Shown here in pieces: positions 1-21,788 of a DNA stretch of 21,788 bases. Source of the DNA: Promethearchaeota archaeon (lineage in GTDB: Archaea; Asgardarchaeota; Lokiarchaeia; Sigyniarchaeales; SOKP01); contig JBHLNZ010000047.1 of assembly GCA_048941015.1 (NCBI GenBank), forward strand, positions 1 through 21,788. The letters run 5' to 3'. The position numbers were made by a program, and so were the translations under genes. Under the pieces are notes generated by a model. The model saw only the letters and a list, made by a program, of their open reading frames with translations, did not search any database and had not been told where the DNA came from. The first letter of the stretch is position 1; the number at the start of each line of letters is the position of its first letter.

Positions 1-1
1 C

Positions 2-952
2 AAGCTAATAAGAAACAAGATGATTATTGATAAGATTGAAAGTTATTTTGGGATGAGAAAAATTGGATTAGGAAAATCAAAAAATGGTATTCGACAGATT
101 GAATTGAATAATAAGCCATTATTTCAATATGGAATTCTTGATCAAGGATATTGGCCTGATGGTTTGCATGTTGCGCCTACAGATGAAGCTTTACGCTACG
201 ATATAGAAATTACAAAAGAATTAGGCTTTAATATGATTCGAAAACATGTAAAAGTAGAGCCTGCTAGATGGTACTATTACTGTGACAAGATTGGAGTTTT
301 AGTATGGCAGGATATGCCAAATGGAGGAAAAGTAATTTTAGATCCTGCTAAAGAACTTGAAGAATCTAGATATAGTAGCCGAGAGGAACAAGAGAAATTA
401 GATTTTTATAACGAACTTGAAAATATAATAAAAAAATTGTTTAATTCTCCATCACTTGTCATATGGGTTCCTTTTAATGAAGGATGGGGTCAATTTGATA
501 CGGAATTTGTTGTCGAAAGAATTAAAAAATTAGATTTTACCCGTCTTATTGATAATGCGAGTGGCTGGTTTGATCAAGGAGTAGGAGATATTTATGACTG
601 CCATCATTACCCAAGACCCAAAATGCCAGACCTTAAAAGAGTTGGAGATCGTGCAGCAGTTATAGGAGAATTTGGAGGGTTAGGATTGGAAGTTGATAAT
701 CATATGTGGAATATAAAATCGAAGTTTGTCTATAGAAATTATGATGATCCAAATAAAATGTTGGCTAAATATGGACAACTAATTTCAACATTGAGGAAAT
801 TGATAGAAAAGGGGCTTACAGCAGCAATATATACTCAAATAACTGATGTAGAAGGCGAAGTCAATGGCCTCTTAACCTATGATCGAAAAGTAATAAAAAT
901 GGATAAAAATCAATTAAGGGAGTTAAATTTAAGTTTATATCAAAATAAATAA
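2..952 (+). CDS. Glycoside hydrolase family 2, TIM-barrel catalytic region (5'-truncated by the window edge)
   Basis: The frame is open from position 2 (KLIRNKM...), so the ATG at 20 is probably internal. GH2 motifs: YFGMR, LDQGYWPDG, GFNMIRKHVKVEP, G.LVWQDMP, WVPFNEGWGQ (acid/base Glu) and GEFGGLG (likely nucleophile). Confidence 0.9.
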   Translation, partial: KLIRNKMIIDKIESYFGMRKIGLGKSKNGIRQIELNNKPLFQYGILDQGYWPDGLHVAPTDEALRYDIEITKELGFNMIRKHVKVEPARWYYYCDKIGVLVWQDMPNGGKVILDPAKELEESRYSSREEQEKLDFYNELENIIKKLFNSPSLVIWVPFNEGWGQFDTEFVVERIKKLDFTRLIDNASGWFDQGVGDIYDCHHYPRPKMPDLKRVGDRAAVIGEFGGLGLEVDNHMWNIKSKFVYRNYDDPNKMLAKYGQLISTLRKLIEKGLTAAIYTQITDVEGEVNGLLTYDRKVIKMDKNQLRELNLSLYQNK

Positions 953-985
953 ATACCTTATTATAAAATAAGATGAGATGATATA

Positions 986-2329
986 ATGAAAGATAAAATT
1001 AATTCTCCAAGCAAGGTAAAAAATAAAAAGCTACTGAGGGTAACTAAAATCGGTTCAATGAATGTATTTTTAATTTTGCTATTAGGAATTGCTGGTCAAA
1101 TTGCTTGGGTTGTAGAAAATAGTTGGTTTAATACTTTTGTTTTTGATGAAATAACCCCTAATCCATGGCCTGTAGCATGGATGGTTGCTGTAAGTGCGAT
1201 TACAGCAGCCTTTACAACATCAATGATGGGTGCGTTAAGTGATCGTACACGTTCAAAAATGGGAAGAAGACGCCCTTATATATTGTTCGGTTATATAATT
1301 TGGGGTATAAGTACTGCGGTATTTCCTCTAGTATCACTTATTAAAGTCATCGGAATTGCCATTGTTATGATTATTATAGCTGATGCAATCATGACTTTTT
1401 TCGGATCAACAGCGAATGATGCAGCATATAATGCATGGATTACGGATATAGGGGACTCTAGTAATCGTAACCGTATTTCTAGCTTGAATAATATTACAGG
1501 TTTAGTTGCCTTGCTCGTTTCTATAGGATTAGCAGGATTTATTATCGATATATATGGATACTTTATTTTTTTCTACATTTTAGGAGGGATAGTCTCTATT
1601 AGTGGATTAATTGCGGGACTTATCCTAAAAGAACCAAAAATTCCATTTGAAAGTAATAACTCTCATAAAAAGTTTTGGAAAGAATTCTCAGAATTATTAT
1701 CTTGGAATGAGATTCGTAAAAATAAGATTTTATATCTTCTATTTTTTAACATGGCTATTAGCGGGATTGCTAGTCAAATTTATTTCCCATATCTCTTCAT
1801 TTATTTCGAACATTACTTGGGGTTAACAAAATCGGAAATAAGTATTATTGGTGGACTTATCATAGGTGGTTCTACTATAGCAATAGTTCTTATAGGTTTT
1901 ATTAGTCATAAATTTAATCGGAAGTCAATATTAATTTTAGGAACTGTATTAGCTGCTTTACTTTTATTTATTTTGGGATTAGTTATAGATTTATGGCTTT
2001 TAGTAATTATATATATGTTTCAAACCATTTTCAGTATGTCTGCTGGATCTGTACATGGTGGATGGTTACAAGATAAATATCCTGAAGGAGATATAGGTAA
2101 ATTTCAAGGCATTCGCTTGATATTTATGGTTCTTATTCCAATGATTGTTGGACCAATAGCTGGTTCCACAATAATCACGCAATTAGGGATCCCAATTATA
2201 GAAAATGGTGAATCTGGATTTATTCCTACACCACCATTATTTATGATTGGTGCATTAGTTTCACTTTTAGCTTTAATTCCATTATTCTTTATCAAGAAGA
2301 TTGAAGGAGAAATTCATTTTAATAAATAA
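986..2329 (+). CDS. MFS transporter (sugar/GPH-like)
   Basis: About 12 hydrophobic helices and MFS motif A (GALSDRTRSKMGRRRPYIL). Starts 33 bp after the GH2 gene on the same strand. Confidence 0.9.
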   Translation: MKDKINSPSKVKNKKLLRVTKIGSMNVFLILLLGIAGQIAWVVENSWFNTFVFDEITPNPWPVAWMVAVSAITAAFTTSMMGALSDRTRSKMGRRRPYILFGYIIWGISTAVFPLVSLIKVIGIAIVMIIIADAIMTFFGSTANDAAYNAWITDIGDSSNRNRISSLNNITGLVALLVSIGLAGFIIDIYGYFIFFYILGGIVSISGLIAGLILKEPKIPFESNNSHKKFWKEFSELLSWNEIRKNKILYLLFFNMAISGIASQIYFPYLFIYFEHYLGLTKSEISIIGGLIIGGSTIAIVLIGFISHKFNRKSILILGTVLAALLLFILGLVIDLWLLVIIYMFQTIFSMSAGSVHGGWLQDKYPEGDIGKFQGIRLIFMVLIPMIVGPIAGSTIITQLGIPIIENGESGFIPTPPLFMIGALVSLLALIPLFFIKKIEGEIHFNK

Positions 2330-2399
2330 AGAGATCAATTATTTTAATTAATAAGAATCTATAAGTAAAATAAAAAAAATTGTAGATATTTAAAATTGT

Positions 2400-2909
2400 T
2401 TATTCTCTAATTTGAACTTTTGGTTGAATTTTTGAAGCTCCACCGAAATTAGTTATAACAGGACAATGGGAAAATACCTTTTCCATAAGCTCGTCAATTT
2501 TTTCTTTAGGGGCATTCGCTTTTATTCTTATGACAGGTTCTAATTTATCATAACCCGCGAGTTTTGAATCATCAATTCCAAATATAGCACCAAGGTTGAT
2601 ATGGCCTCTTGAAAAAACTTTCAACTCTTCAATTTTAATATCCATAATTTTTGCCCAGAATTTTGTGACAGCAATAATACAGGCTCCAATAGATGATAAG
2701 ATGACTAATAATGGTGATGGTCCTATATTAGTTCCGTCCAATCCACCAGGAGCGTCAATAAGCAACTCAAAAGGATCACCACCTGGATTTCCCATTTTAC
2801 AGTTTACTTGCATCCCATCAGATAACATTTCACATTCTATATTAAAATTTTTTTCCCCAGCATTCCAATCAGCCTTGATGGCTTCATAGGTTTCTTTAAA
2901 ACTTGGCAT
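2400..2909 (-). CDS. OsmC/Ohr family protein
   Basis: D.PGGLDGTNIGPSP motif followed by two Cys in the family contexts (IGACI and HCPV). Confidence 0.85.
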   Translation of the reverse strand: MPSFKETYEAIKADWNAGEKNFNIECEMLSDGMQVNCKMGNPGGDPFELLIDAPGGLDGTNIGPSPLLVILSSIGACIIAVTKFWAKIMDIKIEELKVFSRGHINLGAIFGIDDSKLAGYDKLEPVIRIKANAPKEKIDELMEKVFSHCPVITNFGGASKIQPKVQIRE

Positions 2910-2946
2910 ATTAGATCATTCTGACTTTTTTGTTAATGAATTAGAA

Positions 2947-2968
2947 TAAATGAATATTTATTCATTTA
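2947..2968. promoter_or_regulatory. Inverted repeat, candidate transcription-factor operator in the divergent osmC/TIR intergenic region
   Basis: TAAATGAATA, a short T spacer, then TATTCATTTA. Overlapped by the direct repeat TTAGAATAAA (about 2941-2950 and 2966-2975). Confidence 0.4.
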
Positions 2969-3099
2969 GAATAAAATGACTTCTATTTTAAATCTAATTG
3001 TTATGATCCTTTTCAAACATTTCATTGATGTTTTATATAAATCTTTTTATACATCAACGTCATAATTAGATTTATTAATCTTCTTTTACAAAGTGAAAA

Positions 3100-4746
3100 T
3101 TGATGGCGAAAACAAGAACGATTATTTTAAATCTTATAATAATAGGTATAGCAATTGCTGTCATCTTGATTATCGTGGATATCACTACCAATTTTTTTGG
3201 TAATAGGGATGAGCTTCTCCGTTTTTTTAGTCCTTTCCTGGATATGGAGAGCTTTTTATCGATATTTAATATGATTTTTGGTCTATCACATATTCCTCTT
3301 TCAATTATTTTTAGTATAATTCTTATCTGGAAAAGGCATAAAATAAAAGTTTATCCATTTGTCATAATCATTTGGATTTATCCATTACTTACTTTTCTAC
3401 CTTTATTTATACCAATAATGATGGGTCCAGTTGATATCTATGAGATGTATACAACTTTCTATTCTTACTTATTTGTAAGTTTTCTTACAATACTTTTACC
3501 TGCATTAATTGTTACAATTTTAGCATTTTTATTCAAAGGAAAGAAAAAAGAAAGAAAATGGGAAAGAGTAGGAGAAATTAGTATTAGAGCACCAACAGCT
3601 ACGGTAAGTTTTCCATTAGAAAGGGAATTAATATTTATTAGTTATGCAACAGTGGATTCTAATTATTTTCAAATTCCAAAAATTACGCGAATATTGACTA
3701 GTTATCCAGAAATTGATGAAATTCTTTATTGGGAGTCAGATATGCACGATGATATTTATAGATATATGGATACCAATCTACAACGATGTAAAGTAGTACT
3801 TCTATTTTGCTCTAAAAATTCTCTTTATTCCGAAGCAGTCAAGATGGAATGGAGTTCAGCATTAAAATTAAATAAGAGGATTGTCCCTGTATTTGAAAAC
3901 CCAGATGACATACCTGCTTTATTGACAACCAAATTAGGAGTTCAATTTAATGCGAATGATCCTTATTCTTCAATTGAAGATATTTACAATATGATATTAA
4001 AGAAATTAGAAGTTGAATCAGTTAGAGAATTTACCCGATATATTATTCCAAAATGGATTAAAGCAGAGGATTTTTATCGTCAATTACCTCTTGAAAAGAC
4101 AGTTGAAGAAACCTTAAGTTTTGAGAGTGATTATCCTTCAAGTGAATTAGGCATCCATATTGGTTTAATTCTACAGAATAATAATTTTCATGTTCCAGGA
4201 CTGAAAAAAGCTCTAAAAGGAAAGAAAAAGAAAAAAAAAGAGACTTCTGAATTAACTGAGGAGTCTGAATTTATAAAATTCACTTCATTTGCGGAATTGC
4301 GAGATGATCCAGAAAATATTGCAATTTTAGTTAAAATTGAAAAGATAACGGATGATAGTAGTAACGTTTTACTTAATTTAAAAGGAAAAAGAGATTGGGT
4401 ATTAAAAGAAATCTTGAAAGATATCGATTTAAAACTAGTTGAATTAAAAAGCAAAACAGAGCTTATTCGTAATTATTCCGGAAATGTTATTTCTTTAATG
4501 AAAGATATTGATGATATCGAAAGATTTTTAAGAAGATATCTCGGTTCAAGTATTAAAAGCATTGAAGAGCTTATCAAACAATATAAGAATAAAGAAATTG
4601 ATGAGGAAGAATTTATTATTAAAGGTACTCAATCTGTTGGAAAAGATTTTATTATCGTGTTTCTAGGAAATATTTCATTAATACTGAAGGAAAAGAAACA
4701 AATCTTAGAGAGTAAACCACCTAATCAAACTCAAATTGTATTCTAA
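3100..4746 (+). CDS. Multi-pass membrane protein: about 4 N-terminal TM helices + TIR domain + C-terminal domain of unknown function
   Basis: Four hydrophobic segments in aa ~8-145, then a basic stop-transfer (KGKKKERK). The TIR starts IFISYATVD (nt 3631) and continues LLFCSKNSLYSEAVKMEW and IVPVF. Start is TTG 3100 or ATG 3103. Confidence 0.85.
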   Translation: MMAKTRTIILNLIIIGIAIAVILIIVDITTNFFGNRDELLRFFSPFLDMESFLSIFNMIFGLSHIPLSIIFSIILIWKRHKIKVYPFVIIIWIYPLLTFLPLFIPIMMGPVDIYEMYTTFYSYLFVSFLTILLPALIVTILAFLFKGKKKERKWERVGEISIRAPTATVSFPLERELIFISYATVDSNYFQIPKITRILTSYPEIDEILYWESDMHDDIYRYMDTNLQRCKVVLLFCSKNSLYSEAVKMEWSSALKLNKRIVPVFENPDDIPALLTTKLGVQFNANDPYSSIEDIYNMILKKLEVESVREFTRYIIPKWIKAEDFYRQLPLEKTVEETLSFESDYPSSELGIHIGLILQNNNFHVPGLKKALKGKKKKKKETSELTEESEFIKFTSFAELRDDPENIAILVKIEKITDDSSNVLLNLKGKRDWVLKEILKDIDLKLVELKSKTELIRNYSGNVISLMKDIDDIERFLRRYLGSSIKSIEELIKQYKNKEIDEEEFIIKGTQSVGKDFIIVFLGNISLILKEKKQILESKPPNQTQIVF

Positions 4747-4946
4747 ATTCAATTTCTTTTAATATTTTTTATAAAATATTTAATAAAAATAATAATTAAA
4801 GTTATAATTTCTCAATTTTCTTATTTCTTTTAGTTATTACATTTGTGTAAAGATTTTTAAAGATATATAACATAATCAATAATTAACAATCCAATTAATT
4901 AACTTAATTGTATAAAAAATTTTCAAGCTAAATTTGGTGCATTTCA

Positions 4947-6590
4947 TTGAAGAAGGGTAAGATATTATTTTTTAGTTTATATATTTCTGGACTTATTTTA
5001 TTACTATTTATACCCCTTATTTGGGGAACATTATTTTCATCCTCGTGGTTTTTTCATTTAGGAGATTCATTTAGCTCAGTAGCAATATCTTCTGATGGTG
5101 AATATATAATAGCTGGGGCTTTTAATAGTAGAGTATATCTTTTTGATAAAGATCGTACAAAACCACTATGGTCTTATGAAACGGGTCATGAAATAACTTC
5201 AGTAGCCATTTCTTCTAATGGTGATGATATCGTTGCTGGTAGTAGAGATCGAAAGGTTTATTTGTTCCATAGGTCGGTTTCCACGCCTATATGGAGTTAT
5301 GATACTGGAGCAGATGTGTTATCTGTTGCAATATCTTCTGATGGGAATTATATCGTATCCGGAAGTGAGAATGGCAATGTTACTCTATTTGATAAATCCA
5401 GTTCTACTCCCTTATGGAGCAATTCGACAGGATACGAAGTAAATACTTTAGTTATCTCATCTGATGGACAAAATATTGTTGCAATAGGACAGTTTTTTAC
5501 ATTCTATTTATTCAATAAGACAAATCCTATTCCTGAACTTAGTTATTCTCTAACCGATTACCCTATTTCTATAGCGATAAGCTCAGATGGAAAATCTATT
5601 GTCGCTGGAACTGCAGATGATAAAGTATATTTATTTAGCAACTCTAGTTCTACTCCTCTATGGACATATAGTGGGTACGACGAAATTCGTTCCGTGTCTA
5701 TTTCCTCAAACGGACAATATATTGCGGCGGGAGGTTTAGGTCAATATGTATATTTTTTTGAAAATTCAAGTTCCATCCCATTGTGGACCTATAGAACGTT
5801 TAGTAATGTAGAATCTGTTTCTATATCATCAAATGGAGATTATTTAGCTGCAGGTACTTTTGGCTCTGGAGAACAACAAAAATCTTATTGTTTTCATAAA
5901 TCAAGTCAATCTCCTTTATGGATTGTCCAAGGTGGAGGAAAAACTGCAATTTCCTCAAATGGAAAATACATTGCCTCGGTACCAGGCCTTAAATTATTCT
6001 TCTTTGAAGTTGAGAGCCAATTTAATCTTTCTGATTTTAATACTTATACCATGATTGTTTTGACCATTGGGGGTGTGGGATTAGTCATTTCTATAATTGT
6101 TGTTGTTGCAAGAAGGAAGAAACTAAAAGCTAGAGGCATTCGAGTATTTATCAGCCATGCTATAGATGATTTCAGTAAATATAGAATAGCAGAGATAGCT
6201 AAGTACTTAGAATCCCATCCAGAAATTAATCATGTATATTACTGCGAAGAAGACCTTACGGGAAATATAGATGACTGGATGAAAAAAACCGTTCCAAGAT
6301 GCCAACTTTTAATATTTTTCTCAACAGAAAATTCTTTAAAATCAGAAGATTGTATGAATGAGTTAAAAATAGCACGCAAGCTTAATATTCAAATTTCACC
6401 TATCTTAGGTGTTAATTTAAGATGGGAAGACTTAGGAAACTTAAACATTAATCGGGAACTCGGGCAAGAATTTGATCCTATGGAATTTGAAAAATTTAAA
6501 GAAAATATCTATAATTATATCATTAAGTTCGCACAAGATCTAGAAAAGGAAATTCTTGAGAAAAGGAAGTCTAGAAAAAATAAAACATAA
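4947..6590 (+). CDS. Receptor-like protein: N-terminal signal/anchor + 8-repeat WD40/PQQ-like beta-propeller + TM + TIR
   Basis: Eight ~41-aa repeats (SVAISSDG.YI.AG....VYLF......PLWSY). TM MIVLTIGGVGLVISIIVVVA is followed by RRKKLKAR. TIR RVFISHA...STENSLKSEDCMNEL from nt 6141. TTG start. Confidence 0.88.
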   Translation: MKKGKILFFSLYISGLILLLFIPLIWGTLFSSSWFFHLGDSFSSVAISSDGEYIIAGAFNSRVYLFDKDRTKPLWSYETGHEITSVAISSNGDDIVAGSRDRKVYLFHRSVSTPIWSYDTGADVLSVAISSDGNYIVSGSENGNVTLFDKSSSTPLWSNSTGYEVNTLVISSDGQNIVAIGQFFTFYLFNKTNPIPELSYSLTDYPISIAISSDGKSIVAGTADDKVYLFSNSSSTPLWTYSGYDEIRSVSISSNGQYIAAGGLGQYVYFFENSSSIPLWTYRTFSNVESVSISSNGDYLAAGTFGSGEQQKSYCFHKSSQSPLWIVQGGGKTAISSNGKYIASVPGLKLFFFEVESQFNLSDFNTYTMIVLTIGGVGLVISIIVVVARRKKLKARGIRVFISHAIDDFSKYRIAEIAKYLESHPEINHVYYCEEDLTGNIDDWMKKTVPRCQLLIFFSTENSLKSEDCMNELKIARKLNIQISPILGVNLRWEDLGNLNINRELGQEFDPMEFEKFKENIYNYIIKFAQDLEKEILEKRKSRKNKT

Positions 6591-6777
6591 ACCTTTCACG
6601 AAAAAAAAACTTGAATGAATAATAGAAAACTATCATTTTAATTCACTTCTTTTAAGATTTAATTTTACAATAATTCTTTATGCTTTATTTTGAAAATTGA
6701 GATAAACAAAAGCATTAAATAAAAGTTTGTCAAATACTGAATATTAAAAATTATAATTAAAAAGCGGAATCTTAAGT

Positions 6778-9700
6778 ATGTTTAATAATAACCTGAAAAA
6801 AAAGTTTAATAAAAAAACATTGGCTCTCTTCTGCATTTTTTTAATGATCTATGTAGCAATGTTCTTCATAGCCTCACATAGAAATCTCTTAGATCAAAAT
6901 GGAAATTCAGATATACAAGACTTTAACTTTCCAAAGTCTAGTGCCCAATCGATTTCACCTGTTGAACTTGGTCAATATTATGATGATAGTAATTCTTCTA
7001 GAGATGTATTTATAAATGGAGACATTGCATATGTAGTAGATTTTCAAAATGGCCTAGAAATTATTAATATAAGTGATCCTGGTCATCCAACAAAATTGGG
7101 TAACTATACTACAAGTTCATGGGCCTTTAATGTTGTTGTTTCGAATAATATTGCATATGTAGCTATAGGATACGGATCATGGGATAGAAACATGGAAATA
7201 ATAAACGTTTCAGACCCAAATAACCCTGTTTTACTATCTACTGCTATAGATACCCCAATTACGTCTGGGTCAGACATTTTTGTTTCTGGTGGAATTGCTT
7301 ATATAGCAGATTATGCGGAGGGTCTTAGAATCTATAATATAAGCGATCCATCAAATCCACAATTTCTAAGTAAACTTGGTGATGCGAGCAATTATTCAGC
7401 CGGTATATATGTTTCAGGCAACATTGCTTACTTAACTGAAGTTGAAGACGGAATGGAAATCATTGATGTAAGTGATCCATTAAATCCTATTGAAATTAGT
7501 AATTTTAATGATGGAGGTAATTATTGGGATGTATTCATTTCTGGAGATTTAGCATATGTAACAGATCCATATGGAGGACTTAAGATTATTGACGTGAGTA
7601 ATCCAAAACAACCTAAAAAGCTTGGGAGTTTTTATGAGAATGATGCATCTAGAGGTATTTTTGTTGATGGAAATATTGCTTTTTTATCAGATGGAAGTCA
7701 AGGAACGAAAATAATTGATATTAGTGATCCCTATAACCCAACTAAATTAGGAAGCTATTATGATGGTGGTTCTTCACAAGCTTCTTTTGTTTCAAGAGGT
7801 TTACTTTATGTTGCTGATAGTAATGATGGATTGGAAATCATTGATATCGGATATTCTAGTGGACAATGGTTAGAGCCATCCTTAGTAGGTAAATTTGGAG
7901 ATGCATATAATAATAGTCAAAATGTAGTTGTTTCAGGAGATATTGCTTACGTTTCGGATGATTCAGATGGTTTGGAAATAATTAATGTAAGTAATCCCTA
8001 TAATCCTTCACTATTAGGTAAATTTGGAGATGGTTATAATAATACTCTGAGTGCATTCATTTCTGGAGATTTAGCATATGTCGCAGATGAATACGACGGT
8101 TTAGAGATAATTAACATTACTGATCCTACAAATCCTTATGAGATAGGATATTTTGATGATAGTGGAATAGTTACTAATGTATTCGTTTCAGGAGGTTTAG
8201 CTTATTTAACAGACGCGATTGATGGTTTAGAGATAGTTAATATTACCGATCCCACAAATCCTACAGAATTGAGTGAACTAGGGACTATAGGATCATGGTG
8301 TATTGATATTAATGTCTATGGCAATATTGCTTTTGTAGCAAGTGAGGGCAGTGGTATAGAGATAGTTGATGTGAGTGATCCGAGCAAACCTGTTGAAATA
8401 GGAAATTTTTCATACGGTGTAAGTGGTTGGGGTAGTGGTATTCATATTTCAAATGATATTGCATATTTTTCGGATGTAGCAGATGGTATAGAAATAGTAG
8501 ATGTCAAAAACTTGACTAATCCTTCTTTATTAGGAATATTTGGTGATGATCATAACGAATCTAGAGATATTTGCGTTTTTCGGGATATTGCTTTTGTTGC
8601 TGATGATACAGATGGTTTAGAAATAATTGATGTTAGTGATCCTAGCAATCCTATTGAAATAGGGGAATTTAATGATGGTGGAATAACAAAAGGAGTATAT
8701 TTTTCAAGAAATTTAGTATATGTAGCTGATAGAACTCATGGATTAGAGATTATCGATATTGGATTAGATAATGATGATGATGGATTGACAAACGTAGGAG
8801 AATATTTTATCCATTCCACTAATTTAACAAACCCAGATACAGATGGCGATAATATTAATGATTATGATGAAATAAACACCTATTCTACTGATCCTAATGA
8901 TGCTGATAGTGATGATGATAATTTAGAAGATGGTTTAGAATTAACTTATAATACAGATCCTAATGATGGAGACAGTGATGATGATGGACTACTTGATGGT
9001 GACGAAATTAATATTTATTCTACTGATCCGAATGATGATGATCATGACGATGATGGTATTTTTGATGGAGAAGAAACAATAGCAGGCTTAGATGGATATA
9101 TAACCGATCCAACAGATAATGATTGCGACGACGATGGATTGTTAGATGGAGCAGAGACAATAACATATCTAACTAATCCATTAAATGCAGATTCTGACTA
9201 TGACGATTTACCTGATGGTTGGGAAGTCCAATATTCACTCAATCCAAATTCACCTAATAGAAATGAAGACCCAGATGTAGATGGATTAACAAATTATGAA
9301 GAATTTCAGCATGGAACGGATCCCAGATTAGAAGATACCGATGGAGATGGATATTCAGATGGCGCTGAAGTAGCTGCTGGTACAGATCCTCTGGATCCTA
9401 ATAACTTTCCATTCAGTATTTGGGATTTTTTTAGAAGATTTGGATTATTGATAGGAATTGCTGTTGTCTCTGTAGCAATTGTAGCTGCGGTTGCTATTCG
9501 ACGGAAATCAATCCAAGCTAAAAAGCTCCGAGTTTTTATAAGCCATGCTGTTGATGATTTTAGAAGTTATAGAATAGCTGATATTGCTAAATTTCTTGAA
9601 TCACAAAAAGAAATCTCTCATGTATATTACTGTGAAGAAGATTTAGTAGGAAATATTGATGACTGGATGAAGAAAACCGTACCTCGTTGTCAACTCTTAA

Positions 9701-9981
9701 TTTTCTTTTCGACAGATAAATCATTAAATTCAAATGATTGTATGAATGAAATAAATCTTGCTCGAAAACATGGTTTACAGATTACTCCTGTCTTAGGAAT
9801 CAATTTAAGATGGGAAGACTTAGAAAAGTTAAATGTCAATAGGGAACTTGGAAAGGAATTCGATCCGATGCAATTTGATAAATTATGTAAGGAATTATAT
9901 GCTTACGCTTTGAAGTTCAAAGAAGATTTAGAAAAAGAAGCTCAAGAAAAAAAAACCGATAAAAAAAGACGGAAAAAATAA
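6778..9981 (+). CDS. Receptor-like protein: signal/anchor + 14 LVIVD repeats + 9 TSP3-like Ca-binding repeats + TM + TIR
   Basis: 14 copies of V.VSG.IAYVAD...GLEII(D/N)VSDP..P and 9 copies of D.D.DG(L)..G.E. TM FGLLIGIAVVSVAIVAAVAI followed by RRK. TIR RVFISHA...SNDCMNEI from nt 9529. Confidence 0.9.
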   Translation: MFNNNLKKKFNKKTLALFCIFLMIYVAMFFIASHRNLLDQNGNSDIQDFNFPKSSAQSISPVELGQYYDDSNSSRDVFINGDIAYVVDFQNGLEIINISDPGHPTKLGNYTTSSWAFNVVVSNNIAYVAIGYGSWDRNMEIINVSDPNNPVLLSTAIDTPITSGSDIFVSGGIAYIADYAEGLRIYNISDPSNPQFLSKLGDASNYSAGIYVSGNIAYLTEVEDGMEIIDVSDPLNPIEISNFNDGGNYWDVFISGDLAYVTDPYGGLKIIDVSNPKQPKKLGSFYENDASRGIFVDGNIAFLSDGSQGTKIIDISDPYNPTKLGSYYDGGSSQASFVSRGLLYVADSNDGLEIIDIGYSSGQWLEPSLVGKFGDAYNNSQNVVVSGDIAYVSDDSDGLEIINVSNPYNPSLLGKFGDGYNNTLSAFISGDLAYVADEYDGLEIINITDPTNPYEIGYFDDSGIVTNVFVSGGLAYLTDAIDGLEIVNITDPTNPTELSELGTIGSWCIDINVYGNIAFVASEGSGIEIVDVSDPSKPVEIGNFSYGVSGWGSGIHISNDIAYFSDVADGIEIVDVKNLTNPSLLGIFGDDHNESRDICVFRDIAFVADDTDGLEIIDVSDPSNPIEIGEFNDGGITKGVYFSRNLVYVADRTHGLEIIDIGLDNDDDGLTNVGEYFIHSTNLTNPDTDGDNINDYDEINTYSTDPNDADSDDDNLEDGLELTYNTDPNDGDSDDDGLLDGDEINIYSTDPNDDDHDDDGIFDGEETIAGLDGYITDPTDNDCDDDGLLDGAETITYLTNPLNADSDYDDLPDGWEVQYSLNPNSPNRNEDPDVDGLTNYEEFQHGTDPRLEDTDGDGYSDGAEVAAGTDPLDPNNFPFSIWDFFRRFGLLIGIAVVSVAIVAAVAIRRKSIQAKKLRVFISHAVDDFRSYRIADIAKFLESQKEISHVYYCEEDLVGNIDDWMKKTVPRCQLLIFFSTDKSLNSNDCMNEINLARKHGLQITPVLGINLRWEDLEKLNVNRELGKEFDPMQFDKLCKELYAYALKFKEDLEKEAQEKKTDKKRRKK
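6990..8763 (+). repeat. LVIVD protein-repeat array (2 x 7 blades)
   Basis: 14 repeats counted by hand. Repeats 7 and 14 share the distinctive ending SR(G/N)L.YVAD...GLEIIDIG. Boundaries are approximate. Confidence 0.8.
8767..9400 (+). repeat. Acidic TSP3-like calcium-binding repeat stalk
   Basis: DNDDDGLTNVGE, DTDGDNINDYDE, DSDDDNLEDGLE, DSDDDGLLDGDE, DHDDDGIFDGEE, DCDDDGLLDGAE, DSDYDDLPDGWE, DPDVDGLTNYEE, DTDGDGYSDGAE. Confidence 0.85.
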
Positions 9982-10061
9982 ATCTATTATTTTTTATTTA
10001 AAATAATTCATTTTTGTTTTAAATTAAGAATTAAAATAAAATAAAGTAAAATTTAAAATTT

Positions 10062-11792
10062 TTATAAGACGCCTGCATCTTTTAGAATTTGTTTGTGATC
10101 AAAAGCTAAATCCATGGTTTTAACTTTTTCAATGGGAACTGCTTCGGCAACCTTTGCATCATCTCCGCCTGCTAATAAGGAGAGATCTTTAACTAACCTG
10201 CATTTAAAAGCAGTTGATACAATTCTTCCTCTCGGGTCTCGACCTTTTTGATCATAGGTACCTATTTTTCTCACTACTTCAACAGCAAGATTAGTTTCTT
10301 CTCTTACTTCTCTCACAATCGCCTGTTCCGCATTTTCGTTATATTTTATGAAACCACCTGGTAATGCATACTTACCCTTATAAGGATGATATTTTCTCTT
10401 AATTAATATTATATTTCTATTATCATCTTCTATAACAGCATCGACAGTATATCCTTTCTCTTCCACTTTTGCTCTAGCTCTATGAAACATAAAATAAGTT
10501 AACGTACCAATAAACATCAATCCAATGACCGTTGTTGCTATTAAATACGCCATAACCTCAAATGTGGTCTCTGAAAGATTTGTACCTATTACTAATACAT
10601 CGAAAAAGTCTTTTACAATTCCAGCACTTAAGATGATATTCACTAGATATAATATCCTTGTAGTAACTTTTTGATTCTTCTCATTTCTTTGAAGATAAAA
10701 TTCTTGCATAGAGTCGTATAATATTTTGAATTTCTTATTTACTCTCTCTATAATTGTTTCAATGCGATATATCTTTATAAGGTGTGTTAATACTCTTGTG
10801 TAGTGCTCGCGGGGGTTCCAATCTAACTCACTGTAAATAAGACTCATTTTAGTTTGAATCATTCCCCGTAAAAATCTAAGATTATTCATCTTATGTTCTA
10901 TGGTTTCCAAACTCATAAAAACATCTGAATAGCGTTTCATGAATAAGATATCTAATGAATTGTTAATCGTCATAAGCGCAAAAAGGACTGCACGCATTTT
11001 TGGTGTGATATCTAATACATGTTCTTTTATATAGAGAAATTCTGTCTTATAATTTTGTTCTGCCATGTAGATAAATCCAGAATTTCTTTGGATATAATGA
11101 AGTTCAGAAAGACGATTAGAGAAATTATTTTTGATTCTTCTTTCAAAAAGTTCGTCTGTATAATCACCCCATTGTCCTGCATATAATCGTGTCCAATATC
11201 CAAGTATTTTTTTATATTTTTCTATATTTTTTGTATCCCATTGGACTTCTATAGGGCTAACCTTACTTGATACTACAAAAACATATATTGGACTCTCAGT
11301 ATCAAGAAGTAAAAACTCATTTTCTCTTCTATTACTGTATTCTTTAAGCATGTCAAGAACAATAATTGGTATTTCTTGGATTAAGTCCGGTGTAATCCTT
11401 TCTTTTTTATATGGTTCATTTTTAAAGTATTCAATTTCAAATTTAAAATATCCTAGCGTATTATATATCAAATCACGATAATCTTCAGTATAAGCCCTAT
11501 TTTCGTCAGTATAAGGAAAATTTTGGAAGAAAGGCTCCCAGTCACATTCTATAGATATCGACTTAGCCATTTCTCTTAAAATTACCTTTTTCTCTTCAGC
11601 ATGTGGATATTTCTCTAAAAAAGTGAAGGCTTTTCCTAGATCAACATCATTATGATTCTTCAATTTTTCTAAAAGGAATGTTTCTATTTCTTCCGCCTTA
11701 GTTTCTCCAATAAATTCATTTGTATTTATGAAAGCACTGACATACCAAAATTCTTTTCCATAAATAAAACGTAAATTTTCTTCCATTTTCAA
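10062..11792 (-). CDS. Membrane protein with a large soluble N-terminal domain, long helix, 2 TM helices (CorA/RMD1-like) and a C-terminal Nudix (ADP-ribose pyrophosphatase-like) domain
   Basis: Nudix box GFIKYNENAEQAIVREVREETNL matches GX5EX7REUXEE. RDPR, GDDA and LAFDH motifs are present. Two hydrophobic helices precede the Nudix. Start is TTG 11792 or ATG 11786. The CorA-like assignment is an inference from architecture. Confidence 0.8.
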   Translation of the reverse strand: MKMEENLRFIYGKEFWYVSAFINTNEFIGETKAEEIETFLLEKLKNHNDVDLGKAFTFLEKYPHAEEKKVILREMAKSISIECDWEPFFQNFPYTDENRAYTEDYRDLIYNTLGYFKFEIEYFKNEPYKKERITPDLIQEIPIIVLDMLKEYSNRRENEFLLLDTESPIYVFVVSSKVSPIEVQWDTKNIEKYKKILGYWTRLYAGQWGDYTDELFERRIKNNFSNRLSELHYIQRNSGFIYMAEQNYKTEFLYIKEHVLDITPKMRAVLFALMTINNSLDILFMKRYSDVFMSLETIEHKMNNLRFLRGMIQTKMSLIYSELDWNPREHYTRVLTHLIKIYRIETIIERVNKKFKILYDSMQEFYLQRNEKNQKVTTRILYLVNIILSAGIVKDFFDVLVIGTNLSETTFEVMAYLIATTVIGLMFIGTLTYFMFHRARAKVEEKGYTVDAVIEDDNRNIILIKRKYHPYKGKYALPGGFIKYNENAEQAIVREVREETNLAVEVVRKIGTYDQKGRDPRGRIVSTAFKCRLVKDLSLLAGGDDAKVAEAVPIEKVKTMDLAFDHKQILKDAGVL

Positions 11793-12016
11793 TTGCCCTC
11801 AAATTAATTTTATTAGACAAATGATTAAATTATTATTAAATTGTTATTCTATTTATTACTTTTTTTTCTTTCTTTTTTCTTCATAAATTTTGTTATATTT
11901 ATTTAAACCATTAAAAAAAAATTAATTGTTTTAAAAAAACAACTTTATATACTAAAAAAAAGATAATTCTATTCAACATTTAAAATTTACAACCACGTAT
12001 AAAAGTGAAAAATTAA

Positions 12017-12466
12017 ATGAGTGAAAGTAAAGTAAAATCATCTAATAAAATATTAAATCTCTTGTTAATAATTTTGGGACTTCTTTTTATCTTTAGAGCT
12101 GTTTTAGACTTTCTATTATGGGCGGGATTAATTGTACCCGAGTTTTTAGAAGATTTTAGCACTGATTTGGGATCCGCAGCGGCATTATCGATTTTTGGAA
12201 GTCAAGGTTTAATCTCCATAGCGTTAGGCTTCTGGAGTATTGTAGCGGGTATTGGAATGTTTAAAGAAGAAGAATGGGCAATGGGTCAAGCACTCGTTAT
12301 TCTAAGTATAATGGTAATTTCAGGTATCTCCCCAATAATAAGTTGGATCACGAATCCTACAGCATTCGATATACAATACTGGCCAAATTATATCATTATA
12401 GTAGCCTTTCTGGTCGGTTTAATCGGATTTATCTGGTTGCTAGTCACCCGTAAGAGATATGATTAA
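12017..12466 (+). CDS. Small 4-TM membrane protein of unknown function
   Basis: 149 aa with four hydrophobic helices. A TTTATATA box lies upstream at about 11944-11951. Confidence 0.8.
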   Translation: MSESKVKSSNKILNLLLIILGLLFIFRAVLDFLLWAGLIVPEFLEDFSTDLGSAAALSIFGSQGLISIALGFWSIVAGIGMFKEEEWAMGQALVILSIMVISGISPIISWITNPTAFDIQYWPNYIIIVAFLVGLIGFIWLLVTRKRYD

Positions 12467-12647
12467 ACTAATGAAATCCCCAAATTTTTAATTCTTTTTA
12501 TTTTAATATTTAGATCAGGCTTTAACGTATTATTATATTCCTAAATTTATTTCTACTTTTAAATTTTGTAAACTTTATACAAAATGGAAGCAAATTTTCT
12601 CTTTATTGGGCTTTTAAAGATTATACCATAGATTAAATAATTCTATC

Positions 12648-12690
12648 CAAAATATTTATATACCGACTCTACAAAATATTTATATACCGA
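12648..12690 (+). promoter_or_regulatory. Tandem 19-bp perfect direct repeat, each copy containing an archaeal-type TATA box
   Basis: CAAAATATTTATATACCGA at 12648-12666 and 12672-12690, with TTTATATA at 12655 and 12679. Ends 61 bp before ATG 12752. Confidence 0.6.
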
Positions 12691-12751
12691 ATATAGAATA
12701 TTTGGTAATTAAATTTAGCAAATTCAATAAACCTATTAAAGGTGTTTTTCC

Positions 12752-15700
12752 ATGGAAATGGAATTACCAGAGAAAAATTTAAAGAAAAGTTTTGAATATC
12801 CCCAGCATTTGTATCCCAAAAGGAAAGGTCTCGCAAAAGCATTTCACATGACTCAGAGTTTTGGACATACTAGTGATGTAACTTCAGTTGTGATCTCTCA
12901 TAAAAAAGATTATATTATTAGTGGGTCTAAAGATAAAACTTTAAAAGTTTGGGACTTTACAACCGGAAAATTATTGAGAACAATAGAGGCTCATAATTCT
13001 CCAATATTTTCAGTAGCAATTTCGATGGATGATGCTTATGTCTTTACATGCTCTTCAGATCACTTAGTAAAAGTTTGGGGATTAAGAGCAGGGCATCTTA
13101 TTAACGAATTTAAAGAACACACTGATATAGTTACATCATTAAAAGTGACTCCTGATGGAAAAAGTCTCATTAGCGGTTCTAAAGATAAATATGTAATCGT
13201 ATGGGACATCTTAAATGCAAAACCTATTCATAAATTTCAACATAAGAGCGGTATATCTTCAATTGCCATAAATAAAGATGGAAGTATTTTAATTTGCGGT
13301 GATGATGATGGAGAAATTACAATATGGGATTTGAATAAAAACAAATTTCTCCGTACAATTAAAGGACATTCAAGTGAAATAACTTCATTATCGATTTCAC
13401 CTGACACAAAATACTTTGCCAGCGGATCTGATGACAAAACTGTAAGACTCTGGGATCTTTCAAAGGGAAAACCTATCTATATTTTCAACGATCATTCTGA
13501 AGCGGTTCGAACTGTAGCTATATCTCCACTGGGGAATATGATAGTTAGTGGCTCTGATGACAAAGCAATTAAATTATGGGATTTAAAAACCGGTAACATT
13601 CTTAGAACGTTAAAAGGCTATACGGAAAGAGTCTTATCTATAGCATTTTCTCCCGACGGTAGATACATCGCAACAGGTTCATCAGATCATAATGTTATGA
13701 TTTGGGAGATAATGGAAGGAAAATTGGAAAATACTATAAATGCCCATACCAATGATGTAAATGTAGTTTCTATTTCTCCAAAGGGAAATTTTGTCGCATC
13801 TGGTTCTAGCGATAATTCTATAAAATTATGGGAGATTAAAAATCAAAATCTAGTAAGGAGCTTTACTGGACATAAGAAACCAGTTAATTCAATCGCATTT
13901 TCTCCTGATGAGAACTATATTATTAGCAGTTCCTTAGATAAAGATGTTATTATTTGGGATATTAGAAATCCGGTACCACTAATAAAAATAAATAAGATAG
14001 GAGCTAATGTAAATTCAGTCGTGTTTACCCCCACCACGAATCAAATAATGGTGGGCTTAAGTAATAATTACATAAAAATGTGGGATCTACAATCTAAAGA
14101 ATTTATTTGGGAGTCAAAAGAACATAAAGGTGCTATAACGTCAATAAAATTCTCTCCAAATGGGAGATATTTTGTGACTGGATCAGAAGATAAACACATA
14201 AAAATATGGGATTTCACATCAAGAGATGTAATTAAAGATTTAAGTGGTCATAAAGGAAAAATATTATCTCTTGATATCTCACCAAATGGTGCAAAAATTT
14301 CTAGTACTTCTGATGATAAAACAGTAAAAGTTTGGGATTTCTATACCGGTGAATTAATCACTAGTCTTGAAAACCATACTGATATAGTTTCAAGTGTTTC
14401 ATATTCTCCAATAGGAAATTGTTTCATCAGCGGTTCTGATGATAAAACAATTAAAGTATGGGATAATTCAAGATATGAATTAATTCAGTCCTTTGAGGGT
14501 CACCAAAAAGCAGTATCTTCTATTGCCATAACTCCTGATGGAAAGTATGCTATAAGTGGATCTCAGGATGGAACACTAAAATTTTGGTCTCTTACATTTG
14601 GTGGTGTATTTAAAAATATAAAAGGGCATTCGGAGAGTGTAAATTCAGTAGCAGTCTCATCTGACAAACGATATGCTGTTAGCGGATTATCTAATAAATC
14701 CCTAATAGTTTGGGATCTCTTTAATGGTAATCTAATTAAAACCCTAAAAGGCCATGAAGATATAATCAGTTCAGTTGCATTTTCACCTGGAGGAAAATTC
14801 GTGGTTAGCGCATCATATGATAATACCTTAAAAATTTGGGAAATTAAAAGTGGTGAAACATTATGGAATTTAAATGGTCACGACAAAGCTGTTACCTCTG
14901 TAGCTGCTTCTCCCGATAAAAATTATATTGTTAGCGGCTCAAAAGATAATACTGTTATAATATGGGAACCTTCTACTGGTAAATTAATAAAAAAGCTGAA
15001 AGATCATTCAAGTGCTGTGACATCAATTGATATTTCTCCAAACGGAGATCTTATTGTGAGTGGTTCTGAGGATAACTCTATCAATATTTGGAATATGAAA
15101 AAAGGGAAACTTCTTCGTACTCTGAAAGGTCATACTGACGTTGTTACATCAGTTGTATTTTCTCCTGATGGAGAATTTATTGCAAGTGGCTCAAGAGATC
15201 AAACTGTAAAATTATGGAAAGTCAATACCGGTGAACTAGATTATTCTTTTGAAAGAATAAATAGCCCAATTAAGACAGTAACGTTTTCATCTGATGGTTC
15301 ATATATAGCTTGCGGTACTGAAGATAATTTTGTGAGAGCATGGGACTTTATTGAGAAGTATCAAAGTTCATATTATTATTTGTCAAAAGTTAATTCAGCA
15401 AAATTCATTCCAAATACACACCAAATTATTGCTGGTTATAATTCGGGTGATGTTTTAATATGGGATTTATTAATGGAAGAACAAGAAGAACTTTTAAAAG
15501 AACTTCGAGGAAAATTATCTGATGTTGAAGATTTGATTGATAAAAATAATTATTCAGAAGCTATAGAAAAATTGAATTACGTTTTAGAGACAGCAAATAT
15601 GTTTAACTTTGAAGAGATAAGATCAATTGCCTTCGAAAAACTAAAAAATTTAAGAGATCCTGAAGAAACTTCAAGAAATATTAGAAGTATTTTGGAATTT

Positions 15701-16417
15701 GAATTTAAAAATCAAAGAAAAATCACTAAAGCAGAAATGGTAAATCAACTTAATATTGAAATTTCCGAAACAGATTATTATACAAATTTATTATCAAGTA
15801 CCATAAATTATGAGGCTTCTGAGACCCCAGATTTAGAAAGGTTAGGAACGAAAATATTAAAAAAATTCATTAATCCTTCATTGTATGATTTAATAATTCA
15901 ATTAGAGTATGATTATAAGCTAGCCTTTAAAATTGGTAAATTTCTATTAGATAGAGGCTTTATAAAACAATTTAGAAATTATCCTTTAGTTGGAGAAAAA
16001 GTAGAAACCGGGAAAAAACTAGAAGATTTAATTATTTTTATAAGTTATGCAACAGTCGATGCAGAAGTATTTAAGGTTAAGGACTTAGCATCAAGATTAG
16101 AGTCATTTAAGGAAATTAAAAAGGTGTTATATTGGCAAGAAGATATGAAAGATAATATTATCAAATATATGAGTGATAATCTTGGAAGATGTAGTGCAAT
16201 GATATTACTTTGCTCAGAAAATGCTCTAGATTCAACTCCCGTAGATAAAGAGTGGACTGCTGCAGATATGATGGGTAAACCTATCATCCCCGTATTTCTT
16301 AACCCAGATCATATCCCTCCGCTTCTTAAATCAAGACTAGGGCTTGAATATGATTTGGTAGATTTTGAGAGAAATGTAGTACAACTTCATAATTTGATTT
16401 TAAAGAAGTGTGTATAA
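12752..16417 (+). CDS. Soluble WD40-repeat protein (21 repeats) with helical linker and C-terminal TIR domain
   Basis: 21 GH...WD-type repeats counted by hand (nt ~12860-15466). No hydrophobic helix. TIR IFISYATVD (nt 16034)...CSENALDSTPVDKEW...PIIPVF. Confidence 0.92.
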   Translation: MEMELPEKNLKKSFEYPQHLYPKRKGLAKAFHMTQSFGHTSDVTSVVISHKKDYIISGSKDKTLKVWDFTTGKLLRTIEAHNSPIFSVAISMDDAYVFTCSSDHLVKVWGLRAGHLINEFKEHTDIVTSLKVTPDGKSLISGSKDKYVIVWDILNAKPIHKFQHKSGISSIAINKDGSILICGDDDGEITIWDLNKNKFLRTIKGHSSEITSLSISPDTKYFASGSDDKTVRLWDLSKGKPIYIFNDHSEAVRTVAISPLGNMIVSGSDDKAIKLWDLKTGNILRTLKGYTERVLSIAFSPDGRYIATGSSDHNVMIWEIMEGKLENTINAHTNDVNVVSISPKGNFVASGSSDNSIKLWEIKNQNLVRSFTGHKKPVNSIAFSPDENYIISSSLDKDVIIWDIRNPVPLIKINKIGANVNSVVFTPTTNQIMVGLSNNYIKMWDLQSKEFIWESKEHKGAITSIKFSPNGRYFVTGSEDKHIKIWDFTSRDVIKDLSGHKGKILSLDISPNGAKISSTSDDKTVKVWDFYTGELITSLENHTDIVSSVSYSPIGNCFISGSDDKTIKVWDNSRYELIQSFEGHQKAVSSIAITPDGKYAISGSQDGTLKFWSLTFGGVFKNIKGHSESVNSVAVSSDKRYAVSGLSNKSLIVWDLFNGNLIKTLKGHEDIISSVAFSPGGKFVVSASYDNTLKIWEIKSGETLWNLNGHDKAVTSVAASPDKNYIVSGSKDNTVIIWEPSTGKLIKKLKDHSSAVTSIDISPNGDLIVSGSEDNSINIWNMKKGKLLRTLKGHTDVVTSVVFSPDGEFIASGSRDQTVKLWKVNTGELDYSFERINSPIKTVTFSSDGSYIACGTEDNFVRAWDFIEKYQSSYYYLSKVNSAKFIPNTHQIIAGYNSGDVLIWDLLMEEQEELLKELRGKLSDVEDLIDKNNYSEAIEKLNYVLETANMFNFEEIRSIAFEKLKNLRDPEETSRNIRSILEFEFKNQRKITKAEMVNQLNIEISETDYYTNLLSSTINYEASETPDLERLGTKILKKFINPSLYDLIIQLEYDYKLAFKIGKFLLDRGFIKQFRNYPLVGEKVETGKKLEDLIIFISYATVDAEVFKVKDLASRLESFKEIKKVLYWQEDMKDNIIKYMSDNLGRCSAMILLCSENALDSTPVDKEWTAADMMGKPIIPVFLNPDHIPPLLKSRLGLEYDLVDFERNVVQLHNLILKKCV

Positions 16418-16439
16418 TATTTCAGCTTCCTTTCATACA

Positions 16440-16450
16440 ATTTTTTTTTT
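16440..16450 (+). terminator. Oligo-T tract, possible archaeal terminator
   Basis: Run of 11 T starting 22 bp after the WD40-TIR stop codon. Confidence 0.4.
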
Positions 16451-16588
16451 CATTCTTTAAGTTGAAGAAGCTCAATTATTTTTTAATGTACTAATTTAGT
16501 TTTTTTATATAATTTTAGCAACCTTTTTTTATAATCGTATTTAAATAAGTTTAATAATATCATCTAATATTTTTAGAGGAAAATTTAT

Positions 16589-17917
16589 ATGGAAGGTGAA
16601 AAAAAGACACCCAAATTAAAGCGAAGGATTTCTTTATTTGGAATTACATTTTATGGCGTTGGGAATGTCCTAGGTGCTGGGATTTATGCTTTAATTGGTG
16701 AAGTTGTTGGAATTACTGGAAATATTTCATGGTTGGCATTTATTTTAGCTTCAATAACAGGAGCTTTAACGGGACTCTCTTATGCTGAACTTTCTGCTAT
16801 GTTTCCTAAAAGTGCTGCTGAGTTTGTTTATACTGAAGAAGCATTTAAAATTAGAATTGTATCCTTTATTTTAGGGTGGGTGATAATATTTTCAGGAATT
16901 TTTTCTGCTGCTACAGTTGCTTTAGGATTTGCTGATTACTTATCTGTTTTACTAGGAATACCTATAGTAATAATAAAAGTCATATTTGCGATTTCACTTA
17001 TTATAATCTTGAGTATTATTAACTTCATTGGTATCAGAACTTCAACGTGGACTAATATTTTATTTACCCTAATTGAAGCCTCTGGTTTAATATTTATAAT
17101 AATTATAGGTGTACCTTATTTAGGTAGTGTAAATTATTTTGAATTACCAGCAGCATCCTCAATAAACACTCTATTTTCAGCAGTTGCATTAATCTTTTTT
17201 GCATATATTGGATTCGAGGATATTGCAAATATAGCAGAAGAAGCTAAGGAACCCCATCGAAACGTTCCAAGGGCAATAATTTATTCAATTATTATTACAA
17301 CAATCCTATATTGTTTAACAGCACTTTCAGTAGTAGGTATTGCTAATTATACTGATATTGCTAATTCAGATGCTCCACTAAATTATGTTGTTTCATTAGT
17401 TTTAGGACCAGTAGGGGGCCTTATTATGACCTTGATAGCACTTTTTGCAACAGCAAACACAGTATTAATTATGTTGATTGTTACTTCAAGAATGATGTAT
17501 GGAATGGCAAGGGATAAGGCATTACCAGAAAGTTTGGCAAAAATTTCACCGACACACAGGATACCAACATTATCAGTCTTTTTAACAATGATTCTTACTA
17601 TTATTCCTGTATTTTTTGTAGATATTTCTATTGTAGCAAATGCTACTGTTTTTGGTGTTCTTATTAATTTTTTCCTGGTTAATATCAGTTTAATTGCCTT
17701 AAGAAGAAGAAAACCAGAAATAGAAAGACCTTTTAAATTAGCGCCAAGTATAGGATGGATTCCAATGATTGCTTTACTTGGTGCTCTTGTCTGCTTTGGA
17801 TTACTTTTTACATTTGATTGGTATATTATAATAATACAAGTTATTATTATAATAATCGGAATTATTGTTTTTTATGCTATGAAATCTAAAATAGAGACAA
17901 AAGCAACTAGATCCTAA
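16589..17917 (+). CDS. APC family amino acid permease
   Basis: GNVLGAGIY (TM1), SYAELSAMFPKS, FFAYIGFE (TM6), AEEAKEP, SRMMYGMARDKALP. About 12 TM helices. Confidence 0.93.
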   Translation: MEGEKKTPKLKRRISLFGITFYGVGNVLGAGIYALIGEVVGITGNISWLAFILASITGALTGLSYAELSAMFPKSAAEFVYTEEAFKIRIVSFILGWVIIFSGIFSAATVALGFADYLSVLLGIPIVIIKVIFAISLIIILSIINFIGIRTSTWTNILFTLIEASGLIFIIIIGVPYLGSVNYFELPAASSINTLFSAVALIFFAYIGFEDIANIAEEAKEPHRNVPRAIIYSIIITTILYCLTALSVVGIANYTDIANSDAPLNYVVSLVLGPVGGLIMTLIALFATANTVLIMLIVTSRMMYGMARDKALPESLAKISPTHRIPTLSVFLTMILTIIPVFFVDISIVANATVFGVLINFFLVNISLIALRRRKPEIERPFKLAPSIGWIPMIALLGALVCFGLLFTFDWYIIIIQVIIIIIGIIVFYAMKSKIETKATRS

Positions 17918-17969
17918 AAAAGGTAAAAAAAAATATATTTAACCGAATTTTTCTTCCCATTTTTTTTTT

Positions 17970-18089
17970 TTAAAACACTGGATCATCTTTCATTTTGCAT
18001 TTTCGATGAATTTGATCTTGCTTTTCCCATTCTTTTTCAAGTAAATCATCCAATTCATCATCTTCCCTTTCTTTTTCCTCTTTATTCAT
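17970..18089 (-). CDS. Small acidic protein, 39 aa (not in the ORF track)
   Basis: MNKEEKEREDDELDDLLEKEWEKQDQIHRKCKMKDDPVF. Preceded by TAA-GGTGA-TTAAT-ATG, an archaeal-type SD directly after the upstream stop codon. Confidence 0.65.
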   Translation of the reverse strand: MNKEEKEREDDELDDLLEKEWEKQDQIHRKCKMKDDPVF

Positions 18090-18099
18090 ATTAATCACC

Positions 18100-19239
18100 T
18101 TAATTTTTTTTATCAAGTGCTTCTAATAAATAATCTGTTACATATCTACAAGGTCTTTCTGACTGAGTTTTATAGTTTACATATCTATAGTTAAATACAC
18201 ATAAAGGGCATGATGTTATAATTTCTTTAGATTTTAATTCTTGAAATATTTTTGAACCAATCTTAATTGAAATACTACTATCCACACCTCTTATACCTGA
18301 ACCTGCCCCACAACAAGGTGTAAAATCACGATTATCGTTTAGTTCTTCAACTTTAGTACTAATCTTTTTCAATAATTTCCGTGGTTCATCATATATTTTA
18401 AGATTTTTTAACTTTCTTCCCATACGACAAGGATCATGATATGCTATTTTATTATTTAATTTAATAAATTGAAGTTTATCTTCCTTTGTAAGATCATCAA
18501 TAATTTGGATAACGTGCTTAACATCTATATCCCATCCAGAAATATATTTTGGATAAACTTTATTGAAAGCGTATAAACATCCAGCACAGGTGACTATAAT
18601 ATTTTTTATACCTATATTCTTAAATAATTTGTAATTGTCTTCGAAGATCCGTCTTGCAAGGTCTAAATCTCCAGCAGAATAAACATACTCGCCACAACAC
18701 GGTTCTTTCTCTAATATCTTAAAGTCATAATTTCCTGCTTTTAATAATTCATAAGATGCACTTGCACTCTCTTTAACTCTAAAAGAAGACATGCAACCTA
18801 AAAATAATAAAGTATCAGAATTGGCTTCTTCATATAACTCTTTTTTTCGAAAATCATCAGGGATCCAATCTAACCTCTCTTCCGGATTACCATTTACACT
18901 ATTATCTCTTTCAACTATTCCTTTTATAATTTTGTTATGAATTTCTAAAGGAGCTTTATTTTGGCTAACTAACTTGATTTTAGATGAATGTATTACCTCG
19001 GAGATGGGGATACTTTCCGTACAAAATCCATCACAGATACTACATAAAGTACAAGTATATAATCCTATAATTTCTTCTTCCGTGATAGGCTCATTAATAA
19101 AAACTTTTTTAGCAACTTTTAACCTTCCATTTGGTGATTTTAATTCATCATTTGTCACTAAAAAGGTATCGCAATAATCCATACACGTTTTACAATCAAC
19201 ACAAGATTCTATTTCATTTAATATCTCACTATCATTCAC
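18100..19239 (-). CDS. (Fe-S)-binding oxidoreductase, HdrD/GlpC-like (4Fe-4S dicluster + two CCG domains)
   Basis: CVDCKTCMDYC and CTLCSICDGFC, then FLGC, EPCCG, TCAGC, YHDPC, PCCGAG and SCPLC. Confidence 0.9.
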   Translation of the reverse strand: MNDSEILNEIESCVDCKTCMDYCDTFLVTNDELKSPNGRLKVAKKVFINEPITEEEIIGLYTCTLCSICDGFCTESIPISEVIHSSKIKLVSQNKAPLEIHNKIIKGIVERDNSVNGNPEERLDWIPDDFRKKELYEEANSDTLLFLGCMSSFRVKESASASYELLKAGNYDFKILEKEPCCGEYVYSAGDLDLARRIFEDNYKLFKNIGIKNIIVTCAGCLYAFNKVYPKYISGWDIDVKHVIQIIDDLTKEDKLQFIKLNNKIAYHDPCRMGRKLKNLKIYDEPRKLLKKISTKVEELNDNRDFTPCCGAGSGIRGVDSSISIKIGSKIFQELKSKEIITSCPLCVFNYRYVNYKTQSERPCRYVTDYLLEALDKKN

Positions 19240-20003
19240 ACAATATCATCTAAAGAAACATTATATAGCTTATCTATGCTACTATACCCTACTATTTCAT
19301 CTCTTAAATAAATCTTGAATGGTAATATTAATTCCTTATAGGGTTTTAGAATATTTAGTAAAGTAATGTGTTCAGGTTTTTGAAACTTGTCTTCATTTTC
19401 TTCACCAACTCCTTCAGAATATTGATATTGTTGTAAAACAAAATCACCTCTAAAATGATTATTCTTAAGAAAAGACAATATTTTATGGATGTCTTTTGCT
19501 TTCATGAGATTTTCTACATAAGTGGTTCTGATCTCAAATTCGATTTGTTTTTGTTGATTTACGATATTATAAGTCTCTAAAATTCTCTCTGGATTTATAT
19601 CGATTCCAGTAATTTCTTTTAATTTATTTTTTTTTAAAGGACCTTTTAAATCTAAAGCTATTCTATCAATAAAAGGTAATATTTTTTTAATAATCTCTGG
19701 ATTAGTTCCGTTGGTATCTATATTAATAAATTTCCCTAATTTTTTAATCTCCTTACATAATGTTAATAAATCATTTTGTAGAGTAGGTTCTCCCCCAGAT
19801 ATACTTACTCCACTTACTAGCATATTACTCTTTATTTGATCAATTAATTCATCAATTTCCCAATTTCGCCCCACTTCTTTATTAAGTAGAAATTTATTGT
19901 GACAAAATCCACATTTTAAATTACATCCAACTGTAAAGATAACCATAGAAGACTTGTTAGGAATATCTTTTGTTGATATATCTATAATTCCTCCTACTCT
20001 CAA
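19236..20003 (-). CDS. Radical SAM glycyl-radical activase (anaerobic ribonucleotide reductase activating protein-like)
   Basis: IFTVGCNLKCGFCHN (CxxxCxxC), SGGEPTLQ, IDTNG, IALDLK and EIRTT. Overlaps the next gene by 4 bp (ATGA). Confidence 0.88.
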   Translation of the reverse strand: MRVGGIIDISTKDIPNKSSMVIFTVGCNLKCGFCHNKFLLNKEVGRNWEIDELIDQIKSNMLVSGVSISGGEPTLQNDLLTLCKEIKKLGKFINIDTNGTNPEIIKKILPFIDRIALDLKGPLKKNKLKEITGIDINPERILETYNIVNQQKQIEFEIRTTYVENLMKAKDIHKILSFLKNNHFRGDFVLQQYQYSEGVGEENEDKFQKPEHITLLNILKPYKELILPFKIYLRDEIVGYSSIDKLYNVSLDDIV

Positions 20004-20012
20004 AGAATCAAC

Positions 20013-20909
20013 TCAATATTCTTTTTTAATTAAATCTTCAACTTCATATAATGTTAATGAAAAGGGACCTATGGATTCCATTTTGAGAGAAGTTAACGCT
20101 GCTGCAAATTTTAAAGACTCTTCTGGGCTTTTCGTAATTCTTGAGCCTATATAACTAATTAACGCGGTATCTCCACGCCCAGTTCTTCCGATATTATTTC
20201 TATTTTTCCAAGGAAAAGAATAAATTTGCCTTTTAGCATTTATGGTAATACCTCTTTCGTGAGTTATAAGTATTTCTGAAGGTCCTAGTTCTATCAAGTC
20301 TTCAGATGCTTTATTAATATCTCTTTTACCTGTTAAAATTTCAGCTTCAGTTTGATCTACTTTTAATACTGTGACCTTAGAAATTATCTCAACTTTATCT
20401 TTATGGTTTAACTTACGATAAAAAACTTTTTTTTTATCTCTTATTCTTATGAAACTTTGGATATCTAAACATAACTTTTCTTTATATTTTTCAGAGAGAT
20501 GATTTAGTAGGGCAATATCTATCTCTCCTGCTGTAATTGGGCCAATTACAAAGTATTTAGTCTCAATATCAGGAATATCTTCCTTCCTGAATAAACCCGC
20601 AAAACCTAAAGGTTCATAATTTCTGAATTCAACATTTTTTGAAGAATATATATTCTTTAAACCAGATGTCTCTTCGGAAGGGTTAGCATAACAAGTGATT
20701 CCCTTTTTTCTGAAGATATCTAAAATAGGAAAATCTTCTTTTTTTAATCTTGTAATTATTGTAATTTTGAGACCCATATGAGAACCAGCAATTCCACCAT
20801 AGTATACTGATCCTCCCAGAGAGGGAGTACTAATTCCATCAACTTCAATTATATCCTTCGCAATATGGCCTAAAATAATGATATCCGATTTAATAAAATC
20901 TTTAACCAT
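20013..20909 (-). CDS. PfkB/ribokinase family carbohydrate kinase
   Basis: GHIAKD, LGGSVYYG, LDIQ, LKVDQTEA, and the C-terminal anion-hole motif GRTGRGDT. Confidence 0.88.
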   Translation of the reverse strand: MVKDFIKSDIIILGHIAKDIIEVDGISTPSLGGSVYYGGIAGSHMGLKITIITRLKKEDFPILDIFRKKGITCYANPSEETSGLKNIYSSKNVEFRNYEPLGFAGLFRKEDIPDIETKYFVIGPITAGEIDIALLNHLSEKYKEKLCLDIQSFIRIRDKKKVFYRKLNHKDKVEIISKVTVLKVDQTEAEILTGKRDINKASEDLIELGPSEILITHERGITINAKRQIYSFPWKNRNNIGRTGRGDTALISYIGSRITKSPEESLKFAAALTSLKMESIGPFSLTLYEVEDLIKKEY

Positions 20910-21044
20910 GTATATAATTTAAATAATACTAACGTTTAAGAAATTAACTAATTCTTTCAAAATATACTTTAACCATGTAATTTTTTAAAAGAAAATGATG
21001 ATATCTTTAAAAGGAAGGGAGAAATAAAATAATAGATAAAGAAT

Positions 21045-21245
21045 TTATTCATAAACTAATAATGAATTTACCTTCGAATTGCTTACAAAACGTGCAATAA
21101 TTTTTTCTTCAATTTTATCTAAACTCGCAGGTTTAAAACAGTTCCATTCATAAAGGTGCCTATCGTCTTTATAAACAACCCCACAATGAATATAATGATA
21201 AGATCCATAGGCATATTCTTTACCACAATTTGGACATTTTGGCAT
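21045..21245 (-). CDS. Small putative zinc-ribbon protein
   Basis: MPKCPNCGK followed by HYIHCG and a later Cys. Confidence 0.55.
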   Translation of the reverse strand: MPKCPNCGKEYAYGSYHYIHCGVVYKDDRHLYEWNCFKPASLDKIEEKIIARFVSNSKVNSLLVYE

Positions 21246-21629
21246 CTTTTTTTCTCATCAACTTAGTTTTGAATAATTTTTATACTTTTTTTTGTTTTGC
21301 TATATTTTTTTTAGTTCAGGTAGTTAATATAGTATAAGTATAATATAGTAAAATTGCTTTATAAACCTTCCCATCAATTTCCCCTTTCACCATAAAAGTT
21401 AAATAGTAATAGCGAATCGACAAAAAAAGAATTAAAAATAATGTGCTTTTGAACGAAATATAATCAAAACATGAAAAAACATGAAAATTATTCAGAATTT
21501 AATAATAGATTTTAATAAAACTGAAATTTCTTTAAAATTAGGCAAAAAAAACAATAAAGTTTAAAAGGGGATTCTACGTGAAAATCGCGATAATTTCTTA
21601 TAATAAAGAATAAAAATAAGATTTAAAAT

Positions 21630-21788
21630 TTATTTTTCTAAAGATTTAGAATTTCGACTTTCTGTAAGGACGTATCTATTTACTAGAGTTAGACTGAGAT
21701 TTCCAATTAGGGCTCCTAAAAATCCAAAAATTGCTCCTATTAGAAGAATTAATAATACAAATATCCAACCAGATCCTGATCCAAAAAG
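21630..21788 (-). CDS. C-terminal end of a membrane protein (truncated by the window edge)
   Basis: Open frame from the edge: LFGSGSGWIFVLLILLIGAIFGFLGALIGNLSLTLVNRYVLTESRNSKSLEK*. Confidence 0.7.
   Translation of the reverse strand, partial: LFGSGSGWIFVLLILLIGAIFGFLGALIGNLSLTLVNRYVLTESRNSKSLEK

Follow-up and report, generated by a model that had tools for sequence, protein, structure and literature searches.

The window analysed here, an entire contig of 21,788 nucleotides from the genome of a Loki-type Asgard archaeon, contains four TIR genes grouped around a gene for a membrane Nudix protein. On sequence evidence, we interpret this group as a NAD-based accessory module for conflict or signalling in Lokiarchaeia-type Asgard archaea, in which TIR sensors would share a membrane Nudix component, and we give this interpretation a probability of about one half. 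A sequence-only reading had described four co-oriented TIR genes within 13 kb, with a 2TM-Nudix gene and a 4-TM gene between them. All six genes (TIR-A, TIR-B, TIR-C, Nudix, tm4 and TIR-D) were confirmed in their positions, and TIR_2 was detected in all four TIR genes by Pfam. Proteins were assigned to TIR_2 when they scored above the gathering threshold of PF13676 (28-bit cut-off).

The four TIR proteins carry different N-terminal modules, as the sequence-only reading had claimed; it did not mention the helical extension of about 245 aa at the C-terminus of TIR-A. TIR-A (positions 3100 to 4746, plus strand, 548 aa) is a 4-TM protein with helices at aa 8-26, 59-77, 88-106 and 124-142, seven K/R residues behind the last helix and a cytoplasmic TIR_2 domain at aa 178-286 (nt 3631-3957, E 6.5e-12, 46.4 bits). 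Its true start is likely the ATG at 3103. Orthologues of 544-548 aa adjoin the Nudix gene at two other loci, L043 and L053. TIR-B (4947 to 6590, plus strand, 547 aa) has an N-terminal anchor, an 8-blade propeller on the outside, a TM helix (aa 369-387) followed by a basic stretch with seven K/R, and a cytoplasmic TIR_2 domain (aa 400-486, nt 6144-6407, 30.4 bits). The propeller is marked by eight ISS[DN]G repeats, one for each blade, and by Pfam propeller, WD40 and PQQ_2 matches. Orthologues of TIR-B were found at L043 and L049.

TIR-C (6778 to 9981, plus strand, 1067 aa) is built in the same manner, with an anchor, an outside part of at least ten LVIVD repeats (Pfam E 7e-85) and TSP3 repeats (TSP3_bac), a TM helix at aa 889-907 and a cytoplasmic TIR_2 domain at aa 919-1006 (nt 9532-9798). 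This domain scored 27.4 bits in the whole protein, against the cut-off of 28, and 32.4 bits in the genome search. The TM-TIR module of TIR-C is a duplicate of that of TIR-B: the TIR domains are 71% identical, and the two genes share a 300-nt direct repeat (6112-6411 and 9500-9799, 73% identical). Six to seven K/R residues lie between the TM helix and the TIR domain in both proteins. TIR-D (12752 to 16417, plus strand, 1221 aa) consists of WD40 repeats forming three propellers, then a helical linker and, at the C-terminal end, a TIR_2 domain at about aa 1095-1196 (nt 16034-16342, E 3e-13, 50.7 bits). The 21 WD40 repeats reported earlier agree with the about 21 blades given by the 126-nt coding period, 19 stretches being recognised by Pfam. 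No TM helix was predicted anywhere in TIR-D, which is cytosolic. The layout expected of the proposed surface and cytoplasmic sensors was borne out, with TIR-B and TIR-C having the order ectodomain, TM helix and cytoplasmic TIR.

The glutamates proposed as catalytic in the motifs VKMEW, CMNEL, CMNEI and VDKEW were found to occupy one invariant column in an alignment of 11 TIR domains of the genome. As a phmmer search of PDB with a single TIR domain gave no match at E <= 1, a profile search was used instead, in which this column aligned with the glutamate of VKKEI in 9m0n and of CWDEL in Cat1. By their TIR_2 match and conserved glutamate the proteins are of NADase type, and they would be expected to cleave NAD+.

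Twelve TIR_2 matches were obtained in the genome with Pfam and 14 TIR genes with a lineage-specific HMM; eight of the 14 proteins are membrane proteins. About ten of these genes are scattered outside the window. One of the other contigs (C54) encodes an LRR-TIR protein without a TM helix. In a simulation, the probability that 4 of 14 TIR genes fall inside 13.3 kb was about 1.8e-4, and a chance grouping is unlikely. The sequence-only reading had also considered that the cluster might be just a product of tandem duplication. The four proteins fall into three TIR lineages, which meet at the cluster, and tandem duplication accounts for TIR-B and TIR-C alone; as the simple origin of the whole cluster it is thereby excluded. 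The genes flanking the module are metabolic and a classic defence island is absent. Searches of the window for Rfam families and tRNAs gave no match, and a repeat search revealed only coding repeats, the duplicate module of TIR-B and TIR-C and one weak 32-nt intergenic pair. PADLOC returned weak single-domain matches only for the window genes. Neither these genes nor the N-terminal body of the membrane Nudix protein were assigned by it to a known defence system, and nothing similar to the DefenseFinder system Rst_2TM_1TM_TIR was obtained. It found no ThsA, CD-NTase or Argonaute, in agreement with the sequence-only reading.

The membrane Nudix gene (10062 to 11792, minus strand) is present in a single copy in the genome. 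Its true start is likely the ATG at 11786. The protein of 576 aa comprises an alpha/beta cytoplasmic domain (aa 1-260), a helical stalk (261-383), a hairpin of two TM helices (384-431) and a C-terminal, cytoplasmic NUDIX domain (aa 448-571, nt 10077-10451, Pfam E 2e-19). The Nudix box reads G480-x5-E486-x7-R494 E495 V R E498 E499 T N L and departs from the consensus Gx5Ex7REUxEExGU only by the change of the last G to N, the catalytic glutamates being present. The fusion family consists of two paralogues, clade A, to which the window protein belongs, and its sister clade B. GG479-480, E486, R494-E495, E498-E499 and the motifs RDPRG and LAFDH are 100% conserved in both. Among NCBIfam models, the domain matched NadM-Nudix (6e-19) and NrtR (5e-14), both under the equivalog cut-offs. 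Its closest relatives in sequence and structure are the NadM-Nudix and NrtR proteins 2qjo, 2qjt and 3gz8, the last with bound ADPR (Foldseek E 1e-10 to 1e-9), and the model superimposes on an ADPR-bound NrtR Nudix domain with an rmsd of about 2 A. These relatives are soluble proteins of NAD synthesis or of its transcriptional control, with neither a membrane body nor a linkage to TIR genes. The sequence-only reading had proposed that the Nudix protein handles an ADPR-type messenger, which agrees with this grouping; judged from its sequence, the domain is intact and belongs with the ADP-ribose-type domains of NadM and NrtR.

The AF2 model of the protein had a pLDDT of 82-85. As Foldseek returned only Nudix domains for the full-length model, residues 1-445 were folded and searched alone. 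In a search independent of Foldseek, CorA, MRS2 and CmaX were the only structures aligned over the full length. In a second-look alignment they took ranks 1-18 with Z 7.1-7.8 over 220-243 residues (model residues 11-440, rmsd 6-8 A), and Z values below 8 may reflect a common arrangement only. The best Foldseek E value for the CorA likeness was 7e-3. A CorA-like cluster was obtained for the N-terminal body in the Atlas at 0.87, which is below 0.95 and a lead at most. No Pfam family, CorA (PF01544) included, matched residues 1-437 at E <= 1. The models thus weakly suggest a CorA-like cytoplasmic domain. The TM hairpin has no GMN motif: its loop is IGTNL and varies among family members, G391 alone is nearly invariant, and 2 of 62 hairpin positions are common to both clades. 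The weak conservation of the hairpin and the absence of GMN argue against a selective ion pore. The 445-aa N-terminal body is conserved and has 16 invariant residues, many of them polar, among which D210, R227, E230 and H232 lie in the cytoplasmic domain.

The sequence-only reading had proposed a comparison of gene neighbourhoods for linkage between the 2TM-Nudix and TIR genes. The linkage stood for clade A, a 21-row clade with SH-aLRT support of 100, but not for clade B. A TIR gene lies 51-864 bp away in 16 of the 21 clade A loci, against none of the 32 clade B loci and none of the 7 outgroup loci; in a second sampling the counts were 15/25 for clade A and 0/55 for clade B. From the background density of about 2 TIR genes per Mb, about 0.04 would be expected per locus. 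The remaining five clade A loci have no TIR gene within 10 kb. Since the clade A loci all go back to a single duplication, these 16 of 21 cannot be counted as independent events. Close relatives have between 0 and 4 adjacent TIR genes, and the ectodomains of the TIR partners vary as well (WD40, propeller, LVIVD, beta-helix/NosD and periplasmic-binding-protein types). The only recurrent partner of clade A is the pair of tm4 and the WD40-TIR gene, and clustering of the neighbours revealed no other recurring variable gene family besides TIR and tm4. The genes tm4, WD40-TIR and Nudix are arranged in at least four different orders and orientations, in two genomic contexts. Clade A is present in 29 of 135 family genomes and adjacent to the WD40-TIR gene in 12; orthologues of the latter (TIR-D) were found in 18 of the 135, of which 17 carry clade A. 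TIR genes also occur in related genomes without a detected fusion (12, 5 and 3 copies). This fact, together with the ten TIR genes elsewhere in the present genome, indicates that TIR proteins can work without an adjacent Nudix protein.

The small gene tm4 (12017 to 12466, plus strand) encodes a protein of 149 aa with four TM helices, for which no match was found in Pfam, NCBIfam or PADLOC and only unnamed Promethearchaeota clusters in the Atlas. In 9 of 20 clade A loci of relatives the WD40-TIR orthologue follows immediately downstream of it, and the pair occurs apart from the Nudix gene in one genome (G140). Gene tm4 therefore goes with the WD40-TIR gene and not with the Nudix gene.

Beyond clade A, genes for a SIR2-TPR protein, a TIR protein, the Nudix fusion and a Zn-ribbon-TIR protein stand side by side in G010, a genome of the distant lineage f3 in which the fusion has 30% identity. 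In genus g20, a homologue without the Nudix domain is directly followed by a defence-type SIR2_2 gene. In this distant lineage the family has thus come to stand beside TIR and SIR2 genes independently. The pairing of the Nudix-less homologue with SIR2 suggests that the membrane body, rather than the Nudix domain, is the constant partner of the NADases. Clade B adjoins nadA inside a syntenic block of about ten genes, in one family only and absent at outgroup loci. The nadA adjacency was rejected as functional evidence because it belongs to this larger block of one family. P-type cation ATPase genes flank the Nudix gene in two TIR-free loci. A functional link between TIR and Nudix proteins appears well supported by these comparisons.

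In the interpretation preferred here, the TIR proteins would be the sensors of the module: two single-pass receptors, one polytopic protein and one cytosolic WD40 protein with tm4. Activated TIR domains would assemble and cleave NAD+ to an ADP-ribose-type product, which would act on the neighbouring two-pass membrane Nudix protein and be hydrolysed by it. The Nudix protein would then be the shared downstream component, whether membrane effector, signal terminator or both; its intact catalytic site is as compatible with a plain hydrolase as with a ligand sensor. We infer that the TIR proteins are NADases, and likewise the kind of product, ligand gating, any pore and the biological trigger of the module, and the same holds for the choice between effector and eraser and for channel formation by the Nudix protein. 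A complete Toll-like pathway of Asgard archaea, in which an extracellular ligand would cluster the single-pass TIR receptors and an ADPR-type messenger formed by them from NAD+ would gate a CorA-shaped 'chanzyme' whose Nudix domain destroys the messenger, seems to us distinctly doubtful.

A simpler role for the Nudix protein is possible, if rather unlikely. The TIR proteins would deplete NAD+ alone, and the Nudix protein, being neither effector nor channel, would hydrolyse ADP-ribose to AMP and ribose-5-phosphate, thereby reducing toxicity or self-activation or supplying NAD salvage. The wholly conserved catalytic core in both clades, the poorly conserved hairpin without GMN, the kinship with the NAD-metabolism proteins NadM-Nudix and NrtR and the occurrence of TIR genes without the fusion all agree with such an eraser. 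The position of the TIR-free clade B beside nadA would also suit a housekeeping role in NAD metabolism, although it is weak evidence for the reason given above. However, a plain hydrolase needs no conserved 445-aa body with 16 invariant residues, and even the homologue that lacks the Nudix domain has a defence-type SIR2 gene as its partner.

That the clade A site is a mere hotspot gathering fast-turnover TIR paralogues, with no functional link, we consider improbable. The changing number and kind of adjacent TIR genes among close relatives, the local duplication of TIR-B and TIR-C and the single ancestor of all clade A loci would be expected of a hotspot. Yet only TIR genes and tm4 accumulate there, the linkage was kept when the locus moved to the second genomic context and is seen in at least four gene orders, and the WD40-TIR gene and clade A occur together in 17 of 18 genomes, in some of them non-adjacent. 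The renewed adjacency of TIR and SIR2 genes in the unrelated G010 lineage also speaks against it. We give very little weight to the reversed order, in which the CorA-shaped protein would sense, for example, ion or membrane status and control the TIR and SIR2 NADases as effectors. The invariant D210, R227, E230 and H232 could be a ligand site comparable to the Mg2+-sensing domain of CorA, and the flanking P-type cation ATPases would be in keeping with it, but every TIR protein already has a large sensor-type domain and the ADPR-type Nudix is best explained by action on an NADase product.

The preferred reading, a module of TIR sensors and a shared membrane Nudix component, resembles several known systems in part. 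In type II Thoeris, the TIR protein ThsB produces His-ADPR, which activates ThsA, an effector with a Macro domain and TM helices (bioRxiv 10.1101/2024.01.03.573942, PMC11204291). As in Thoeris, TIR sensor genes with a retained catalytic glutamate stand beside a gene joining an ADP-ribose-recognising domain to TM helices. The differences are a catalytically intact Nudix domain in place of Macro or SLOG, a membrane part formed by the 445-aa CorA-shaped body, large TIR proteins with extracellular or WD40 sensor domains, and an archaeal host. PADLOC found no ThsA in the window, and its ThsB1 match, on TIR-C, was weak (E 6.7e-4). Neither 'Nudix' nor 'CorA' occurs in a 2025 survey of 29 Thoeris effector types. 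A divergent membrane effector of the CorA family together with a signal-degrading enzyme, NrN/DEDD or SAM-AMP lyase, is known from type III CRISPR systems (PMC10600005, PMC12255297). Here, in contrast, cas10 and CRISPR are absent, TIR or SIR2 would be the putative signal source, the degrader would be the fused Nudix domain, and the CorA kinship is weak by its Z values, with no Pfam CorA match and no GMN. The TRPM2 channel carries a C-terminal NUDT9-homology domain, a Nudix domain of ADP-ribose type, on the cytoplasmic side. The window protein is likewise a membrane protein with such a domain at its C-terminus; its scaffold is unrelated, with two TM helices and a poorly conserved hairpin instead of the 6-TM TRP fold. 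TIR-B and TIR-C share with Toll-like receptors the repeat ectodomain, single TM helix and cytoplasmic TIR. Their ectodomains, however, are of propeller and LVIVD/TSP3 type and not LRR, the TIR domain belongs to the prokaryotic TIR_2 type and has the NADase glutamate, and no adaptor TIR proteins were identified.

In a full-text literature search no paper on an Asgard module of TIR and Nudix, or of CorA, Nudix and TIR, was found. Little was found on archaeal TIR signalling, and two Asgard defence surveys barely mention TIR systems. One virus of Asgard archaea encodes a Tad2-like sponge for TIR signals, although its hosts are without complete Thoeris (PMC13700489). The pairing kept in related genomes points to a module for NAD-based signalling or defence that had not been described. 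NAD messengers derived from TIR proteins drive immunity in bacteria, plants and animals, and the locus offers a testable set of four sensors of three architectures and one candidate receiver of ADP-ribose type, for which the TIR-free sister paralogue, clade B, is a natural control. If the link holds, the Nudix protein would represent a new effector class for TIR signalling, surface receptors with a cytoplasmic TIR domain would exist in the lineage closest to eukaryotes, and the presence of a TIR-signal sponge in an Asgard virus could be explained.

The window is contig C114 entire, from a home genome of 3.59 Mb in 144 contigs, and the public contigs closest to it were Promethearchaeota (Asgard) MAGs. 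The sequence-only reading had placed four co-oriented TIR genes around a Nudix gene and a 4-TM gene, and this layout was confirmed, with a TIR_2 domain in all four. TIR-A (3100–4746, + strand) has four TM helices, TIR_2 and a ~245-aa C-terminal extension. TIR-B (4947–6590, +) combines an anchor, an eight-blade propeller, a TM helix and TIR_2, and TIR-C (6778–9981, +) an anchor, LVIVD and TSP3 repeats, a TM helix and TIR_2. They are followed by the membrane Nudix gene (10062–11792, −), by tm4, encoding a 4-TM protein of 149 aa (12017–12466, +), and by TIR-D (12752–16417, +), with ~21 WD40 blades, a helical linker and TIR_2. Because 6–7 Lys/Arg come directly after the last TM helix in TIR-A, TIR-B and TIR-C, their TIR domains should be on the cytoplasmic side. 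The flanks carry metabolic and transport genes (GH2-like, MFS, OsmC, amino-acid permease, CCG/Fer4, radical SAM and PfkB). RNA-family and tRNA scans found no RNA families or tRNAs in the window.

The home genome gave 12 TIR_2 matches by Pfam and 14 by an HMM built from those 12; four of the genes are in the window and the remaining ten are spread over ten other contigs. In simulation, 4 of 14 TIR genes fell inside 13.3 kb by chance with P ~1.8e-4. Tandem duplication accounts for part of the clustering: TIR-B and TIR-C, whose TIR domains are 71% identical and which have a 300-nt repeat in common, are local duplicates of one TM-TIR module with different ectodomains. However, pairwise identities of the TIR domains showed that three TIR lineages meet at the locus. 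Within the home genome, TIR-D had its nearest kin in two polytopic TIR proteins from outside the window (58–60% identity), and contig C50 carries the gene closest to TIR-A (49%). The Glu noticed at the catalytic position forms a single invariant alignment column, which a PDB profile search aligned with the Glu of the TPR-TIR protein 9m0n (E 1.7e-5) and of Cat1. The same genome encodes an LRR-TIR protein of 689 aa (contig C54, 1685–3751, −; locus L111; LRR_8 E 9e-42), an LRR-TIR combination within an Asgard genome. Its TIR domain (aa 493–621) was detected by the lineage HMM only, and no TM helix was predicted.

The membrane Nudix protein is single-copy in the home genome, and its gene alone among six Nudix genes lies near a TIR gene. 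The Nudix domain is nearest to bifunctional NMN adenylyltransferase/ADP-ribose pyrophosphatases (NCBIfam, 6e-19) and to the ADP-ribose-responsive regulator NrtR (5e-14). PDB sequence matches were 2qjo, 2qjt and 3gz8, and Foldseek matched it to the ADPR-bound NrtR Nudix domain (E ~1e-10, rmsd ~2 Å). Since the Nudix box, RDPRG and LAFDH motifs are 100% kept in both clade A, the orthologue group of this protein, and clade B, its sister paralogue, the domain very probably has hydrolase activity. Structure prediction with AlphaFold was confident (whole protein, pLDDT 82; body, residues 1–445, pLDDT 85 and pTM 0.78) and gave an alpha/beta domain and long helices, together with a helix of 60 residues that leads into TM1, and TM2. 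Foldseek found no match to the body at E ≤ 1e-3, and CorA chains topped the weak list. In a Foldseek-independent search, only T. maritima CorA and CmaX aligned across the whole body model (Z 7.3–7.4, ~230 residues); a second-look structural alignment placed CorA, MRS2 and CmaX at ranks 1–18 (Z 7.1–7.8, rmsd 6–8 Å). This comparison of predicted folds is suggestive, not decisive. Because the GMN motif is absent and conservation is lowest in the TM hairpin (2 of 62 positions common to clades A and B), we describe the protein as CorA-shaped and not as a CorA family member, and a selective pore is not supported.

Relatives of the N-terminal body were found in 110 of 161 genomes of the class. Sixty loci were fetched with up to 10 kb per side and scanned with the TIR HMM, which recovers every Pfam TIR_2 match of the home genome. 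The tree separated clade A, including the window's protein (21 rows, SH-aLRT 100), from sister clade B (33 rows). A TIR gene lay 51–864 bp from the Nudix gene in 16 of 21 clade A loci, the other five having none nearby, but adjoined it in 0 of 32 clade B loci counted alone; the single clade B locus with a TIR gene sits beside a clade A copy. Outgroup loci had none (0/7), and the background of ~2 TIR genes per Mb (six genomes) corresponds to ~0.04 per locus. A second sampling, of public contigs, gave 15/25 for clade A versus 0/55 for clade B, but its overlap with the first means that it does not count as independent. Thus the claim that homologues of the Nudix fusion are linked to TIR genes held for clade A and failed for clade B. 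As clade A has one origin, its counts are not independent events. The linkage has outlasted rearrangement: tm4, WD40-TIR and Nudix genes occur in four or more orders or orientations, and the link holds in two genomic settings. In one, the locus occupies a conserved position flanked by a hexapeptide transferase gene and nadA; in the other, which includes the window, it has been relocated next to a CCG/Fer4 gene. At some clade A loci the TIR partners are swapped for proteins with beta-helix/NosD or periplasmic-binding-protein ectodomains. The clade B gene, its Nudix domain equally intact, stays in a syntenic block by nadA.

Several features of these loci were recorded alongside. The window's CCG/Fer4 gene (18100–20909, −; cluster 20) is a marker of the second genomic context: seven relatives also have it next to a relocated clade A Nudix gene. 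Two TIR receptors adjoining clade A genes are a 1404-aa protein with NosD/beta-helix and periplasmic-binding-protein (ANF-receptor-like) domains (L048:14372–18583, genome G142) and a 1431-aa protein with a long beta-helix array (L058:10836–15128, G066). The clade B block (L050–L093, e.g. L085:1–19991) comprises two HGD-D, LSM, Roadblock/LC7, ThiF, hexapeptide transferase, membrane Nudix, NadA, an LRR protein and an HTH protein; at L055 both paralogues stand tail to tail in the conserved nadA block. P-type cation ATPase genes flank the membrane Nudix gene, with no TIR genes, at L047:5885–14494 (G140; two ATPase genes and a VTT-domain protein) and L100:11190–13220. Contigs labelled Woesearchaeota, Nanopelagicaceae and Deferrimicrobium (L139, L186 and L199; JAHWIT010000125.1, DATKTW010000116.1 and DATKTP010000151.1) carry the otherwise Asgard-only membrane Nudix gene at 46–68% identity and are probably mis-binned.

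A search with the TIR-D linker region found orthologues in 18 of 135 family genomes; 17 of these 18 also carry clade A, which occurs in 29 of the 135, and WD40-TIR and clade A Nudix genes adjoin in 12 genomes. In G140, tm4 is paired with the WD40-TIR gene on one contig and the Nudix gene is on another; tm4 is therefore a partner of the WD40-TIR gene. Pfam, NCBIfam and the Atlas gave no recognisable family for tm4, whose Atlas cluster is mostly Promethearchaeota. A second paralogue (143 aa, E 4e-39) is on home-genome contig C47 (5331–5759, +), which has no TIR HMM match. A 32-nt stretch 5' of tm4 (11948–11979) recurs 5' of TIR-D (12622–12653) with 75% identity, and may be either a promoter element common to both genes or a chance match in AT-rich sequence.

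The strongest argument for a functional link comes from an independent lineage, family f3, another family of the same order, with 25–31% identity to the window's Nudix protein. In its genus g20, the homologue of the membrane body lacks the Nudix domain (447–448 aa), and its gene is followed after 3–19 bp, or overlapped, by that of a 940–945-aa SIR2_2 protein (L101:9365–13546; L114:1672–5850; L115:1–2453), in what looks like a two-gene module; the SIR2 domain of this protein was matched by SIR2 models of the ThsA type and of the Argonaute-associated type. In genome G010 (contig C17, L119:2–5457), a SIR2-TPR gene, a 255-aa TIR gene, a 634-aa membrane Nudix fusion only ~30% identical to the window's protein, and a zinc-ribbon TIR gene are contiguous. 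The membrane body, whether or not it carries a Nudix domain, is therefore found beside NAD-cleaving proteins of two unrelated folds, and such gene pairings suggest that it would matter besides the Nudix domain.

We put the probability of a real functional link between the TIR genes and the Nudix protein at about 0.8. The main rival is plainer, with a Nudix protein that just removes ADP-ribose. It gains from clade B, which has an intact Nudix domain, sits beside nadA and is not linked to TIR genes, from the five clade A loci lacking a nearby TIR gene, and from TIR genes occurring apart from the fusion, in three related genomes where no fusion was found (12, 5 and 3 copies) and ten times elsewhere in the home genome. 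We consider clean-up alone rather unlikely. The sequence-only interpretation, that TIR sensors surround a membrane Nudix protein reading or erasing an ADPR-type messenger, is partly supported: the clade A linkage favours it, and the same observations on clade B and fusion-free TIR genes weaken it; the full chain from sensor through messenger to membrane Nudix protein is an even bet. A literature search found no paper on a TIR and membrane-Nudix module. In an Asgard defence survey TIR appears in system names only, a 2025 survey that catalogues 29 types of effector in TIR signalling systems has neither 'Nudix' nor 'CorA' in its text, and a 2026 Asgard virome paper (PMC13700489) describes a virus encoding a Tad2-like protein and hosts without a complete Thoeris system. 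The nearest described analogues are type II Thoeris (Macro and TM effector, His-ADPR; PMC11204291) and the type III CRISPR CorA effector (PMC10600005, PMC12255297).

Clade B, with its Nudix domain intact, sits beside nadA and is free of TIR neighbours, and TIRs also occur without the fusion. These data fit an origin by duplication of a membrane Nudix protein related to NAD metabolism, with TIR systems recruiting one of the two copies.

Follow-up and report, generated by a model that had tools for sequence, protein, structure and literature searches.

Genes of the locus and architecture of P0001

The window (the whole analysed stretch of 21,788 nucleotides, contig JBHLNZ010000047.1 of a Promethearchaeota archaeon) contains, within 13 kb, four genes encoding TIR domain proteins, P0001 and three others, and one gene encoding a Nudix domain protein (Table 1). 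The product of the central gene, P0001, is 1067 amino acid residues long according to the ORF list and the translation, and its ORF starts with ATG. The 547-residue neighbour has a membrane helix at residues 369–387 followed by RRKKLKAR, and its TIR module is 61% identical to that of P0001 and belongs to the same TIR clade; concerted evolution of these two TM-TIR cassettes was considered and rejected, since the TIR module shares 95% identity with its orthologue and only 61% with its paralogue. The Nudix protein possesses a CorA-like membrane part with TM helices at residues 384–431. The gene of the soluble WD40-TIR protein is missing from the corresponding place in the syntenic relative L001. 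The flanks of the locus consist of housekeeping genes and contain no defence island, and genes for sugar and amino-acid transport (GH2, MFS, amino-acid permease) surround the locus. A PADLOC search found no known defence system at the locus, only a single weak match to ThsB (E-value 7e-4, 17 bits), and the Rst_2TM_1TM_TIR models gave no match for P0001, P0002 and P0003. The metagenome-assembled genome (MAG) of the host, an Asgard archaeon of the Hodarchaeota type, has a contamination of about 5%.

Table 1. Features of the P0001 gene and of the neighbouring genes (positions in the window).
Feature	Position	Strand	Basis
LVIVD-TSP3-TM-TIR protein P0001, whole gene	6778..9981	+	ORF; Pfam LVIVD, TSP3_bac, TIR_2
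N-terminal basic stretch and hydrophobic segment, residues 1–33	6778..6876	+	hydropathy, modelled helix 12–36
First seven-bladed LVIVD β-propeller, residues 62–356	6961..7845	+	model strands, Pfam, blade motifs
Second seven-bladed LVIVD β-propeller, residues 368–660	7879..8757	+	model strands, Foldseek
TSP3-type calcium-binding stalk, residues 661–880	8758..9417	+	motif scan, Pfam TSP3_bac
Transmembrane helix, residues 881–913, core 889–907, then RRKSIQAKK	9418..9516	+	hydropathy, K/R counts, model
Cytoplasmic TIR domain and long C-terminal helix, residues 917–1060	9526..9957	+	TIR_2, model, Foldseek
Putative catalytic Glu991, codon GAA	9748..9750	+	conservation, alignment with known catalytic Glu
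WD40/PQQ-like propeller-TM-TIR protein, 547 aa, paralogous TM-TIR cassette	4947..6590	+	translation, Pfam
4TM-TIR protein, 548 aa, second TIR subtype	3100..4746	+	translation, Pfam, hydropathy
Two-pass membrane protein with C-terminal Nudix domain, 576 aa, convergent	10062..11792	-	Pfam NUDIX, E-value 2e-19
Soluble WD40(x~20)-TIR protein, 1221 aa	12752..16417	+	translation, Pfam

The Pfam LVIVD profile matched 13 stretches of P0001 (E-value 7e-85, 278.6 bits, cut-off 20.2), and a motif scan revealed 13 strict blade motifs of the GxEIIDV type and a degenerate one. The AlphaFold model (pLDDT 84.5) contains 56 strands composing 14 four-stranded blades, arranged as two propellers of 28 strands and seven blades each, and the linker between them (residues 357–367) is modelled with low confidence. 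Nine D-x-D-x-D-G..D..E motifs were found by the motif scan in the stalk, between residues 664 and 864; Asp makes up 24.7% of the stalk residues, and the TSP3_bac profile matched with an E-value of 5e-12 (46 bits, cut-off 25). These results reproduce the 14 LVIVD repeats and the nine acidic calcium-type repeats counted in a preliminary description of the sequence, which had also named an N-terminal hydrophobic segment, a single TM helix with a positive-inside RRK and a terminal TIR domain. The first of these corresponds to a hydrophobic core at residues 14–32, with five Lys/Arg residues before it and one after, and is predicted to be a signal peptide or an N-terminal anchor; the membrane helix core has two Lys/Arg residues before it and six after, RRK being among the latter; and the terminal TIR domain is evident from the profile matches, the predicted fold and an aligned catalytic glutamate, as detailed below.

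The topology is a rule-based prediction from the distribution of Lys/Arg residues and sequons. A positive-inside bias is seen at both hydrophobic segments, and every homologue of P0001 has a Lys/Arg-rich flank on the TIR side. P0001 contains 15 N-glycosylation sequons; 14 of these fall in the LVIVD part, where composition shuffles predict 7.4 (p about 0.01), and the cytoplasmic part is free of them. About half of the sequons arise from the repeat's own D to N replacement within an N-[IV]-[ST]-D-P motif; they are therefore not independent events, and their enrichment is weaker as independent evidence of glycosylation. The heads of homologues are enriched as well (P0012, 31 sequons versus 13 expected; P0015, 22 versus 6), the cytoplasmic parts of homologues have few sequons or none, and the soluble WD40-TIR neighbour is depleted (3 versus 11.7 expected). 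N-glycosylation has been found on surface proteins of cultured Hodarchaeales. The charge and sequon distribution, the model and the known surface location of LVIVD and TSP3 domains predict that the head of P0001 is outside and the TIR domain inside. The earlier proposal of an ectodomain-TM-TIR layout thus holds, as positive-inside bias, sequon distribution and model agree and the predicted topology places the repeats and the TIR domain on different sides of the membrane; as for the glycosylated ectodomain proposed with it, all the sequon types listed are present, and glycosylation itself is plausible, judging by the sequon counts. Taken alone, the domain architecture and topology of P0001 are very probably as described.

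The TIR domain and the exchange of heads

The Pfam TIR_2 profile scored 27.4 bits on P0001 by hmmscan, just below the cut-off of 28 bits, and 32.4 bits on the TIR domain in the six-frame genome search; 26 of the 31 single-pass relatives matched TIR_2 at E-values of 1e-3 or lower. The TIR model (pLDDT 84) shows a β-α pattern and a flavodoxin-like fold, and a Foldseek search found SARM1, BtpA, MyD88, TLR15, SPARTA and SpbK with E-values of 3e-5 to 1e-3 and, for these proteins and PdTIR, a probability of 1.00. A PDB search with the TIR sequence alone gave no match, and a profile that included the soluble relatives was swamped by their LRRs; a TIR-only profile, used instead, gave weak matches (E-values 0.003–0.02) to TIR-1/SARM1, RPS4 and Cat1. 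Glu991, at the position of the conserved catalytic glutamate after strand C, is aligned to the glutamate of the TIR-1/SARM1 'WVHKE', RPS4 'CVRELE' and Cat1 'CWDELE' motifs, and it is invariant in the 31 single-pass relatives and in 71 LRR-TIR relatives. Judged from this invariance, the P0001 TIR is of the enzyme type, which would place it mechanistically nearer to the TIRs of SARM1, plants and Thoeris than to the non-enzymatic ones of TLRs, and it may possess NADase activity. Position −4 from the catalytic Glu is occupied by Asp in P0001 versus Trp in SARM1 and the plant TIRs, and the activity or the product may therefore differ.

The heads of the 31 single-pass relatives contain LVIVD (17 proteins), TSP3 (17), SBBP (5) and WD40-like (2) repeats, and the remaining heads are β-helices or of unknown type. 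In a quick tree of the TIR domains with SH-aLRT support, one clade (SH-aLRT 99) mixes LVIVD, SBBP, WD40-like and β-helix heads with multipass forms; the same TIR subtype is also carried by multipass (7TM) membrane proteins and by soluble LRR proteins, and LRRs were found within the subtype in soluble proteins only (71/71 scanned). A conserved TM-TIR cassette is combined with swapped heads. No name for the LVIVD-TSP3-TM-TIR family was found in the databases and no paper on it in the literature searchable here, which likewise contained no description of a prokaryotic TIR coupled to an extracellular sensor. The possibility, raised at the outset, that the architecture is already common and characterised is not borne out: LVIVD and TSP3 recur in 17/31 relatives each, but the architecture is unnamed in the databases and absent from the searchable papers; the family with swappable heads is apparently undescribed so far.

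The closest homologues of the head, found in related Asgard genomes, are 52–56% identical to P0001 over residues 8 to 916 and stop after the membrane helix with a short basic tail, lacking a TIR domain; P0001 is therefore a common surface scaffold with an added TIR, and the head, occurring without TIR in related genomes, has a function of its own. In the host genome P0001 is the sole tandem LVIVD protein (E-value of 1e-30 or lower), and among 40 genomes from its genus a single one contains a true orthologue. Since these closest homologues are complete surface proteins, and both LVIVD and TSP3 typically occur in proteins of the cell surface and of adhesion (NCBIfam choice-of-anchor B, CglD, MtsD), P0001 might serve chiefly as a structural component of the surface or as an adhesin whose TIR tail only anchors or clusters it by TIR-TIR or partner contacts, with no enzymatic signalling, a role that would accord with the scaffold function of TIRs in animal receptors. 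Such a role is improbable: the catalytic Glu is invariant in more than 100 relatives, a retention that a pure scaffold does not need, the same TIR subtype occurs on soluble LRR and 7TM proteins, the TIR is far more conserved than the head, and a Nudix protein of ADP-ribose type recurs in the vicinity.

A variable TIR locus and a possible outside-in sensor

The TIR locus to which the P0001 gene belongs is variable and surrounds the CorA-like Nudix gene. Of the 154 genomes of the host's order, 141 encode the Nudix membrane protein; a TIR domain is encoded at most 1.5 kb away at 16/26 loci of close Nudix orthologues, and the kinds of TIR gene beside it vary between genomes, while 4 of the 14 inspected Nudix loci lacked a TIR gene over a distance of about 9 kb. 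No Nudix gene was found at the more distant LVIVD-TIR loci; the 588- and 591-residue proteins adjoining two of them (L055 and L056), considered as counterparts of the Nudix partner, proved unrelated, so the TIR-Nudix link is limited to the host's order. Within this link the Nudix protein is a candidate reader or remover of the TIR product.

A comparison of P0001 with its orthologue in the syntenic relative L001 indicated a protein identity of 66% for the head and 97% for the TIR. The DNA identity is 60–76% in the LVIVD part versus 90–97% in the flanking segments, the head being the most diverged DNA of the locus, and the variation is located in alternate loops, which form one face of the propeller (0.33–0.42 versus 0.62–0.65). 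The values of dN (0.17) and dS (0.89) indicate purifying selection, and no positive selection on the head was demonstrated (overall dN/dS 0.19).

These features can be combined in a model where P0001 belongs to a variable set of outside-in sensors. The LVIVD propeller pair, carried by a TSP3 stalk that calcium stiffens, would point outward and the single helix would span the membrane, with the enzyme-type TIR about ten residues beneath it on the cytoplasmic side. A multivalent ligand, perhaps a virus particle, the surface of another cell or a polysaccharide, would bind the variable propeller face and alter how the receptors are spaced or oligomerised in the plane of the membrane; the TIRs just beneath might then assemble and cleave NAD+, the output being either the product (ADP-ribose or an isomer of cyclic form) or the NAD+ depletion itself, and the adjoining CorA-like Nudix membrane protein would be the likeliest reader or remover of the product. 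Ligand binding, the activation by clustering suggested in the preliminary description, the NADase activity, the nature of the product, the part played by the Nudix protein and the purpose, be it defence or cell-cell or environmental sensing, are all proposed from the architecture and the genes; as a whole, this reading appears on balance somewhat probable. Several observations speak against it: the head, which occurs without TIR, may be mainly an adhesin or wall component; the flanks are housekeeping genes and not a defence island, the weak ThsB match standing alone; and the Nudix loci with no nearby TIR, the distant LVIVD-TIR loci with no Nudix gene, the Asp at position −4, the dN/dS of the head, the rule-based topology and the MAG contamination mentioned above also count here.

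The divergence peak at the head and the patchy distribution of the gene would also fit a decoy receptor or suicide effector held at the membrane. The TIR would then be a killing NADase kept inactive by its membrane tether, and the head would mimic a TIR-less surface protein used by viruses for attachment; docking, membrane damage or proteolytic release would lead to NAD+ depletion and abortive infection with no messenger or Nudix reader. TIR-less look-alikes of the head do exist in related genomes, and the TirC protein of Dictyostelium, a membrane-tethered TIR NADase that is toxic once freed from its helix, offers a precedent. Those look-alikes, however, belong to other genomes, P0001 being the host's only tandem LVIVD protein at the above threshold, no viral or defence-island context is seen at the locus, and no protease site was identified. 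This explanation, which overlaps the sensor reading and differs from it mainly in the output, seems unlikely.

A further alternative assigns P0001 to the sensing of cell-cell contact or environmental glycans, by which the cell would recognise syntrophic partners or detect nutrients, with no role in immunity; the TIR product would be a second messenger in cell physiology. In structure the head is best matched by the ectodomains with which hybrid two-component systems of Bacteroides sense glycans, the locus lies among GH2, MFS and amino-acid permease genes, and the wide distribution of the Nudix partner in the order fits housekeeping signalling better than accessory defence. The patchy distribution and fast turnover of the TIR genes, next to a partner that stays constant, rather resemble a conflict system; this alternative is very unlikely.

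The outside-in sensor can be extended to a germline repertoire of receptors, similar to those of pattern recognition, in Hodarchaeota-type Asgard archaea, in which swappable extracellular heads and cytoplasmic LRR heads would share one enzyme-type TIR subtype whose NAD+-derived product would be read at the membrane by the Nudix protein; this extension is rather less likely than not. TIR domains connect bacterial, plant and animal immunity, the TIRs known from prokaryotes serve as sensors or effectors in the cytoplasm, and Hodarchaeota-type Asgard archaea such as the host of P0001 are among the closest known relatives of eukaryotes. If the sensor reading is true, prokaryotic parts suffice to build the receptor layout of TLRs, extracellular cues can drive TIR enzymes, and Asgard archaea invest in diversifying their surface-sensing repertoire. 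If the repertoire and its Nudix reader are true as well, no prokaryotic pathway of outside-in TIR signalling would precede this one, which would be either an independent invention of the Toll-like receptor architecture or a precursor logic for it. With a TIR of 150 residues, a clear putative catalytic residue and a conserved candidate partner, the proteins of this family are simple test objects.

Comparison with known systems

Like Toll, TLRs and IL-1R, P0001 combines, in a single polypeptide, a large ectodomain made of repeats, a lone membrane helix and a cytoplasmic TIR near the membrane, and it too is part of a germline family whose heads vary. The ectodomains of those receptors are composed of LRR or Ig domains, unlike the LVIVD and TSP3 head of P0001; TLR TIRs are scaffolds that recruit adaptors, whereas the P0001 TIR keeps the catalytic Glu of the putative enzyme type, and no MyD88-type adaptor is evident with it. 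The likeness to TLRs is in the layout only, and the weak PDB profile matches of the TIR point to TIR-1/SARM1, RPS4 and Cat1.

Thoeris anti-phage systems (ThsB TIR sensors with a ThsA-type effector) resemble the locus in that several different TIR proteins adjoin one constant partner gene; the P0001 TIR has the catalytic Glu, and the partner of P0001 is predicted to have a domain that could bind a product derived from ADP-ribose. The ThsB profile match of the P0001 TIR is weak, and its ESM Atlas neighbours are ThsB-like clusters with a score (0.82) at chance level. In contrast to P0001, ThsB is small and cytoplasmic, without an ectodomain or a membrane helix; the CorA-like two-pass Nudix membrane protein is no described Thoeris effector, the term 'Nudix' being absent from the systematic survey of Thoeris, and the P0001 locus lies outside defence islands.

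SARM1, TIR-1 and the plant TIR NADases represent the closest solved TIR folds with an aligned catalytic Glu, and their activity needs induced oligomerisation, as is proposed for P0001. They differ in being soluble and regulated by ARM-SAM or NB-LRR parts and in the Trp at position −4, and the sequence similarity is marginal.

The top Foldseek matches of the head, BT4673 and BT4663 (E-values of about 1e-20 to 1e-18), are Bacteroides proteins where tandem seven-bladed propellers, located in the periplasm, form the outward sensor of a membrane signalling protein, a precedent for the kind of head proposed for P0001. Their output is a histidine kinase with a response regulator, and they contain neither LVIVD repeats nor a TSP3 stalk; since many unrelated double propellers score almost equally, the match is an analogy and not a sign of kinship. 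The closest counterparts of the head are the TIR-less LVIVD-TSP3-TM proteins of related Asgard archaea, which correspond to P0001 from the N-terminus through the membrane helix and end in a short basic tail where P0001 adds its TIR domain.

Domain architecture and membrane topology

The window has a G+C content of about 30%, and the gene of the LVIVD-TSP3-TM-TIR protein P0001 is preceded by an AT-rich spacer of 187 bp. Pfam searches assigned to the product LVIVD repeats in 13 stretches (E-value 7e-85), bacterial TSP3 repeats (E-value 5e-12) and a TIR_2 domain, which scored 27.4 bits (cut-off 28) and 32.4 bits in a six-frame search of the genome. AlphaFold modelling of the full-length protein, with 31 relatives as input (mean pLDDT 84.5), predicted 14 four-stranded blades (56 strands) composing two propellers, followed by a stalk, a long helix and a β-α domain; motif scans found 13 strict blade motifs and one degenerate, nine calcium-type D-x-D-x-D-G..D..E motifs and 15 N-x-S/T sequons. 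The preliminary description, which had read these repeats, a single membrane helix and a terminal TIR from the sequence, is borne out item by item by the 14 blades and one long helix of the model, the motif scans and the Pfam matches.

Coordinates of the features of the target protein, its locus and related loci
Feature	Position	Strand	Remarks
Target gene	6778-9981	+	ATG start, 1067 codons
N-terminal helix	residues 12-36		AlphaFold model
First seven-bladed propeller	residues 62-356		AlphaFold model
Second seven-bladed propeller	residues 368-660		AlphaFold model
Stalk with short helices	residues 661-880		AlphaFold model
Single long helix	residues 881-913		AlphaFold model
β-α domain	residues 917-1060		AlphaFold model
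Glu991 codon (GAA)	9748-9750	+	
4TM-TIR gene	3100-4746		upstream of target
WD40/PQQ-like propeller-TM-TIR gene	4947-6590		upstream of target
Two-pass membrane protein, C-terminal Nudix	10062-11792	-	downstream of target, convergent
149-aa ORF			between Nudix gene and WD40-TIR gene
Soluble WD40-TIR gene	12752-16417		after 149-aa ORF
Giant single-pass TIR protein, 1404 aa	L002 16182-20396		near Nudix gene of a relative
Giant single-pass TIR protein, 1424 aa	L050 10957-15231		near Nudix gene of a second relative

A Foldseek search with the separately modelled TIR (residues 875–1067, pLDDT 84) indicated similarity to the solved TIRs of SARM1, Brucella BtpA, MyD88, TLR15, SPARTA TIR-APAZ, SpbK and PdTIR (E-values 3e-5 to 1e-3, probability 1.00); a PDB search with the single TIR sequence of the target gave no match. 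A TIR-only family profile yielded weak alignments with C. elegans TIR-1, RPS4 and Cat1 (E-values 0.003–0.02), where the invariant Glu of the family aligns with the Glu of ‘WVHKE’, ‘CVRELE’ and ‘CWDELE’. In these three proteins that Glu is the catalytic residue, which makes Glu991 of the target the putative catalytic one; Glu991 is kept in 31 of 31 single-pass and 71 of 71 soluble relatives, and the position four residues before it is Trp in SARM1 and RPS4 and Asp in the target.

The hydrophobic segment 14–32 has five Lys/Arg residues before it and one after, the segment 889–907 has two before and six after, and a K/R-rich flank lies on the TIR side in every homologue examined; this bias points to an orientation with the N-terminus inside, the head outside and the TIR inside. 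The LVIVD part contains 14 sequons versus 7.4 expected from shuffles, and the cytoplasmic part none; enrichment is strong in the heads of relatives (31 versus 13 and 22 versus 6 expected), and the soluble WD40-TIR protein encoded at this locus has fewer sequons than expected (3 versus 11.7). About half of the target's sequons represent the repeat's own Asp replaced by Asn in N-[IV]-[ST]-D-P and, sitting in one repeated motif, are therefore not independent of each other. N-glycosylation has been reported for surface proteins of cultured Hodarchaeales.

Evolution of the head and diversity of relatives

A true orthologue, in a 1074-aa frame, was found in one of the 134 other genomes of the family, that of the syntenic, same-genus relative L001, labelled Candidatus Hodarchaeota. 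The next best heads in the family (52–56% identity) are found on proteins 923 or 925 aa long, which align with target residues 8–916, from the signal through both propellers and the stalk to the membrane helix, and end after a short basic tail without a TIR. Since these homologues stop past the membrane helix, the head also exists independently, in surface proteins anchored at their C-terminus, and the target is the same scaffold extended into a TIR. A plain adhesin with the TIR as its anchor is a rival reading, supported by these TIR-less forms and opposed by the invariance of Glu991.

Divergence of the target from its L001 orthologue
Part	Identity	dN	dS
Whole protein	73.5%	0.17	0.89
LVIVD head	66%	0.24	1.26
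TSP3 stalk	87%	0.07	0.63
Membrane helix	97%	0.013	0.27
TIR	97%	0.017	0.33

At the DNA level, the head is a local minimum of identity to L001 (60–76%), flanked by the neighbouring TIR genes (90–97%) and the TM-TIR part (93–95%); the housekeeping flanks show 77–89%. In five homologues, blade loops 1–2 and 3–4 are variable (identity 0.42 and 0.33) and loops 2–3 and 4–1 conserved (0.65 and 0.62); because alternate loops of a β-meander share one face, it is one propeller face that varies. The overall dN/dS of 0.19 against the L001 orthologue does not demonstrate positive selection, and the elevated dS is more suggestive of old alleles that have been exchanged than of fast change. The dS of the 4TM-TIR and propeller-TM-TIR genes (3100–6590) is 0.25–0.33 versus 0.64–0.94 for flanking housekeeping genes; such low values point either to the two lineages having exchanged this segment recently or to strong DNA-level constraint.

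A search of 1.84 billion representative proteins gave 511 relatives of the TM-TIR module with E ≤ 1e-3, of which 67 have E ≤ 1e-30. The best 150 include some 30 single-pass head-TM-TIR proteins, some 10 multipass TM-TIR proteins and roughly 100 soluble ones, a number of these with tandem TIRs; P0023, P0102, P0164 and P0038 contain two to four tandem TIRs and no other recognisable domain. Heads of the 31 single-pass members, a family whose proteins carry no database names, include LVIVD (17), TSP3 (17), SBBP (five) and WD40-like propellers (two), the remainder being β-helix or unknown repeats. All 71 soluble members scanned (P0019 and P0036–P0159, alignment A5 of soluble relatives) contain LRRs and none a membrane helix; these LRR-TIR proteins seem to form a large Asgard family, also apparently undescribed. 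This TIR subtype thus includes proteins with LRRs and proteins with a TM helix, and no protein joining LRR, TM and TIR was found among the members scanned. In a TIR-domain tree from a quick maximum-likelihood search (SH-aLRT support only), one clade (99%) unites 13 single-pass and 10 multipass forms, with LVIVD, SBBP, WD40-like and β-helix heads mixed within it, and a second (98%) contains 12 single-pass forms; the architecture label changes seven times versus 39.7 in shuffles.

The related loci belong to Asgard archaea throughout (species-representative genomes). Of 400 genomes examined across the phylum, 104 have the TIR subtype, often in several copies; they are concentrated in the target's own family (87/134), the rest of the order (11/19) and the rest of the class (4/5), with one elsewhere. 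The MAG itself (3.59 Mb, 95% complete, 5% contamination), of which the window is contig C114, has 12 TIR_2 matches, mostly on membrane proteins including several 7TM-TIR; its contigs C87, C58, C134, C109 and C92 encode several multipass (~7TM) proteins that end in a TIR of one or the other subtype, and one protein with an N-terminal TIR.

The locus and its Nudix gene

The TM-TIR modules of the target and of the upstream propeller-TM-TIR protein share 61% identity; the 149-aa ORF has no family match. Ordinary genes flank the locus (GH2, MFS, OsmC, amino-acid permease, CCG/Fe-S protein, radical SAM protein, PfkB-like protein). L001 has the same gene order, except that neither the 149-aa ORF nor the WD40-TIR gene is present at the place corresponding to window 12017–16417; the L001 contig does carry a WD40-TIR gene at a distance of about 54 kb.

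Of the 154 genomes of the order, 141 encode the Nudix protein. It falls into two paralogue groups (~65–100% and ~50% identity), whose genes are adjacent and convergent in two genomes; only the first adjoins TIR genes, with a TIR domain within 1.5 kb at 16 of 26 loci versus 0 of 4 for the second. The TIR genes beside it vary among 14 loci of about 20 kb each, which are kin and not independent: the target LVIVD form, the propeller and 4TM forms, a 680-aa head-TM-TIR protein, WD40-TIR and the giant ectodomain-TM-TIR proteins, of which the 1404-aa one, the one scanned with Pfam, has a NosD/β-helix and periplasmic-binding-protein (ANF-receptor-like) head. Four of the 14 lack a TIR gene, and the Nudix gene is absent from more distant LVIVD-TIR loci. 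One of the more distant Asgard MAGs carries a divergent head-TM-TIR gene pair (L055 11825–14761, minus strand); two genes away it encodes a TPR protein of 978 aa whose SIR2_2 domain is likewise an NAD+-consuming module.

Proposed function and comparison with known systems

The TIR probably faces the cytoplasm and keeps the putative catalytic Glu; every later step we infer. Binding of a multivalent ligand to the propeller face that varies would alter the spacing of the receptors, and the TIRs, which lie some ten residues beneath the membrane, would come together and, once assembled, would cleave NAD+; the output may be the product or the loss of NAD+, and the CorA-like Nudix protein would be the likeliest reader or remover of the product. 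Induced assembly has precedent in SARM1, plant TIRs and bacterial TIR filaments, and tandem propellers as sensor heads in the structural matches BT4663 and BT4673. The same head and TIR could instead belong to a physiological contact or glycan sensor, or to a tethered suicide effector or receptor decoy; the outside-in sensor, taken as a whole, is the reading we adopt, as somewhat more likely than not.

Such a sensor resembles Toll-like and IL-1 receptors in layout, but its head is neither LRR nor Ig and its TIR belongs to the enzyme type; the protein is therefore outside that family, the likeness being one of layout, not of demonstrated kinship between this TIR and the TLR groups. Full-text literature searches found no papers on archaeal head-TM-TIR proteins, and an Asgard defence survey names TIR only in the DefenseFinder system names ‘Rst2TM TIR-NLR’ and ‘2TM 1TM TIR’. 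PADLOC gave a weak ThsB match for the target and nothing else. Thoeris, from which the locus differs by its membrane-spanning sensors and undescribed partner, is the nearest in logic, the pattern being alike: a constant partner gene, here the Nudix gene at loci that are kin and not independent, accompanied by changing TIR genes.
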